A DNA stretch of 64,000 bases, taken from the NCBI GenBank assembly GCA_934699595.1, contig CAKUWT010000001.1, positions 7,839-71,838 of the forward strand, in the 5' to 3' direction. The notes beneath the pieces were generated by a model, which was not told the DNA's origin, did no database searches, and saw only the letters and a list, made by a program, of their open reading frames with translations. Positions 1 to 64,000 of the stretch are shown here, piece by piece (positions within the stretch are counted from its first letter, which is position 1; every line of letters begins with the position of its first letter). The position numbers and the translations under genes were made by a program. This DNA comes from an uncultured Patescibacteria group bacterium. Lineage in GTDB: Bacteria; Patescibacteriota; Minisyncoccia; Phycocordibacterales; UBA918.

Positions 1-92
1 TCTTGTCGGCACTGCTGCTGAACTAGCCGAAGTGCGACTACAAAATGCAGAGCCACTCTTACCTCCAAAAGAATTATAGACATGTTGCCGTA

Positions 93-121
93 AGGGCCTG
101 GATATTTCCTGGCCCTTTTGT
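93..121 (+). terminator. rho-independent terminator (hairpin AGGGCC...GGCCCT followed by TTTTG) ending the partial upstream gene
   Basis: GC-rich inverted repeat followed by a T run, read directly. Confidence 0.45.
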
Positions 122-157
122 GTTATATTTACCTTGATGCTTAATGTTAGCTAACTT

Positions 158-1222
158 ATGAAATATTCAGAAATTATTGCCTCCTCATTTTTTTTTGGCA
201 TTTTAGCCATTGTCATTTGGGTGATGTGGAAGATCTGGTCACCGTTCCTGGTGGCGGTGGCATTGGCGGGAACGATTGTGGTGATTAGTTACCCACTTTA
301 TGAATGGATTCGTAATCGCATGCCGAGGCGTAACGCCACCGCTGCTGCGATTCTCAGTACTATAATGGTTCTTTTGGTGATAGTAGTACCAATATTTGCC
401 GCCTCAACGGTATTAGTTCATCAGTTTTTGTCTTTTTTTCAGTCCGTGCAATCAAACGAAGTGATTGGTAGTGACACCGTAGGGAATTTAAATACCCTAA
501 TGCAAGGTTATGTGCCGGGATTTGAATTTGATGTGACTACACAATTAAAACAAATCACTCAGTGGTTTACTGGTAACTTAGGGAATATTTTTACTGGCAC
601 CATCTCTATCGTATTGACTACACTAGTAGTGCTACTCGGAACTTTTTATCTGTTTAAAGATGGAGAAAGGTTGATTGTTTGGATTACTAGAACCAGTCCT
701 TTGTCAGAGGCAGATGATTTGCTGATTCTAAAACGAGTAGCTATTTCCATTCGCAGTGTGGTGATCGGAACAGTGCTGGTCTCGGTTATTCAAGGTATTG
801 CTGCGACGGTCGGCTTCTCTTTGTTCGGTATTAAACAAGCCGTCTTGTGGGGTTCTTTAGCTACACTCGGTTCATTGCTGCCGGGTATAGGAACAGCTGT
901 TATTATGATTCCAGCTATTATCTGGCTCTTTTTTACCAGTACTACTTTCAATGTGGTCGGCCTACTTATTTGGGCGTTAGTGACAGCACTGGTGGTGGAT
1001 AACTTAGTTAGTCCTTATTTAATGAGTCGGGGAAATAAACTGCATCCTTTCGTGGTTCTAGTTTCAGTATTGGGAGGAATCTCCCTGTTTGGTCCAGTTG
1101 GTTTTATCATTGGTCCAGTATTAGCTAGTCTGTTGCTGGTATTATTAGAGCTGTACACCAATACACTAACGCAAAGTCTGGATAAGGTAGAAGTTCTTCC
1201 TATTACCCTTGATGTAAAATAA
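158..1222 (+). CDS. AI-2E family transporter (PerM/UPF0118-like polytopic membrane protein)
   Basis: 354 aa, about 8 predicted TM helices, glycine-rich C-terminal helices typical of the AI-2E family. Confidence 0.55.
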   Translation: MKYSEIIASSFFFGILAIVIWVMWKIWSPFLVAVALAGTIVVISYPLYEWIRNRMPRRNATAAAILSTIMVLLVIVVPIFAASTVLVHQFLSFFQSVQSNEVIGSDTVGNLNTLMQGYVPGFEFDVTTQLKQITQWFTGNLGNIFTGTISIVLTTLVVLLGTFYLFKDGERLIVWITRTSPLSEADDLLILKRVAISIRSVVIGTVLVSVIQGIAATVGFSLFGIKQAVLWGSLATLGSLLPGIGTAVIMIPAIIWLFFTSTTFNVVGLLIWALVTALVVDNLVSPYLMSRGNKLHPFVVLVSVLGGISLFGPVGFIIGPVLASLLLVLLELYTNTLTQSLDKVEVLPITLDVK

Positions 1223-1227
1223 GTGAT

Positions 1228-1683
1228 ATGAGAAATAAATACATTGATAAAAAATACATTGAAAGCCTGTTGCGAGCTAACGGGATCAAGCCACCAACTT
1301 CAGACGAGAAAATTAAGTCTGTCCTAATCAGTGCACACTTCAACAATGATGAGATCGATACTGCTTTGTTAGTTCTGAAAGAGAATGATGTTGATCATAC
1401 CACTCATGTTGATACTTTACACAAGGTTTTTCGTAGTAATGATCGACTAAATTCCTCCGAAATCAATGAGTTGCTTGGTATTACGGTGGAGATCGATGAG
1501 TTGCAAGAAGATGAGAAGTTTCGCAGGGACAGTATTCACGTTATGCGGATGCAAACAATGCTCTCATTATTCTTAGCCCTGGTGTTAGCGGTCTTGCTCA
1601 TATGGGTGGTGATGTATCGTGATAAAACTGGTGTCTTCCATCCTTCAAAAAGTAACGCCATTAACGCTATTGGCTTATTTTGA
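1228..1683 (+). CDS. hypothetical protein with C-terminal TM anchor
   Basis: ORF 5 nt after the upstream gene, hydrophobic C-terminus; no recognisable motif. Confidence 0.35.
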   Translation: MRNKYIDKKYIESLLRANGIKPPTSDEKIKSVLISAHFNNDEIDTALLVLKENDVDHTTHVDTLHKVFRSNDRLNSSEINELLGITVEIDELQEDEKFRRDSIHVMRMQTMLSLFLALVLAVLLIWVVMYRDKTGVFHPSKSNAINAIGLF

Positions 1684-2744
1684 TTGAGGTCTCATATAAA
1701 AAAATAATTGTGATCCTGGCTCTAGCCAGCCTGGTTATAGTTCTTGGTACGGGTGCAACTATCTGGGGCAGTTATTTAAAAACCATCCAGTCAGACCTCA
1801 ATGCGACGGTTGCCCTTGATGAGGGCAGGTTGATTTTTCTTGGCGACATTATGTTAGCGCGAGATGTGGAGCGGCGCGGTTACGCTAATGCACAGGGAGT
1901 TGACTACCATTTTTCAGTGTTGTCTGAGATTGCTAGGCCGAAGGATGTATTGGTGGCAAACTTTGAATCCGCCGTACCAACAGTCCACAGTCCAACACCT
2001 AACTATGTTATGAGTTTTTCCACTCCAGTAGATAGTTTAAAAGCCTTAGAAAGAGCAGGAATGAGCGCGGTTTCTCTCGCCAATAATCACACTTTCGATA
2101 AAGGGGTTGACGGATACATTGCTACCACTGCCGCCTTTAGTGATACCAACATGATAGCTTTTGGCCACCCCGAGCAGTTAAGTGATGAATCTGTTTATTA
2201 CACAAATATAAATGATGCCCGGGTCGCGATTATTGCCGCCCATACGGTTTGGCAGGGGTACAGTGAAGAAACTTGGAAAAAGGTTATTAGTGAGACAAAG
2301 ACAAAAAGTGATTTGCAAGTTGTGTTTATTCACTGGGGTGAGGAATATTTCATTACTCACAATCTCTCTCAGGAGAAATTGGCTAAATTCCTGGTGGCTG
2401 AAGGGATTGATGCAATTGTGGGGCATCACCCACATGTGGTTCAAGATGTGGCCATGATTGACGGGGTGCCAGTTTTTTACTCCTTAGGGAACTTTATTTT
2501 CGACCAGTATTTTTCAGATGATGTACAACAGGGTTTAGCTTTAGCGATGAAAATTCACAATGGTCAGATTTTTGAAATTGAGCTAGTGCCATTTTCGAGT
2601 TTGGGGAGCCCTACACAACCAAGGCTAATGAGTGACAAAGCAAGGACTCTTTTTTTGTCGACTTTGGCAGAACGTAGTCAGGTGGATTTGGCAGCAGGTA
2701 TTAGGCAGGGAATAATAAAGCTAAATGAAGAAATCTTGGAGTAG
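1680..2744 (+). CDS. CapA-family metallophosphatase (poly-gamma-glutamate capsule biosynthesis-like)
   Basis: N-terminal TM, motifs LANNHTFDKG, IHWGEEY, GHHPHVVQ typical of CapA/PGA_cap; 4-nt overlap with the upstream gene. Confidence 0.6.
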   Translation: MIEVSYKKIIVILALASLVIVLGTGATIWGSYLKTIQSDLNATVALDEGRLIFLGDIMLARDVERRGYANAQGVDYHFSVLSEIARPKDVLVANFESAVPTVHSPTPNYVMSFSTPVDSLKALERAGMSAVSLANNHTFDKGVDGYIATTAAFSDTNMIAFGHPEQLSDESVYYTNINDARVAIIAAHTVWQGYSEETWKKVISETKTKSDLQVVFIHWGEEYFITHNLSQEKLAKFLVAEGIDAIVGHHPHVVQDVAMIDGVPVFYSLGNFIFDQYFSDDVQQGLALAMKIHNGQIFEIELVPFSSLGSPTQPRLMSDKARTLFLSTLAERSQVDLAAGIRQGIIKLNEEILE

Positions 2745-2802
2745 CGACCGATCATGCTCTTGCCAAAACATCAATAAAAACGTATGATAAAATAATTAAA
2801 AT

Positions 2803-3378
2803 ATGTTTGGTAAGAATCAGTTTAGTAAGTGGGAGATAGCTGGAATGGCAGTGGCCGTATTATTAATGGCGGTGGCTTTATTTGGCTTTCGTTTACAGAA
2901 CAGCAATTTGGCCATGATTGACCCAAGCGCGATTGGTGGACGTAATCAACAAGCTGCTGGTTTACAGGCGGTTTTTGTGTCTGAGAATAGCCCAAACAAA
3001 ACGGCTAGTCGGGAGTCTGCTTTGCGCGAATCTGTTACATCTAAGGGTGTCTTAAGTAAGTTGGTGATCGATGATATTACTCTCGGCACCGGCTCTAAAG
3101 AGGTGAAAAAAGGGAACACGGTTGTAGTTAATTACATTGGTACTCTAGAAGATGGTACCGAGTTTGATAATTCCTATAAAAAAGGCGAAGCTTTTACTTT
3201 CAAAGCTGGAGCCGGCAAGGTGATTGAGGGCTGGGATCAAGGCATTATTGGCATGAAAGAAGGCGGGAAGCGAGTGCTAGTAATTCCTTACGAGCAGGCT
3301 TATGGTAAGAAAGGTTATGGTAACATTCCTCCTAAAGCCAATCTAGTTTTCCTTATTGAACTGCTGGAGATCAAGTAG
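2803..3378 (+). CDS. FKBP-type peptidyl-prolyl cis-trans isomerase, membrane anchored
   Basis: C-terminal FKBP signature GKVIEGWDQGIIGMKEGGKRVLVIPYEQAYG...LVFLIELLEI; N-terminal TM. Confidence 0.75.
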   Translation: MFGKNQFSKWEIAGMAVAVLLMAVALFGFRLQNSNLAMIDPSAIGGRNQQAAGLQAVFVSENSPNKTASRESALRESVTSKGVLSKLVIDDITLGTGSKEVKKGNTVVVNYIGTLEDGTEFDNSYKKGEAFTFKAGAGKVIEGWDQGIIGMKEGGKRVLVIPYEQAYGKKGYGNIPPKANLVFLIELLEIK

Positions 3379-3380
3379 GG

Positions 3381-4616
3381 ATGTCTAAAAAGCCTGTTTA
3401 TTTTGAGGTGAAGCAGCGCGCGCCAACTACGTTGGCGCGCGCTGGCGTCATCCGTACGCCACATGGTGATATTGAAACCCCTGCTTTTGTGGTGGTGGGT
3501 ACCAAAGCGACAGTGAAAGGTTTGCTACCAGAAGATCTAGAGCAGTATGTACACAATCAGGTAACGCTCGCCAACACCTATCACCTGTTTTTACAGCCGG
3601 GGCATGAAGTGATTGAGGCGGCGGGCGGATTACACCAGTTTGCCAACTGGCAAATGCCAACCATGACCGACAGTGGCGGTTTTCAAGTTTTTTCTCTCGG
3701 TGCGGCTTTTGGAAAGGGGGTGGCAAAATTTGCCCAAGATGTGGACGCTGCCGAAACTCCCCGCGCTGGGCTGAATGTCTACAGCCAGGAATTTGCTACC
3801 GAGCACGGTAAGCTTTGTATTATTGATGAGGAAGGGGTGACATTTACCTCTCATCTTGATGGCTCCATGCACCGTTTTACGGCGGAACGCTCCATCGAGA
3901 TTCAACAGGCGATTGGTGCTGATATTATCATTGCTTTTGATGAGTGTACCAGTCCAGACGCTGATTATGACTACCAGCGTGAAGCCATGGACCGCACCCA
4001 TCGCTGGGCAAAGCGCAGTATCATGGCTCACAAGCAGAATTATGAAGCGTTAAAAAAACAAGGACTGTACGGCGTGGTGCAGGGCGGTCGCTTCCTAGAT
4101 TTGCGTACGGAAAGTGCTCAGGTATTGTCAGAAATGGATTTTGACGGCTTTGGTATTGGCGGTTCTTTTTCCAAAGAGGATTTGGGGGAGTCTCTGCGAG
4201 TGGTCAATGAAGTTTTGCCTGAGGATAAGCCTCGGCACCTGCTAGGTATTGGTGAACCAGAGGATGTTGTGCAGGGAGTACTGCAAGGTTGTGACACTTT
4301 TGACTGCGTAGCGCCGACGCGGATTGCGCGCACGGGCACCGTTTATGTCCGGACTGGAAAACTGCTCACAACGACGTGCGGCACCCTGACCTATCCGGAA
4401 ACTAAGAAAATTAACTTATTAAATACCAAATACCAACATGATTTTTCTCCTCTGGATCCGCTCTCAGGTGCCGGCTTGGCACAGACTTATACCAAAGCTT
4501 ACGTAGCGCACTTATTCCGAGCCCGAGAAATGCTTGGTGCCCACCTTGCTTCTATTCACAACCTTAACTTTATAGTTAACTTCACTGCTGATTTACGGAG
4601 ACAGTTACTAAAATGA
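3381..4616 (+). CDS. tgt: queuine tRNA-ribosyltransferase (tRNA-guanine transglycosylase)
   Basis: FETPAFVVVGTKATVKGL, DSGGFQVFSLG and LLGIGEPED motifs. Confidence 0.8.
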   Translation: MSKKPVYFEVKQRAPTTLARAGVIRTPHGDIETPAFVVVGTKATVKGLLPEDLEQYVHNQVTLANTYHLFLQPGHEVIEAAGGLHQFANWQMPTMTDSGGFQVFSLGAAFGKGVAKFAQDVDAAETPRAGLNVYSQEFATEHGKLCIIDEEGVTFTSHLDGSMHRFTAERSIEIQQAIGADIIIAFDECTSPDADYDYQREAMDRTHRWAKRSIMAHKQNYEALKKQGLYGVVQGGRFLDLRTESAQVLSEMDFDGFGIGGSFSKEDLGESLRVVNEVLPEDKPRHLLGIGEPEDVVQGVLQGCDTFDCVAPTRIARTGTVYVRTGKLLTTTCGTLTYPETKKINLLNTKYQHDFSPLDPLSGAGLAQTYTKAYVAHLFRAREMLGAHLASIHNLNFIVNFTADLRRQLLK

Positions 4617-4693
4617 TTCTAAATAGACACGATTGCTAACCTACTGATTGGTACGGGTAGTTAAGTAGTTTTTCTCTTTTTCTAAAAAAGCGC

Positions 4694-4699
4694 TATACT
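4694..4699 (+). promoter_or_regulatory. candidate -10 box TATACT ending 6 nt before the uvrB ATG (possible leaderless transcript)
   Basis: TATACT at 4694-4699, ATG at 4706, no SD in between. Confidence 0.25.
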
Positions 4700-4705
4700 C
4701 ACACT

Positions 4706-6736
4706 ATGAACTTTAAACTCTCTACAGATAAAACTCCTGCTGGTGATCAGCCGCAAGCCATCGCTAAATTGGTTGCGGGTGTTGAAGCTGGCGACAAGCA
4801 TCAAACCCTTTTGGGTGTAACCGGTTCAGGAAAGACTTTTACCGCTGCTAACGTTATTCAGGCGATCCAGAAACCCACTCTAGTTATTGCGCACAATAAA
4901 ACCTTGGCGGCGCAGTTAGCGCAAGAATACCGCGATTTCTTTCCTGAGAATGCGGTGCATTATTTTGTCTCCTATTATGACTATTACCAGCCGGAGGCTT
5001 ACGTACCAACTTCTGATACCTATATTGAGAAAGAAGCGCAGATCAATGAGGAGATTGACCGTTTGCGTCATGCTTCTACTCAAGCACTTTTGACTCGTGA
5101 GGACGTTATTATCGTGGCCTCGGTGTCATGTATTTACGGTCTTGGTTCGCCGATTGAGTATAAAAAAAGATTGCAACGTATTGAGCGTGGCGCGCCACTG
5201 ACTCGTGGTGAGCTATTGCGGCTCTTGGTGGATATGTATTTTACTCGCACCAATGCTGACCTCACTCCTGGTACTTTTCGAGCGGTTGGCAATACTGTGG
5301 AATTAATGCCAACCAATGAACGGGCGGTTTTTCGTTTTGGTTTTCAAGGGGCGACAGTGTCTTCCATTACTAAAATTAACAGCGTCTCGCGTGCCATTGT
5401 CGCGGAGCAAGAAGTTTTTTATCTTTTTCCGGCTAAGCACTTTGTGACGCCAGAAGATGAGCGTCAGGTAGCTTATGAAGATATTAAACTTGAGCTTGAA
5501 CAACAATTGGCTCACTTCAAAAAGGAGGGGAAAATATTGGAAGCGGAACGCTTACGGCGTCGGACAGAATATGACTTAGCCTTGATTCGTGAAGTTGGTT
5601 ACTGTAACGGTATTGAGAACTACTCACGCCACTTTGACCGACGCGCTCCTGGTGAGCCGCCTTACACGTTGCTGGATTACTTCCCGCATCAGGCCGATGG
5701 TACCCCAGATTTTTTGACTATTATTGATGAGTCGCATGTCACCATTCCGCAAATTGGTGGTATGTATAATGGCGACCGCGCTCGTAAAAATACCTTGGTA
5801 GAGCATGGCTTTCGTTTACCTAGTGCAGTCGATAATCGCCCGTTGCAATTCTCTGAATTTGAAGAAAAGGTTGGTCAACGTATTTACACCTCAGCCACCC
5901 CAGGGAAATACGAAAAGGCCCGATCAGCCGAGGACGGCGTACCGATGGTGGAGCAAATTATTCGTCCGACTGGTTTACTGGACCCGGTCATCGATTTGCG
6001 TCCGATTACTGAGCGAGGCGAATATCCTGGACAAGTGCAAGACTTTATTGACGAGGCGGTGAAAGTAATTGCTGGCGGCGCCCGTGTTTTAGCGACCACA
6101 CTTACCAAAAAAATGGCGGAAGACTTAGCTGAGTTCCTGACCGAAAGGGGAATCAATACTAAGTACATCCACAGTGACGTTAAAACGATTGAGCGGATCG
6201 AAATTTTGACCGATTTTCGTAAAGGGGTCTTTGACTGCTTGGTCGGAGTGAACTTGTTGCGGGAAGGGCTAGATTTACCTGAGGTCGAATTGGTGGCTAT
6301 ATTGGATGCGGACAAAGTTGGTTTCTTGCGCAGCGAAACGGCCTTGATTCAAACTATTGGTCGAGCCGCACGTAACGTGGAGGGCCGAGTGATTCTTTAT
6401 GCTGACGAGATAAATGATACTATTGACTCGGTAATTAAGGAAACCAACCGCCGTCGCCAGATCCAGCTAGACTATAATGAAAAACACAACATCACCCCAG
6501 TGACAATCGCTAAGGAGATTAAATCAATTGCTGACCAGTTGCGTACTACCCACGACGAAACGGTGGAAACACTGCTCGATATTGATATTGATTTATACAA
6601 ACGCAACCCCGCCAAAACACTCAAAGAAAAACGCCGACAGATGGCTGAGGCTGTTGAATTACTGGATTTTGAAACTGCAGCAGTTATTCGCGATGAGATT
6701 GCTTACTTGGAGGGGATGAAAGATGAGAAAAAATAA
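4706..6736 (+). CDS. uvrB: excinuclease ABC subunit B
   Basis: Walker A GVTGSGKTFT, SF2 helicase motifs, C-terminal UVR motif (AAVIRDEIAYLEG). Confidence 0.95.
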   Translation: MNFKLSTDKTPAGDQPQAIAKLVAGVEAGDKHQTLLGVTGSGKTFTAANVIQAIQKPTLVIAHNKTLAAQLAQEYRDFFPENAVHYFVSYYDYYQPEAYVPTSDTYIEKEAQINEEIDRLRHASTQALLTREDVIIVASVSCIYGLGSPIEYKKRLQRIERGAPLTRGELLRLLVDMYFTRTNADLTPGTFRAVGNTVELMPTNERAVFRFGFQGATVSSITKINSVSRAIVAEQEVFYLFPAKHFVTPEDERQVAYEDIKLELEQQLAHFKKEGKILEAERLRRRTEYDLALIREVGYCNGIENYSRHFDRRAPGEPPYTLLDYFPHQADGTPDFLTIIDESHVTIPQIGGMYNGDRARKNTLVEHGFRLPSAVDNRPLQFSEFEEKVGQRIYTSATPGKYEKARSAEDGVPMVEQIIRPTGLLDPVIDLRPITERGEYPGQVQDFIDEAVKVIAGGARVLATTLTKKMAEDLAEFLTERGINTKYIHSDVKTIERIEILTDFRKGVFDCLVGVNLLREGLDLPEVELVAILDADKVGFLRSETALIQTIGRAARNVEGRVILYADEINDTIDSVIKETNRRRQIQLDYNEKHNITPVTIAKEIKSIADQLRTTHDETVETLLDIDIDLYKRNPAKTLKEKRRQMAEAVELLDFETAAVIRDEIAYLEGMKDEKK

Positions 6737-6786
6737 ACCAACATTGCCTGATGAACTGGTGATAACTTTGACAGTTAGGTGATTTT

Positions 6787-7191
6787 GTGTTAAGGTCTGA
6801 GGAGTTGAGTAACTTAAAAAGATGGGGGGGGACTGAAGTGCTTAAGGTTCCAAACACTGTCCGGGAGATACTTTTTACAAGTATCTCAGACAGGTTGTTG
6901 CAAGATATCTTCTTGCGGCAGCAGCAGCAAGCGCACTTCGCATTCGTCGAGATGGTGCGCGGCACCTATCAGCTCGTCGAAGTCGCTGTTGCCTGTGAAA
7001 AAGTGATGGCCAGGCCTGGTCATATGGTCGTCACTCATCGCCAATCTTTCGAGGAGTGCATTTGGGAGGCAGTCGACAAGATGATTGAGCGATACTTGCT
7101 TTTAATCACCCAGGAGTTTCAGGAATTCTTTCCAGAACTCAACCAGAAAGCCATCAGTATTTTGGTCGGTTGGATAATCCTTGGTAAATAA
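6787..7191 (+). CDS. hypothetical protein
   Basis: ORF followed immediately by a strong + strand terminator; no recognisable motif; start uncertain. Confidence 0.35.
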   Translation: MLRSEELSNLKRWGGTEVLKVPNTVREILFTSISDRLLQDIFLRQQQQAHFAFVEMVRGTYQLVEVAVACEKVMARPGHMVVTHRQSFEECIWEAVDKMIERYLLLITQEFQEFFPELNQKAISILVGWIILGK

Positions 7192-7200
7192 GAAATGACG

Positions 7201-7233
7201 CAGTCCGCCTGGTGCTACCTAGGCGGACTTTTG
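7201..7233 (+). terminator. rho-independent terminator (AGTCCGCCT...AGGCGGACT plus TTTT)
   Basis: perfect 9-bp stem followed by a T run. Confidence 0.7.
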
Positions 7234-7318
7234 TACTGTGTGTTAACTTATCAATAATTATAGCCACAGTAGTGTTGATAAATCATATTTGATTGTTTGT
7301 TTGTGATAAAATTTTAGT

Positions 7319-7585
7319 ATGGAAGATAAACATATAAAGCGACTGTACTTATTGGGAGTGGTCAACTTTTTACTAGTGTTAGTGGTCTTATTATTAATTT
7401 TATTGACTGTCCCAACTCCGCAGCCAGTTGTTGATGTTGGTTTAAATGATGCTAACTATAATCCTGCAAACCAAAATGTAGGTGCGGACTTTCTACAGTT
7501 TGAAGAGGATGAAATGAGTGTACAAAATGTTGAGTCACTTGATGAGGATGGAAACCCTATTATTATTCGTCAGGAGCTAGAATAA
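7319..7585 (+). CDS. hypothetical small membrane-anchored protein
   Basis: N-terminal TM helix, acidic C-terminal tail; AT-rich promoter-like region upstream. Confidence 0.35.
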   Translation: MEDKHIKRLYLLGVVNFLLVLVVLLLILLTVPTPQPVVDVGLNDANYNPANQNVGADFLQFEEDEMSVQNVESLDEDGNPIIIRQELE

Positions 7586-7621
7586 TAACAATTAATTACA
7601 AGTATTAAGGTTACTTTATTT

Positions 7622-8245
7622 ATGAGAGATTTTTTAAGACTGTCGTTCTTACAAAAGAAAATTTATTTATATTTTTTTGTAGTTGTATTTTTTGGGTGCC
7701 TTTTTTTGACTCAGATTGTTTCTGCACAGAATTGGACGGCGCCGACCGGTGCTCCTCCATCTAGTAATACTGATAGGCCATTAAATGTTGGTAATCTACA
7801 ACAATACAAGACCGGTATCTTGGGAGCACTCGAATTTCGTTCTAACAAATATTGTGATAAAGACGGTGCTAATTGTTTTAACCCAGCTGTCGTGTCTGGC
7901 GGGGGTGTTGGAGGCACTTTAGAGTCGAAAGTGTTTACCTGGGCAACTTTTGAGCGTCCATCGGGTCCTGGTTCGGGACCTGGAGCCATTAGAGGTATGG
8001 TTCATACTGGTAGTGTTTCTAAGCGATGTCAAGAGTTAGGTTACGATTTTGGTGTGACATATCGGACTTTTTCTGAACAGCTTGTTAACCCTACGCAAAA
8101 CTGGTGTCGTTTTGCCAACGCCCGCACAGATAGTTGGGTGAATGATTATTATAATGGTGGCGATGGACCGACTGGAGGATCTTGGGTAAGAACCTCGTGT
8201 GTGCCGTATCAGAACGTTTCAGCCGCTATTTGTTTCAGAAATTAG
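7622..8245 (+). CDS. hypothetical secreted cysteine-rich protein
   Basis: N-terminal signal/TM (cleavage-like site after VSAQN), 8 Cys, Gly/Pro-rich; strong terminator downstream. Confidence 0.45.
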   Translation: MRDFLRLSFLQKKIYLYFFVVVFFGCLFLTQIVSAQNWTAPTGAPPSSNTDRPLNVGNLQQYKTGILGALEFRSNKYCDKDGANCFNPAVVSGGGVGGTLESKVFTWATFERPSGPGSGPGAIRGMVHTGSVSKRCQELGYDFGVTYRTFSEQLVNPTQNWCRFANARTDSWVNDYYNGGDGPTGGSWVRTSCVPYQNVSAAICFRN

Positions 8246-8277
8246 CTTCACTACTTAAGTTAGTTAAGGCAAATAAA

Positions 8278-8310
8278 AAGCTCATCACCTGATGAGCTTT
8301 TTATTTTTTA
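8278..8310 (+). terminator. rho-independent terminator (AAGCTCATCA/TGATGAGCTT plus TTTTTATTTTTT)
   Basis: perfect 10-bp inverted repeat plus a long T run. Confidence 0.8.
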
Positions 8311-8382
8311 TTGGTGCTATGAGCTGGAGCGGTGGGTTTAAAAGGAGTGGTAAATATTCGCCGAGAAAAAACTTGACAACTG

Positions 8383-8391
8383 TGCTATAAT
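8383..8391 (+). promoter_or_regulatory. extended -10 promoter element TGcTATAAT upstream of uvrA
   Basis: TGCTATAAT at 8383-8391; the TTGACA at 8374-8379 is too close to act as its -35. Confidence 0.4.
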
Positions 8392-8409
8392 GGCAAATGA
8401 AGCTACCAA

Positions 8410-8432
8410 CCCCACCGCTTGCTGCGGTGGGG
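8410..8432 (+). promoter_or_regulatory. GC-rich hairpin (CCCCACCGC-ttgct-GCGGTGGGG) in the uvrA 5' leader
   Basis: perfect 9-bp stem between the -10 box and the uvrA ATG, followed by a G/T-rich tract. Confidence 0.4.
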
Positions 8433-8465
8433 TGGTGTTTGTTACTAAACTGAGAAATTTATTAT

Positions 8466-11165
8466 ATGGCCACAAAAAAAGATCCGAAAGAAGCGAATAA
8501 TTCCAAGCAACCAGCCAAGGAGACTACTGCATCAAAAAAGTCATTAGCAACTAAGATTACCACTAAGTGGAGTGACCGTAATGAGAAAATCGTGGTGCGG
8601 GGGGCTCGTACGCATAATTTAAAAAATATTGATGTAGAAATGCCACGCGGAAAGATGATTGCTGTAACAGGTCCTTCAGGTTCGGGTAAGTCCTCGTTAG
8701 CTTTTGATACTATTTTTGCGGAAGGACAACGACGTTACGTGGAGTCACTCTCTCCCTACGCTCGACAATTCCTCAACCAGATGCAAAAACCGGATGTAGA
8801 TGAGATTTCTGGTTTGTCTCCAGCCATCTCCATTGATCAAAAATCAGCCAGTCGTAACCCCCGTTCGACGGTGGCCACTATTACGGAGATTTATGACTAT
8901 CTGCGAATTCTCTACGCGCGTATTGGTCAGCCATATTGTCTTGATGTAGACACACCGATTCAAAAACTGTCACAAGACGAAATTTTGGATATTATTTTAA
9001 AGTCTATTACTGATCGAGAAGTGAAAGACGCGACAAAGAAAGACAGTGAGAAGGTGCTGGGAATTGAGGTTAGTAAGGGGCGGGTGGTGATTTTTGCCCC
9101 GGTAGTAGTGGGGCGTAAGGGGGAGTATTACCAGCTACTCTATGATTTACTGAATAAGGGTTTTGAAACGGTTAAAATTGACGGACAGATTAAGCAGTTG
9201 CGTGAACGGATAGAGTTATCCAAAACTAAGCGTCACGATATTGATGTCTTGGTGGACGAGATTTACGTTTCCGAATTTAGCGATGACCCAAAGGGCTCTC
9301 ATGAACGACTGTCTGAAGCTATAGAAGTGGCACTCGGCGTGGCGAATGGATTGGTTAAAATTGAGAGTCCCGGGGGAGAAACCCGTACTTTGTCAGCCAA
9401 GTTCATTTGTCCAGTAGACGGATCGTCTTTTCCAGAAGTGGAGCCACGACTCTTCTCCTTCAACTCACCTTACGGCGCCTGTCCAGAGTGTAATGGTTTG
9501 GGGGTAGTTGGACTGTTTAATGATGAGGAATGTCCGGTTTGTCACGGCGCTCGGCTGCGGAAGGAGGCCTTACGTGTGTACCTTGGAGGTGACGTCGATT
9601 CTTTAGGTATAAATATTGTCGACTTCACCGCAATGACCATTAAAGAGGCAGCCGTTTTTATCGAACGTTTACGTCTAACTCCGCAACAACAAGAAATAGC
9701 TTGGCCGGCTTTGCGGGAGATTATGGAACGGCTGGAATTTATGAATAATGTAGGTATTGAGTATCTTACTCTAGATCGCCGCGCCAATACTTTGTCTGGC
9801 GGCGAGGCGCAGCGTATTCGCCTAGCTTCCCAGCTTGGTTCCGGTTTGGTAGGGGCTTTATATGTACTGGATGAGCCGACAATCGGCTTGCATCAGCGCG
9901 ATAATGATCGCTTGATTAAAACCTTAACCGAGCTACGTGACCTCGGTAACACTATCGTGGTGGTTGAGCATGATGAAGATACTATTAAAGCGGCCGACTA
10001 CTTGGTAGACATCGGCCCTGGGGCTGGAGTCCGAGGAGGTGAGGTAATTGTGACTGGCTATATCAGTGAGTTACTAGCTGCCCCGAAAAATAACAGTGGT
10101 TCCGTAACGCTTGATTATTTACGAGGTGATAAAGTAATCCCAGTTCCCAAACGGCGCACTGGTGAAAAAGGCTCACTAAAAATTAAGGGTGGTAAGGCTT
10201 TTAATATTAAAAACTTAGCAGTAGATATCCCACTAGGGCGTCTAGTTGTAGTGACAGGGGTGTCTGGATCGGGCAAATCTACTTTTATGTACCAGATTGT
10301 GCATAAAAACTTAAAAGCCCGACTTGACCAGCGCAGCCGTTCAACTAAGACTTTTAATTGCGCCAGCTTTACCGGTACTGAGTATTTAGGGAGAGAAATT
10401 CTCATTGATCAGTCACCGATCGGTCGTACTCCCCGCTCTAACCCAGCTACTTATACGGGTGCGTTTACGCATATCCGTGAATTATTCGCCGCTACCACCG
10501 AGGCACAGGTGCGTGGCTGGAAGCCAGGGCGCTTTAGTTTTAACGTCAAGGGTGGCCGCTGTGAAGCTTGCCAAGGGAATGGAGTGATTGCGGTGGAAAT
10601 GCATTTCTTGCCGACAGTGTACGTGACCTGTGATGTCTGTGATGGTAAGCGCTTTACTAAGGAGACCCTAGAAGTTACCTATCGAAAGAAAAATATTTAT
10701 GAGGTGCTGGAAATGAATATTGAGGAAGCGCATGTTTTCTTTCACGATATTCCCGCTATTCAAGAGCGGCTACATACCCTGGTTGAGGTCGGGTTGGGTT
10801 ATCTTAAGTTGGGACAAAGCGCCACCACTTTGTCTGGCGGAGAAGCTCAGCGTGTAAAAATCGCTTCGGAATTGTATAAGCAACATACACAAAAAACAAT
10901 CTACTTGCTGGATGAGCCTACTATTGGCTTGCATTATGAAGATGTGAAGAAACTAATTGAGATTCTGCAGGAGCTGGTAGACCGAGGTAATACCGTGATG
11001 GTGATCGAGCATAACTTAGACTTAGTGAAATCAGCCGATTATGTGATCGATATTGGTCCCGAAGGAGGGGTGGGAGGTGGTCAAATTATTGCCAAAGGAA
11101 CCCCGGAACAAGTGGCTGAGAATCAGAAATCCTATACTGGCTACTACCTAAAGAAGATTCTTTAG
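8466..11165 (+). CDS. uvrA: excinuclease ABC subunit A
   Basis: two ABC ATPase modules ([19 protein letters not shown]), zinc-finger CxxC motifs, LSGGEAQR signatures. Confidence 0.95.
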
Positions 11166-11226
11166 CGGCTGCTAGCTAGCCATACGCTGTTGCGGTGAGC
11201 GCTGTCGTGGAGAGTTTAATAAAAAT

Positions 11227-12462
11227 ATGCAAAAAGACACTTTTGACCAACTGACATTACCTGATAAGCCGGGGGTGTATTTCTTTTTAGGTAAACATAA
11301 GAAGATTCTGTATATTGGTAAGGCTACCTCGTTACGCAATCGGGTGCGCAGCTACTTTGCTCCAGATTTGGTCGTAAAGCGTTCGGAACTGATTGCGCAA
11401 ATGGTAGCGGAGGCTGAGACTGTTGAAGTAACTGAAACGGACAGCGTTTTAGAGGCCTTGCTTCTAGAAACGAATCTTATTCGTACGCACAAACCGCACT
11501 TCAATACCCGTAGTAAAGATGATAAGTCTTACAATCACGTCATTATTACCAATGAGGAGTGGCCACGAGTGCTGGTGGTGCGAGGTAAGGATTTACGTGA
11601 AGGTAATATTGAAGAAAAGATCAAGTATCATTTTGGGCCGTTCCCAAGTAGTGGTTTATTGCGTGAAGCCCTAAAGATTATTCGGAAACTTTTTCAGTAT
11701 TATGATACTAAAGATCCAGTAGGGTCAGAGCGAACCAAGTTTGCCCGCGGTAAAGTAGATTTTAATCGACAAATTGGACTTTATCCACATGAGTCTAACC
11801 GAGAGCAATATCTAAAAACGATTAAACATTTGCGGTGGTTTTTTGAGGGGAAGAAACAGCGGGTAATTAAGGCGCTGGAGAAGGAAATGATGACAGCTGC
11901 CAAAGCTGAGGAGTTTGAAGTGGCCAATCATCTGAAAAAGCAAATCTTTGCTTTGCAACATATTCAAGACATTTCCTTGATTAAAGTTGATCGCTTGGAT
12001 AGTCGTACTGGAGAGAGCTTGCGGATTGAAGCCTATGATGTGGCTCATCATCAGGGTCAGAGTATGGTTGGAGTAATGACAGTCCTTGAAGGGAGTGAAC
12101 CTAGAAAAAGTGACTATCGGAAGTTTAATATTAAGAGTGTCAAAGACGCTAATGACCCGGCCGCCCTGAAAGAATTGCTGGAAAGACGTCTCGGGCATCC
12201 AGAGTGGCCACTGCCAAATATCGTGGTGGTGGACGGTAATGCGGTGCAAAAAAAGGTGGCAGAAAAGTTACTGGCGGAGGCCGAGCTACTGATTCCGGTT
12301 GTGGCGGTCGTCAAAGACGACCGCCACCGACCGAACCACCTCCTTGGCACCCAGGCACTTATCGATGCCAATAAGCTAGAAATTCTCCACGCCAACGCCG
12401 AAGCCCACCGCTTCGCCATTAGTTTTCATCGACAGAAACAGCGGAAGAGACTGAGTTCTTAA
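11227..12462 (+). CDS. uvrC: excinuclease ABC subunit C, compact form lacking the C-terminal (HhH)2 domain
   Basis: GIY-YIG (GVYFFLGKHKKILYIGKATSLRNR), UVR motif, RNase H-like domain (EAYDVAH...VVVDGN...AEAHRF); ends at 411 aa. Confidence 0.85.
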   Translation: MQKDTFDQLTLPDKPGVYFFLGKHKKILYIGKATSLRNRVRSYFAPDLVVKRSELIAQMVAEAETVEVTETDSVLEALLLETNLIRTHKPHFNTRSKDDKSYNHVIITNEEWPRVLVVRGKDLREGNIEEKIKYHFGPFPSSGLLREALKIIRKLFQYYDTKDPVGSERTKFARGKVDFNRQIGLYPHESNREQYLKTIKHLRWFFEGKKQRVIKALEKEMMTAAKAEEFEVANHLKKQIFALQHIQDISLIKVDRLDSRTGESLRIEAYDVAHHQGQSMVGVMTVLEGSEPRKSDYRKFNIKSVKDANDPAALKELLERRLGHPEWPLPNIVVVDGNAVQKKVAEKLLAEAELLIPVVAVVKDDRHRPNHLLGTQALIDANKLEILHANAEAHRFAISFHRQKQRKRLSS

Positions 12463-12472
12463 GGTAACTAAA

Positions 12473-12697
12473 GTGTTATACTTTTCCAATATGAGAGCTT
12501 TGATTATTTTTTTGATTACTCTACTTAGTATTGGGTTGTTTATAAAAATGACCGTTGATAGTTTGCCAGAGGAGGCTCCGGAAATGTTGCATAATCCCAG
12601 CCAAAATACTTTGCCAGACCTGGCCCCGGTTCAGGGGCGAGTTGATCAGCAGAACCAAGCCATTCAAAAGGCACTAGATGTGACTGGGCAGCATTAG
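12473..12697 (+). CDS. hypothetical small membrane protein
   Basis: 74-aa ORF with N-terminal TM; weak support. Confidence 0.2.
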   Translation: MLYFSNMRALIIFLITLLSIGLFIKMTVDSLPEEAPEMLHNPSQNTLPDLAPVQGRVDQQNQAIQKALDVTGQH

Positions 12698-12718
12698 TAA
12701 GTAAAGTCTCTCTTTTGG

Positions 12719-13813
12719 TTATTTTTCCTCAGTAAACCACTGGTTGCCGCCCAAATGCCATACCGAAATACTTTCCACGCCCAAGTCTCTCAAGAGTTTT
12801 TTCTTGATATCTAATGAAGTGGTGTCGTTATAGAAAAAGACTTGACCGTCTTTCACCCAAGTCATTTCTGCTGAAGCTGGGTCACGGATGGCATCATTAA
12901 ATCCCGGCAGTCTTTTTACGGCACTATAGTCGAGAATCTGGATATCATACTCACCGCGAGTTCCTGTATAGGCGTAACTAGGGATGCCGAAAGTGAGGCG
13001 GTCAGATGCCAAGTTAGTAGTGACATACTTGACCACGCTTTGCATCCACTCCAAGGGAGCGATCGCAACACCGGCACCGTAGTCGTATTGGTGATCGTAT
13101 GTCATTATCACTAGCTCATCCACAGGTAAATTTTGCCAATCTGCATAATGCCAAACAAACCAGGACTGAGATAACTCGTCCCAAATAGCCGGAGCGGTCA
13201 CTAGTAGTTTCTTGTTGCGACTGTGGAGCTCGTTACCTAAAATAGTGACAAGGTTTTGGTAGTCTAAGTAAAGCTCCTCATTCCAGTCGCCAAAGCTTTC
13301 AAAATCAAGTTCTAATCCTGACAGATCGTAGGTCTCGAGCCATTGCAGAGCTAGATCAAAATCGGTTAAGTTGGGGTCTGTATTCCTGAGGAAAGATTGA
13401 ATATTTTCTGCACCTAAAGCAGAAATGGTGAGATATTGCTCAGTAGTGTTTTGTTTTAGTGCAGGTATTAGCTCTGGGGCAAAACCTAGGCAGGCATCAT
13501 CGGTCGTGATTATCTCCAATTGACCAGCAGCGATAGTCAGCCATTCAATTTTAACCGTCGTAATTTTTCGACCATCATTCAGTTCGGAAAGAGCTGTACA
13601 GTTTTTACCATCAGGATAGATCCATGCAGCCAGGCGTTCTGATTTTTGTATATTTTTAGTGTAGGTAATAGCTCGGAGGGTGTTTGTGGGGGAGGAGGAG
13701 AGTTTAATTAAGATATAAAGTATTAGTAATAAGACTATTAGACTAACCAATATTCCGCGCAGCCACCAACGATTGTGCCAATATTTTTTATAAATAGTCA
13801 AGAATAAATTCAC
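12719..13813 (-). CDS. glycoside hydrolase family 18-like protein, membrane anchored
   Basis: N-terminal TM; GH18-like strand motifs SGLELDFE (DxDxE region, first Asp replaced) and MTYD. Confidence 0.5.
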   Translation of the reverse strand: MNLFLTIYKKYWHNRWWLRGILVSLIVLLLILYILIKLSSSPTNTLRAITYTKNIQKSERLAAWIYPDGKNCTALSELNDGRKITTVKIEWLTIAAGQLEIITTDDACLGFAPELIPALKQNTTEQYLTISALGAENIQSFLRNTDPNLTDFDLALQWLETYDLSGLELDFESFGDWNEELYLDYQNLVTILGNELHSRNKKLLVTAPAIWDELSQSWFVWHYADWQNLPVDELVIMTYDHQYDYGAGVAIAPLEWMQSVVKYVTTNLASDRLTFGIPSYAYTGTRGEYDIQILDYSAVKRLPGFNDAIRDPASAEMTWVKDGQVFFYNDTTSLDIKKKLLRDLGVESISVWHLGGNQWFTEEK

Positions 13814-13831
13814 GGTAGTTTTTCTATTTTA

Positions 13832-15226
13832 TTATTTAGTAAAGACTCCTCGCCGCTCCCACTGCTGCCATTTCAGATCCTGTCTCTTAAGGTGACCGAA
13901 GTAAGCTTTAAATAGGGCATACGTTTCCACAAAAGTAGAGATATAAAACAACAACCAGCCAATCGGTGCTAAGAGTACAAATTTCCAGACGTCATGACGA
14001 TAGTTGTCGAAAATCACTTGTATTAAAAACATGGAAGATACGACGATAATACCTGAGATAAAAGAAGTAAAGTCTTTCGTTAATAGAGAAAAAATATATA
14101 AGAAAGCTAAGAACAAACCTTCAAAAGCCAACTGTAAATCACCAATGACTGCTAGGGGTAATATGACCCATGTAAGTAATCGATTATGTTTCTTATCACG
14201 ACTAAAGAACATATTCTTATGTTCCACAAAGGTTTCAATGCGACCCCGTTTCCAGCGGAGTCGTTGTTTGAGAAGTCCGGTTAAGGTGGGGGCACCTTCG
14301 GTATAAAGAATAGCGTCCTCAGCATAAACTGTCCGCATTCCGGCTGACTGTACACGCAGAGATAGCTCAATATCTTCGGTGATATTTGTAGTACTGTATG
14401 GTCCAAGTTCGGTGAAGACCTGGCGACGAAAGGCTCCGGCTGCACCCCCGATGATGTAAATACTGTTTACTAATGACTCTGCTTTTTTGAAGTAAAAAGA
14501 GAAGAGAAATTCTAAATACTGTACGACACCTATAATTTTATCTGTGTTGCCAATTCGTACATTACCAACCGCCGCCATCACTTTCGGATCCGAAAACTGT
14601 TTGACGAAATTACCGATGGTATTGGGGGGTACGAAGCAATCGGCATCAATTGATATGATGATCTCACCCCGGGCTTTACTTAGTCCATGATTGAGGGCGT
14701 GTCCCTTACCCTGCGTACCCTCGTAGTAATAACTGAGACGAATACCACGATAAAACAACTGGTTCTCTCGTTTTTTTAAGGCCTTGAGAATTTTTACTTG
14801 TCGACGTAGAAGTGAATCTGAGCCATCGGTAGAGGCATTGTCGACCACGATAATTTCCAAGTTTGTGTATTTACTAGTCAGGAGACTGCGGACGGTCGTG
14901 ATAATACCTTCTCCCTCATTCCAGGCAGGAATAATCACACTAACTAAGGGGCGAAAATCAGGATGATGATGGCGGCGAAGGCGTTGCAGTTGAACGATCT
15001 CGTTCCAAGGACTAAGTACCATGTAGATTGTGTATTTTGTCAGTAGTAAGCTGGCGAAAAAGATAATCACAACACGTAGGCTAAAGAAGGTATCACTATC
15101 AGTGCTTGGTGGCAGCGTAAAAACTGATAGTAGTATCCCGCCTAGAATTGCGTATAGGGTTAGATAAACTGCTAATTTTTTGTAAGAGAAGGATTTCATA
15201 ATTAAGTTTAAATGACAGTCAGTCAT
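13832..15226 (-). CDS. processive family-2 glycosyltransferase (PgaC/NodC/chitin- or cellulose-synthase-like)
   Basis: VVDNASTDGS, DAD, TED and QRLRW (QxxRW) motifs; N- and C-terminal TM helices. Confidence 0.8.
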   Translation of the reverse strand: MTDCHLNLIMKSFSYKKLAVYLTLYAILGGILLSVFTLPPSTDSDTFFSLRVVIIFFASLLLTKYTIYMVLSPWNEIVQLQRLRRHHHPDFRPLVSVIIPAWNEGEGIITTVRSLLTSKYTNLEIIVVDNASTDGSDSLLRRQVKILKALKKRENQLFYRGIRLSYYYEGTQGKGHALNHGLSKARGEIIISIDADCFVPPNTIGNFVKQFSDPKVMAAVGNVRIGNTDKIIGVVQYLEFLFSFYFKKAESLVNSIYIIGGAAGAFRRQVFTELGPYSTTNITEDIELSLRVQSAGMRTVYAEDAILYTEGAPTLTGLLKQRLRWKRGRIETFVEHKNMFFSRDKKHNRLLTWVILPLAVIGDLQLAFEGLFLAFLYIFSLLTKDFTSFISGIIVVSSMFLIQVIFDNYRHDVWKFVLLAPIGWLLFYISTFVETYALFKAYFGHLKRQDLKWQQWERRGVFTK

Positions 15227-15419
15227 TTAAGAACAGGAGGATGTACAGTTTTGCCAAGAGATTAGAAAGGATAATGGTACTAATAAAAATAGTGACGACC
15301 AGGTAAGTTCTATTTTCTAGGGAATTGATTAAGGTTATTCCTAAGACTATGATGATGACGACCAGTGTAAAGTGGCTTAGAATACTCAAGTTGCGTCGTA
15401 GAATTGAAGAATTTTTCAT
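15219..15419 (-). CDS. small 2-TM membrane protein translationally coupled upstream of the GT2 synthase
   Basis: 66-aa ORF whose stop overlaps the GT2 start by 8 nt. Confidence 0.35.
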   Translation of the reverse strand: MKNSSILRRNLSILSHFTLVVIIIVLGITLINSLENRTYLVVTIFISTIILSNLLAKLYILLFLND

Positions 15420-15469
15420 GGTATAAAATACATTTATTCGAGTACAGTGTGCGGGTTTTATCAGGGGTA

Positions 15470-15489
15470 TAGTTGATGATAGTCAACTA
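15470..15489. promoter_or_regulatory. perfect 7-N6-7 palindrome TAGTTGA-TGATAG-TCAACTA upstream of umuD (candidate operator)
   Basis: read directly; about 145 bp upstream of umuD. Confidence 0.3.
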
Positions 15490-15604
15490 ATGCGTACTTA
15501 AAGAGTAAGTGCTAGAGGGTAAAACTCAGCTGTGAACTGCTTTGGTGAGTTCTCAAAGTAATTTACTCTATCAATTCTATTCTTTATTTTGTCATTTAGC
15601 AATT

Positions 15605-15632
15605 TTGAACCTAGGCAAGAGACTGTTAAAAT
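15605..15632 (+). promoter_or_regulatory. candidate promoter TTGAAC-N16-TGtTAAAAT directly abutting the umuD start
   Basis: -35/-10-like hexamers with 16-nt spacing and a TG extension; the -10 ends 1 nt before the annotated ATG, so a leaderless transcript may start at the second ATG (15639). Confidence 0.3.
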
Positions 15633-16070
15633 ATGAAAATGAAAAGCCCTGCTCGTAAAAAATCTCCAACCAGATCAGTAGATAAAGAAAACCCACTCTA
15701 TGTTGCTAGACCAGCTGCCGGTTTTCCTGGCATGGCCGAAGATGGGGTGGAGGAGATGCTCAATCTACATACTCATTTAGTGACACATCCGGAGGCTACT
15801 TTTTTTGTGAGAGCGACAGGAGACTCTATGGAGGGTGTAGGAATTTTCTCGGGAGATATTCTGGTAGTGGACCGTAGTCTTGAGCCTCGACACGGCAGTA
15901 TTGTGGTGGCCGTTTTTGACGGTGGATTTGTAGTAAAGCAATTACAAGGTCGGCATCCAGATTATCAATTAGTTTCTGCCAATGAGCAGTATCCACCGAT
16001 CAGGATTGCCGATCATGATAATTGCTTTATTTGGGGTGTTGTTAGTAGTGCGGTGCACAAATTTGCCTAA
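15633..16070 (+). CDS. umuD: peptidase S24 LexA/UmuD-like protein lacking an N-terminal DNA-binding domain
   Basis: Ala-Gly cleavage site (ARPAAGFPG), Ser nucleophile (GDSM), Lys (VVKQL); 145 aa. Confidence 0.8.
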   Translation: MKMKSPARKKSPTRSVDKENPLYVARPAAGFPGMAEDGVEEMLNLHTHLVTHPEATFFVRATGDSMEGVGIFSGDILVVDRSLEPRHGSIVVAVFDGGFVVKQLQGRHPDYQLVSANEQYPPIRIADHDNCFIWGVVSSAVHKFA

Positions 16071-16182
16071 CCTGACAAGTTATTCTCAACTGGGCAAGTT
16101 TGTAAGATTTGCGGTCGCGGCTGGTCTTCACTAGAGTATAGGGACTAGTTTTAGCAGTTAGTAATTTATTTAAAATATCAGT

Positions 16183-17373
16183 ATGAAGAAGACTATAATG
16201 AGTTTAATGGTGGTGGGCGCGTTGTCCTTGATGTTGGTGCCACAAGTAGGGCAGGCCTATGAGGGAACAGTCAGTGGCTGGGTACCGTGGTTTCAAGAGC
16301 TCCCAGGCATTGTTAGTGTGCTCCAAAATATCGACAAGCTCGATACGGTTTATCCCTTCGTTTACGAAATCGATAGTCAGGGACAGATTGTCGACAAAAC
16401 CGTCACTAAAATGGATGGACCGATCTGGCCTCTTTTGACCAAGCTTCTACAGGCTAAAGAGGTGACCGTTATTCCCACCATTGCTTGGTTTGATGGTCAG
16501 CAGATTGACGAGATTTTGAGCGATGACCGTAATCGGGAGGCGCACATTGCCGACATTGTGGCTTTGGTTAAGAAAGGGAATTATGATGGTATCAATATCG
16601 ACTACGAGCAAAAGCTCGCCAAGACCAGAGATGACTTCTCCAGTTTTTTGCAAGAATTAAAAGCCGAGCTTGGTAATAAGCGGTTGTCTTGCGCGGTCGA
16701 AGCCAGAATGCCGTTAGATTCGCGCTTTAAGAATATTCCTAGTGATTACGAGTATGCCAATGACTATGAGGCGATTGGTAAATACTGTGACCGAGTGGAG
16801 ATTATGGCCTATGACCAGCAACGAGCTGATATCAAGCTAAACGAAGAGCGATCTGGCGTACCTTATATGCCAGTTGCTGATAAGGATTGGGTAGAAAAGG
16901 TAATTAAGGAATCCTTGAAAGAATTACCAAAAGAGAAGGTGGTACTGGGAGTGGCCACTTACGGCCGAGCCTGGGACGTGGCGGTAGCCCCTAACTGGTA
17001 CCGTGACTATACCCGGGTGGCCTCATTAAACCATCCTCGCATCGTGGAATTAGCGGCTAAGTACAAAACCAGCATCGGTCGTACTGCGGGTGGCGAAGGG
17101 GCGTTTAGTTACTTCCCTGAGGATTCGGTTTATCAGATTCTCAATGCCCTGCCAACTCCAGCTGGGACACGTCCAGGATATGAAGCTGCTGCCAAAGCCC
17201 TGCTGTTTGCTGATGCTACTAAAACAGAAATTCCGGTACGCTTCGTTACCTATTCTGATGCTAGCGCGATTGGCGATAAACTGACCTTGATTGATAAGTA
17301 TAAATTGAACGGTGTCACCATTTTCAAAATCGATGGTGAGGAAGACCAGAAGATGTGGAACTTGTTCCGATAG
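16183..17373 (+). CDS. glycoside hydrolase family 18 protein (chitinase-like), secreted
   Basis: signal peptide; canonical GH18 motifs DGINIDYE and IMAYD. Confidence 0.7.
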   Translation: MKKTIMSLMVVGALSLMLVPQVGQAYEGTVSGWVPWFQELPGIVSVLQNIDKLDTVYPFVYEIDSQGQIVDKTVTKMDGPIWPLLTKLLQAKEVTVIPTIAWFDGQQIDEILSDDRNREAHIADIVALVKKGNYDGINIDYEQKLAKTRDDFSSFLQELKAELGNKRLSCAVEARMPLDSRFKNIPSDYEYANDYEAIGKYCDRVEIMAYDQQRADIKLNEERSGVPYMPVADKDWVEKVIKESLKELPKEKVVLGVATYGRAWDVAVAPNWYRDYTRVASLNHPRIVELAAKYKTSIGRTAGGEGAFSYFPEDSVYQILNALPTPAGTRPGYEAAAKALLFADATKTEIPVRFVTYSDASAIGDKLTLIDKYKLNGVTIFKIDGEEDQKMWNLFR

Positions 17374-17379
17374 TTGACT

Positions 17380-17432
17380 GGTAGGTAAAAACTAAGGCCG
17401 CCCTCTCACAAGGGCGGCCTTAGTTTTTACCT
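17380..17432. terminator. bidirectional rho-independent terminator (22-bp perfect inverted repeat with A/T runs on both sides)
   Basis: TAGGTAAAAACTAAGGCCGCCC-tctcaca-GGGCGGCCTTAGTTTTTACCTA. Confidence 0.8.
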
Positions 17433-17460
17433 AATTAAAGAGTGTTAAAATGACGAGACT

Positions 17461-18708
17461 ATGGAAACCTATATCGGCGTAGTGGACGGTAATAATTTCT
17501 TTGTTTCTTGCGAACGTTTATTCCGTCCGGATTTGTTGCAGCAGCCGGTACTAGTACTTTCGAGTAACGATGGTTGCGTGGTGGCTCGCTCACAAGAGGT
17601 TAAGGACTTAGGGATTGTCATGGGGATGCCTTATTTTCAAATCAAGGATTTGATAAGACAAAAGGGCGTCACCGTTTTTTCGTCAAACTTCAAACTGTAT
17701 CGCAATCTGTCTCAGAGATTATTTTCGGTATTAAAAAAAGAGGTGGAGGAATTTGAGCAATATTCTATCGATGAAGCCTTTTTTCTTCTTAAGGCAAAAG
17801 ATAGACAAGCGGCTGAGGTAGTTGCTAGGGAACTGAAGGTGAAGCTTGAGAGGTTGGTAGGTATCCCGGTTTCCATTGGACTGGGTGCCAATAAGACCCA
17901 GGCTAAATATGCCAGCCGTTTAGCTAAAAGTGGCGATGGTCTCCGGGTGTTAGACGTGTCTACTTGGCAGAGTTTAACTAAGGAGATAGATCTGCACTTA
18001 CTTTGGGGAGTGGGCGCCAAGTCGGCCGAAAGATACCGCCGGGAAGGGCTGCTAAAAGTAGTTGACCTACTTAATTATCCACTCAGTTTGGTGCGAGGGA
18101 AGTTTGGCGTAGTGGGGGAAAGGTTACGTGCTGAATTAGATGGAGAAATGATCTTTTTACTCAACCCTGTCTCCGGAGGACAGCAGTCGTTAACCGATTC
18201 TCGAAGTTTGAAAAAAGCTACCTATAAACAAGCAGAGGTTCTAACTGTGCTGGCTGGTCACGTGGAGGCCGCGTCTGCTACCTTGCGAAAAAAGCAGTTG
18301 CTAGCAGAAACCTTAACAGTGATTGCTTACCCTGCCCGAGGACAAAGTGGCGGTTTCTCAGAAACTATTTCCTTACCCGCGCCAACTAGTAATACTTCAG
18401 TGATTATGAAATATGCCAACGCAGTGTTGGTCAAAAGATTTTCCCCCGAGGTAGGCTATCGAAAGTTGGGTATCACCCTTGGTTCCTTAATGCCAGAAAA
18501 TTTTCAAAACGGCTCTTTGTTTACTGAGACAGAAACGGTCTTGGATGAGGGTCTGTGGCAAACCGTTGATATGTTAAATAGCCGCTTCCACAGCACGGTA
18601 CTGCGGAGTGGGGTCAGTTTGCAGCCAAGAGGACTGCTGCCAGCTTCAAGTTGGCGGTCACCGGAGTATGTCTCTGCTTGGCAAGAGATCCCGACCGTAC
18701 AGTCTTAA
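17461..18708 (+). CDS. umuC: Y-family DNA polymerase (UmuC/DinB-like translesion polymerase)
   Basis: N-terminal VDGNNFFVSCERL...LSSNDGCVVA motif, IDEAF catalytic motif. Confidence 0.85.
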   Translation: METYIGVVDGNNFFVSCERLFRPDLLQQPVLVLSSNDGCVVARSQEVKDLGIVMGMPYFQIKDLIRQKGVTVFSSNFKLYRNLSQRLFSVLKKEVEEFEQYSIDEAFFLLKAKDRQAAEVVARELKVKLERLVGIPVSIGLGANKTQAKYASRLAKSGDGLRVLDVSTWQSLTKEIDLHLLWGVGAKSAERYRREGLLKVVDLLNYPLSLVRGKFGVVGERLRAELDGEMIFLLNPVSGGQQSLTDSRSLKKATYKQAEVLTVLAGHVEAASATLRKKQLLAETLTVIAYPARGQSGGFSETISLPAPTSNTSVIMKYANAVLVKRFSPEVGYRKLGITLGSLMPENFQNGSLFTETETVLDEGLWQTVDMLNSRFHSTVLRSGVSLQPRGLLPASSWRSPEYVSAWQEIPTVQS

Positions 18709-18742
18709 GTGAAGTGTAAGCGACGTTTGTCCTAAATGTCTT

Positions 18743-18766
18743 TAATGTCCTTTATAAAGGACATTA
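18743..18766. promoter_or_regulatory. 24-bp perfect palindrome TAATGTCCTTTA|TAAAGGACATTA in the hsp20 upstream region
   Basis: read directly; not followed by a T run; about 240 bp upstream of hsp20. Confidence 0.35.
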
Positions 18767-19007
18767 GTCAAAATAACGTTATTCTGTGTGATATTTGTTA
18801 ATGACAAGAGATTATAAATAATTGTTTTCAACATACTTTAAGAAATCCGAGACCTTGTTGTCGCTTGGTATGCTTACATCCTGTCCCCTGGCTTTACCTG
18901 ATGCAATCTTAAAATATTCTTGAGGGCACATAATCTGCTTTGAGTAAATTTGTGTGGGTAAAACTGACGGTATGGAAAAGTGTTTGTACTATACTTGAGT
19001 AAAGGAT

Positions 19008-19436
19008 ATGTTTTTTCTCAACCGCTTAAAAAAACAAGGGGTCAAAATTACACAGCCGATTGTAGCCAAGGCCACCAGTAGACCCATTGGTAAAAATGTC
19101 ACTGAACTGTTATTGGATGTTTCTGAAACAAAACATGAGATTGTCATCTTCGCACAGGTACCAGGTGCAGATATTGATGACATCTCCATCTCTGTAGAAG
19201 GTGATGCAGATATTATTATTATTGAAGGACGACAGCTAAGACCCGAACAATTAGTCTTTTCTAAAAAGGAACTGACGGAAAGAGTCTTTCATATCGAAGA
19301 ATGTCAGTGGGGTAATTTCTACCGTCGAATTATTTTGCCAGAAAGTATCCATATGGAAAAAACTGAGGCTCGGATTAAGGATGGGGTTTTGTTACTCACG
19401 CTACCGCTCTTATCAGCTCAGAAAAAACGTAAATAA
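19008..19436 (+). CDS. Hsp20/alpha-crystallin family small heat-shock protein
   Basis: alpha-crystallin domain (IVIFAQVPGADIDDISISVEGD...GVLLLTLP); AAGGA SD. Confidence 0.8.
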   Translation: MFFLNRLKKQGVKITQPIVAKATSRPIGKNVTELLLDVSETKHEIVIFAQVPGADIDDISISVEGDADIIIIEGRQLRPEQLVFSKKELTERVFHIEECQWGNFYRRIILPESIHMEKTEARIKDGVLLLTLPLLSAQKKRK

Positions 19437-19440
19437 TATT

Positions 19441-20565
19441 ATGAAAAATTTTTGTTCTTTAGGATCTTCAACCCAGCTACCACTATCTCTGTTGTTGGCT
19501 GGGTCCGTCCTGGGGGTATCAACGTTTGGTGTTTATCATGTATCTGCACAGGAATTTATTGCGGATCCAGAACAAACACAGGTTGGTATTGAAGTGAGTA
19601 CCCTCAATAATGAGTCTGAGTTGAACCCGCTGCTTTATATTAATTCTCCCGAGAAATATATTCATTCAACCTGGCATCAGAAAGAAGATCTAGAGATTAC
19701 TTGGCAAGTGCCACCTGCTGTGGAGGCTGTGGCTGTATCTCTCACCGATGATAGCGATTATGAACCTCGCTATTTATCGGAGTCGGTCTATTCACCAGCC
19801 ATCGATAGTTTTTTAGTCAAAAATGAGGACCTGCATAGCGGTACCCAGTTTGTAAACATTCAGATGAAAGATATGAATGGCTGGAGTATGGTAACATCAT
19901 TGCAAATCAATATTGATGAAGAGTCACCACTACCTTTTTCAATTATTGCAGTTGGCGGACAAAAAGTTAGTGCACAACCCGCAATTACTTTTACAGCTTT
20001 TGATAAAGATTCTGGGATTGATCACTATGAGGTCACAATCAAGACACTCAGCGGACAAATAATCAATGAGTACGAACTACCTACTAGTTCAGACAGTAGT
20101 TCATTAAACTTAAGGGATTTGGACGATGGTGAATATGAGGTGATAGTAAAAGCTGTTGATGGCGTCGGCAATGTTACTGTGAGTCAAAAAATCCTCAGGT
20201 TTGATTCCCGGTCAGAGACTCACCTGTTGACTGATAAGGTCTTGGCGCCCATCAATCTTATTGTGTACGGTCTGTCTTTCTTGGTACTGCTGCAGTTCTT
20301 ACTATACCGACGTGAGAAGTTGTCTCAGCAAAAACGAGAAAACCGCCTGGCTACAGAAACTAAAGACATTAATCAGCAAATCAAGCGCGTATTTTTGGCC
20401 CTTCATGAAGATGTGACTGAGCAGGTGGGACAGATCCGTAAGAACTCCCGAATGACCAAGAAAGAAATTGCTGATAACTTGGCACAGTCTCTCGAGGTCT
20501 CAGAAATACTACTGAATAAAGAAGTGGAAGATGTAGAGAGGATTCTTAAAGAAAACCAGCGGTAA
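19441..20565 (+). CDS. hypothetical surface protein with N-terminal signal peptide and C-terminal TM plus charged tail
   Basis: start moved to ATG 19441 to avoid overlap with hsp20; beta-rich middle, TM near residue 300. Confidence 0.5.
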   Translation: MKNFCSLGSSTQLPLSLLLAGSVLGVSTFGVYHVSAQEFIADPEQTQVGIEVSTLNNESELNPLLYINSPEKYIHSTWHQKEDLEITWQVPPAVEAVAVSLTDDSDYEPRYLSESVYSPAIDSFLVKNEDLHSGTQFVNIQMKDMNGWSMVTSLQINIDEESPLPFSIIAVGGQKVSAQPAITFTAFDKDSGIDHYEVTIKTLSGQIINEYELPTSSDSSSLNLRDLDDGEYEVIVKAVDGVGNVTVSQKILRFDSRSETHLLTDKVLAPINLIVYGLSFLVLLQFLLYRREKLSQQKRENRLATETKDINQQIKRVFLALHEDVTEQVGQIRKNSRMTKKEIADNLAQSLEVSEILLNKEVEDVERILKENQR

Positions 20566-20617
20566 TTAGTCGCAGTAAACTCAGTACTATTTAAATTTGC
20601 TAAAATTGTAGTTTTAT

Positions 20618-21448
20618 TTAGTAGCGTTTCCACCAAAAGCCCAGGTTCTTTGTCAGGGATTGATATTTACCGATATTGGTACGATGAATATGGTAGGCTA
20701 GGCTTTTGGTACCGATTAGTTTACCAATTTCTTGCGCCAAACTGCGCATGTAAGTACCAGAACTAGCTAGGCAGTAAAAGTGAGCAATTGTAAATATGTC
20801 AGTTGGTTGTCCATAGACTGAAAATTTTTGCCAGTCGGAGCGCACATCTTGTCGTCGGAAGTCATTGCCTAAGCGCTTGCGCGGGTCGGTCACTTCAGGA
20901 ATAGAATTTACCTTTGTTAATGCTTCCTCGTAAATCTGTTGGCGGGATTTGGTTAACATGGAGACTAGTTTTAGTCTGTAAACCGTCGATGTTTGCACAG
21001 GAATCTCGATTTCATCAAGGCGCTTCTCCAAAGTCCACATATGCAAGGGTTTACCGTGAACAGTTTTGGCGGAAAAGTGTGGGTAGGGTAGAGAGACTTC
21101 TTTCACTAATGAGGTGGCTACTTTTTTTAGCTCTTTCCGGTCAATCAGGGGTGACTGCGGAGAAAAATTCAACCGACCCAAAACATCTTGAGTGTCGCTA
21201 CTGACACCGAACAGTACTGAGAATTCATAAGCCTTATCCAGGTGGTGATACTCTTGCTGACGTTTGCATTCCTCACCAATTAGAATTAGTAGTTTGCCAG
21301 AGGCCATGGGGTCGAGGCGGCCGGCATAGGCCAAGGGAAGGTTTTGGTAAGTCTCATCCTGAGTAGTGCGCCAGTTTTCCGCTACTTCTAGCGGCGTGGC
21401 TCCTACCGGCTTTTCAAGGATGATGTAACGAGGAATTTTTTTAGACAT
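20618..21448 (-). CDS. tRNA pseudouridine synthase, TruB-like
   Basis: catalytic Asp motif AGRLDPMASGKLLILIG and a TruB-like N-terminus; 276 aa. Confidence 0.5.
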   Translation of the reverse strand: MSKKIPRYIILEKPVGATPLEVAENWRTTQDETYQNLPLAYAGRLDPMASGKLLILIGEECKRQQEYHHLDKAYEFSVLFGVSSDTQDVLGRLNFSPQSPLIDRKELKKVATSLVKEVSLPYPHFSAKTVHGKPLHMWTLEKRLDEIEIPVQTSTVYRLKLVSMLTKSRQQIYEEALTKVNSIPEVTDPRKRLGNDFRRQDVRSDWQKFSVYGQPTDIFTIAHFYCLASSGTYMRSLAQEIGKLIGTKSLAYHIHRTNIGKYQSLTKNLGFWWKRY

Positions 21449-21468
21449 CTTGCTGCTGAGTGTAGCAT

Positions 21469-21500
21469 AAAAAGAAAAAGCGGAACCCGGGGGTTCCGCT
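21469..21500 (-). terminator. rho-independent terminator for the 21521..21967 gene (GCGGAACCC/GGGTTCCGC plus T run on the minus strand)
   Basis: perfect stem with AAAAAGAAAAA on the + strand. Confidence 0.7.
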
Positions 21501-21520
21501 CAGAAAATTGCTGGTCCAGT

Positions 21521-21967
21521 CTAGCTGAACTCGGGACCGAACCAGCAGCCGTCGTCCAGGAGATCGACAAATGTGTCGATCTCCATCCAGACGCCGTTTA
21601 CGTGAGCTGTCGCCGGGATAAAAATCAGCTGATTGTCACCCGTGAGCACCAGGCTCTCGAGTGCCGCCGCAGTGACCTCATCACCTTCGGCGACGACGGT
21701 CGTCTTGGCAATACAGGTTTGCGACTCAGAGCTCCAGACGAGCTGCTCCAACTGGAGATGCTCGTCAGAGCCCCAGTTTTCCAGCATGACTTTGGTGAAG
21801 TCCTGTTGGTCTTCCGTCACCAGGGTGTTCTCGGTGGCCGGCTCGCGTGCGGGCTCCGCCAGTACTTCCGGCGTGGCCAGGAAGTAGACAAAGCCAAGGA
21901 TGGCCAACGCCAAGCCGGCGGCCTCGAAGCAATCTTCAAAAAACTTATTCATTTCACTGCTCCTCAA
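21521..21967 (-). CDS. hypothetical membrane-anchored acidic protein
   Basis: N-terminal TM; has its own terminator. Confidence 0.45.
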   Translation of the reverse strand: MRSSEMNKFFEDCFEAAGLALAILGFVYFLATPEVLAEPAREPATENTLVTEDQQDFTKVMLENWGSDEHLQLEQLVWSSESQTCIAKTTVVAEGDEVTAAALESLVLTGDNQLIFIPATAHVNGVWMEIDTFVDLLDDGCWFGPEFS

Positions 21968-22205
21968 ACTAGTCAGGTTTGTCCTGACTCTCTACCTACT
22001 ATGATAGCACAAAAAGAGTCTAAAGTCAATCAAAACCAGTCGGCTAGTAGGGAGAGGATTAACCAGCGCGGCCTGTTAAAAAAGCGTTGACAATTAGTAA
22101 TAAAATGAAAGCACCAAAGGCTAGTAGTAATAATTTCATAAAATATAAACAGCTGTTACTAGTGTAACAGCTGTTTATGAGTTTTGTCAGCAACTTGGGG
22201 ATGAT

Positions 22206-23525
22206 CTAGCGGTGATGCTGAGGGTTGACCTCGCGTTTGTTCACAAAGGTCAAGGCGGCACCATCGTGATTAGCTCGACCGGTACGACCGATACGGTGCA
22301 CGTAGTCTTCAAAAGTGTTAGGTAGGTCGTAGTTGATGACGTGGGTGACGTTGTCGACGTGGATACCACGTGCTGCCACATCAGTTGCTACCAAGACACG
22401 CACCTGTCCGGACTTGAAGCGGCTCAAAGCGCGCTGACGTTGGCCGTGATTTTTGTTGCCGTGAATAGCGTCAGCTTTGACACCAGTCCGGTTAAGCTCA
22501 ATCGCGAGTTTTTCTACACTGTGCTTCATAGCGCCAAAGATAATCACGCGTCTAAAGACAGACTCATCTTTCAGGATTTCAATTAACTTGTTGAATTTCT
22601 CAATTGGTTCGTAGAAAATTACATCTTGGCTAACACTGTTAGTAATGTCTTTCTTTTTAACTGAGATAGTTTCTGGGTTACGGAGGAATTCTCCAGTCAG
22701 CGCTTCGACACTCTTGGACATAGTGGCAGAGAAGAAAAGTGTCTGTTTGTTTTGTGGCGTATCTTTCAAGATTTTACGCATATCATGAATGAAACCCATA
22801 TCAAGCATGCGGTCAGCTTCGTCTAAAACAACAGTGTTGAAAGTCTCAGGATGAATAAAGCCACGATCCATCAAGTCCATGACTCGACCTGGTGTGCCAA
22901 TAATAAAGTGGTTAACCCGACGCAGGCGAGACATTTGTGGACGGATGTTGGTGCCACCAACACAAACAGTACAGTAAACTCCTAGCTTGGGCGCCAGTTT
23001 TTGTAGCTCATTCTCAATCTGAATGGCCAGTTCTCGAGTCGGTGTCAAAATCAAGGTACGATGGCTGCGATTTTTAAGAGTTTGGTTAATAGTAGGAATC
23101 AAAAAAGCGGCCGTTTTGCCAGTACCGGTTTCGGCCAAGCCAACCACGTCCCGCCCTTCTAGAATCAGGGGAATAGTCTGGTCTTGAATTGGGGAGGGGG
23201 TTTTGAGTCCGAGGTTTCTAATAGTCTCTTTCAAGCTATCTTCAATCTCGAAATCAGCAAAAGAGTACTTATTCTCGTAGGCCACTTCTGGCTCTCTGAT
23301 AACGGGATTTTTATTAATGTAGCGAGAGACGTCAAAGGTTGGGCGTAGTTTTCGTCCACCACCACCTCGGCGATCGAAAGGTCGACCCCCACCTCCGCCA
23401 CCGCGATGTCTACCGAAGGAGCCGCGGGCGGAGCTATTACTAAAGCGGCGTTTATTTTGTTGATCCGGAGACGTGCTGTGTCGAAACGACTGATTGCGTC
23501 GCGGATGACTCTGTTGAGTATTCAT
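22206..23525 (-). CDS. DEAD-box ATP-dependent RNA helicase with N-terminal RGG-rich extension
   Basis: AETGTGKTAAF, PTRELA, DEAD, SAT, HRIGRTGRA motifs; N-terminal Gly/Arg-rich tract. Confidence 0.9.
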   Translation of the reverse strand: MNTQQSHPRRNQSFRHSTSPDQQNKRRFSNSSARGSFGRHRGGGGGGRPFDRRGGGGRKLRPTFDVSRYINKNPVIREPEVAYENKYSFADFEIEDSLKETIRNLGLKTPSPIQDQTIPLILEGRDVVGLAETGTGKTAAFLIPTINQTLKNRSHRTLILTPTRELAIQIENELQKLAPKLGVYCTVCVGGTNIRPQMSRLRRVNHFIIGTPGRVMDLMDRGFIHPETFNTVVLDEADRMLDMGFIHDMRKILKDTPQNKQTLFFSATMSKSVEALTGEFLRNPETISVKKKDITNSVSQDVIFYEPIEKFNKLIEILKDESVFRRVIIFGAMKHSVEKLAIELNRTGVKADAIHGNKNHGQRQRALSRFKSGQVRVLVATDVAARGIHVDNVTHVINYDLPNTFEDYVHRIGRTGRANHDGAALTFVNKREVNPQHHR

Positions 23526-23746
23526 TTGAATTCTGAAAGGTTATTTGAATTGTAAAATCCCAGAAAAACTATCGTAATGAGATTAAACTAAATAACCACC
23601 AGGCCAAGCAAGCAAAACTTCTGACCCCACGAGAATCTTTAAAGGTCTCGCCACTATAACAGTTTGGTAGAGTTTTGTCAAAGGGGAGGTGGTGTATTAA
23701 AAAGATGGGGCAAAATTGCCCCATCAACTCAGCGATAGAGTCATGC

Positions 23747-24121
23747 TTAATTGATCACTCGCGCTTTCAGTGTGGCAACACCTTGGGCTTTGAAACCCAG
23801 GCGCTCAGCCGCTGCTTTGGAAACATCGAGCTCTCGTCCTTTAACGTAAGGACCACGATCTTGCACCGTCACAACCAAAACTCGCCCATTTTCTGGGTTT
23901 TCGAGCCTAATTTTGGTGCCAAACGGCAAAGATTTGTGTGCGACCACGGTGTGATCGTTCATATCAAATCTGTTTCCGTTTGCCATGGAGTTCCCTTGCA
24001 GGCCGGGTCCATACCAGCTGGTACGAACGGCTGATTCAGTTTGCAGTGATATATCTGCCACAGCCGGTGCTGTGACGCAAAATGATAGACAAATCACTGC
24101 TGCGCTGACAATTTTTGACAC
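23747..24121 (-). CDS. RlpA-like double-psi beta-barrel (DPBB) protein, secreted
   Basis: signal peptide; SWYGPG...AHKSLPFGTKIRLENPENGRVLVVTVQDRGPY motif. Confidence 0.75.
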   Translation of the reverse strand: MSKIVSAAVICLSFCVTAPAVADISLQTESAVRTSWYGPGLQGNSMANGNRFDMNDHTVVAHKSLPFGTKIRLENPENGRVLVVTVQDRGPYVKGRELDVSKAAAERLGFKAQGVATLKARVIN

Positions 24122-24189
24122 TTCTTCGTCCTCTTGTAACTTCCGTTATGAACTCCTCCTTTGCTGATGACGACACTGATCGCTCTTTC

Positions 24190-25110
24190 TTACAAAGAAA
24201 TGATTTTGGGAAAATTGTGGTACAAACTAAGACTTTTTTCTGTTAGCGAGTAGGTGGCTGCTTGGGCAGCAAAGCTTTCTAGAAGCGATTGGTATTTGTC
24301 TTTATGGGTAATCAGTAAGACCGTTCCCAACACATCGGCGGCCAGCGCTGAAGGGGCTACTACGAAACTAGCGTCTAGAGTTTTGACGTCGGGAGTGACA
24401 GCTGCTCTCTCGCTAGTATCGATAATGTGATTATAAGTTTTCCCAGCTACTCGCCACTCTCGTTTGTGCGGACTAGAGGAGGCCAAGCTGGCGTTCGTCA
24501 GAGCAATTTTTCCGAGGTAAGTATTGGCTTCAGTGGGGTGCTCTAAGTAGAGTTCCCAGGGAGGACTTAACTTGTTGCTAACAATAATATCGCCACCGGC
24601 ATTAATAAGAAAGTCGTGCAACTGCCAAGTTTTTCGGAGAAAGTCAGCCACTAAGTCAAGGGCGTAACCCTTGCCGTAACCACCCAGATCAATCAGGCCT
24701 TTTGTGAGAGTGATTTTTGCTGGGGTAATCTGTAAATCGGTCAGGGGGTTAGGGAAGTCGTCTGGTTCGGCTTGGGGAATAAAACTATAATCAGCGTCGT
24801 AGCCGCGCCGATTAAGATGTTCACCGACCAAGGGATTAAAAATCGTGGCAGTTTTTTGGTATAAATCTTGACCAAGTTGTAAGAGGGTGACGGTTTCAGT
24901 CTCGGGATTAGGCAAAACCCGCTCCTTATTTAGTTTTGTAATCAATGAGTCAGCTTTGAAGCGAGAGTATTTGTTCTCAAAATCAGCCACTAAAGAAACT
25001 ACTGCCGTTTTCAGGGCAGTAGTTTCTTCATCAGTAAAATTACTAACTATCTCAACATGCCAAGTGGTGCCAAGAGCGGGGAAGGAAAAGGTCTTAGTAG
25101 CAAAGGGCAT
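24190..25110 (-). CDS. apbE: FAD:protein FMN transferase (ApbE family)
   Basis: ApbE signature DLGGYGKGYALD and overall length. Confidence 0.8.
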   Translation of the reverse strand: MPFATKTFSFPALGTTWHVEIVSNFTDEETTALKTAVVSLVADFENKYSRFKADSLITKLNKERVLPNPETETVTLLQLGQDLYQKTATIFNPLVGEHLNRRGYDADYSFIPQAEPDDFPNPLTDLQITPAKITLTKGLIDLGGYGKGYALDLVADFLRKTWQLHDFLINAGGDIIVSNKLSPPWELYLEHPTEANTYLGKIALTNASLASSSPHKREWRVAGKTYNHIIDTSERAAVTPDVKTLDASFVVAPSALAADVLGTVLLITHKDKYQSLLESFAAQAATYSLTEKSLSLYHNFPKIISL

Positions 25111-25122
25111 GCTAGGAAGCGA

Positions 25123-25567
25123 TTAAATGGTGGCCTTGGTTTTGATCTCAGCTAGAGCGCTGTTGAAAGCGTCTGAGGTAGTGGACGCACCGGCTACGCG
25201 AGATAGGTTAACTTCCTCAAGTTTCTTACCAACAACTTCTGCTTGGTAAATTTCCTCAAAACGTTCGGTGATTTTAGCACTAGTACCAGATAAACTTTCA
25301 TCATAGCTATTACTGACCGCGGTGACGATGTCATCACGGAGAGTTAGATTCACAGTAATGGTGTGGTTACCGGAAGGGGTAGGGTAAGTATTCTCACCAA
25401 CATACTCTCCATCACGAAATTTGTTGGCGACAGCATTGCTGTGGTCAATGTTCACAACAGTATTCTGGTCACTATCTCGGTTTGGGGTGTTCAGGCTAGT
25501 AAAAAAATAAACTCCAGCACCAAGAGTAAGAACGATTAGAGCTATAATAAATGGCATAAATATTAAA
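25123..25567 (-). CDS. membrane-anchored FMN-binding domain protein (likely ApbE flavinylation substrate)
   Basis: N-terminal TM, C-terminal VAGASTTSDAFNSAL resembling the (S/T)GA(T/S) flavinylation motif; start set at MPFIIAL (ORF extends to 25701). Confidence 0.55.
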
Positions 25568-25676
25568 TTAAAATTAGTAACAATACTGGAAGTTTTAAGT
25601 CGCCTCCCAATAATTCTTGTTACTGTCATTAAGTATAACTTCATCAACATCTTAAGCCAATACTCCTGGTGGTAAT

Positions 25677-27233
25677 TTGTTACAATTTCAACGTATGCCA
25701 AATTCTTTTTTTAAAACCTATCAACAGTTTAATCGCTTATTAGATAACACCACTATGTACCGGGTGGTGCTGTACTCGTTACTTGCCCTGGTCGGGGTGT
25801 CATGGGTCATGGCTCTGTTTAACTTCTTGCCAACCTCAGCCTGGTCGCTAGTTTTATTTTTGCTAGTTCTGGTGGTAGCCTCTTTGATTGCGAATCAAGT
25901 CTTTGCCACTTTGAGTAAAGTGCCAATCAACTTGGAGTCTAGTCTCGTGACGGCACTTATTCTGTATTTCCTAATCATTCCGCCGCTTAACCTCAATGAT
26001 TATTTATGGGTGATCTTTATCGCAGTACTGACGATGGCGTCTAAGTACGTATTGATCTGGCGCGGGCAACATATTTTTAACCCGGCTGCTGTCGGGGTGG
26101 CGCTGGTGGCCAGTCTTGGTTTCTACGGCGCTTCATGGTGGATCGCGACCCCGGTGTTATTTGTGCCACTATTGATTGCGGGGGTCATTGTGGTTAAGAA
26201 GGTGCGCCGTTGGCAGATGGTGATGATTGCTATCTTAGTGGCTTTCTTTACTTTTCTGGCAGAAACTTGGCTACGGACGGGCGGGGTAGACATCTCAGCT
26301 TTGGGCTGGCGCTTCCTAACCTCTTTCCCAATTCTATTTTTGGCTTTCTACATGTTGACCGAGCCTTTTACTTTACCGCCTCGACATTATCAGCAATACC
26401 TCTATGCGGCTCTGGTAGGCTTTTTGAGCGCTACCACTTTAGCAACCGGTTATTTTGACTTGACACCAGAAATGGCTCTACTAATCGGCAATCTTGTAGT
26501 CTGGCCACTGTTATTACAAAGAAAGTTGATACTGAAGTTAGATAAAACTGAGGAAATTGCCGCTGATACTTATGAGTACTCCTTTGTGAAACCCTCAAAG
26601 CTGAAATTCTTGCCAGGGCAATATTTAGAATGGATGTTGCCTCACAAGTTAAAAGATAATCGTGGCGTACGTCGCTACCTGACCATTGCCTCCGCCCCCG
26701 AAAGTGAATACTTACAAATGGCGTTTAAGGTTCCACCGAGCGCAAGCTCCAGTTACAAAAAGAATTTACTACAGATGAATCCAGGTGACAAGATCATTGC
26801 TAGTCAGTTGGCAGGAGACTTTGTCTTGCCGAAAAAACCAGACACTAAGATTGCTGCTGTGGCTGGAGGGATTGGTGTTACACCGTTTACTAGCCATATT
26901 CGACACCTGTTAGCGGCTGGAGAGGCTCGTGATTACCTACTTTTCTATGCCGTAAATACAGTGGCAGAACTAGCTTATATCGAACTCTGGCAAGATGCTG
27001 AAGAGGCAATGTCATTTAAATTAATCCCGGTAGTGGCTAACGAAACAAATCACCGTTACGAGACAGGTTTTATGACAAAGGGATTAATTGAGAAGTATGC
27101 TCCAGACTACCTAGAGCGGACTTGGTATGTGTCGGGTCCGTCAATTATGGTTAATATTCTTGATGGTATTCTTCGCGACTTGGAGGTACCAGAATCTCAA
27201 ATCCGTAAAGATTTCTTTCCTGGAATCGGTTAA
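25677..27233 (+). CDS. RnfD/NqrB-like polytopic membrane domain fused to FNR-type FAD/NAD(P)H oxidoreductase domain
   Basis: N-terminal roughly 10 TM with HIFNPAAVGVALV (RnfD/NqrB NPA-type motif); C-terminal RRYLTIAS (RxYS) and GGIGVTPF (NAD binding). Confidence 0.6.
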   Translation: MLQFQRMPNSFFKTYQQFNRLLDNTTMYRVVLYSLLALVGVSWVMALFNFLPTSAWSLVLFLLVLVVASLIANQVFATLSKVPINLESSLVTALILYFLIIPPLNLNDYLWVIFIAVLTMASKYVLIWRGQHIFNPAAVGVALVASLGFYGASWWIATPVLFVPLLIAGVIVVKKVRRWQMVMIAILVAFFTFLAETWLRTGGVDISALGWRFLTSFPILFLAFYMLTEPFTLPPRHYQQYLYAALVGFLSATTLATGYFDLTPEMALLIGNLVVWPLLLQRKLILKLDKTEEIAADTYEYSFVKPSKLKFLPGQYLEWMLPHKLKDNRGVRRYLTIASAPESEYLQMAFKVPPSASSSYKKNLLQMNPGDKIIASQLAGDFVLPKKPDTKIAAVAGGIGVTPFTSHIRHLLAAGEARDYLLFYAVNTVAELAYIELWQDAEEAMSFKLIPVVANETNHRYETGFMTKGLIEKYAPDYLERTWYVSGPSIMVNILDGILRDLEVPESQIRKDFFPGIG

Positions 27234-27408
27234 AGCGGTCGAGTTTATAGATTCTGGGTTTGGTACCGTTGCTCCTAGAGATGAGTTTTAGAAAAATTAC
27301 CTAATTTTAGGTATATTTTCCACTAGGGATTTTTGCTAAAGTCATTTTTCTTTGTTATGATGCTGGCGTTTGGACTGCGGTTTTAGTCCTCAAAAATTGA
27401 GTTAGTAT

Positions 27409-28182
27409 ATGTTTGGTCCACAAATTGCATACGCTGCTGATGGCATTGAAGTACATCTTGCTCCCCATATTTTGGGTGAGTTTTGGGGTATTCCGGTGTC
27501 AGCTACTCTGGTAACAGCGTGGCTCAGTATGGTAATTGTGATTGCCTTAATTGCTCTCCTGCGCACCAAAATCAAATTAGTTCCGGGTAAGGTCCAGAGC
27601 CTGGTAGAGGTGGCCATTGGCGGCAGTTTTGACTACATCGCTAATACCTTAGAGAGTCGAGAGCTGGCTAAAAAATATTTCCCAGTCATCATGACGATTT
27701 TTATTTTCGTCTTAAGTTTAAACTGGATTGGCTTATTGCCAGGTGTGACTTCTATTGGTTGGTTTGAGACCTCTGCTGACGGAACGACTTTTACACCGTT
27801 ATTTTATCCAGCTAATACTGACCTTAATATCACCCTGGCTTTCGCTATCGTGGCTTTGATTGCAATCGAGCTGGCTGGGGTATTGTCGCTTGGATTTTTC
27901 AAGTATGCTGGGAAGTTCATTAACTTTAAATCTCCGCTAGCTTTTGTCATCGGTATTATTGAATTAATTTCAGAGATGGCGCGGTTAGTCTCATATTCTT
28001 TCCGTTTATTTGGCAATATCTTTGCTGGTAAGGTTTTGCTGTTAGTGATTACTTTCTTCATTCCTTACATTGTACCGGTACCAATGATGGCTTTCGAGGT
28101 TTTTGTCGGGGTTGTTCAGGCTTTTATTTTTGCTATTCTGACTTTGTTCTTTATCAAGCTGGCGGTCACTGAGCCGCATTAG
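27409..28182 (+). CDS. atpB: F0F1 ATP synthase subunit a
   Basis: RLFGNIFAG motif with conserved Arg, polytopic. Confidence 0.9.
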   Translation: MFGPQIAYAADGIEVHLAPHILGEFWGIPVSATLVTAWLSMVIVIALIALLRTKIKLVPGKVQSLVEVAIGGSFDYIANTLESRELAKKYFPVIMTIFIFVLSLNWIGLLPGVTSIGWFETSADGTTFTPLFYPANTDLNITLAFAIVALIAIELAGVLSLGFFKYAGKFINFKSPLAFVIGIIELISEMARLVSYSFRLFGNIFAGKVLLLVITFFIPYIVPVPMMAFEVFVGVVQAFIFAILTLFFIKLAVTEPH

Positions 28183-28260
28183 TTTAGTGGGTAATAACGA
28201 GTCCCGTAAAAACAAATTGGGCGTGGCTCGTAGTTGTCCGTTAAAAGTATTAATTATTAA

Positions 28261-28530
<270 letters not shown>

Positions 28531-28602
28531 TCATCCTGATTATTTAGTCACGAATTCTTTTTTGACGGAGGTAAAATTTATCACGATTAATTAAAAGTAT
28601 TT

Positions 28603-29052
28603 ATGGAAACCATTCTGGCCACTTTTGGTATTGATGCCAAACTAATCATCATTCAGGTCGTCAACTTCGTCATCTTGATGGCGGCTTTGGGCTACTTCCT
28701 GTATGGGCCGATTCTAAAAATGCTAAATGATCGTGAGGAGAAAATTACTCAAGGTCTGAAAGATGCTGAAGCGGCTGCCGAAGCTAAAACTGAAGCTGAA
28801 GCCGAAAAAGCTGCTATCTTGACTGGGGCCCATGAGGCTGCTAAAGAAGTGGTTACCAAAGCTAAGGTGGCCGCAGGTGAGCAGGCCAACACTATTGTGG
28901 ATTCAGCACGCGGTGAAGCTGCTCAGATTATGAAATCAGCTGAAGCGGCTGCTCTAGAGGCCAAGCGCCAAGCTGCTCTAGAGAGTCAGGAAGAGATCAC
29001 TAAAACTGCTATTCTAGCAGCGGAGAAAATTCTCCGAGAGCAGAACGCTTAA
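28603..29052 (+). CDS. atpF: F0F1 ATP synthase subunit b
   Basis: N-terminal TM plus long Ala/Glu-rich helix. Confidence 0.8.
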   Translation: METILATFGIDAKLIIIQVVNFVILMAALGYFLYGPILKMLNDREEKITQGLKDAEAAAEAKTEAEAEKAAILTGAHEAAKEVVTKAKVAAGEQANTIVDSARGEAAQIMKSAEAAALEAKRQAALESQEEITKTAILAAEKILREQNA

Positions 29053-29057
29053 TCATC

Positions 29058-29453
29058 ATGATTCCTACCTTAGTTAAAAATTACACCGCTGCCATTGTCG
29101 CTCTTTTAGAGAGTGGAGTGCCTGCTGAAGAAGTTTTGTCGAATGTCAAAGCTAATTTAGTAAAAAAGGGTCACCAAAAACTTTGGCCACAGATTTTGCG
29201 CTCGTTGACCACGGCTTTGGCTGAGGTCGAGCGCCGGGCGGGCGCGGTAGTTCGAGTTGCTAAGGTCAGTGACCAGGAGAACGCCGTGGTGCAGCAACTA
29301 TTGGTAGAGCTCGGTGCTCCCCAAACGGTGCGTACTGAGATTGATGAGAGTTTAATTGGCGGTAGTGTGGTTACATACCAGCACCGTCGCTTGGACAACA
29401 GCTTTAAAAAACGCTTGCTAGATCTTTATCACCAAACCACTAGTCAACACTAG
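29058..29453 (+). CDS. atpH: F0F1 ATP synthase subunit delta (short, 131 aa)
   Basis: operon position between b and alpha; OSCP-like C-terminus. Confidence 0.6.
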   Translation: MIPTLVKNYTAAIVALLESGVPAEEVLSNVKANLVKKGHQKLWPQILRSLTTALAEVERRAGAVVRVAKVSDQENAVVQQLLVELGAPQTVRTEIDESLIGGSVVTYQHRRLDNSFKKRLLDLYHQTTSQH

Positions 29454-29490
29454 ACTAAAACCCATTATTATCACCCTAAATTAAATCATT

Positions 29491-31062
29491 ATGAGTAACA
29501 CTATCATTGAGAGAATTAAAACCGAGATTGCTAATCTTGATACCAGCGTAGCGCCACAAGAAGTGGGGACTGTTATTGCTGTTGGTGACGGTATTGCCGA
29601 AATCGAAGGCTTGGTGGCCGCGGAGATGATGGAGATGGTGGTTTTTGCTACTACCGAAGGGCAAACCTTGGCTGCAGCGCTAGAGGAAAAAGAGGTTCTC
29701 CATGGTTTGATTCTCAACTTGGAAGAAGAGGTGGTAAAAGTGGTGATTTTGGGTGATAGTCGTCAAGTGCGTGAAGGTATGACAGTTTTTCGTACTGAAA
29801 AACTGTTATCGACTGGCGTGAGTGATGAAATTGTGGGACGAGTAGTGAATGCACTTGGTGAACCGATTGATGGTAGAGGTCCAATCAAGACTGATAAAAA
29901 TATGCCAATTGAACGAGTGGCTTACGGCGTGATGGATCGATCTTCAGTGAACGAACCAATTCATACTGGTATCAAAGCGATTGATTCGATGATTCCGATT
30001 GGCCGTGGACAACGTGAGCTTATTATTGGTGATCGTCAAACTGGTAAAACTACTATTGCTATCGACACTATTATTAACCAAAAATATGAACCAGCTAACA
30101 AACGCCCAATTTGTATCTACGTAGCCATTGGTCAAAAACGCTCCAAAACTGCCAACATTATGGCCCAGTTAGAAGCTGCTGGAGCAATGGAGTACACCAC
30201 TATTGTGGCTACTTCGGCTTCAGAAGCCTCACCACTGCTTTTCTTAGCTCCGTTTACTGGCGCAGCGATTGGTGAATACTTTATGCAGCAAGGTCGTGAC
30301 GTGTTGGTGGTTTATGACGACCTCTCTAAACACGCGGTGGCTTATCGACAAATGTCCCTTCTACTTCGTCGTCCACCGGGACGTGAGGCTTATCCGGGAG
30401 ATATTTTCTACTTACACTCTCGCTTGCTAGAGCGTTCGGCTAAGCTTTCTGAAGAGTTGGGCGGCGGCTCAATTACTGCCTTGCCAATTATTGAGACGCA
30501 AGAGGGCGATGTGTCTGCTTATATTCCGACCAATGTCATTTCTATTACTGACGGACAAATCTTCCTGGAAGGAGACTTGTTTAACCAAGGTGTCCGCCCG
30601 GCTTTGAATGTTGGTATCTCGGTCTCACGCGTTGGATCATCGGCTCAGACCAAAGCTATGAAGGCGGTATCAGGAAAGATTCGTCTGGAGTTGGCACAGT
30701 TCCGAGAGCTGGAAGCCTTTATGCAGTTTGCTTCTGACTTAGATGATGAGACCAAAGAACGAATTGATAGCGGCCGGAAGTACGTCGAGCTTTTGAAGCA
30801 AGACCAGAACAACCCGATGCCTTTCTACAACCAAGTCATTTCACTCTTCGCTGCCAATAACGGACTTTTCAATGGCACTACCCCAGAACGAGTACGAGAA
30901 ATTGAAAATGCTTGGCAGGAGTTTATGCACCGTGATCGCGAGGCGGTAGTGGAGACTATCAAAACCGAACGGGCCTTGAGTGAGGAAACCACTGAGGCTC
31001 TAAAACAAGCGATTGCTGACTTCAAGGAAGCTAACCAAACTTTCTACACGGTAGTCGCTTAA
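29491..31062 (+). CDS. atpA: F0F1 ATP synthase subunit alpha
   Basis: GDRQTGKT Walker A and full-length alpha similarity. Confidence 0.97.
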
Positions 31063-31077
31063 GTGACTTTTTAAATC

Positions 31078-31986
31078 ATGGCTCTTAAACAGATTAAAAA
31101 CAAAATAGTTTCTACGCAAAAAATTGGTAAAGTGACCAAGGCGATGGAGTCTGTCTCAGCTGTTAAGATGCGGAAGAGTCAGGAGCGCGCTTTTCAAAGT
31201 CGTCCCTATGTTCATACCGCTTTACGCATCTTGGCTCAAATCGCCAGTAGTGAGATACTGAATAAGCACACTCTGACCGCAAAACGCACTAGCGATAAAA
31301 AACTATTAGTTGTGGTGACTAGCGATAAGGGTTTGGCTGGAAGTGTTAATAGTGCGATTTTGAAAAAGGTGGAACAGGAGTTATCTATCAGTAGGGAAGT
31401 AGAGGTGATTGCTATTGGCCGAAAAGCCTTAGAGTTTGCTGAGCGGGAGAAGTTACCAGTTTTGGCTAAGTATACTAACGTTAGTGACGGAGTGACGTTG
31501 AGCGATGTCTATGAAATTTCTCGCTTAGTCCTTGAAAGTTTTGAGAACCGTGAGGACTTGGCGACTGTAGAGGTTATTTACCAAAACTTCTTGTCTACTT
31601 TTGAGCAAGCGCCAACACGTCGTAAGGTTTTACCACTTGACCCAGAAGAAGTTAGTCGGATTATGCAAGGTATTCGGCCTAAGAAAGGTGAGTTTAGTGA
31701 TGATATGGTGGCACCTGACCAAAAAATTGACTACTTGATTGAGCCAAATGCGGAGACAGTACTGAGTGGTCTATTACCGCAATTGATTCAAATTCTCCTC
31801 TTCCACGCTTTGTTAGAAAGCAAAGCTTCGGAGCATTCCGCTCGGATGGTGGCAATGAAGAACGCTACCGACAAGAGTAAAGAAGTGACTAAGTCACTTA
31901 ACCTGCTTTACAACAAGGCGCGTCAAGCAGCTATTACTGCTGAGGTATCCGAGATTACTGGCGGGATTGAGGCGATGAAGACCTAA
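31078..31986 (+). CDS. atpG: F0F1 ATP synthase subunit gamma
   Basis: operon position, N/C-terminal coiled-coil helices. Confidence 0.9.
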   Translation: MALKQIKNKIVSTQKIGKVTKAMESVSAVKMRKSQERAFQSRPYVHTALRILAQIASSEILNKHTLTAKRTSDKKLLVVVTSDKGLAGSVNSAILKKVEQELSISREVEVIAIGRKALEFAEREKLPVLAKYTNVSDGVTLSDVYEISRLVLESFENREDLATVEVIYQNFLSTFEQAPTRRKVLPLDPEEVSRIMQGIRPKKGEFSDDMVAPDQKIDYLIEPNAETVLSGLLPQLIQILLFHALLESKASEHSARMVAMKNATDKSKEVTKSLNLLYNKARQAAITAEVSEITGGIEAMKT

Positions 31987-32000
31987 ACTTCTGAGAAAAA

Positions 32001-32066
32001 TCTCACTCAAATTGAGTGAAAATTAATTAAATAATTTGATTAATTTTCACTCAGTTGGACTGAGTT
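32001..32066. repeat. nested inverted repeats in the atpG-atpD intergenic region
   Basis: CACTCAAATTGAGTG hairpin; 14-bp arms GAGTGAAAATTAAT / ATTAATTTTCACTC; ACTCAG-ttgga-CTGAGT hairpin. Confidence 0.5.
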
Positions 32067-32092
32067 TCAAACACCTTATAAAACTTTATTAA

Positions 32093-33469
<1,377 letters not shown>

Positions 33470-33545
33470 TTTATTGGCGAGCTATCATCAGGTACCGCTA
33501 TAGTTATTACACTTATCTAAGTTTTCAACATTAAAATAAACCACT

Positions 33546-33794
33546 ATGGCTAAATTACTCAAATTAACAATTTCCCGCGTTGATCAAGCCGTTTTTAGTG
33601 ACGACGTGCAGTCCTTAAATGTGCCTGGTACAGCAGGAGAGATGACCATTTTGGCTAATCACGAAGCACTGATCTCAACCCTCAAGCCAGGTATTATTAC
33701 TATCAAAAAAGCTGATGGTGAGACCGAAACCTTCAATGCTACCGAAGGTGGTACCCTAGAGATCAACAACAACCACGCTTCAGTTTTAATCTAA
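33546..33794 (+). CDS. atpC: F0F1 ATP synthase subunit epsilon (short, 82 aa, beta-sandwich only)
   Basis: operon position and N-terminal epsilon motif; lacks C-terminal helical hairpin. Confidence 0.75.
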   Translation: MAKLLKLTISRVDQAVFSDDVQSLNVPGTAGEMTILANHEALISTLKPGIITIKKADGETETFNATEGGTLEINNNHASVLI

Positions 33795-33827
33795 ATAGAC
33801 TAATTTATTATATTTAATATGGCTAAC

Positions 33828-33860
33828 GAACTTCATCCAAATGAACTTTGTTGCTTTTTA
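33828..33860 (+). terminator. imperfect terminator after atpC (GAACTTCAT...ATGAACTT plus T-rich run)
   Basis: 7/8-bp stem plus TGTTGCTTTTTA. Confidence 0.4.
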
Positions 33861-33926
33861 TATTATTATATGTTATAATACTGACAGATAACCACCTTAC
33901 CAGCTACACAAAGGAAGGAGAGAACT

Positions 33927-34265
33927 GTGTCTAATGAAAAAAAGAGCTATGCTGAATGGGTGATCGTTCGGAGTGGAGAAAAAGGAGAGCACCTCCTTCC
34001 ACCGTATGAAACCCGGGCCATCTGGGGCAGCCACGGTGGACAGCACGGATGGGGAGATCCAATTGACCCCGGGCGAGTCGACGTTGTGCCCGGTTCGGAA
34101 GTCATGATTTTGTGTCAGCAAGATCGTGAGTTCGAAATTTCAATTCCACCCGGTTCTGATCATGCTCAGGTATCTAAACCAGGTCAGACAGGATCGTTCG
34201 TCGTCGAATTCTTTTCCGGTGTGGAAAGAATCGGTCCGAGGTTTGCTTGTGTTGTGTCTGAGTAA
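33927..34265 (+). CDS. hypothetical soluble protein (GTG start, strong GGAGG SD)
   Basis: AAGGAAGGAGAG SD 6 nt upstream; no recognisable domain. Confidence 0.4.
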   Translation: MSNEKKSYAEWVIVRSGEKGEHLLPPYETRAIWGSHGGQHGWGDPIDPGRVDVVPGSEVMILCQQDREFEISIPPGSDHAQVSKPGQTGSFVVEFFSGVERIGPRFACVVSE

Positions 34266-34300
34266 CATGGACCCGAAACTTGCGGTAGCAGGTTTCGGGT

Positions 34301-34720
34301 TTAATTAATTAGATTTAATCCAGTCTCCTCATCAAACTGACGTTCCAGTTTAGCAGCAAAAGAAGTAATGAGAAGCTCTAAGGTGACAGAAACATTCAAT
34401 GATTTGATATGACCACCAAAAGTGGAACAGTCAGTGTCAGAAAACATACCATGTAGGTGCCAAATAGGTTCGTCATCAAAAAAAGATAAATTGCCAGTAA
34501 TATTGATAACTTCATACGTTCCCGGTCCATAATCGAACCAATGGTACTTCCTATTGGCAAAATCATAATAACCAATGGTTAGTTTATCCGCAGCTCCAAG
34601 TCCAGAAATCCAGGCGGACTCAAGATCTAACTCTTTTACTAAGTTATTTAAGGAGCTGATCAATTCTTCACCACGGTTAAGACGAGCCAAGTACTTATCT
34701 CCTAAATTGATGATTTTCAT
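34301..34720 (-). CDS. PPC/DUF296 domain protein
   Basis: overall similarity to the DUF296 (plants-and-prokaryotes-conserved) fold by recollection; 139 aa. Confidence 0.45.
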   Translation of the reverse strand: MKIINLGDKYLARLNRGEELISSLNNLVKELDLESAWISGLGAADKLTIGYYDFANRKYHWFDYGPGTYEVINITGNLSFFDDEPIWHLHGMFSDTDCSTFGGHIKSLNVSVTLELLITSFAAKLERQFDEETGLNLIN

Positions 34721-34737
34721 ATATTGATTTTACCAAA

Positions 34738-35607
34738 TTACTTTTGGCATTGTGGGCAATAGTGGGTACCGCGACCAGCGAGACGCACCTTGACTATGGT
34801 ACCGCCGCAACTACCAGGACATGACTCACCCTGATGACCAAAAACTTTCAACTGGTTGGTATAGTTACCTTTATTGTTCTCTACGTCTAGAAAATGTTGA
34901 AAGGTGGTGCCTCCCGCTTTAATTGCGCGGTTAAGGATTTTCCTGGCTGACTGAACTATGGCTTTAGCTTCAGAGTCGGTAATATCTACTCCTAACCGAA
35001 ACGGAGAAATTTTAGTATCAAACAGTACTTCATCGACGTAAATATTGCCCAAGCCAGCAATGATTGATTGATCCAATAAGATCGCTTTAATTGGTCTGTG
35101 ACTACGCCGAACTTTGCTGGTAAAAGTTCGATAAGGAAAGGGGGCAGTGCTCGGCTCGGGACCAAATCTGGACTTAGCTAAAGTGACTGTATTGGCGTCA
35201 GCCAGGCGGACATAGCCAAACATGCGCATATCATTAAAAAACATTCTGGTACCATCAGTAAAATCAAACTCAATGCGACTATGGCGGCTAGGTAGTTCTA
35301 AATAATCGGCCTCACTCAAAGTGTGTCCACCACCTGTCAGTTCATGATTGGGCTTTTCAGCAATAAACTGTCCGGTCATTTTCAGGTGTCCGAGCATAAA
35401 CAGATTGGACTCATTGGTGAAAGAAAAAATCAGCAACTTGCCGATACGGTCAATGTTCCCCAGCTCCTTACCAATTAATTTTTTACGCAGCGCCTTGACG
35501 TCGTCAGTGTATTTTGGGTGCAGTGCTTTAATGTTCTGCACGTGTTTATACTTAAGGGCATGTAGGAGTTGTAAGCGAACGGTTTCCACCTCAGGTAGTT
35601 CAGGCAT
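34738..35607 (-). CDS. fpg: formamidopyrimidine-DNA glycosylase (Fpg/MutM)
   Basis: N-terminal MPELPEVET, C-terminal zinc finger CPQCQK; start moved to the Met-Pro of the catalytic N-terminus (ORF extends to 35682). Confidence 0.85.
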   Translation of the reverse strand: MPELPEVETVRLQLLHALKYKHVQNIKALHPKYTDDVKALRKKLIGKELGNIDRIGKLLIFSFTNESNLFMLGHLKMTGQFIAEKPNHELTGGGHTLSEADYLELPSRHSRIEFDFTDGTRMFFNDMRMFGYVRLADANTVTLAKSRFGPEPSTAPFPYRTFTSKVRRSHRPIKAILLDQSIIAGLGNIYVDEVLFDTKISPFRLGVDITDSEAKAIVQSARKILNRAIKAGGTTFQHFLDVENNKGNYTNQLKVFGHQGESCPGSCGGTIVKVRLAGRGTHYCPQCQK

Positions 35608-35686
35608 GATTAACCTCATTATATAAGTTTTTTGGATGGTAACAAGTCGAAGAAGATGGTGTGATGATAAGTTATAATTCATCCGT

Positions 35687-37003
35687 ATGCGCTTGGGGCG
35701 GACAGATAATAATTTATTTACTCGTGAACAGGTGGAGAAAGTTGCTGTAGATCTGACTGGTTATCAAACCGAGTTGGCTAGAGCCATGATGCAATTTGAT
35801 TACCAGCGTCCTGAGAATTCACTACATCTGCCCTTTGATCAGCAAATTATTGAAAAAGCTCAAGCAGTACTGGATTCTAAAGGCATATTTAGGCAACCTC
35901 CTAGAGTAATTTTTGTGGTTGGTATTGGTGGCTCCAACTTAGCAGCTAAAGCTGTGGTGGATAGTTTGCCACGGAGTGACCGACCAGAGCTGGTCTGGTT
36001 AGATACTCTAGATGATGTGCAAATCACACATGCGGAAACATTAATCAGGGATCAAATCAGAACCGCTAGTGATTACTTGATTTTTATCATCAGTAAATCT
36101 GGCGCCACCACCGAAACCTTGGCGAATTACGCTATTTTAGAAGCTTTGCTGGAGCGAGAAGGTTTGGAACCTTTGAGTCGCACCATCGCAATTTCCAACC
36201 CAGCTTCGGTTTTAACCAAGCAAGCTGAGGAAAAAGAGGTGGATACTCTCACCATTCCTGTACAGGTCGGCGGTCGCTTTTCGGCTTTTTCGGCGGCAGG
36301 AGTGGCGGTACTGTTGGCCGCTGGTTATGACGTGGCCGCCTGGCGACGAGGAGCGCAAGAATGGTTGACTAAAACCGCTACTGCTCGTGCAGAACGAAAC
36401 GAAGCACTTTTGTTAGCTGCTAGTAAATATCTCGCCTATGAAAATGAGCTAACTGTTTTTGATCAGTTTATTTTTGCTCCAGAACTAGAGACTTGGGGAA
36501 AGTGGTATCGTCAGCTACTAGCGGAGAGCTTGGGAAAATCACCAGAAAATTCTGGTAATACGAAGGTTGGTCTACTTGATCAGTCAGGGATTAATGTTTT
36601 GCCTACAGTTTCCATTGGCACTACGGATTTGCACTCAGTCGGACAGCTCTATCTTGGTGGTGCTAGAAATATTATGACGACCTTTGTTATAACTGGTGTA
36701 GAAAAATCGGCTTTTATCCCTAAGCGTATTTCCTTTCGACTGGATCAGGTCGGGTTAGAAGGAAAAAGTCTGCAAGAAATCAAACGAGCAATTATTGTCG
36801 GCACCCAGACTGCTTATCGTGATGCAAAGCGGCCCTTCGATACACTCGAATTAAAAAAGTTAGATGAGTATGAGCTGGGTGTTTTGATGCAGATGTCTAT
36901 GGTGGAGATCATGTACTTAGCAAAATTACTCAAGGTAAACGCTTTTGATCAGCCAAACGTGGAGGGTTATAAAGAAGCTACTCGAAAAATATTAGCAAAA
37001 TAA
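35687..37003 (+). CDS. pgi: glucose-6-phosphate isomerase
   Basis: SIS-domain motifs GIGGSNLAAKA, ISKSGATTET. Confidence 0.85.
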   Translation: MRLGRTDNNLFTREQVEKVAVDLTGYQTELARAMMQFDYQRPENSLHLPFDQQIIEKAQAVLDSKGIFRQPPRVIFVVGIGGSNLAAKAVVDSLPRSDRPELVWLDTLDDVQITHAETLIRDQIRTASDYLIFIISKSGATTETLANYAILEALLEREGLEPLSRTIAISNPASVLTKQAEEKEVDTLTIPVQVGGRFSAFSAAGVAVLLAAGYDVAAWRRGAQEWLTKTATARAERNEALLLAASKYLAYENELTVFDQFIFAPELETWGKWYRQLLAESLGKSPENSGNTKVGLLDQSGINVLPTVSIGTTDLHSVGQLYLGGARNIMTTFVITGVEKSAFIPKRISFRLDQVGLEGKSLQEIKRAIIVGTQTAYRDAKRPFDTLELKKLDEYELGVLMQMSMVEIMYLAKLLKVNAFDQPNVEGYKEATRKILAK

Positions 37004-37023
37004 ACAAAAATTAGAATTCTTGT

Positions 37024-37443
37024 ATGCAAAAACTTTCCCAGCTCGTGGCCTACTTGCAGCGAAATTTCTGGTATTCTATTTTTATTATTATCTTAGCCCT
37101 GGTAAGCCTATTACTCTTTGTCAGTGATTTAATTTTTATCTTTGAGGATATTACTGAGCCGGAGTGGGTAGTCTTTATTCGGCGAATTGATATTGTGGTA
37201 GCTTGGATTTTTCTGACCGACTTTTTTATGGGCTTATTCTTCAACAAGGAGTTGACGACTCGCGAGTATTGGCGCTTGAACTGGCTAAATTTAATTTCCT
37301 CTGTACCAGTAACTAATCAACTAACTTTGTTGTTGCGTGGTTTCCGCATCTTGCGAGCAGTCCGAGTAGCTCGAGCTGGAACCAACCTTTATTTTGCCCG
37401 TAAACGACATCGCCATAACTGGAAAAATGATTACTACAAGTAA
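37024..37443 (+). CDS. stand-alone voltage-sensor-domain-like membrane protein (4 TM, S4 with five RxxR repeats)
   Basis: four hydrophobic segments; S4-like LLLRGFRILRAVRVARAG; acidic and aromatic residues in the second helix (FLTDFF). Confidence 0.45.
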   Translation: MQKLSQLVAYLQRNFWYSIFIIILALVSLLLFVSDLIFIFEDITEPEWVVFIRRIDIVVAWIFLTDFFMGLFFNKELTTREYWRLNWLNLISSVPVTNQLTLLLRGFRILRAVRVARAGTNLYFARKRHRHNWKNDYYK

Positions 37444-37545
37444 GGTAACGTCTGGTCGAAACTCAATCGGTATTAATTCTTGGGAAAAAAGATTCGGAAA
37501 ACTTAATAAATGGTAAAATAAACTTTCAGCCCTAATTTATTTTTT

Positions 37546-38124
37546 ATGAAAAAGACGACTTATATTTTTAGCTTTGCTACCTTTGTTCTATTGTTTTTTC
37601 TTATCGGAACCCCGGCCTCGGTTGCGGCGTCAGAAAAACCGGAAGACGTGACTGCGATTGTAGAAAATTATTTTAAGGATATCCCGGAGATGATTGAAAT
37701 CGCCCGCTGTGAGTCAAATCTGCGACAGTTTACTGATACAGGTAATGTGCTGCGTGGAGCGGGAGGAGATACGGTCGGTTTGTTCCAATTCCATGAAGTA
37801 GCACATAGCTCCTTGGCCAAAAGACTCGGCTACGATCTAGCTACTCTAAAAGGTAATCTGGATTACGCCAAGCATGTCTACGACACTGAAGGTACAACTC
37901 CTTGGCGTTTCTCGGCCTATTGTTGGGAACAGCCTGCTAAAGAAGCTCGGGAACAGCTAAAAAATAACACAGATAGAGTTATTACTAAAATACAGACAGA
38001 CTTCGAGAGAGTAACTGTAGAAGTTGGCGATTCTGAGGAAGTGATAATCTTAAAAAATAAAATCAACTTACTTATCCAGGTGGTTGATTTACTGATCCAG
38101 CAGAAAGCCTTGACTGGTCGCTAA
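37546..38124 (+). CDS. secreted lysozyme-like/transglycosylase-domain protein
   Basis: signal peptide; ARCESNLRQF...VGLFQF resembling the E-S...GLMQ lytic transglycosylase motif. Confidence 0.35.
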   Translation: MKKTTYIFSFATFVLLFFLIGTPASVAASEKPEDVTAIVENYFKDIPEMIEIARCESNLRQFTDTGNVLRGAGGDTVGLFQFHEVAHSSLAKRLGYDLATLKGNLDYAKHVYDTEGTTPWRFSAYCWEQPAKEAREQLKNNTDRVITKIQTDFERVTVEVGDSEEVIILKNKINLLIQVVDLLIQQKALTGR

Positions 38125-38169
38125 AGTGAAGGTATTGCTATTTGTTCGTAAAGGGGTAGGATTGCCTTA

Positions 38170-38943
38170 ATGAAGATAGGGAAACTCTTTAGAACTAAAA
38201 AAAGCCAACCCAAAGCGGTGGTTTATCGGATGGTCACGCCAGAGCATATTTGCCCGTACGGCCTGAAATCGTTGTACTTATTAAAAAAGCACGGCTATCA
38301 GGTAGAGGACCATCAGCTAAAAACTAGAGAGGAGACAGACGCCTTTAAAACCGAGCACAAAGTATCAACGACGCCGCTCATTTTTATTGACGGTGAACAA
38401 GTTGGCGGCAGTGACGACTTACGACGCTTTTTGGGTTACTGCGTTCTTGCTCCTGGCGAATTAACTTATCGTCCGGTATTGGTGTTGTTTGCCACTGCTT
38501 TTTTAATCATGATTGCTAGTATTTGGATGGCTGGCGGACCAGAGTCGTTAGCGAGTATCACTTTCTCTTTTATCGCCGCGGCCATGATGCTGCTCGCGCA
38601 ACAAAAACTTCGTGACGTGGATGCTTTTGCCACGATGTTTCTAAATTATGATGTCTTGGCTCGTCGCTATCCGCATTACGCTTATTTATATCCGTACTTG
38701 GAAATGTTGGCAGGATTCTTAATGCTGGCTGGGGTGCTGATGTTTATTTCTATCCCAATAATGTTGCTGCTGGGTGGGGTGGGGAGTTACTCGGTCTATA
38801 AAGCTGCTTATCTAGAGAAGCGGAAGTTGAGGTGTGCTTGCGTGGGTGGGGATTCACAAGTGCCTTTGGGATTGGTGTCGCTGTTGGAGAACATAATGAT
38901 GTTGTTGGCAGCTATTTGGATGCTGTTGGTTATATTTCTCTAA
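38170..38943 (+). CDS. glutaredoxin-like domain fused to MauE/DoxX-like integral membrane domain
   Basis: N-terminal thioredoxin-fold with CPYG and TTPLIFIDGEQVGG; C-terminal 4-5 TM with CAC pair. Confidence 0.4.
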   Translation: MKIGKLFRTKKSQPKAVVYRMVTPEHICPYGLKSLYLLKKHGYQVEDHQLKTREETDAFKTEHKVSTTPLIFIDGEQVGGSDDLRRFLGYCVLAPGELTYRPVLVLFATAFLIMIASIWMAGGPESLASITFSFIAAAMMLLAQQKLRDVDAFATMFLNYDVLARRYPHYAYLYPYLEMLAGFLMLAGVLMFISIPIMLLLGGVGSYSVYKAAYLEKRKLRCACVGGDSQVPLGLVSLLENIMMLLAAIWMLLVIFL

Positions 38944-39015
38944 CCCTATTTAAAGATGGGGCTGTTGATACTACTTGAATAGTGGGGCCGGTTTAATGGT
39001 AAAATATCAAGTAAT

Positions 39016-42000
39016 ATGGAAAGAGGGCCTGAGCCGCAGATAGGTAGTGGTGACAGAGAGGTTGTAAAATCTTTTGAAGATTTAGAGACTTTGAAAGAAA
39101 GGTTTACTATTGGGGGCGGTAAAGAAGATACGAAAGATGCAGACTTGTCACCATTGCAGCCGTTTGCTAACTATGATGCTGGGCAATCTAAAGTTACTTT
39201 GGGAGAAGTTAATGTTGATACTAGAAGTGGTGATGATAAAATCACTGAGGAAAAGACAGATAAGTCAGTGAGTGATGGCAATGAACATGGTGATATTGAA
39301 GTACCTAGCTATGTTCCTGAAGCTGATCTGGCGTCAGCTGAGAAGCAGAGTGTTTTAGAAAATGGATTAAAAGACGTCGAGAAAAGTGATCTCATTGCCA
39401 ACGCTGGCGACTACACCGAATTACTGTCGGCTATTGATAAGATCGGCACGGTTCCTAGCAGTCAAGGGAGTTACGCACCTAAAGAGTTGAAAGATCTGAT
39501 TAATCAAGTAGTTACTGGTAAGAAAACTCTGGACTACATCACTAGGACTTACGGCTTGAGAGATGCTGTGAATCGCCTCATTGATCAGGTTGCAGTTGAG
39601 GACACTTTTTTAAATAACGACAAATATGAAGCCTATGCTGACAAACGCACTGAGCTACTAGAAAATGGTAAAAGTTTCCGAGCTTTAGAAAAAGATTATC
39701 AGACTGAGGTTGATAATTTCTATAATCAGAGCGGCTTGGCAGGAAATTTTAATAAAGTAAAAAGCTTTTTAGGCTTCCGTCCACAGTTACCAAAAGCGGT
39801 GCAGCAAAAACGTGATGAATATGTGAAAGCTAAAGCCGCCTATGCTCGACTTTTAAATGATTCTTTGCAATTACGTAGTGAGGTGGAGAGGGTTAAGGTA
39901 CTTTCCGACATAAAAACTGGAGAGGGTTTGAATATTGAACGATTCGAGAACAGATCGTACAACCAAGAGGATACTGCCACCAAAGCTGCCTTTTTACAGA
40001 AGTTTGTTCTTAAGCCAAATCAAGAGTTACTTGCTAAACAGGAGGTGTATTTATTGAATGAAGATCAACGAGCTGTTCGTGACCGATTATTACAAAAGTT
40101 TATGAGTAGTAAGTATAAAACTCCGGTGCTAATCGGCGGTGGGGCACTGCTGGTGGCTTCAGGCGGACTGTCTACCTTGGCGGCAATGGGAGCTGGTTTT
40201 GGTGTGCGTAGGCTCACTAGGGGTGGAGTGGAGAAAGCTGAAGCTGATCGTGACAAGCTAAAACAAAGTTTTTCTTTAGATAAACTGGAAGAACAGGAGA
40301 GTAATTTATTATCCGCCGAAGAGACTTTACGTGTCAAGAAAAGAAACCGCAAATATCTCAGTGCGGCGGCTGCTGCGGCTGCTGGCGGCTTAGTCAATAC
40401 ATACGGCGACGGACTTGCCAATAGTCTGAGTCCAATTAGTCGTGCTGAGGCCTCGATCGATCCAGAAGTAATTTATGGTAATGAGTCACTGGACATTCCC
40501 TCATACATTGATCTCACATCGACTGATGTAACCACCCCAGATGACTCGGTTATACCAGGGTTTAATATGACTGATCCGGTAGTTGATGAAGGTCTACCTG
40601 AGTCAGATTTTGAATCAGATTCTACCCTAGAGGTGCCTGGGGAAATCCAGAATGAGGCACTGCAAGAAACTGACCCTACTACTGCAGACATCACGACAGA
40701 TAACACCTTTGTCAGAGAGCGACTGACTTATAGTGACCGCCAGCCAGATTTATCATCGGTTAACAATCTTGGAGCCCCGAGAGAGGTGGATCGGGCACTG
40801 TCTTTTGGTGAAGTAAGATCGCCAGATTCTTTTGAGACAGTATATCAGACTGGACAAGAAATTACTCCGGATATAGAGGTGGTCCCTCACGAATATGTTG
40901 TTACTCGCGGTGACCGTTTGTGGAAAATAGTCGAGCGCGAATTCCCTGACTACTTAAGAGATTTGAATGTTAGTCAACGTAATGCGGCACTTGATGCCTT
41001 GTTTAAAACTATTCAGAATGATCCAGAAACATTGCAAATAATTGGTTTGCAGAGTGGTAACGTGGATCTTATTTATCCTGGTGAGAGTTTAGATCTCAGT
41101 CCTCTTGGAGAAAAACTGCGAAGTGTAGTGCAGGAACGGTTTGGGGTTAGTGTTGATTCTATCGATACCAATCCTGATACCTACCTTGAAACATCTCAAG
41201 TCTCATCTGTCTCTAGTAATCCCACACCTGAACTAGATAAGTTGACTGAGGCACCCTCTCCAGAAAATGCTACTGAGTCAGAAGTTGTAAAAGCTGTGAT
41301 TCCTAATAAACCAACCGATGTAGATTTATCCAGCGCATCAAAAGGGGGAGCTGTTACTCCAACTTCAGAAGATGAGTTTGTGACCCCAGTAACGGAAAAG
41401 ACACCTGGGGCAGATATCCCTGACGGTACCCCACTTGCTCCTGGTGTTGGTGAAAATATTTCTGATAGCATATCACCCGTATCGGATACGAGTGTAGAAA
41501 TTGATATTAACGAGTTAACAAGAAGTTTGCATACTCCCGTACACTATAATCCAGAGGTGCTACCGAACTTATCTGAAGTCAGAATACCTAGTCATGAGGA
41601 ATTGATAGTCACCTTTGGTAGTGAAGAGGCGTATAGTGCGAGAGTTAGGGAAATTATTGCTCAGATTGAAGATGTGCATGAGAGAGGATTTTTTGCTCGC
41701 TTGTTGGGTTCTGGTGATAATTCTTATGACCTGATTGCTGGAACTCCTGTTGAGGAGGTTGTAAATTTGGCCGAGCAGGGTGACCAGGCTATAGAAGATG
41801 CTTTAGCTGATACCGACATTAAGCCCAATGCTCTCCGGGCTTGGGCCAAGTTCGTTCAAGGCTTTTCTGGAAGTCACTTAGCTGGTTTGAAACTGGAAGA
41901 TTTGGTGGCAATTTATGCAGTGAGAACTGAGTTGGGAAAATCATTGGATACCGAAAATTTCACTCTATTAAAAGCTGAAAATCTGCCCACCACTGCGCAG

Positions 42001-42336
42001 TTGGAAGAAGTGTTTGGTAACTTAAATAATCTGCAACAGATTATCAATAGTTATACTTCTCAAGTAGAAGGTTTTAGTCAAGAAGAATTGTCACAACGGC
42101 TGGCAGATAACCGCACAGTCTTTCAACAAATCAGTGAGCGATCAATTGATGATTTGTTGGCCTTGCACGGTCAACCTGATGAGGTTCTCAAGTCAGTAAT
42201 CCCGAGTACTCCAGAAAATACCGCTGCTCTCCGCGCTTGGTTGAAAGTGATTGAGGATATGAAAGTAAGAGGAGAAGTTTCACTGTGGGATACTTTGGTC
42301 AGCTCTTCTTATCACATTAAGTTACAAGAAAAATAA
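39016..42336 (+). CDS. large acidic, low-complexity protein with central TM segment and LysM-like motif
   Basis: 1106 aa, D/E/S/T/P-rich; TM about residues 370-395; YVVTRGDRLWKIV LysM-like stretch. Confidence 0.55.
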   Translation: MERGPEPQIGSGDREVVKSFEDLETLKERFTIGGGKEDTKDADLSPLQPFANYDAGQSKVTLGEVNVDTRSGDDKITEEKTDKSVSDGNEHGDIEVPSYVPEADLASAEKQSVLENGLKDVEKSDLIANAGDYTELLSAIDKIGTVPSSQGSYAPKELKDLINQVVTGKKTLDYITRTYGLRDAVNRLIDQVAVEDTFLNNDKYEAYADKRTELLENGKSFRALEKDYQTEVDNFYNQSGLAGNFNKVKSFLGFRPQLPKAVQQKRDEYVKAKAAYARLLNDSLQLRSEVERVKVLSDIKTGEGLNIERFENRSYNQEDTATKAAFLQKFVLKPNQELLAKQEVYLLNEDQRAVRDRLLQKFMSSKYKTPVLIGGGALLVASGGLSTLAAMGAGFGVRRLTRGGVEKAEADRDKLKQSFSLDKLEEQESNLLSAEETLRVKKRNRKYLSAAAAAAAGGLVNTYGDGLANSLSPISRAEASIDPEVIYGNESLDIPSYIDLTSTDVTTPDDSVIPGFNMTDPVVDEGLPESDFESDSTLEVPGEIQNEALQETDPTTADITTDNTFVRERLTYSDRQPDLSSVNNLGAPREVDRALSFGEVRSPDSFETVYQTGQEITPDIEVVPHEYVVTRGDRLWKIVEREFPDYLRDLNVSQRNAALDALFKTIQNDPETLQIIGLQSGNVDLIYPGESLDLSPLGEKLRSVVQERFGVSVDSIDTNPDTYLETSQVSSVSSNPTPELDKLTEAPSPENATESEVVKAVIPNKPTDVDLSSASKGGAVTPTSEDEFVTPVTEKTPGADIPDGTPLAPGVGENISDSISPVSDTSVEIDINELTRSLHTPVHYNPEVLPNLSEVRIPSHEELIVTFGSEEAYSARVREIIAQIEDVHERGFFARLLGSGDNSYDLIAGTPVEEVVNLAEQGDQAIEDALADTDIKPNALRAWAKFVQGFSGSHLAGLKLEDLVAIYAVRTELGKSLDTENFTLLKAENLPTTAQLEEVFGNLNNLQQIINSYTSQVEGFSQEELSQRLADNRTVFQQISERSIDDLLALHGQPDEVLKSVIPSTPENTAALRAWLKVIEDMKVRGEVSLWDTLVSSSYHIKLQEK

Positions 42337-42355
42337 CTCTCCCATTTAAACTATC

Positions 42356-42652
42356 ATGAACTCATCAGACCAGCCACAATTTAAAATCACCAACCTCAAC
42401 GATGAAGCTAGTTTGGCCTTGTCTGAGGAGACCGGGCGACTCATCCTGCAGAGTGCTTTGATGAAATATATCGCGACGCTGTCTGATCAAGAAGTAACTG
42501 CATTTGAAGAATTCTTGGAAAAAAATTTAGACACGGAGGACTTTCTGTCCTTAGTACAAACTACTCATCCTGACTTCTATCAATTTTTGGAGGAGGAAAC
42601 CGCCGCTTTGCAGCAGGAAATTAGTACCTTCACGGGTAGCATTTTTAAGTAA
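42356..42652 (+). CDS. hypothetical small acidic protein
   Basis: ORF in a tight operon with neighbours. Confidence 0.35.
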   Translation: MNSSDQPQFKITNLNDEASLALSEETGRLILQSALMKYIATLSDQEVTAFEEFLEKNLDTEDFLSLVQTTHPDFYQFLEEETAALQQEISTFTGSIFK

Positions 42653-42657
42653 AAAAT

Positions 42658-43128
42658 ATGGTCGAGTTACAGTACCCACGTATTTGGCAGAAAGTTTTAG
42701 CTCCTGACGAGAAAGTTATTCACGAGTTCTCTATTGGCGACCAATTTCGTTTGTTTAGTTTTATTTTGATCCTGATTCCTGTAATGCTCTTCATGTTTTG
42801 GATGCCATGGGTCGGACTGGTGTTACTTTTAGTCGCAGCATTTATTTGTGGCTTTTACCTTAAAGTCGCTAATGCTTTTGCTCTGACCGATCAGAGAATT
42901 ATCATTCATACCGGCTGGTTAAATACCCAGACCGTGAGTGTTGATTATAGTAAAATTACAGACATTACTGTTAAGGATAATATTTTTGAACGCCTGCTGG
43001 CGGGGACAGGTAACTTGGCTATCAACACGGCTGGTGGACCAGAAAAAGAAATACTACTTCTGCATATTGATTCACCTTATGAGGTGCGAAAACAGCTAGT
43101 GGCTTTGAGAGCGGGAAGTGGGGATTGA
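42658..43128 (+). CDS. membrane-flanked bacterial PH-domain (bPH_2/DUF304-like) protein
   Basis: two N-terminal TM helices followed by a PH-like domain (TDITVKDNIFERLLAGTGNL). Confidence 0.45.
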   Translation: MVELQYPRIWQKVLAPDEKVIHEFSIGDQFRLFSFILILIPVMLFMFWMPWVGLVLLLVAAFICGFYLKVANAFALTDQRIIIHTGWLNTQTVSVDYSKITDITVKDNIFERLLAGTGNLAINTAGGPEKEILLLHIDSPYEVRKQLVALRAGSGD

Positions 43129-43373
43129 TTATACTATATCTGCCAACACCACTACCCTGGTGAAGAAAATCAAAGCTTTTTAAATGTAGCGCGTGTCTGG
43201 CGTTTTTGAATAGTTGGTCTCCTCCCACATCGCTCGTAAACAAAATGAGACCCCTTTGATGTTATCGCTAGGGTCTCGTGTCGGTAGGTGTGTATGGACT
43301 GATGCCAACGGCGACTTTGCCCCATGCATTCTTGATGGCTTTAAACAGGGTTTGGTAATACCTGAATTCTGTT

Positions 43374-43440
43374 TTATAAAAAAAGCCGCCACTTCGTTGT
43401 GAGACGAAGCTTTGGCTTTTCGTCCCACCGAAGTGGCGGT
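43374..43440 (-). terminator. strong rho-independent terminator for gene 43443..43883 (long imperfect hairpin plus 9-nt T run on the minus strand)
   Basis: GCCGCCACTTCG...CGAAGTGGCGG hairpin with ATAAAAAAA on the + strand. Confidence 0.75.
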
Positions 43441-43442
43441 TA

Positions 43443-43883
43443 TTACTGGAAGCCCAAAGCGACGTGTTTGCACATTTCTTTGAGGTCGTAGAAAGGTTGG
43501 ACACCGGCGATGTCGGCAATCCAGTGATGTTCTGACTTTACTTTCCAGGCGTCAGGAGGATAACCCCAAACGAGGCGACTCTTGAAACGCTCTGGATCAG
43601 AGTAAGCCATACCACCGAGGAAGCCGAGTTCCGTATTCGTGACCCTACCAGGTAGCTGTGTCGGATGGCGAGGAATCCAGCCGACAGCTTTCTTGACAGC
43701 AAGCAATCGCTCCCGTTCCCAGCTGACAATAGTAGTAGGGAAGGCAGATCTGAATCCCCAGTCGTTGTTACGGGGTTCTGGGACTACGATCAGGCCATTG
43801 AAACCCCACTTGCGTAGAAAGTGAACTCCGTACGGTCGCCACTTGAACTCCAGGATATCTTCCCGAGACGACGGACCGAACAA
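43443..43883 (-). CDS. hypothetical protein (TTG start; in-frame upstream extension interrupted by TGA)
   Basis: ORF with its own strong terminator; Trp/Gly-rich, no recognised domain. Confidence 0.4.
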   Translation of the reverse strand: MFGPSSREDILEFKWRPYGVHFLRKWGFNGLIVVPEPRNNDWGFRSAFPTTIVSWERERLLAVKKAVGWIPRHPTQLPGRVTNTELGFLGGMAYSDPERFKSRLVWGYPPDAWKVKSEHHWIADIAGVQPFYDLKEMCKHVALGFQ

Positions 43884-44058
43884 AAATATTGACGGTACGT
43901 CGTCAGGAATAGGTTCAAGGTTTTGGTAGTGATAGACCAGGCAATCGTCTCACATTGCGCAGGTGAGATCTGGCATCTCCTGGGTCCTAACTCTGTTTGC
44001 CATTTTGGCCCCCTAATGTTCAGTTCCGTCTAGAAAGTACAGTATTATTTTCACAGTG

Positions 44059-44071
44059 TCAAGAGGTTGCT
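44059..44071. repeat. 13-nt direct repeat of the tRNA-Asn 3' end (GCTCCGCGGGCAG); left island boundary (attL-like)
   Basis: exact match to 51311-51323, followed by degenerate tRNA-like sequence (ATTCGA.CTGC). Confidence 0.7.
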
Positions 44072-44243
44072 CCGCGGGCAGATATTTACCCAGATTCGAC
44101 TGCCATCTAAAGATCCTGAAGGCCGTCATAATCAAAAGTCTCAATTATTAGAAACAGAGATATAAAGGAATGCTTGAGCTATGTTAGATTTTCAATACTG
44201 ATTTGTCTTGTAAAGCATTGTCAAGTATAATAACATTAAGCCT

Positions 44244-44426
44244 ATGAAAAACGAGGAGGAATTCTACACCGCCGAGGAGTTGGCTCAAAAACTCAAGGTC
44301 AATATTATGACTATCTACCGCTATATTAAAGCTGGCAAGATAAAGGCGTATAAATTTGGTAAAGAGTACAGGGTTGAGCTGAAGGATTTCGACGCATTTC
44401 TCAAAAAGCACCAATCAAACAAGTAA
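44244..44426 (+). CDS. excisionase-family helix-turn-helix DNA-binding protein (60 aa), possible controller/Xis
   Basis: YTAEELAQKLKVNIMTIYRYIKAGKIKAYKFGKEYRV matches the excisionase/MerR-type HTH; stop 1 nt before the next gene. Confidence 0.7.
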   Translation: MKNEEEFYTAEELAQKLKVNIMTIYRYIKAGKIKAYKFGKEYRVELKDFDAFLKKHQSNK

Positions 44427-44427
44427 T

Positions 44428-47400
44428 ATGAAATTATCAAAAATAATAGATAACAATAGGAAAACCTTACTCGACACTTTTGTCGATGTAAGTGAAAAGC
44501 ATAAAGAACTCTCTATAGCTACTGGCTACTGGGATCTCGAAGGAATGAGAATGCTTCTTCCTCAATTAAGAAACTACGAAAAAATAAGACTCCTAATTGG
44601 TCGAGAACCTCTAATTCCTCGACACCAACTTGAGCAACCTGAACCAGATTATCCTGATCAAGACTTTAAATTTGATTTAACTCATATCAAACCAGAATCT
44701 GAACTCAAGGATCTTGTAACAGAGATCAAACAATGGATTGAATCTGGCAAACTAGAGGTCCGTGTTTACCGCAAAAACTTCTTGCACGCCAAATGTTTTA
44801 TCTTCGGATCATATGATTCTGATGAAGCTATTGGAATTATTGGATCTTCAAACCTTACAAAGAATGGTCTGACTCATAATACCGAACTCAATGCTTTAGA
44901 ATCAGATCATCGTGTAGTTGTTTTTGAGCCTAAGAATAAAGAACAAGAAGTTGGCCACTTGTACTGGTTCGATAGTTTTTGGAATGACGAAGGAACTGAG
45001 AAGTGGGACGAGCAATTTGGATCAATTCTTGAATCATCACCTGTTGGCGATAAGCTTTTCAGTCCATATGAGACGTACATAAAAACTCTTTACGAGTTAT
45101 ACAAAGAAGAGATCATTGATGATGAGCTAGTGGTTAATGAAAGCGATAACGGCAGAACTCTTTTTGATTTCCAACACAAGAATACTCAAGCCCTACTACG
45201 AAGACTGAGAAAGTATAAAGTAGCGATGCTTTCGGACTCTGTTGGTCTTGGCAAAACTCTGACTGCTATCAATGTGATCAAGCAGTATTTAGAAGACGAA
45301 GAAGGTAAAAAACGAGTTGAGATTATCTGTCCTAAATCTTTGGTCCAACAATGGGAAAAGGAAATGGCTACTGAGGGTATTTATAATCACACTCCTATCA
45401 CTCTTCAGAACCCTAACGAAATTGAGAAAAAGCGAGAGCTTGATGCAATTGCAAGTGTTACTTTGTTTGTGATCGATGAATCTCACAACCTTCGACAAAC
45501 CAATGGAAAGCGTTTCAAGCAAGTACTTGACTGGGTACGAGAAAATCCAAAAGCTCACGTCCTATTACTTACCGCTACTCCGATCAATAATCAGTTAAGT
45601 GATCTCACTAACCAGATTCTACTTGGAACTGGTGGTGATGCTGACGGTCTAAGATTGACTGTTGCTGATGAGAATAATCAGACTGAACAAAGAAACTTTT
45701 ATCAGATCGTTGAAAACCTCAGAAAGAAGATTAATCAGGACCTTAAGCGAGATGGAAAAATAGACTATAACCACATTAAACAAGTGATGACTCCGATCAT
45801 CAGAACATTTGTGGTCCGACGTACTCGACAAGGAATTGAACAAGAATATGGGTATTTGATGATCAATGGAGAAAAGAAAGTTTTTCCTATAGTAGTGCCT
45901 GAGGTTCTGGAATACGTACTTGATAACAAGCTTGTTAAGGAGCTTCGATCAGTTACCTCTGAATCGATTCCGCTTGATGAAATATACGAGCTTGATCCTG
46001 AGCAAGTAGTTGAGAAATGTAAGGATCTTAAGCACCCACTAGATCAAATTTCTAATGTATCTAAGAAGTTAGATAAAGAAAAATTGGATGGCGAAAATCC
46101 AATGTATTTCGTATTTCAACTTATATTAATGCTTGGGTTCATTCCATACCGATGGATGATGTATAAGGCTGATTATTATGGGAAGACACGAGATGAAATC
46201 AAAGAATTAAAAATTAGTTCAGATAAAAGCAAGAAGCTACTGCTCCAGCTTGGTATTTTTGGAATCCTGCGGACTGTATTCCTAAAGCGTATGGAATCTT
46301 CAGTAAGTGCCTTAGCTTCTTCTCTTGAAACGTATTCACGCAAATTAGATCTCTTTGAACAAGGAATTAATGAAGGGAGGATTGTATCAATGGATGATCT
46401 TGATGCTCTTGAATCAAGTCTTGGAGATGAAGATGTTGAAGTTGATGAAAAAGCTCTTGAAGAACATACCCTTGATGAGGTTGATGATAAAAGATACGAG
46501 CTAGAGTCACTTAAGAAAGATATTCAACGAGAAAAGCAATTAGTGTCTTTAATTACCGCTCAACTTGAAATTCTAAATAAAGACGACTCCAAGATTAAGT
46601 GTTTTGCGGATCAGCTCAATACTTTGCAAAAGCGGGATCCAAATCAAAAGGTACTTGTGTTCTCGTACTTTGCAGATACCATTAAATATCTCGAAGAGAA
46701 TATTGGTAAATATTGTGATTTTCTTACCGAAGAAAACACTGGTTTTGTTTCCTCAAAAAACAAAGGAGACTCTGAAAATATGGCTTCTCGTTTCTCTCCT
46801 AAATCTAAAAAATATCAACTCAAAGATGGAGAAACTGAACTTCAGTATCTATTTTCAACTGATGTATTGTCTGAGGGCCAAAACCTTCAAGATTCAGGTG
46901 TTCTAGTCAATTACGATCTGCACTGGAATCCTGTGCGTATGATTCAAAGAAATGGTCGTGTAAACCGTCTTGGATCTGAATTTGAAGAGGTATATATCTA
47001 CAATATGAAGCCAGAGCAAAAGCTCGATACCTATCTTGAATTGGTAAAAAGACTTGAAGGAAAGATCAATTTGATCAGAAATACTGTCGGTACTGATACA
47101 CCAGTGCTTGATGAACCAGAAAACCCTATTGAGTACACTGACTCAGTAACAGATATTTATAGCTCTGATGTTGAAACCAGATTGAAGGCTCTACAAGACG
47201 CTGAAAAAGCTTCAGACTTCTTGCTTTCAGAAGATGAGTTTGTGGTTGATTTGAAAAAGTTTAACTCAAACGAAAGCTATCCAAAGGAATATAAAGAGAA
47301 GATCTATCAGATGTCAGATGGTAAATGGGCTGTATGTCCAAAACAAGAAGCTAGAGGCCAAGAACGGCCTGAGGTCTTCGGTCTCGCACGACTCTATTCA

Positions 47401-47913
47401 GAAGCAGAATCAGATCCTATTGGTTATCAGTTCGCAAAAATAGATCGCACGGGTGCACAAATTCAAGCAGTCTCTCAACTGCAAGCTCTTGAGTGGCTGA
47501 GAACTACACCAGAGGATAATGATCGAGTAATGGATAAAATCACTGCTGATAAAGTGGCTGTAAAAGATCAATTGGAATCTAAAGTCATTCAATACTTTGG
47601 GCAAGAAGAAACTGGATCACTCATTGGGCAAGAAAATAATATCCTTAGACTGCTTTACGAAAATGGCTACGCTCAAGAAGAGATTGATTTGGTCCGAGAC
47701 GTCTTTAAGACGACAAACATATTCTACAAACGTGAAGTAGATAAGTTGAAGCGGAATGTAATGCGACAGAAAAATAAAGGTGAAATGTATCAGGATGATC
47801 TGCGAGAGCTTGTAAAACTAGCTAAGGAAATTGATAAGAATACGAACGATGAAGAATCATTAACACCTGAGAAAGTTGAAAGTGTATTGTTTTATGTAAA
47901 TCGAAATGAGTAA
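44428..47913 (+). CDS. PLD-family (HKD) nuclease domain fused to SNF2-family helicase (putative restriction/defense subunit)
   Basis: HKD motif HAKCFIFGS...IGSSNLT near the N-terminus; SNF2 motifs SDSVGLGKT (I), VIDESHNLR (II), QRNGRVNRLGS (VI). Confidence 0.85.
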   Translation: MKLSKIIDNNRKTLLDTFVDVSEKHKELSIATGYWDLEGMRMLLPQLRNYEKIRLLIGREPLIPRHQLEQPEPDYPDQDFKFDLTHIKPESELKDLVTEIKQWIESGKLEVRVYRKNFLHAKCFIFGSYDSDEAIGIIGSSNLTKNGLTHNTELNALESDHRVVVFEPKNKEQEVGHLYWFDSFWNDEGTEKWDEQFGSILESSPVGDKLFSPYETYIKTLYELYKEEIIDDELVVNESDNGRTLFDFQHKNTQALLRRLRKYKVAMLSDSVGLGKTLTAINVIKQYLEDEEGKKRVEIICPKSLVQQWEKEMATEGIYNHTPITLQNPNEIEKKRELDAIASVTLFVIDESHNLRQTNGKRFKQVLDWVRENPKAHVLLLTATPINNQLSDLTNQILLGTGGDADGLRLTVADENNQTEQRNFYQIVENLRKKINQDLKRDGKIDYNHIKQVMTPIIRTFVVRRTRQGIEQEYGYLMINGEKKVFPIVVPEVLEYVLDNKLVKELRSVTSESIPLDEIYELDPEQVVEKCKDLKHPLDQISNVSKKLDKEKLDGENPMYFVFQLILMLGFIPYRWMMYKADYYGKTRDEIKELKISSDKSKKLLLQLGIFGILRTVFLKRMESSVSALASSLETYSRKLDLFEQGINEGRIVSMDDLDALESSLGDEDVEVDEKALEEHTLDEVDDKRYELESLKKDIQREKQLVSLITAQLEILNKDDSKIKCFADQLNTLQKRDPNQKVLVFSYFADTIKYLEENIGKYCDFLTEENTGFVSSKNKGDSENMASRFSPKSKKYQLKDGETELQYLFSTDVLSEGQNLQDSGVLVNYDLHWNPVRMIQRNGRVNRLGSEFEEVYIYNMKPEQKLDTYLELVKRLEGKINLIRNTVGTDTPVLDEPENPIEYTDSVTDIYSSDVETRLKALQDAEKASDFLLSEDEFVVDLKKFNSNESYPKEYKEKIYQMSDGKWAVCPKQEARGQERPEVFGLARLYSEAESDPIGYQFAKIDRTGAQIQAVSQLQALEWLRTTPEDNDRVMDKITADKVAVKDQLESKVIQYFGQEETGSLIGQENNILRLLYENGYAQEEIDLVRDVFKTTNIFYKREVDKLKRNVMRQKNKGEMYQDDLRELVKLAKEIDKNTNDEESLTPEKVESVLFYVNRNE

Positions 47914-50875
47914 TCAAGTATTAGACAAAATTAAAGATATTCAAAAAGAACTCAATGAGCTTGAGGTTAAAAAAGACCTGCCTCAATCACAACGAGTAAT
48001 TGCTTCAATTGTCAGACTTCTTGATGATTCTGTTTCTGTTGATGATCAATCCCTCTTTCAGCTTTTTACTGACAGTGACGGAAAGATCAGAGCTAATGCC
48101 TCTTGGTTCTACGAAGACTCAGTAATGACTGACAGAAAAGCGACATATAAAGTACACCCTCAAAACAACCTTAACCTTGATATTAAGCTCTACGGTATTA
48201 CCAAGCCTTCAAAGCGAACGATTGCTTGGGCTCAGTCACTAACACCAAACTTTGAAGACGAACCTTTCAACAAGAACTTCAATGTTGGAATTGATTTTAT
48301 TGTTCCAAAGAGTGCTGATCGGATCATTGTGGTCCTAAGTAATAACTGGGTTATCCGAACGCTTGAACTTAAGGGCAAGCTTACTGTTACGTTTCAAGAG
48401 ATCCTTGCACGTTGGGCTGAAATAAAAAACTTCGATAACAAAACTGAGCTTCACAATATCCTTTGGGAAAGTTTTGATATTCAGCCTCTCAACAAGAAGT
48501 TTTACTCTGGTATCAGTGAACGCTTTACTCTTCTTCGTCAATATCTTGTTAAGGAAAAGGTGTTTGATGAAAAGCACGCTTCTTTGTTTGCAAACCGACT
48601 TCTTGGTCGAGTTATCTTCTGTTGGTTCTTGGACAAAAAAGGGATCATCAATCCTGACCAGAAGTACTTCGATTCTAAATCTTTTGATAATGACAGTGAA
48701 TACTACAAAACCAAACTAGAAAGACTTTTCTTTGAGGTGTTAAATACACCTATTGAAGATCGAGAATTTAAAGATGATGTAACACCATTTCTAAACGGCG
48801 GTCTTTTTGAAGCACGAAAAAATGATCTTTACAAAAATTCGAAGCTTTCATTCCCGAAGAATTATTTTGACGATCTGTTTGAGTTTCTTTCTGGATACAA
48901 CTTCACAACTGATGAGAGCACGAGTCAGTTCCAGCAAGTAGCGATTGACCCCGAGATGCTTGGTCGTATCTTTGAAAACCTTCTTGCTGAAATGACAGAA
49001 GAGACTGGAGAGCAGGCCCGAAAAGCAAAAGGTGCTTTCTATACACCTCGAGAAATCGTAGACTATATGTGCAAGGAATCGCTCAAGGAATATCTTAAAA
49101 CTAAGATTGAGAAAGATGAGCAGTTGGACCAACGTTTGTATCAGCTTATAGATGCCCCTGATAAAGACTTTCAAGACCAAGACCATAATTGGCGAAGGGA
49201 CTGGAAACCTTACAAATCTGATATTTTGAAGGCTCTTGATGAGCTGAAAGTTCTTGATCCAGCTTGTGGATCTGGGGCGTTTCCAATAGGTATGCTTCAG
49301 CTTCTGGTGCGCGTATATGAGCGTTTAGAGGCTCGTTTTGACTCGTATAAGACGAAATTGGGCATTATAGAGAAGAATATCTATGGTGTAGATATAGAGC
49401 CGATGGCGGTTGAAATAGCACGGCTTCGAGCGTGGCTTTCAATTATCGTTGACGAAGAATCAGATTCTAAAAAGATTAAACCACTTCCAAACCTTGAGTT
49501 TAAATTCATTTGTGCTAACTCGCTTATAGATCTCGATAGGAATAGTAATAATACTTTTGGTGACGATCCAGAACTGCAAGAGAAGCTTGCGTCTATTCGA
49601 GATGCTTATTTCAATACCGAAAGCTTGAACAAGAAAAAGAAACTACGAACTGATTATGAAAAACTGGTAACTCAAGGAGAAGGGTTGTTTGGTGAATCTA
49701 AGAAATCAAAACAATTGAAGACTTATAGACCGTTTGATAATGAGGCTCAAGCTGATTTCTTTGATCCTAAATTTATGTTTGGAGTTGGAGCATTTGATGT
49801 GGTTATTGGAAATCCTCCTTATTATGTCATCAAAAAAACGCATCCCCACCTACGGTATTTTGAAGATAATTATTTTCTTACTAAAGGCGGAAAGAAGAAT
49901 TTGTATAGGCTGTTTTTTGAAAAAGGTTTTAGTTTACTAAAGAAAAGTGGAGTTTTAACGTTTATAACCCCCGACAACTATCTGACAAGTAAAGATAGCA
50001 AGTTACTAAGAAAGAAGATCATTGAAGATCTAAAAATACGCTCGATCATCCATTTCACGGAAAAAGACAGTGTGTTCGAAAGTGCCACTCAAGCGGTTGC
50101 TGTGGTTATCCTTCAAAATGACAGTTTAGATAATTATACCTTCAACTTTAAACAATACGGTGAAGAGTACACATTAGAAAGCCTTTTAATTAAACAAAGG
50201 AAAGGATTTTACATTAAGCCACTACCTGAAATTATTGAAAAAATAGAGTCATTTCCACATCAACTTTCTACTTATGTTGAGGGTTTCCAAGGAGAAATAA
50301 ATGTCTCTACAAAAAAACATTTATTTTCTATAAATAACAACCGAGACTTTTTACCGCTTCTAAGAGGAATGCACATAGGAAGATTCTCTTTAAAAGAAGA
50401 ACCTAAAGAGTATTGCCCTATAGGTGCTCAAAAAAGAGATCACTATAAAGTAGATCGTGTTGTTATTCAGGAAGTTTCAAATTCAGGCTTGAAGCAAAGA
50501 CTAAATGCAGTATTGCTTAATAATTATTTGTGTGGACACACAACTAATTATTTATTTAGTAAGTCTAAGGATTTTGATAATTATTCAATTCTCGGTTTAA
50601 TTAATTCATCATTACTGAACTATTATTTCAAGTTTTACAACCAAACCAACCACGTTCCTATTGGTGAGATAAAACAAATACCTATCCCGAACCTAAAAGG
50701 TAAAAAGAATATTATAAATTCAATTAGCAGAATAGCTAAAGAATTAACCGAAGAACATAGACACAATAATTACGGTGATTTATCCTCAAAAGAGGCTGAA
50801 TTGAACAAGTTGGTCTATAGCTTATATGATCTTACAGAGGAAGAGATTAAAGTTATCGAAGTATCAACATTATGA
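47906..50875 (+). CDS. Eco57I/gamma-class N6-adenine DNA methyltransferase with N-terminal and C-terminal accessory (target-recognition) domains
   Basis: FYTPREIVDYM, LDPACGSGAF (motif I), VVIGNPPY (motif IV); 8-nt overlap with the upstream gene. Confidence 0.9.
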   Translation: MSNQVLDKIKDIQKELNELEVKKDLPQSQRVIASIVRLLDDSVSVDDQSLFQLFTDSDGKIRANASWFYEDSVMTDRKATYKVHPQNNLNLDIKLYGITKPSKRTIAWAQSLTPNFEDEPFNKNFNVGIDFIVPKSADRIIVVLSNNWVIRTLELKGKLTVTFQEILARWAEIKNFDNKTELHNILWESFDIQPLNKKFYSGISERFTLLRQYLVKEKVFDEKHASLFANRLLGRVIFCWFLDKKGIINPDQKYFDSKSFDNDSEYYKTKLERLFFEVLNTPIEDREFKDDVTPFLNGGLFEARKNDLYKNSKLSFPKNYFDDLFEFLSGYNFTTDESTSQFQQVAIDPEMLGRIFENLLAEMTEETGEQARKAKGAFYTPREIVDYMCKESLKEYLKTKIEKDEQLDQRLYQLIDAPDKDFQDQDHNWRRDWKPYKSDILKALDELKVLDPACGSGAFPIGMLQLLVRVYERLEARFDSYKTKLGIIEKNIYGVDIEPMAVEIARLRAWLSIIVDEESDSKKIKPLPNLEFKFICANSLIDLDRNSNNTFGDDPELQEKLASIRDAYFNTESLNKKKKLRTDYEKLVTQGEGLFGESKKSKQLKTYRPFDNEAQADFFDPKFMFGVGAFDVVIGNPPYYVIKKTHPHLRYFEDNYFLTKGGKKNLYRLFFEKGFSLLKKSGVLTFITPDNYLTSKDSKLLRKKIIEDLKIRSIIHFTEKDSVFESATQAVAVVILQNDSLDNYTFNFKQYGEEYTLESLLIKQRKGFYIKPLPEIIEKIESFPHQLSTYVEGFQGEINVSTKKHLFSINNNRDFLPLLRGMHIGRFSLKEEPKEYCPIGAQKRDHYKVDRVVIQEVSNSGLKQRLNAVLLNNYLCGHTTNYLFSKSKDFDNYSILGLINSSLLNYYFKFYNQTNHVPIGEIKQIPIPNLKGKKNIINSISRIAKELTEEHRHNNYGDLSSKEAELNKLVYSLYDLTEEEIKVIEVSTL

Positions 50876-51309
50876 AATCAATAATCTTTGCCAGAGTTTC
50901 AGATAAAAAACAGGACTCAAACGAGGCTCAAGTGTCTCGTATTTCTGAATACATCAGAGCCAAAGATCTTCAGGTTTGGAAAACATATGAGCTTGAAGAG
51001 TCTTCAACTCGTGGCGAATTACTAAAGATGACTATGACAGAAAGTTGAAAGAGCTTAAGTCAAAACAGCACGATCTCAATATACAAATTGAGGACCATAC
51101 TAAGGCAGACGAAAACTACTATATTACTGCTTCTACAGTGTTAAATTTGGCTAAGAGCGCACTGACGCTATTTGAAAGTTCCGAAGTGCACGAAAAAAGA
51201 GCTATGCTCAATTATCTACTTCAGAACTGCGTCGTAAATGGAAAAAAGCTAGAGTTTTCAATACGATCTCCGTTTAACCATATACTAGAATTGCACAATC
51301 AACCTACTA
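50872..51309 (+). pseudogene. serine recombinase remnant (N-terminal catalytic fragment plus frameshifted C-terminal fragment)
   Basis: MKSIIFARVSDKKQDSNEAQ (catalytic Ser motif) stops after 58 aa; the C-terminal-like fragment 51045.. in another frame runs into the tRNA. Confidence 0.55.
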
Positions 51310-51383
51310 GGCTCCGCGGGCAGGATTCGAACCTGCGACCAATCGGTTAACAGCCGACTGCTCTACCGCTGAGCTACCGCGGA
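51310..51383 (-). tRNA. tRNA-Asn (anticodon GTT)
   Basis: manual fold: 7-bp acceptor TCCGCGG/CCGCGGA, D-arm GCTC/GAGC, anticodon loop CTGTTAA, T-arm GCAGG-TTCGAAT-CCTGC. Confidence 0.8.
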
Positions 51384-51597
51384 ATGGTTTTTCTTTAATG
51401 ATGGTTATAATCAGCACTCACTAAAGGCTCAATCGTATATGAAATACATACGATTGAGCCATTGTACTGGCTTTGTTGGTTTTTTTCAACCCCGGTACAT
51501 ATTATTTGTACAAAAAGTGGGGGAAAGCCTCCCTGAAGTTTTCTCAAAAAAGCGTATAATGAGAAGTGGAGCTTATTGGCTTAAAGAATACTGAATT

Positions 51598-51903
51598 ATG
51601 TTGAAATTATATTACAAACCGACTTGTCCTTATTGTCAGAAAGTATTGGCTGCGGCCGATGAGATGGGGGTAGAATTTGATTTGCACGATATTACAGAAT
51701 ACGAGGAGACTCTAGAAGAATTAATGACTTTGAGTGGTAAGCGTCAAGTGCCGTTTTTGGTTGATGAAGAAAGAGGTGTCAAAATGCCTGAGTCAGATGA
51801 TATTATCGCCTATCTAAAAGAAAACTATGCTGGCGGAAATACCGACGGTAAGCCGAAGGTGGTGTCTGTATCAGATAATAGTTGCGTTTCTTGTGAAGGC
51901 TAG
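51598..51903 (+). CDS. glutaredoxin/NrdH-like thiol-disulfide oxidoreductase
   Basis: CPYC active site (KPTCPYCQK), thioredoxin fold length. Confidence 0.65.
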   Translation: MLKLYYKPTCPYCQKVLAAADEMGVEFDLHDITEYEETLEELMTLSGKRQVPFLVDEERGVKMPESDDIIAYLKENYAGGNTDGKPKVVSVSDNSCVSCEG

Positions 51904-51967
51904 AAGGGAAGTTTTCCAAAATTTTAGAACAAAGTTTATTAACTATTAGATTTAGCTGAGAATAACT

Positions 51968-52333
51968 ATGAGTGATTTTCAAATTAGTTTCAAACATACT
52001 AATACTACTCCAAATGAGGAGTTGCAGGGTTTGATTACTGAGAAGTTCGCTACTTTACAGAAATTTGTTCAGAATGAGACGGATGTCAAGCTTGATATCG
52101 AACTAGAGGAGTTGCAGATTGGTCGCACTGGCGATAAATTTAGAGTAGAAGGTAATTTTTGGCTGGCGGGTAAGATGTATCGCGCTGAATCAACTGCTGA
52201 AAGTTTTGAAAAGGGGATAGATCTAGTGCGTAATGATATCCAAAGAAAGGTTCGTAAACGACAAGATAAGAAAGATACTTTATTGCGACGGGGGAGTATG
52301 GCTATCAAAAGGATGTTGCGTCGCGGAGAGTAA
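51968..52333 (+). CDS. hpf: ribosome hibernation promoting factor (HPF/RaiA, short form)
   Basis: S30AE-family pattern (FQISFKHTNTTPNEELQGLITEKFATLQKF...). Confidence 0.75.
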   Translation: MSDFQISFKHTNTTPNEELQGLITEKFATLQKFVQNETDVKLDIELEELQIGRTGDKFRVEGNFWLAGKMYRAESTAESFEKGIDLVRNDIQRKVRKRQDKKDTLLRRGSMAIKRMLRRGE

Positions 52334-52375
52334 CGGAAACTTAAAGGTGCGGTTATAAAATGAGGGGAAAAGAAA

Positions 52376-52411
52376 ATGCCCAGCGAATCTTTGATTCGCT
52401 GGGCATTTTCG
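52376..52411. terminator. bidirectional rho-independent terminator between hpf and fmt
   Basis: AATGCCCAGCGAATC-tttg-ATTCGCTGGGCATT with T runs on both strands. Confidence 0.8.
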
Positions 52412-52430
52412 CCAATTACCAGCTGACTAA

Positions 52431-53303
52431 TTAGTGCCGGTTAAAATAATCACTAAAACTCATCTCAGCCCTTCCTTCAGGAATAATTCTCTCAATTACC
52501 AAGCGATCATTTTCAAACCTGGCATGTTGAATTTTGATGCGTTTCCCGGCGTGAAAAAAGTATGTCCCTGGCCAGCCATCTAACGCTAAGATACGCTGAT
52601 AGATCTCAAAAGCCCTTTTTCCACGCGGCAAGTTGGACGGATCAATATTTACCTCACCCATTTCTTTAGTAATTTTCTGAGTGAAAGTAGCCAGTTCATG
52701 TTCTTGCTCTTGGGGAATAATTTCTCCAGTTGGTAGTAACTCCAGGGCCTCTGCCAGTAGTTGGCCACTCAGTTTGGCTAGCTTCTCGTCTAGAAATAAT
52801 CCCGAAACTGGTTCAGTCAATGGGTATGCTTCTTGTAACAAAATTGGTCCGTGATCTACCTGATTATCCATTTGGATAATAGTAACTCCGGCGGCTTCAG
52901 GATCATAAAGCAAAGTACTGCGAATTGGGCTCGGACCACGTAATTTTGGCAACAATGACGGGTGGGCGTTGATAGTGCCGTACTGAGGCAAGTTGATGAG
53001 CCAGTCTGGCATAATCTTGCCGTAAGCTAATACTACAAAGAAATCCCACTTAGTCTCAGTAAGTTCTTTAAGGGTCTCATGATCTTTTAGGGTAGATGGC
53101 TGCAAGACAGCTATATCGTTAGTCTCTGCCCAGATTTTCGCTGGTGGTGGGGTGAGAAGATTTTTACGTCCCGAACGAGCGTCTGGATTCGTCACCACCA
53201 GCTCTGGCAAATAGCCAGCCTGCTTCAATTCTTCCAGCGCAAAAACAGCAATTTCTGGAGTACCAAAAAAAGCAAATTTTGGCTTTGAGATTGATTTATT
53301 CAT
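52431..53303 (-). CDS. fmt: methionyl-tRNA formyltransferase
   Basis: FFGTPEIAV N-terminus, NAHPSLLPKLRGPSPI motif. Confidence 0.9.
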   Translation of the reverse strand: MNKSISKPKFAFFGTPEIAVFALEELKQAGYLPELVVTNPDARSGRKNLLTPPPAKIWAETNDIAVLQPSTLKDHETLKELTETKWDFFVVLAYGKIMPDWLINLPQYGTINAHPSLLPKLRGPSPIRSTLLYDPEAAGVTIIQMDNQVDHGPILLQEAYPLTEPVSGLFLDEKLAKLSGQLLAEALELLPTGEIIPQEQEHELATFTQKITKEMGEVNIDPSNLPRGKRAFEIYQRILALDGWPGTYFFHAGKRIKIQHARFENDRLVIERIIPEGRAEMSFSDYFNRH

Positions 53304-53319
53304 AAATTAGAAAAAATAA

Positions 53320-53835
53320 TTACCGCTGTAGCTCATCTTTGTAGTAGACGTCCTCAGCGCGATCAATAAAGAGAGTGCCGTCAAGATGGTCACACTCATG
53401 TTGGATGATTTGCGCCAACAAACCGCCGGTGCCCCGAGAATATTCCTTACCATGCTCATCGAGAGCCGTAAAGTTTACATTGGTGGAACGTCGAACAGTG
53501 CCATAGTAATCTGGCAAGGATAGACAACCCTCGCCCAGGACTTTAGTTTTTTTAGACCAATTGGTGATTCGCGGATTAATTGCTACTAGGTCTGGGATCT
53601 GATCTTTAGGGTCGCGATCTTTACTTTGGTCAGAGATGAGAAAAATACGTTTGGCAACACCAATCTGTGGGGCAGCAATTGCTACTGCGATGTAGCCCTC
53701 AGCATTATAGGTTGCCATGGCTTTGTGCATAGCTTTAATAATTTTAGTAACCGTGCCGTCAGCAAACTCCTCAGGAGTAACTTCCTCAGCGATGCTGTGT
53801 AGGGCGGGATGGTTTTGTGGCACCAGTTTGGTCAT
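53320..53835 (-). CDS. def: peptide deformylase
   Basis: GEGCLSLP, HECDHLDG motifs. Confidence 0.9.
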   Translation of the reverse strand: MTKLVPQNHPALHSIAEEVTPEEFADGTVTKIIKAMHKAMATYNAEGYIAVAIAAPQIGVAKRIFLISDQSKDRDPKDQIPDLVAINPRITNWSKKTKVLGEGCLSLPDYYGTVRRSTNVNFTALDEHGKEYSRGTGGLLAQIIQHECDHLDGTLFIDRAEDVYYKDELQR

Positions 53836-53886
53836 AATTTTTATACTATGACACGATAATAGTTATTTTACAACTATCAGATGCTA

Positions 53887-55794
53887 CTAAATTATCCGGT
53901 CTGGATTTAGGCGCATAGCCACCACAGGAGGTAATCCGCGGAGTTTTTCCAGCAATGAGGTGGTGTCACGGCCTCGGGGAGTACGTAAGAGGCAATGTCT
54001 GGTACGAGAGCCATTCTTAGTCATTAGAGGACTGTAGTAAAACTGACTCTCTTTCTTATAGTCGACTAGGAGATCCTTCAGAAAAGCTTCGATTTTTTGA
54101 ATGGCTTCTGATTTTCCTTGCCAGGTTAGTAAGAAGAAATTAGTAAAGGGAGGATAGTGCAGCTGTTCGCGAAGAGCAAGTTCATCATTATAGTATTTTT
54201 CAATCGCACCCTGCACAGCGTACTTAAGTAGACCATCTGGTTCCTGACGAGTCTGCACGATCATTTGATGAGTAGTTTTTTCGGCAATCTGTAACAAAGA
54301 GCGCATTAGGAGCTCATCAGCTCTCCAGGTGGGAGTGGATCGGAGTGCGTCTACTGAAGAAATAATTGAAAGGTGGAGGTTGTCACTTAGATAGGGGATA
54401 ATCATACTGGTACCAATAATTAACACTCCCTTAGCGTCAGAAATTTCTTTAGCTAGTTTCTTGGCTTTGGGATAAGTCCCAGCACTAAGATGATCAAAAA
54501 CGAGTAGGGGAACTTCACCAAGAGTGGCTTTTAATTCCTCGACTATATATTGAATTCCTAGTCCTCGCTCACGTAATCGCCAGGACCCACAATAAGCACA
54601 GGTGTCAGCAGCTGGTATCCGCCTACCGCTGGTAGCGGAAACAAACCAACGCTTTTCATTACCCTCAGAGTCGTGAGTGCGAAGCAAAGAAAAAGGAGAT
54701 CCAGAATCAGGATCGCGTGCAGTTTCTCCGCAGTCAAGACAGGCCACCACTGGTGCTAAGCCTCGATGAGCAGCATGAATGAAGACGTTGTTTCGCCCCG
54801 CCAAAACATCTTTAATTTTTTGCAAATTTGTGGTAGTGAAGAGCTGAAAGGGCTGTTCATGTGAGGTGCGTTTTTCGGCCACGTCAATATCAATTTTGCA
54901 ACGGTGAGGCAAGCGTTTGGGGAATTCGCCAAGACTTTGGTAAAAATCGTCACGACGTTTTTGCTCATCTTCAGGGTGAATAAGGAGGTCGCTCAAAATC
55001 AGGTTCTGTTTAGTGGTTTTTGTCCAGTGTTTTAGTAATTCAACATAATCAAGATATGGACGAGTTAAGAGTTGGTATTGGGGACTGGCGGATTCATCAA
55101 TAATAATAGTTGAGATATCTGCACGGTCGAGGAAAGCGAAGTTAGGATTGGCAATAATCAGCTTAGACTGGCTGCTATCCATGAAGCCTTGATAGGCCTC
55201 AATGCGTTGTTTCTTGCTTTGGTGAGTTGTAAGGCAAACTAAGCGATCTTTGATACCTTTCCCGAGTCTGTCTCGTAAGTACTCAGCGGTAATGGTATGT
55301 GGAGTGACTAATAAAACAGATTGTTCTTGTGCGAAGACCTTGCGAATAATACTCTGGTAGGCAACCAAGCGGTCGCTGCTGCTGGCTAACAGCACTTGTG
55401 GTTCCAGATACTCAAACTCGGGAATTCTTAAGTCGGGGGTGAGTAGTGGGTAGGGGGTGTCACCATTGCGAATATCGGTAGGTAGTAGAGTGTGGAGGAT
55501 ACTGCTGAGACTATAGGGGGTATTTTTAGTGATGCTCTGCGCAGTTTCCATAAAGCTTGGTGGCAAGGAAGTAACTTGCTTTTGTGGAGGTAGTTTTTTC
55601 AGAGAGAAAGTAGCCGAGCGGAGGGCTGTTTTGGCAGTAGAGACAGCTTCGCTTTTGATAACTATACCAGTCAGCTGGCGACTGCGCACGGGGACTTGTA
55701 GTAAGGTGCCAAGAGGGTATTCGTGTTTAGAAAAATAGGTCAGGCAGTCAAGATTGCTGCCCCGGGCAAGAGGAATGACAGAGATAGTAAACAT
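53887..55794 (-). CDS. priA: primosomal protein N' (PriA) homolog with degenerate helicase motifs
   Basis: PriA-like 3'-DNA-binding N-terminus, Cys-rich zinc region (CLDCGE...CAYCGS), DES in place of DEEH; Walker A position reads LLASSSDRL. Confidence 0.7.
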   Translation of the reverse strand: MFTISVIPLARGSNLDCLTYFSKHEYPLGTLLQVPVRSRQLTGIVIKSEAVSTAKTALRSATFSLKKLPPQKQVTSLPPSFMETAQSITKNTPYSLSSILHTLLPTDIRNGDTPYPLLTPDLRIPEFEYLEPQVLLASSSDRLVAYQSIIRKVFAQEQSVLLVTPHTITAEYLRDRLGKGIKDRLVCLTTHQSKKQRIEAYQGFMDSSQSKLIIANPNFAFLDRADISTIIIDESASPQYQLLTRPYLDYVELLKHWTKTTKQNLILSDLLIHPEDEQKRRDDFYQSLGEFPKRLPHRCKIDIDVAEKRTSHEQPFQLFTTTNLQKIKDVLAGRNNVFIHAAHRGLAPVVACLDCGETARDPDSGSPFSLLRTHDSEGNEKRWFVSATSGRRIPAADTCAYCGSWRLRERGLGIQYIVEELKATLGEVPLLVFDHLSAGTYPKAKKLAKEISDAKGVLIIGTSMIIPYLSDNLHLSIISSVDALRSTPTWRADELLMRSLLQIAEKTTHQMIVQTRQEPDGLLKYAVQGAIEKYYNDELALREQLHYPPFTNFFLLTWQGKSEAIQKIEAFLKDLLVDYKKESQFYYSPLMTKNGSRTRHCLLRTPRGRDTTSLLEKLRGLPPVVAMRLNPDRII

Positions 55795-55915
55795 ATTTTA
55801 GCTATTATAACAAAAATACAATACGACCGATCAAAACCTAGAAACTTGAAAAGTGATACCGATCGAGACGGGGGAGTTGCGTATGTGGGCAGATGACTTT
55901 TTCGAGAAGTTTATT

Positions 55916-57250
55916 TTATTTAATATATTTAATATCTGCTCCGAGTGATTGTAGCCGCTTCACCAAGCGCTCATATCCGCGATTAATGCTGTAAATATTT
56001 CTTAGGACTGAGTGACCTTTGGCACCTAACATGCCAATAAGGAGAATTGTTGCGGGGCGAAGAGCTGGCGGACAAACTAGTTCGTTGGAGTGTAGGGGTG
56101 TGGGGCCATTGATGAAGATACGGTGAGGGTCGGCCAGGACCGTCTCTGCACCCAGTTTATCTAACTCAGTAAAATAGATAGCCCGTTTTTCATACATCCA
56201 GTCATGGATAAAAGTTTGTCCTTTTGTTTGGGTAGCGATAACGGCGAAAAAAGGCAGATTGTCAGCGTTCAGTCCTGGATATGGACGAGAGTGAACTTTT
56301 TCAGGCGGAGCTACCAGTTTGCTTTTCTTGATGACCAAATCCACCAAACGACATTGCTGGTTATGTGATAAGTAGGGTTTGCTCTGTTCGTAACGCATCC
56401 CCATTTTTTTTAAGGTCAATAACTCTAGTTCTAAAAAATCAATTGGAGCGCGAGTAATAGTGATTTGAGAATTGGTTACTAAAGCTGCAGCGATAAAAAA
56501 CATACTGTCGGTCGGGTCCTCAGCGAGAGTGTATTCGATGTCCTCTTTAATTTCCTTAAGGCCAGTTACGGTGAGAGTGGTGGTGCCGATACCATCAATC
56601 TGGACACCAAGTTTCTGTAAAAACACACACATTTCTTGCACCATATAGTTGGCTGACGCGTATTTAATGACCGTAGTACTTGGAGTTAAGGCGGCAGCAA
56701 GTAGAGCGTTCTCGGTCACAGTGTCTCCTGATTCGTAAAGGATAATCTCAGCCGGTCTCTTAGCGCGATAAGAGACCTCATAATCATGTTCGGTAGTTTT
56801 AATTTTAACGCCAAAATTTTCTAGAGCGAAAAAATGTGGCCGTACTGTGCGACTACCGAGTTTGCAGCCGCCGGATTGCGGCAAAGAGAATGTTTCTAGA
56901 GAGTGAATGAGTGCGCCGATAAACATCACAATACTACGAGTGCGCATAGCAGCTGGACGATCAATCTTGTGCAGCTGATAGGTTTTGGGAGGCGTTAGTA
57001 CCAAAGTACTGCCACGCCACTCCACCTTCATGCCAATGCTAGCTAGCACTTCCAAAAGACGGTTGACCTCTTCAATTTGAGGCACTTGATGGAGGATAGT
57101 TATGCCGCGATTCAAAATTGAAGCACAAAGTAAGCCCACGGCACCGTTTTTGGAGGTATTAGTTTTAATGGTTCCAGTTAATTCCTTGTCACCGTGGATA
57201 GAAACATTCAAAGTGACGTCGGTTCCTGCAGCTGCTGATATTTTTTTCAT
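55916..57250 (-). CDS. murA: UDP-N-acetylglucosamine 1-carboxyvinyltransferase
   Basis: EPSP-synthase-family fold; MurA-like N-terminus; start set at MKKISAAAG (ORF extends to 57310). Confidence 0.8.
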   Translation of the reverse strand: MKKISAAAGTDVTLNVSIHGDKELTGTIKTNTSKNGAVGLLCASILNRGITILHQVPQIEEVNRLLEVLASIGMKVEWRGSTLVLTPPKTYQLHKIDRPAAMRTRSIVMFIGALIHSLETFSLPQSGGCKLGSRTVRPHFFALENFGVKIKTTEHDYEVSYRAKRPAEIILYESGDTVTENALLAAALTPSTTVIKYASANYMVQEMCVFLQKLGVQIDGIGTTTLTVTGLKEIKEDIEYTLAEDPTDSMFFIAAALVTNSQITITRAPIDFLELELLTLKKMGMRYEQSKPYLSHNQQCRLVDLVIKKSKLVAPPEKVHSRPYPGLNADNLPFFAVIATQTKGQTFIHDWMYEKRAIYFTELDKLGAETVLADPHRIFINGPTPLHSNELVCPPALRPATILLIGMLGAKGHSVLRNIYSINRGYERLVKRLQSLGADIKYIK

Positions 57251-57353
57251 AATTACTGCTCTACTATAGCAAATAAAAATATTCCAGAAAATAACTCTTA
57301 TTTTTAACACTGACTGACTGGCAAGTTTGGATTTAAGATAAAAAAAGGGTAAG

Positions 57354-58388
57354 ATGGCGGTACTTTACTTATCTATGTTTAAATACTTTATTCCAAAGAT
57401 CGGAATTGATTTGGGGACAACTAGCGTCTTGGTTTTTATCCCCGGACAAGGGATTGTTTTGAATGAGCCATCAGTGGTAGCAATTTCTGATCAGAATGAA
57501 GTGCTGGCGGTGGGTGCGGAAGCTAAGAGAATGCTTGGCCGCACTCCTGACGAGATTCGGGCTTATCGTCCCATGAAAGATGGCGTAATTGCAGATTATC
57601 GAATTACTGAGACAATGCTGCGCTATTTCTTGCGGCGAGTTTTGAGTCGATATAATCTTTTTCGTCCGGATGTGATGGTATCGGTACCAGCCGGAGTAAC
57701 TTCTACCGAACGACGTGCTGTAGTGGAAGCGGCTACCCGAGCCGGAGCCAAAAATGCTTATGTAATCAAGGAGCCGATTTTGGCCGCTATCGGTGCAGGA
57801 ATTCCTATTTACGAGCCTCAAGGACACATGATTGTTGATGTGGGTGGGGGTACGATTGATGTGGCGGTAATTTCTCTTGGTGGTATTGTGGCGGCAAATT
57901 CAGTAAAGTGTGCTGGTAATAAAATTGACGCAGCAATAATTGATCATATCAAAAAAACCCGCAACTTAGCCATCGGTGAAAAAACAGCTGAAGAAATTAA
58001 GATTAATATCGGTTCGGCTTTGCCGCTAGAAGAAGAATTGGTCATGGATGTTAATGGTCGTGACCTATTTTCCGGATTGCCACGCACGGCTGAGGTGCGT
58101 ACTAATGAGATCGTCAAAGCCCTTAACAAAGAACTGCGAGAAATGGTGCGCGCTATCAAGGATGTCTTTCAGGCTACGCCGCCAGAACTTGCCTCTGACA
58201 TCATTGATAGTGGGATAATTCTTACGGGCGGTACTTCACAGTTGCGTAATTTTCCTGAGCTAATCCGTCGTCGCACGGGTGTAAAAGCTACCTTGGCTGA
58301 CCAGGCAGTCTTTTGTGTGGCCAAAGGTACAGGGGCAGCGTTGGAACATTTAGATGTCTACAAACGCTCACTACTAACTAAGCGTTAA
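57354..58388 (+). CDS. mreB: rod shape-determining protein MreB
   Basis: actin-fold motifs IGIDLGTT, DVGGGTIDVAV. Confidence 0.9.
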   Translation: MAVLYLSMFKYFIPKIGIDLGTTSVLVFIPGQGIVLNEPSVVAISDQNEVLAVGAEAKRMLGRTPDEIRAYRPMKDGVIADYRITETMLRYFLRRVLSRYNLFRPDVMVSVPAGVTSTERRAVVEAATRAGAKNAYVIKEPILAAIGAGIPIYEPQGHMIVDVGGGTIDVAVISLGGIVAANSVKCAGNKIDAAIIDHIKKTRNLAIGEKTAEEIKINIGSALPLEEELVMDVNGRDLFSGLPRTAEVRTNEIVKALNKELREMVRAIKDVFQATPPELASDIIDSGIILTGGTSQLRNFPELIRRRTGVKATLADQAVFCVAKGTGAALEHLDVYKRSLLTKR

Positions 58389-58507
58389 TTTAGACTTTTT
58401 CCATGAAATTAGGTAAGACCCAGAGGATTACATTCTTTGGGCTTTGCTTAATTACATTGTGTTAAAATGAGCTAATAAGTAGTAGTCAGTTCTGATTCGT
58501 TATCAAC

Positions 58508-61225
58508 ATGAAAGAAAGTCCTAGTTTAAAATTCAATTCCCCTGAAGATGAAATCCGTTATTTGCGCGAGCAGATTGCTCAACAGGAAACAGAACTTAAT
58601 AGATCCGAAGCGCTAATCAATACTCCTCAGGAGTCTCTGCCCGCCTTAAAAACTTTAAAGGAATACAGTGCCTTTACCCCCAAAAGTGTTCTTGGTGAGA
58701 ATTACCAGCTTTCTGATACTGAAATAGACGGTCTGATTACTGATGTTATTAAAACGCCAGGAGATGATGTTGAGAATATTTTACAAATCGCTCACGAGAA
58801 GGGAATCAAAAACGCTCTAACAGTAGTAGAGAAAATCGGAAGCCCATTTTTAATTGATGAGGTGCATATGCGTTTAGTGAATCTAATCCGCAGTGGTGTA
58901 ATACCTCCTGGGCTAAAAGAGAATATTCCGCCATGGCAAGCGTTGCATATGACTCTTTTTGAGGTGCTGTTACCGGAGTTGAAAAAAGAGGAGCAGAGTG
59001 ACCAGGCGGATGTAGTTGGGCGTATGCAACAGTGGTTTACTGGCTTGCGCAATCTTGGGGCTAAAAAATCCGGGAATCACTATGCGATAGAGATAGCTGT
59101 GGCTGATAATAGTGAAGATGTAGTATTCTATCTGGCTGTACCAAGAGACCTGATTGATCTGTTTGAAAAACAGACCCATTCTTTATTCCCCAAAGCCGTT
59201 TTGGTGGAGCAACCTAATGACTATAATATTTTTGTAGAGAACGGCAGTTCGATAGTGAGTGAGGCGCAGCTGAGGAGACACGCTCTGTACCCATTGCGAA
59301 AATTTGATGAACTGCAGGCTGATACTATGGCGATTCTACTAAATGCCTTTTCTAAGATTGAAAAAGCCGGTGGAGGAGCAGCGGTGCAATTTTTGATTAG
59401 ACCGGCACAAAAAGCATACTACCAGGATTTTCAAAACATTATTAAGAAGGTAGAGAAAGGTATTAAACCGAGCGAAGCCATTTCTCAGAGCACAGTGCTA
59501 GGTAGTGTGACGTCGGGTCTTAATGATTTATTTTTTACTAAAAAGAATACTTCTGAATCAGAGGAAAAAACCGTTGATCAAAACGCCTTAGATCTATTCA
59601 ATGGAAAAATATCGGAGGAAATTGTAGAGGTTAATCTCCGACTGGTTGTATCCGCACGCGAAGAACGTCGGGCAAAACAAATTATGCAAGAACTAGAAGC
59701 GGTTTTTAATCAGTTTTCTTATTTAGATGGCAATGAGTTTGTTTTTAAGGTCAAGAAAGGTCTGTCTAAAGAGAGGGGAGAAAGAGACTTTTCTTTTCGC
59801 ACTTTTGACGATAAGAAAATATTACCTTTAAACATTACCGAACTAGCTACCGTTGTGCATTTTCCGCACAATGATTTGGTACCACAATTAAAACAATCAT
59901 TTTCAACCGAGGCTCCAGCCCCGACGATGCTGCCGACTGCGGGCACCTTGTTGGGAGTTAATCGCTATCGTGGTACGGAAAAGATGATCTTCTCTACTCC
60001 AGACGATCGGATTCGTCACTTTTATATCATCGGTCAAACTGGAACCGGTAAAACTACCTTAATGAAGAATATGATCGCACAAGATATCCAACAAGGGAAC
60101 GGGGTCTGTTTTATCGATCCCCACGGCACAGATATTGAGGATATCCTGAGTATCGTGCCAGAAGAACGCTTGTCTGATGTGATCTATTTTGATCCAGCCG
60201 AATTGGATCATCCGCTAGGATTAAATATGCTGGAGTTTGATGTGTCTAAACCAGAACAAAAGACTTTTGTCGTCAATGAGATCTTTTCCATTTTTAAAAA
60301 ATTGTACAGCCATAGTCCTGACAGTATGGGGCCGATGTTTGAGCAGTATTTTCGTAACGCCACTATGTTGGTGCTGGAAGACCCTGAGAGTGGTAGTACT
60401 CTGATGGATGTTAGTCGAGTGTTGGCTGATGCGGATTACCGACATTACAAACTATCGAAAGCAACCAACCCTATAGTGAAACAGTTTTGGTTGGAAATTG
60501 CTGGGCAAGCGGGTGGGGAAGCGTCTCTACAAAACGTCGTACCGTACATAGTCTCTAAATTTGATGTCTTCACTGCCAATGATTATTTGCGACCTATTAT
60601 TGGTCAGCAGCGCTCTGCGTTTAATTTTCGTCAGATCATGGATGAACGAAAGATTCTCTTAGTGAATCTTTCCAAGGGACGGTTAGGTGAAATAAACTCC
60701 AATCTGATTGGGATGATTCTGGTTGGTAAAATCTTAATGGCAGCGCTGTCACGGGCAGATAATCCTGGTGCAGACTTTGCTCCATTTTATTTGCACATGG
60801 ATGAGTTTCAGAATATTTCGACCGATTCTATCTCGGCAATTTTGTCGGAGGCACGTAAGTATAAACTAGGTTTGACATTAGCTCATCAGTTCATTGCTCA
60901 ACTTGATGAGGGGATTAAGGAGGCGGTGTTTGGTAACGTCGGCTCCTTGGCTGCTTTTCGGGTTGGGCCAGGCGATGCCGAGTTTTTATCAAGACAGTTT
61001 GAGCCAGTCTTTAATAGCAACAGTTTAATGAATACTCCCAATCGTCAGGCTTCGGTACGCCTTTTGATGGATGGTGTGCCGGCTCGACCGTTCAGTCTCT
61101 CCACCTTACCACCACCGAAGGGGAATTCTGAACAGAATCTTCGTCTGAAAAAGCTTAGTGCCTTGACTTTTGGTCGACCACGAGCGGAGATTGAAGAAGA
61201 GATTAGATTACGATACTTGAAGTGA
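58508..61225 (+). CDS. VirB4/HerA-like (DUF87) P-loop ATPase
   Basis: Walker A IIGQTGTGKTTL about residue 500, Walker B-like FYLHMDEF, large N-terminal domain. Confidence 0.5.
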   Translation: MKESPSLKFNSPEDEIRYLREQIAQQETELNRSEALINTPQESLPALKTLKEYSAFTPKSVLGENYQLSDTEIDGLITDVIKTPGDDVENILQIAHEKGIKNALTVVEKIGSPFLIDEVHMRLVNLIRSGVIPPGLKENIPPWQALHMTLFEVLLPELKKEEQSDQADVVGRMQQWFTGLRNLGAKKSGNHYAIEIAVADNSEDVVFYLAVPRDLIDLFEKQTHSLFPKAVLVEQPNDYNIFVENGSSIVSEAQLRRHALYPLRKFDELQADTMAILLNAFSKIEKAGGGAAVQFLIRPAQKAYYQDFQNIIKKVEKGIKPSEAISQSTVLGSVTSGLNDLFFTKKNTSESEEKTVDQNALDLFNGKISEEIVEVNLRLVVSAREERRAKQIMQELEAVFNQFSYLDGNEFVFKVKKGLSKERGERDFSFRTFDDKKILPLNITELATVVHFPHNDLVPQLKQSFSTEAPAPTMLPTAGTLLGVNRYRGTEKMIFSTPDDRIRHFYIIGQTGTGKTTLMKNMIAQDIQQGNGVCFIDPHGTDIEDILSIVPEERLSDVIYFDPAELDHPLGLNMLEFDVSKPEQKTFVVNEIFSIFKKLYSHSPDSMGPMFEQYFRNATMLVLEDPESGSTLMDVSRVLADADYRHYKLSKATNPIVKQFWLEIAGQAGGEASLQNVVPYIVSKFDVFTANDYLRPIIGQQRSAFNFRQIMDERKILLVNLSKGRLGEINSNLIGMILVGKILMAALSRADNPGADFAPFYLHMDEFQNISTDSISAILSEARKYKLGLTLAHQFIAQLDEGIKEAVFGNVGSLAAFRVGPGDAEFLSRQFEPVFNSNSLMNTPNRQASVRLLMDGVPARPFSLSTLPPPKGNSEQNLRLKKLSALTFGRPRAEIEEEIRLRYLK

Positions 61226-61295
61226 TTGGTAATACACAGTCCAAACATCCTCAATTGATAATTACATTTACTCACCGTGTTATCATGGTAAGCAT

Positions 61296-63089
61296 ATGGT
61301 ACAGGAGGAAAGTTCTTCAGTCTTGCTGACAGGTTTTGCTTTAGATTCACAGTCTGGTGTGGCTGGGGTTTTACGCGCCATCAGAAAAAGCGAGGCTGAT
61401 AGTCGAACTAAGAATGATCTACGTAATTTGGTTTTGCAGTATACCAGCTCTGGCGGCGATCAGGGTTTGAGAACCGCCCTCGAAGCCAGCTTACAAGCTG
61501 CTGGTATTTCTGAAGCAACTACCCCGCAAACTGATCAATTAGCCAATAAAAAAACAACGACTAGTACTTTTGGTTTTGCAGGCGCCAGACCTCAGCCGGT
61601 GATCAGTTTCTCACAAGCAAAAGCAGCGGCTGAGCCAGTTGTTAAGGCAAAGCCTGAACCGACTCTGGAAAAAGAAACTGTCTCAATAAAACCAGCCTCT
61701 GAACAGGAAGTTCCAGCAAGGGCGGTCACAACTACTGATGATGGGCAGGACACACCTACGAGTACCGTTGTACCTGTACGTGAGGCAAGCGAGGCTGTGA
61801 TTTCTGATGAGGCAATCTCTCCAGCAAGCTCCGCCGCAGTGGGTAAACAAGAAGAGGTTGCCCAGTCAGCAGCAACTATCATGTCTTCTGGTAGTACCGA
61901 GCCGAGCCCGCGCCCAGTGTCACCTGACTTCAATTTTGATAATTATTTAAATAGAATTAAAGAAATTAAGAACGAGATCAATCTCCAGTATGGCAGCCCG
62001 GTCGGTATTGTAAATATTGACGCTGATTTAGGGCATGAGTATATGGCTGCACTGCTTAATGCCATGAAAGAACTTTCTATTGAGAGCAGCGGCTCGGTGC
62101 AAGCAATGGATAGACTGGAGACAATCTTTGCGAAAGTAAAAGCCTTGTCTGATTCCAAGACGTCAGCAGAGATCACGAGCAAACCTTCTCCAGTTAGTCG
62201 AACAGCAGATTCGGCTCCAGATAAAAAGACTGCAGCTACAGCCCCTGATGCGCAGACTAACGAGGCGCCATTGATTAACCGGACTCCACAGAGGGCTGTT
62301 ATTCCTCCACGGCCAGTTGCCAAAACTGTCATCCCAGCTAGTCAAAATGAAGTTCCTAATTCCTTACACTCTCCAAGTCCTGATGTTGACAAAGTATCGA
62401 TTAATGTCGATCACGGCCGTTTCATTGACCGCTCACCACAAACTGATGAAGTTGCTAACAGTTTTAGGGACGATGCCGCAAGGAACTCAGTCAAAGTAAC
62501 TCCTCGAACCACAGCGACTAGATCGAGTTTACAAGACCGTCTACGTGACCTAGAAACCGGTCAGGATATTGGAAGTAGAGAACCTGGGGTTGGATCTGAA
62601 ACATTGATGACTTCAACAAAAACAGACAAGCAAATTACTCCTAACATTATTAGTACTCCGACCTCACTCAACAATTCTAGTCAAGTTAAGTCGGTGATTG
62701 AAGACAGTGCTCCGCTCAAAACCCTGCGAGATTTGCCAAGTGCGGCTGAGGTCGCAGCCGCAAACAGTGGCGGTGACCCACTGTTTAGTGCTGAGGTCAA
62801 CCAGGGGCTTGACCAGCTACTCTCCGAGTGGGTACTCTTTAAAAAGAGCGGGCTGTTTGGCTCTGGACCAAAGGGTGTTCATCATCCTTTATTTAAGAAG
62901 TTAGCCAACATTCAAGTACCGCTACTTTTGGCTGGTCGTTTTGAGGGTGCCACTCAGGAGATTCGTCAGAGTATTACTGACTATATGAACGGCTGGCGTT
63001 ACGAGCAGGGGATTGTTTATGAAAAAGGGGAAACTTTTGAGCAATACCTTCGTCGCGTGATTCGTCACATTATTGATTTACAAAAGTGA
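61296..63089 (+). CDS. hypothetical Ala/Pro/Ser/Thr-rich protein with structured C-terminal domain
   Basis: long low-complexity middle, conserved-looking C-terminal 130 aa. Confidence 0.45.
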   Translation: MVQEESSSVLLTGFALDSQSGVAGVLRAIRKSEADSRTKNDLRNLVLQYTSSGGDQGLRTALEASLQAAGISEATTPQTDQLANKKTTTSTFGFAGARPQPVISFSQAKAAAEPVVKAKPEPTLEKETVSIKPASEQEVPARAVTTTDDGQDTPTSTVVPVREASEAVISDEAISPASSAAVGKQEEVAQSAATIMSSGSTEPSPRPVSPDFNFDNYLNRIKEIKNEINLQYGSPVGIVNIDADLGHEYMAALLNAMKELSIESSGSVQAMDRLETIFAKVKALSDSKTSAEITSKPSPVSRTADSAPDKKTAATAPDAQTNEAPLINRTPQRAVIPPRPVAKTVIPASQNEVPNSLHSPSPDVDKVSINVDHGRFIDRSPQTDEVANSFRDDAARNSVKVTPRTTATRSSLQDRLRDLETGQDIGSREPGVGSETLMTSTKTDKQITPNIISTPTSLNNSSQVKSVIEDSAPLKTLRDLPSAAEVAAANSGGDPLFSAEVNQGLDQLLSEWVLFKKSGLFGSGPKGVHHPLFKKLANIQVPLLLAGRFEGATQEIRQSITDYMNGWRYEQGIVYEKGETFEQYLRRVIRHIIDLQK

Positions 63090-63112
63090 TTTTTCCAGGA
63101 TAATAGAGTGAT

Positions 63113-63757
63113 ATGACTTTTGTACACCATGCGGAAGTATATCGCACTACTGATCGACGAAAAATTACCGCATTAAAGGCCGCTCGAGCAGCCTTTAGTG
63201 AGTTAGAGATTTGTGAGGTGCCGACGGTCGCTATTGACCAAGTGCGGGATCTAATCAGTAGTGCCTACCAAAAACCTTTGAAAGGTGCGCTTAAGACACT
63301 CTTTGTAGTGACTAATAAGTTTAGTCCGCAAGCGGAGCAGGCGTTGTTAAAATTATTAGAAGAACCACCAATCAGTACGAAGTTAGTTTTTTGTGTACCT
63401 AAAACTTTGCAGTTTTTGCCAACTATCAATTCCAGGGTGCAAGAAATGAGCTTCAGTATTTCTACTGGGGACGAGGGGATAAAATTATTTGCAGATTTTC
63501 TAAAAAAAGATTACGCCTCTCGACTTGCATACCTGACCAAAGAGTTGGCCAAAAAGGATCCTGTTTGGGAAAATGATTTTATTAATTCCCTCAGTGACTG
63601 GCTAAATTCTGCCGATTATCAGCGGATAAGTTTGCCAATCCAAACTCGTAAACAGATTTCTAAGTATTTTGGGTATTTATATGGTCCTGGAGCTAGTAAA
63701 AAATTGCTTTTGGAGGCCATTGCTTTAGTGTTACCAGCTGAATTTTCGACAGAATAG
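63113..63757 (+). CDS. holB: DNA polymerase III delta'-like protein (short)
   Basis: LLKLLEEPP and TINSRVQ (SRC-like) motifs; lacks N-terminal P-loop module. Confidence 0.5.
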   Translation: MTFVHHAEVYRTTDRRKITALKAARAAFSELEICEVPTVAIDQVRDLISSAYQKPLKGALKTLFVVTNKFSPQAEQALLKLLEEPPISTKLVFCVPKTLQFLPTINSRVQEMSFSISTGDEGIKLFADFLKKDYASRLAYLTKELAKKDPVWENDFINSLSDWLNSADYQRISLPIQTRKQISKYFGYLYGPGASKKLLLEAIALVLPAEFSTE

Positions 63758-63815
63758 TTTAGTAAATACAAAAATGTTATACTGTGGGAATAATCATTGA
63801 ATTTGAATATTTTTT

Positions 63816-64000
63816 ATGGAAGAAAAACTGAGTAAAAAGTTGGCTGAAGTAGTTAGCTGGCTACAAAAAGAGTTTACTGGAATTCGTACCGGACAAGCTG
63901 CTCCAGCTATTTTAGATAACATCAAAGTCGAGAGTTATGGTACTACCGTTAACTTACAACAGGTGAGCTCAGTTTCAATCGAAGACGCCCGCACCTTACG
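63816..64000 (+). CDS. frr: ribosome recycling factor (5' partial, continues beyond window)
   Basis: N-terminal RRF pattern KEFTGIRTGQAAPAILDNIKVESYG. Confidence 0.8.
   Translation, partial: MEEKLSKKLAEVVSWLQKEFTGIRTGQAAPAILDNIKVESYGTTVNLQQVSSVSIEDARTL

What the first reader, a model, noticed from the sequence alone, without database searches (positions are those of the whole stretch)
44428..50875. Two-gene candidate defense/RM system: PLD(HKD)-SNF2 helicase fusion plus Eco57I-type N6-adenine methyltransferase
Gene 1 (1161 aa) has an N-terminal single HKD phospholipase-D-type nuclease motif (HAKCFIFGS...GSSNLT, as in Nuc/BfiI-type DNA nucleases). It is followed by a complete SNF2-family ATPase with motifs I, II (DESH) and VI (QRNGRVNRLGS). 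Gene 2 (989 aa) overlaps it by 8 nt. Gene 2 is a gamma-class adenine methyltransferase (FYTP, DPACGSGAF, NPPY) with about 330 aa N-terminal and about 300 aa C-terminal extra domains, as expected for a target-recognising RM methylase. DISARM class 1 uses the same parts (PLD DrmC, SNF2 DrmD, adenine MTase DrmMI) but also needs DrmA/DrmB. Those are absent here, and PLD and SNF2 are fused. Type III and Type ISP enzymes pair a helicase with a PD-ExK or Mrr nuclease, not a PLD. The architecture therefore looks like a compact, possibly uncharacterised ATP-dependent restriction-like system: translocating PLD nuclease plus modification/recognition methylase.
Basis: partly seen in the sequence, partly recalled or inferred. 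Interest (0 to 1): 0.85.

Follow-up and report, generated by a model that had tools for sequence, protein, structure and literature searches.

The report
Two-gene PLD-helicase plus methylase restriction module
A nuclease-motor gene and a DNA-methylase gene, always found together, form a probable phage-defence (restriction-modification) pair on a decayed mobile element inserted at a tRNA gene; the pairing has been noticed in silico before but never tested.

Summary
Gene 1 (44428-47913, 1161 aa) is a single-HKD PLD nuclease fused to an intact Swi2/Snf2 ATPase. Gene 2 (47906-50875, 989 aa) overlaps it by 8 nt and is a gamma-class Eco57I/MmeI-type N6-adenine methyltransferase with a TaqI_C recognition domain.

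The pairing is obligate. Every informative related locus (10/10, 62/62, 4/4 and 3/3, plus a Lactococcus plasmid) has the two genes adjacent, and they co-diverge (r = 0.96). No DrmA/B or DUF499 partner ever appears.

New points:
- The pair sits in a 7.25-kb low-GC island integrated at tRNA-Asn. It is flanked by a 13-nt repeat, led by an excisionase-like HTH gene, and followed by an internally deleted large serine recombinase.
- The methylase region after NPPY is a swappable specificity cassette.
- Its N-terminal 228 aa form a family-specific domain without a convincing nuclease signature.

The best reading is a two-subunit ATP-dependent restriction-modification system. It is not new to the literature: van Mastrigt 2018 proposed the same for a lactococcal homologue, and Milman 2023 listed the context. 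MANTIS (2026) characterises an analogous PLD-helicase effector. This family remains experimentally untested. Interest is moderate.

The parts
44069..44081 (.). Left copy of the 13-nt direct repeat GCTCCGCGGGCAG, a putative attL that duplicates the 3' end of tRNA-Asn
   Evidence: There are only two copies in the 64 kb window, against 0.03 expected. It coincides with the start of the GC dip. L001 has the same tRNA-derived core at its own left border.
44244..44426 (+). 60-aa HTH_17 (excisionase/MerR-type) gene; its stop codon lies 1 nt before the gene 1 ATG. Probably the element's directionality factor or regulator
   Evidence: Pfam HTH_17 at 3.4e-14. PHROG 'excisionase and transcriptional regulator' at 2e-11. 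It co-occurs with the serine recombinase: about 17 of 19 HTH-positive loci carry it, against 0 of about 20 HTH-negative loci.
44428..47913 (+). Gene 1: PLD(HKD)-Swi2/Snf2 fusion, 1161 aa; the predicted restriction (motor-nuclease) subunit
   Evidence: The best PADLOC model is 'HKD+Snf2' (2.2e-43). The nearest solved relative by sequence is RapA (2e-15).
44503..44913 (+). PLD nuclease domain (aa 26-162) with a single HKD motif: H120, K122 and G139-S-S-N142 are invariant
   Evidence: PLDc_2 at 6.9e-9 and RE_NgoFVII at 1.1e-4. The residues are invariant in 23 homologues.
45160..47127 (+). Swi2/Snf2 ATPase core (aa 245-900). It contains motifs I (DSVGLGKT), II (DESH), III (TATP) and VI (QRNGRVNRLG), with a long insert between the two lobes
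47110..47910 (+). Gene 1 C-terminal domain (aa 895-1161), fold unassigned
47906..50875 (+). Gene 2: gamma-class N6-adenine methyltransferase with built-in recognition domain, 989 aa; the predicted modification and specificity subunit
   Evidence: The PADLOC REase_MTase_IIG model matches at 3e-150. The nearest solved relatives are CamA (1.6e-39), BseCI, PglX, TaqI and BrxX.
47906..48589 (+). Family-specific N-terminal domain of gene 2 (aa 1-228). PNFEDE 114-119, D130, D138, R151 and E154 are invariant among close homologues
   Evidence: AF2 model with pLDDT 84. No significant sequence or fold relative was found. The family has 186 clusters at 50% identity and the domain is always N-terminal. 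It is always paired with PLD-SNF2.
48593..48808 (+). MmeI-type helical spacer (aa 230-301)
   Evidence: Pfam MmeI_hel scores 27.4 bits against a cutoff of 27. The profile also matches MmeI 5hr4 residues 190-264.
49822..50869 (+). Swappable specificity cassette (gene 2 aa 640-988): the C-terminal half of the methyltransferase fold plus the TaqI_C recognition domain (aa 817-927)
   Evidence: L020 is 96% identical in DNA up to 49821. Homology is then lost and resumes at 50870. The alignment is hypervariable after NPPY. Many homologues are about 70% identical over only the first 75% of the protein.
50872..51344 (+). Remnant of a large serine recombinase. Residues 1-49 (50872-51018) and 392-500 (51018-51344) survive. 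About 1,028 bp are deleted and the remnant is frameshifted
   Evidence: tblastn to the L001 recombinase shows 98% identity for both fragments. Intact genes in L001, L019 and L020 retain the missing 1,028 bp. The intact homologue has Resolvase, Recombinase and Zn_ribbon_recom domains.
51310..51383 (-). tRNA-Asn(GTT), the integration target. Its 3' end overlaps the end of the recombinase gene and contains the right repeat copy (51311-51323)
   Evidence: ARAGORN. The same arrangement, with tRNA-Asn or tRNA-His, occurs in L001, L006, L008, L009 and L013. Alignment.

Best explanation
The two genes encode a two-subunit, ATP-dependent restriction-modification system.

**Proposed mechanism**
- Gene 2 is the modification and specificity subunit. 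It recognises a short, probably asymmetric, sequence through its C-terminal TaqI_C-type domain and methylates adenine (N6) to mark host DNA.
- Gene 1 is the restriction subunit. It is a RapA-like Swi2/Snf2 DNA translocase carrying an N-terminal half-site PLD nuclease.
- The methylase's unique N-terminal domain most likely tethers or regulates the motor-nuclease.
- On unmethylated sites the complex hydrolyses ATP and moves on the DNA. Cleavage requires two gene 1 protomers to bring their single HKD motifs together into one active site, so it is probably favoured by pairs of sites or by collisions.
- Specificity changes by swapping the cassette that follows the NPPY motif.

**Mobile element**
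The module is cargo of a 7.25-kb element that integrated into tRNA-Asn using a large serine recombinase. That recombinase gene is now internally deleted, so the island is fixed in place.

**Shown versus inferred**
- Shown: domain content, motif conservation, obligate pairing, cassette swapping, and the element's structure.
- Inferred: physical interaction of the two proteins, translocation, hemimethylation, a two-site requirement, and anti-phage activity.
For: **Catalytic integrity**
- Domains and motifs are confirmed.
- The PLD H-x-K and GSSN motifs and SNF2 motifs I, II, III and VI are invariant in 23 homologues.
- Both genes are full length relative to their homologues.

**Obligate pairing**
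- 10/10 genome loci.
- 62/62 informative metagenome loci anchored on the methylase N-domain.
- 4/4 loci at 58-59% identity, each in different surroundings.
- 3/3 of the most distant N-domain family members.
- The Lactococcus plasmid pJM1F.
- The 8-nt overlap is the modal arrangement (40/61 loci) and the identities co-diverge with r = 0.96.

**Restriction-modification-like behaviour**
- The region after NPPY is hypervariable. The cassette is exchanged between elements that are 96% identical.
- The pair lies on mobile elements and next to OLD-TOPRIM plus UvrD genes (Gabija-like by composition) and AbiEi/AbiEii genes.

**No extra conserved partner**

**Precedent**
- In MANTIS, the PLD-SF2 protein MtsD forms a dimer with a single PLD active site. 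Restriction needs both its nuclease histidine and its Walker A lysine. The methylase hemimethylates asymmetric sites, and inverted site pairs are preferred.
- van Mastrigt 2018 reached the same inference for the lactococcal homologue.
Against: - There is no experimental evidence for any member of this family: no restriction, methylation motif or protein-protein interaction has been shown.
- Many distant PLD-SNF2 proteins in viral contigs have no such methylase nearby (66/80), so the PLD-SNF2 architecture alone does not imply a restriction-modification role.
- The host is a CPR bacterium, a group in which defence biology is little tested.
- The two-site and dimerisation model rests on analogy alone.
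Confidence: 0.65

Rival explanations
1. Gene 2 is a self-sufficient Type IIG/IIL (MmeI- or Cj0031-like) restriction-modification enzyme whose N-terminal domain is a divergent PD-(D/E)xK nuclease. Gene 1 is an accessory or second-layer motor-nuclease, so the system would have two nucleases.
For: - The PADLOC REase_MTase_IIG model matches at 3e-150.
- An MmeI helical spacer follows the N-domain, so the domain sits where MmeI has its nuclease.
- E117, D118, D130, R151 and E154 are conserved. The model has a strand-strand-strand core with D138 before one strand and E154-x-K156 in the next.
- Milman 2023 calls such genes homologues of Cj0031.
Against: - K156 varies (K/H/N/R) within the family. In Lactococcus D138 is Asn and K156 is His.
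- No Pfam nuclease domain is detected, and there is no significant PDB sequence or fold hit.
- van Mastrigt 2018 found no restriction domain in the homologue.
- The domain never occurs without the PLD-SNF2 partner, which is the pattern expected for a docking module.
Confidence: 0.15
2. The pair mainly serves the mobile element as an addiction or stabilisation module, or as an epigenetic regulator, rather than defending the host against phages.
For: - The pair travels with serine or tyrosine integrases and on plasmids.
- Here it remains intact while the element's recombinase has decayed.
- Phase-variable relatives exist (L162). Cj0031 phase variation is reported to alter methylation patterns and gene expression (title and abstract).
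Against: - This role does not exclude restriction: addiction works through the same biochemistry.
- Hypervariable specificity and neighbouring defence genes are typical of anti-invader systems.
Confidence: 0.1
3. It is a degraded or minimal fragment of a larger known system, either DISARM class 1 or the MANTIS/Type-2 BREX-related system, that has lost its other components.
For: - It shares domain types with both: PLD, SNF2 and an Eco57I-type adenine methylase.
- There are DrmD hits at about 1e-32 to 1e-42 and a 'PLD_Helicase' hit.
- Type-2 BR helicases also carry an N-terminal HKD domain.
Against: - About 80 related loci contain only the two conserved genes, with varied flanking genes. None of the loci carrying Pfam annotations has DrmA/DrmB (DUF1998), DUF499 or DUF3780.
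- Scores are far below the curated cutoffs: DrmD 146 against 610, DrmC 20 against 133, phospholipD_antiphage 126 against 1100.
- The methylase carries a private N-domain and is closest to Type IIG and PglX-type enzymes.
Confidence: 0.04
4. Gene 1 is a modification-dependent (Type IV, SauUSI-like) PLD-helicase enzyme that acts independently of the methylase.
For: SauUSI and MtsD share the arrangement of an N-terminal PLD followed by an SF2 domain. Many distant PLD-SNF2 proteins lack a nearby methylase.
Against: - The coupling with a methyltransferase is strict and overlapping, and the two genes co-diverge.
- No reader domain for modified bases is detected.
- SauUSI does not appear among the PDB sequence hits, whereas RapA-type SNF2 proteins do.
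Confidence: 0.03

Closest known systems
Lactococcus/Leuconostoc plasmid orf33-orf34 pair (pLd-type plasmids of L. lactis FM03P; pJM1F of L. cremoris JM1), predicted by van Mastrigt et al. 2018 (PMC6098607); also the 'Cj0031-homologue with upstream PLD+SNF CDS' contexts of Milman et al. 2023 (PMC9881135)
   Same: It has the same two-gene order with overlapping genes. Gene 1 is 35% identical end to end. Gene 2 is 40% identical over aa 66-735, including the private N-domain. The published interpretation is the same: the PLD-SNF2 protein supplies restriction to a methylase that lacks a nuclease.
   Different: The lactococcal locus adds an inverted spare TaqI_C gene and an Mpi invertase, forming a specificity shufflon. 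The window has no spare cassette and instead travels with a large serine integrase and an excisionase-like HTH gene. Neither version has been tested experimentally.
MANTIS (Gao_RL / Type-2 BREX-related system; bioRxiv 10.64898/2026.09.23.753747)
   Same: The effector has an N-terminal single-HKD PLD fused to an SF2 ATPase, and it works with an N6-adenine methylase that marks self DNA. The MtsD dimer forms one PLD active site, and restriction needs both the nuclease and the ATPase. This is the best experimental model for how gene 1 may work.
   Different: MANTIS needs MtsA (a DUF499 AAA+ ATPase) and MtsB to load the methylase, and both are absent here. Gene 1 scores 126 bits against a cutoff of 1100 on the NCBIfam PLD anti-phage model, and its ATPase is RapA/Snf2-like. 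The methylase here is an MmeI/PglX-type enzyme with NPPY and its own recognition domain.
Type ISP restriction-modification enzymes (LlaGI, LlaBIII)
   Same: They have the same functional parts list: nuclease, SF2 translocase, gamma-class adenine methylase and recognition domain. They recognise asymmetric sites and cleave by translocation and collision at head-to-head sites (review PMC3874165). This is the closest analogue of the overall logic.
   Different: Type ISP enzymes are single polypeptides with an Mrr/PD-(D/E)xK nuclease. Here there are two polypeptides, a PLD nuclease and a Swi2/Snf2-type motor.
DISARM class 1
   Same: It has the same domain types: PLD (DrmC), SNF2 (DrmD) and an Eco57I-type adenine methylase (DrmMI). 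The best NCBIfam hit for gene 1 is DrmD.
   Different: The core DrmA and DrmB are absent from the window and from all related loci. The PLD and SNF2 domains are fused here, and all scores are far below the equivalog cutoffs.
Type IIG/IIL enzymes (MmeI, Eco57I, Cj0031) and BREX PglX
   Same: Gene 2 shares the helical spacer, the gamma-class methyltransferase and the TaqI_C-type recognition architecture. Its specificity region is variable.
   Different: No recognisable PD-(D/E)xK nuclease domain is present. A private N-domain is strictly linked to a separate motor-nuclease. No BREX partners (PglZ, BrxC) are present.
SauUSI and CglI/NgoAVII (ATP-dependent restriction enzymes using PLD nucleases)
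   Same: A PLD nuclease is driven by an SF2 ATPase. SauUSI has the same N-terminal PLD followed by a helicase.
   Different: SauUSI is a stand-alone enzyme that targets modified DNA. From my own knowledge, not tested here, CglI/NgoAVII split the nuclease and the motor into separate proteins and pair them with an m5C methylase.

Membership tests
PLD-SNF2 + N-domain methylase pair (lactococcal orf33/orf34 family) | PLD(HKD)-SNF2 gene immediately upstream of, and overlapping, the methylase gene | tested here: met
   The overlap in the window is 8 nt. The same arrangement occurs in all informative related loci and in pJM1F.
PLD-SNF2 + N-domain methylase pair (lactococcal orf33/orf34 family) | Methylase carries the private N-terminal domain, followed by an MmeI-type spacer, an Eco57I-type catalytic domain and a variable TaqI_C recognition domain | tested here: met
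PLD-SNF2 + N-domain methylase pair (lactococcal orf33/orf34 family) | End-to-end homology of gene 1, including its C-terminal domain | tested here: met
   35% identity over residues 1-1157 against pJM1F.
DISARM class 1 | DrmA helicase and DrmB (DUF1998) core genes in the locus | tested here: not met
   The flanking genes in the window are housekeeping genes. No third gene is conserved across the loci apart from recombinase and element genes.
DISARM class 1 | DrmD, DrmC and DrmMI equivalog scores | tested here: not met
   NCBIfam DrmD scores 146 bits against a cutoff of 610, and DrmC 20.1 against 133. PADLOC DrmMI reaches only 4e-18, against 3e-150 for a Type IIG model.
MANTIS / Type-2 BREX-related (Gao_RL) | DUF499 AAA+ ATPase (MtsA) and DUF3780-type MtsB present | tested here: not met
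   They are absent from the window. None of the annotated related loci has them.
MANTIS / Type-2 BREX-related (Gao_RL) | Effector with an N-terminal HKD nuclease followed by an SF2 ATPase | tested here: met
   The architecture is met. However, the NCBIfam 'phospholipase D-like domain-containing anti-phage protein' model scores 125.7 against a cutoff of 1100, so gene 1 is not a member of that model's family. Identifying that model with MtsD is my assumption.
Type IIG/IIL (MmeI-like) RM enzyme | Gamma-class N6A methyltransferase and recognition domain in one polypeptide | tested here: met
   Eco57I, N6_Mtase, MmeI_Mtase, MmeI_hel and TaqI_C all match. The motif order is FYTP, then DPACGSGAF, then NPPY.
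Type IIG/IIL (MmeI-like) RM enzyme | N-terminal PD-(D/E)xK endonuclease domain in the same polypeptide | tested here: inconclusive
   The model has a three-stranded core and conserved acidic residues. Against this, K156 is variable and D138 is Asn in Lactococcus. There is also no significant sequence or fold match. The evidence leans towards not met.
Type ISP | Single polypeptide: Mrr-type nuclease, helicase, methylase and recognition domain | tested here: not met
   There are two ORFs and the nuclease is PLD, not Mrr. The definition comes from PMC3874165.
Type III RM | Beta-class Mod methylase plus a Res subunit with a C-terminal PD-(D/E)xK nuclease | tested here: not met
   The methylase has the gamma-class motif order. 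The nuclease is an N-terminal PLD. The definition is from general knowledge.
BREX | PglZ and BrxC accompany the PglX methylase | tested here: not met
   The PglX models hit only at 1e-39 to 1e-40 and lie below the cutoffs (137.6 against 500). No PglZ or BrxC is found in any locus.
Large-serine-recombinase integrative element at a tRNA gene | Intact recombinase with Resolvase, Recombinase and Zn-ribbon domains | tested here: not met
   Only residues 1-49 and 392-500 remain, and the remnant is frameshifted. The gene is intact in L001, L019 and L020.
Large-serine-recombinase integrative element at a tRNA gene | Insertion at a tRNA 3' end with a flanking direct repeat and atypical base composition | tested here: met
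Restriction-modification system (functional definition) | Sequence-specific methylation protects DNA from cleavage by the partner nuclease | not testable with these tools
   This needs methylome sequencing and restriction assays.

The most novel reading that the evidence does not exclude
This family is a mechanistically distinct class of ATP-dependent restriction-modification enzyme. A Swi2/Snf2 chromatin-remodeller-type motor carries half of a PLD active site. It is recruited to unmethylated sites through a previously undescribed 228-aa docking domain on an MmeI/PglX-like methylase, with no AAA+ loader and no DrmA/B. Cleavage is licensed by dimerisation of two converging motors, and specificity can be changed by swapping a single cassette after the NPPY motif. 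In effect it would be a two-piece, PLD-based counterpart of Type ISP enzymes. It is widespread in CPR bacteria and occurs on dairy plasmids.
Probability: 0.5. Interest if true: 0.6.

Novelty: new member of a known kind. Interest (0 to 1): 0.45.

Why it matters
If the pair works as predicted, it is the smallest known methylation-based defence that combines a Snf2-type motor with a PLD nuclease. It would serve as a simple two-protein model for questions still open for DISARM, BREX and MANTIS. One question is how a methylase hands unmodified DNA to a motor-nuclease. Another is how hemimethylated asymmetric sites give self/non-self discrimination. A third is how single-HKD nucleases are licensed.

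The clean break point at NPPY suggests a natural way to reprogramme specificity. The family also shows that CPR/Patescibacteria, which have tiny genomes, exchange defence cargo on small elements that integrate at tRNA genes.

It matters less as a discovery, because the arrangement was already noted in Lactococcus in 2018 and in an inversion survey in 2023.

Tried and rejected
3. **DISARM and MANTIS/BR membership.** Rejected because partners are missing and scores are below the cutoffs.
4. **PADLOC 'C3a139'.** This turned out to be a cluster of type III CRISPR accessory proteins (Shah 2018), not a defined defence system. There is no CRISPR context here.
5. **Third conserved component.** Clustering neighbours across the loci found only the serine recombinase and unknown upstream genes c3, c4 and c5. 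The unknown genes have no Pfam, PHROG or PADLOC match, are absent from the window and from non-CPR loci, and so are element cargo.
6. **HTH gene as a restriction-modification controller protein.** Rejected in favour of an element excisionase or regulator, because it tracks the recombinase and matches excisionase PHROGs.
7. **Spare inverted recognition cassettes (shufflon) in the window.** None found.
8. **Promoter and terminator scan.** Counts are not above chance. Only one 10/12 promoter-like site lies just upstream of the HTH gene.
9. **Viral contigs.** Only distant PLD-SNF2 proteins (24-34% identity) were found, mostly without such a methylase, so this subfamily does not appear to be phage-borne.


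Full report
**Observation**

The window contains the two ORFs exactly as described. Gene 1 is at 44428-47913 (1161 aa) and gene 2 at 47906-50875 (989 aa). Both are on the + strand and overlap by 8 nt. All quoted motifs are present in the translations.

- Pfam places a PLDc_2 domain at aa 26-162 of gene 1. SNF2-rel_dom/ResIII/DEAD follow at about 245-390 and Helicase_C at 726-849.
- In gene 2, Pfam finds MmeI_hel (230-301), MmeI_Mtase (439-513), Eco57I (490-724, 1.1e-36), N6_Mtase and TaqI_C (817-927).
- In an alignment of 23 gene 1 homologues down to 42% identity, several motifs are invariant. These are H120-x-K122, G139-S-S-N142, motif I (DSVGLGKT), motif II (DESH), motif III (TATP) and motif VI (QRNGRxNRxG).
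- The PLD domain has a single HKD motif. From established knowledge of Nuc, BfiI and now MtsD, a single HKD motif is half of an active site.
- By sequence, the nearest solved relatives of the ATPase are bacterial RapA and eukaryotic Snf2/ISWI/INO80 remodellers.

GC content falls from about 0.44 to 0.36-0.38 between 44 and 52 kb. The flanking genes are housekeeping genes: a bPH-domain protein, glutaredoxin, hpf, fmt, def and priA.

- *HTH gene.* A 60-aa HTH_17 gene (44244-44426) ends 1 nt before the gene 1 ATG. It matches PHROG excisionase families.
- *Recombinase remnant.* An ATG at 50872 overlaps the gene 2 stop codon and opens the remnant of a large serine recombinase. Residues 1-49 (50872-51018) and 392-500 (51018-51344) are about 98% identical to the intact 501-aa protein of locus L001. 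That protein has Resolvase, Recombinase and Zn-ribbon domains.
- *Deletion.* Near-identical elements (L001, L019, L020) retain about 1,028 bp that are missing in the window. The remnant is therefore frameshifted and non-functional.
- *tRNA target.* The recombinase 3' end overlaps the 3' end of tRNA-Asn(GTT) on the opposite strand (51310-51383). The same recombinase-tRNA overlap is seen in L001, L006 and L009 (Asn) and in L008 and L013 (His).
- *Flanking repeat.* The tRNA-derived 13-mer GCTCCGCGGGCAG occurs exactly twice in the window, at 44069 and 51311, against 0.03 expected. L001 has the same core at its own far border, about 13.9 kb away.

The pair is therefore cargo of a 7.25-kb integrative element that is now immobilised. 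The larger L001 version carries extra genes with no Pfam, PHROG or PADLOC match.

The HTH gene tracks the recombinase. About 17 of 19 HTH-positive loci carry the recombinase downstream, against 0 of about 20 HTH-negative loci. I therefore assign it to the element layer, as a directionality factor or regulator, and not to the restriction-modification core. This correlation is partly phylogenetic.

**The pairing is obligate and autonomous**

| Test | Result |
|---|---|
| Genome loci with sequence downstream of gene 1 | 10/10 have a gene 2 homologue starting at gene 1's stop |
| Metagenome loci anchored on the methylase N-terminal domain (39-100% identity) | 62/62 informative loci have PLD-SNF2 directly upstream; the remaining locus has only 47 bp upstream |
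| Loci from three homologues at 58-59% identity, in unrelated surroundings | 4/4 paired |
| Most distant members of the N-domain family (E 1e-11 to 1e-18) | 3/3 paired, with a 14-nt overlap |

- The unrelated surroundings of the 58-59% loci differ widely. One lies between ilv and serA genes near AbiEi/AbiEii. Two lie beside OLD-TOPRIM plus UvrD genes (Gabija-like by composition) in an element with a primase and a serine recombinase. One lies beside a tyrosine integrase in an actinobacterial-type context.
- An 8-nt overlap is the modal arrangement (40 of 61 loci). The identities of the two genes to the window co-diverge with r = 0.96 (n = 49).
- No DUF499, DUF3780, DrmA/B, PglZ or BrxC gene appears in any annotated locus.
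- Distant PLD-SNF2 proteins in viral contigs (24-34% identity) mostly lack such a methylase (66/80). Where one is nearby, it aligns only from about residue 176 onward. The strict pairing and the methylase N-domain are therefore properties of this subfamily.

**Anatomy of the methylase**

Residues 1-640 are very strongly conserved, with long invariant runs. Everything after NPPY (636-639) is hypervariable.

Between elements that are 96% identical in DNA (window against L020), homology stops at 49821, which is codon 639/640. It resumes at 50870. The C-terminal half of the catalytic fold plus the TaqI_C recognition domain is thus exchanged as one cassette of about 1 kb. This is the behaviour expected of a specificity determinant under diversifying selection.

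The closest solved relatives of the catalytic and recognition part are CamA, BseCI, PglX/BrxX and TaqI. MmeI matches only through its helical spacer.

The first 228 residues form a private domain.
- It has 186 clusters at 50% identity among 1.84 billion representatives. It always lies at the extreme N-terminus, and the full-length proteins are about 1,000-1,150 aa.
- The AF2 model is confident (pLDDT 84, pTM 0.78). It shows two N-terminal helices, a beta-rich core (strands 127-134, 140-146 and 149-155) and C-terminal helices.
- I tested whether it is a PD-(D/E)xK nuclease (E117/D118, D138, E154-x-K156). K156 varies (K/H/N/R) within the family. D138 is Asn and K156 is His in Lactococcus.
- The nuclease reading is therefore not excluded, but it is the weaker one. 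A partner-docking or regulatory role fits the strict co-occurrence better. This is an inference.

**What is already known**

- van Mastrigt et al. [quoted passage not shown] They noted similarity of domain content to class 1 DISARM, but in a different organisation.
- I confirmed that a lactococcal plasmid homologue (pJM1F) belongs to the same family. That locus additionally has an inverted spare TaqI_C gene and an Mpi invertase. The window has no spare cassette.
- Milman et al. [quoted passage not shown]
- The best PADLOC model for gene 1, 'C3a139 HKD+Snf2', comes from a survey of type III CRISPR accessory genes.
- A 2026 comparative study defines Type-2 BREX-related systems as DUF499 plus methylase plus HKD-Swi2/Snf2 helicase plus DUF3780 (PMC12839542).
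- A 2026 preprint characterises the Type-2 BREX-related system as MANTIS. MtsD is a dimer whose two PLD domains build one active site. Restriction needs its H122 and its Walker A lysine. MtsC hemimethylates asymmetric 6-bp sites. Inverted site pairs are restricted best. MtsA and MtsB are required.
- I found no experimental work on the two-gene family itself.

**Mechanism**

I conclude, with confidence of about 0.65, that this is a two-subunit ATP-dependent restriction-modification system. The methylase is the sequence reader and self-marker, and the PLD-Snf2 protein is the translocating nuclease.

- The requirement for two HKD motifs implies that cleavage needs two motor subunits. By analogy with Type ISP enzymes and MANTIS, this suggests hemimethylation of asymmetric sites and a preference for paired or converging sites.
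- These last steps are inferred, not shown.
- The main rival (about 0.15) is that gene 2 is a complete Type IIG enzyme with a cryptic nuclease and that gene 1 is an accessory effector.
- The remaining rivals are each minor. They are an element addiction or epigenetic role, a remnant of DISARM or MANTIS, and a Type IV-like enzyme.

**Novelty and score**

The locus is a new, CPR-borne member of a family whose architecture and probable function were already proposed in silico. Relative to characterised systems, the family is a compact variant of ATP-dependent methylation-based defence.

The new observations here are:
- the strictness of the pairing
- the private N-domain
- the exact cassette break point at NPPY
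- the decayed serine-recombinase element at tRNA-Asn.

A specialist would find it a worthwhile experimental target but not a surprise. Interest is 0.45.

Noticed in passing
window 39016-42336 (+): A 1106-aa ORF just upstream of the island region has no Pfam match at E <= 0.01. It is a large uncharacterised protein in a CPR genome.
   Followed up: no
window 43443-43883 (-) and overlapping minus-strand ORFs at 43180-43519: A 146-aa ORF with no Pfam match lies between the bPH-domain gene and the left border of the island. Its GC content is host-like, so it is probably not part of the element.
   Followed up: partly
window 1-64000: GC skew is positive in every 2-kb bin and the cumulative skew rises monotonically across the whole window. 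This is consistent with a single replication arm. No origin or terminus signal falls within the window.
   Followed up: no
window 44203-44231 (+): A sigma-70-like site (TTGTCT-17-TATAAT, 10/12 matches) lies 13 nt upstream of the HTH gene, exactly where DNA conservation between elements begins (about 44198). Promoter-like counts in the region are not above chance.
   Followed up: partly
window 51423-51463: A 16-nt inverted repeat (94% complementary, 9-nt loop) lies just beyond the 5' side of tRNA-Asn and overlaps a terminator-like site.
   Followed up: no
L001 4246-18171; also L003, L006, L007, L009, L013 upstream of gene 1: Larger versions of the element carry recurrent genes of about 380 aa (c3), 104 aa (c4) and 480-520 aa (c5), plus two genes of about 495 aa in L001. 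None has a Pfam, PHROG or PADLOC match. This is unknown CPR mobile-element cargo that is absent from the window.
   Followed up: partly
L001, L019, L020 vs window: The element is 91-96% identical in DNA between contigs whose flanking sequences do not align with the window. This suggests recent horizontal spread of the element among Patescibacteria.
   Followed up: partly
L016/L017 17486-20279; L015 18133-19535: In other lineages the pair sits beside OLD-family TOPRIM ATPase and UvrD-helicase genes (Gabija-like by composition), and near AbiEi/AbiEii. These are defence-island neighbourhoods.
   Followed up: no
L162 (Lactococcus cremoris pJM1F) 8763-10230: An inverted stand-alone TaqI_C specificity gene and an Mpi-family invertase follow the methylase. 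This is a probable specificity shufflon for this restriction-modification family. It is consistent with the programmed inversions reported by Milman 2023.
   Followed up: partly
L005 5976-7739; L010 17921-19636; L013 3943-5637: Additional or displaced large serine recombinase genes occur near the pair. In L005 one overlaps a tRNA-Asn on the other side of the pair. This suggests tandem or rearranged elements at tRNA sites.
   Followed up: no
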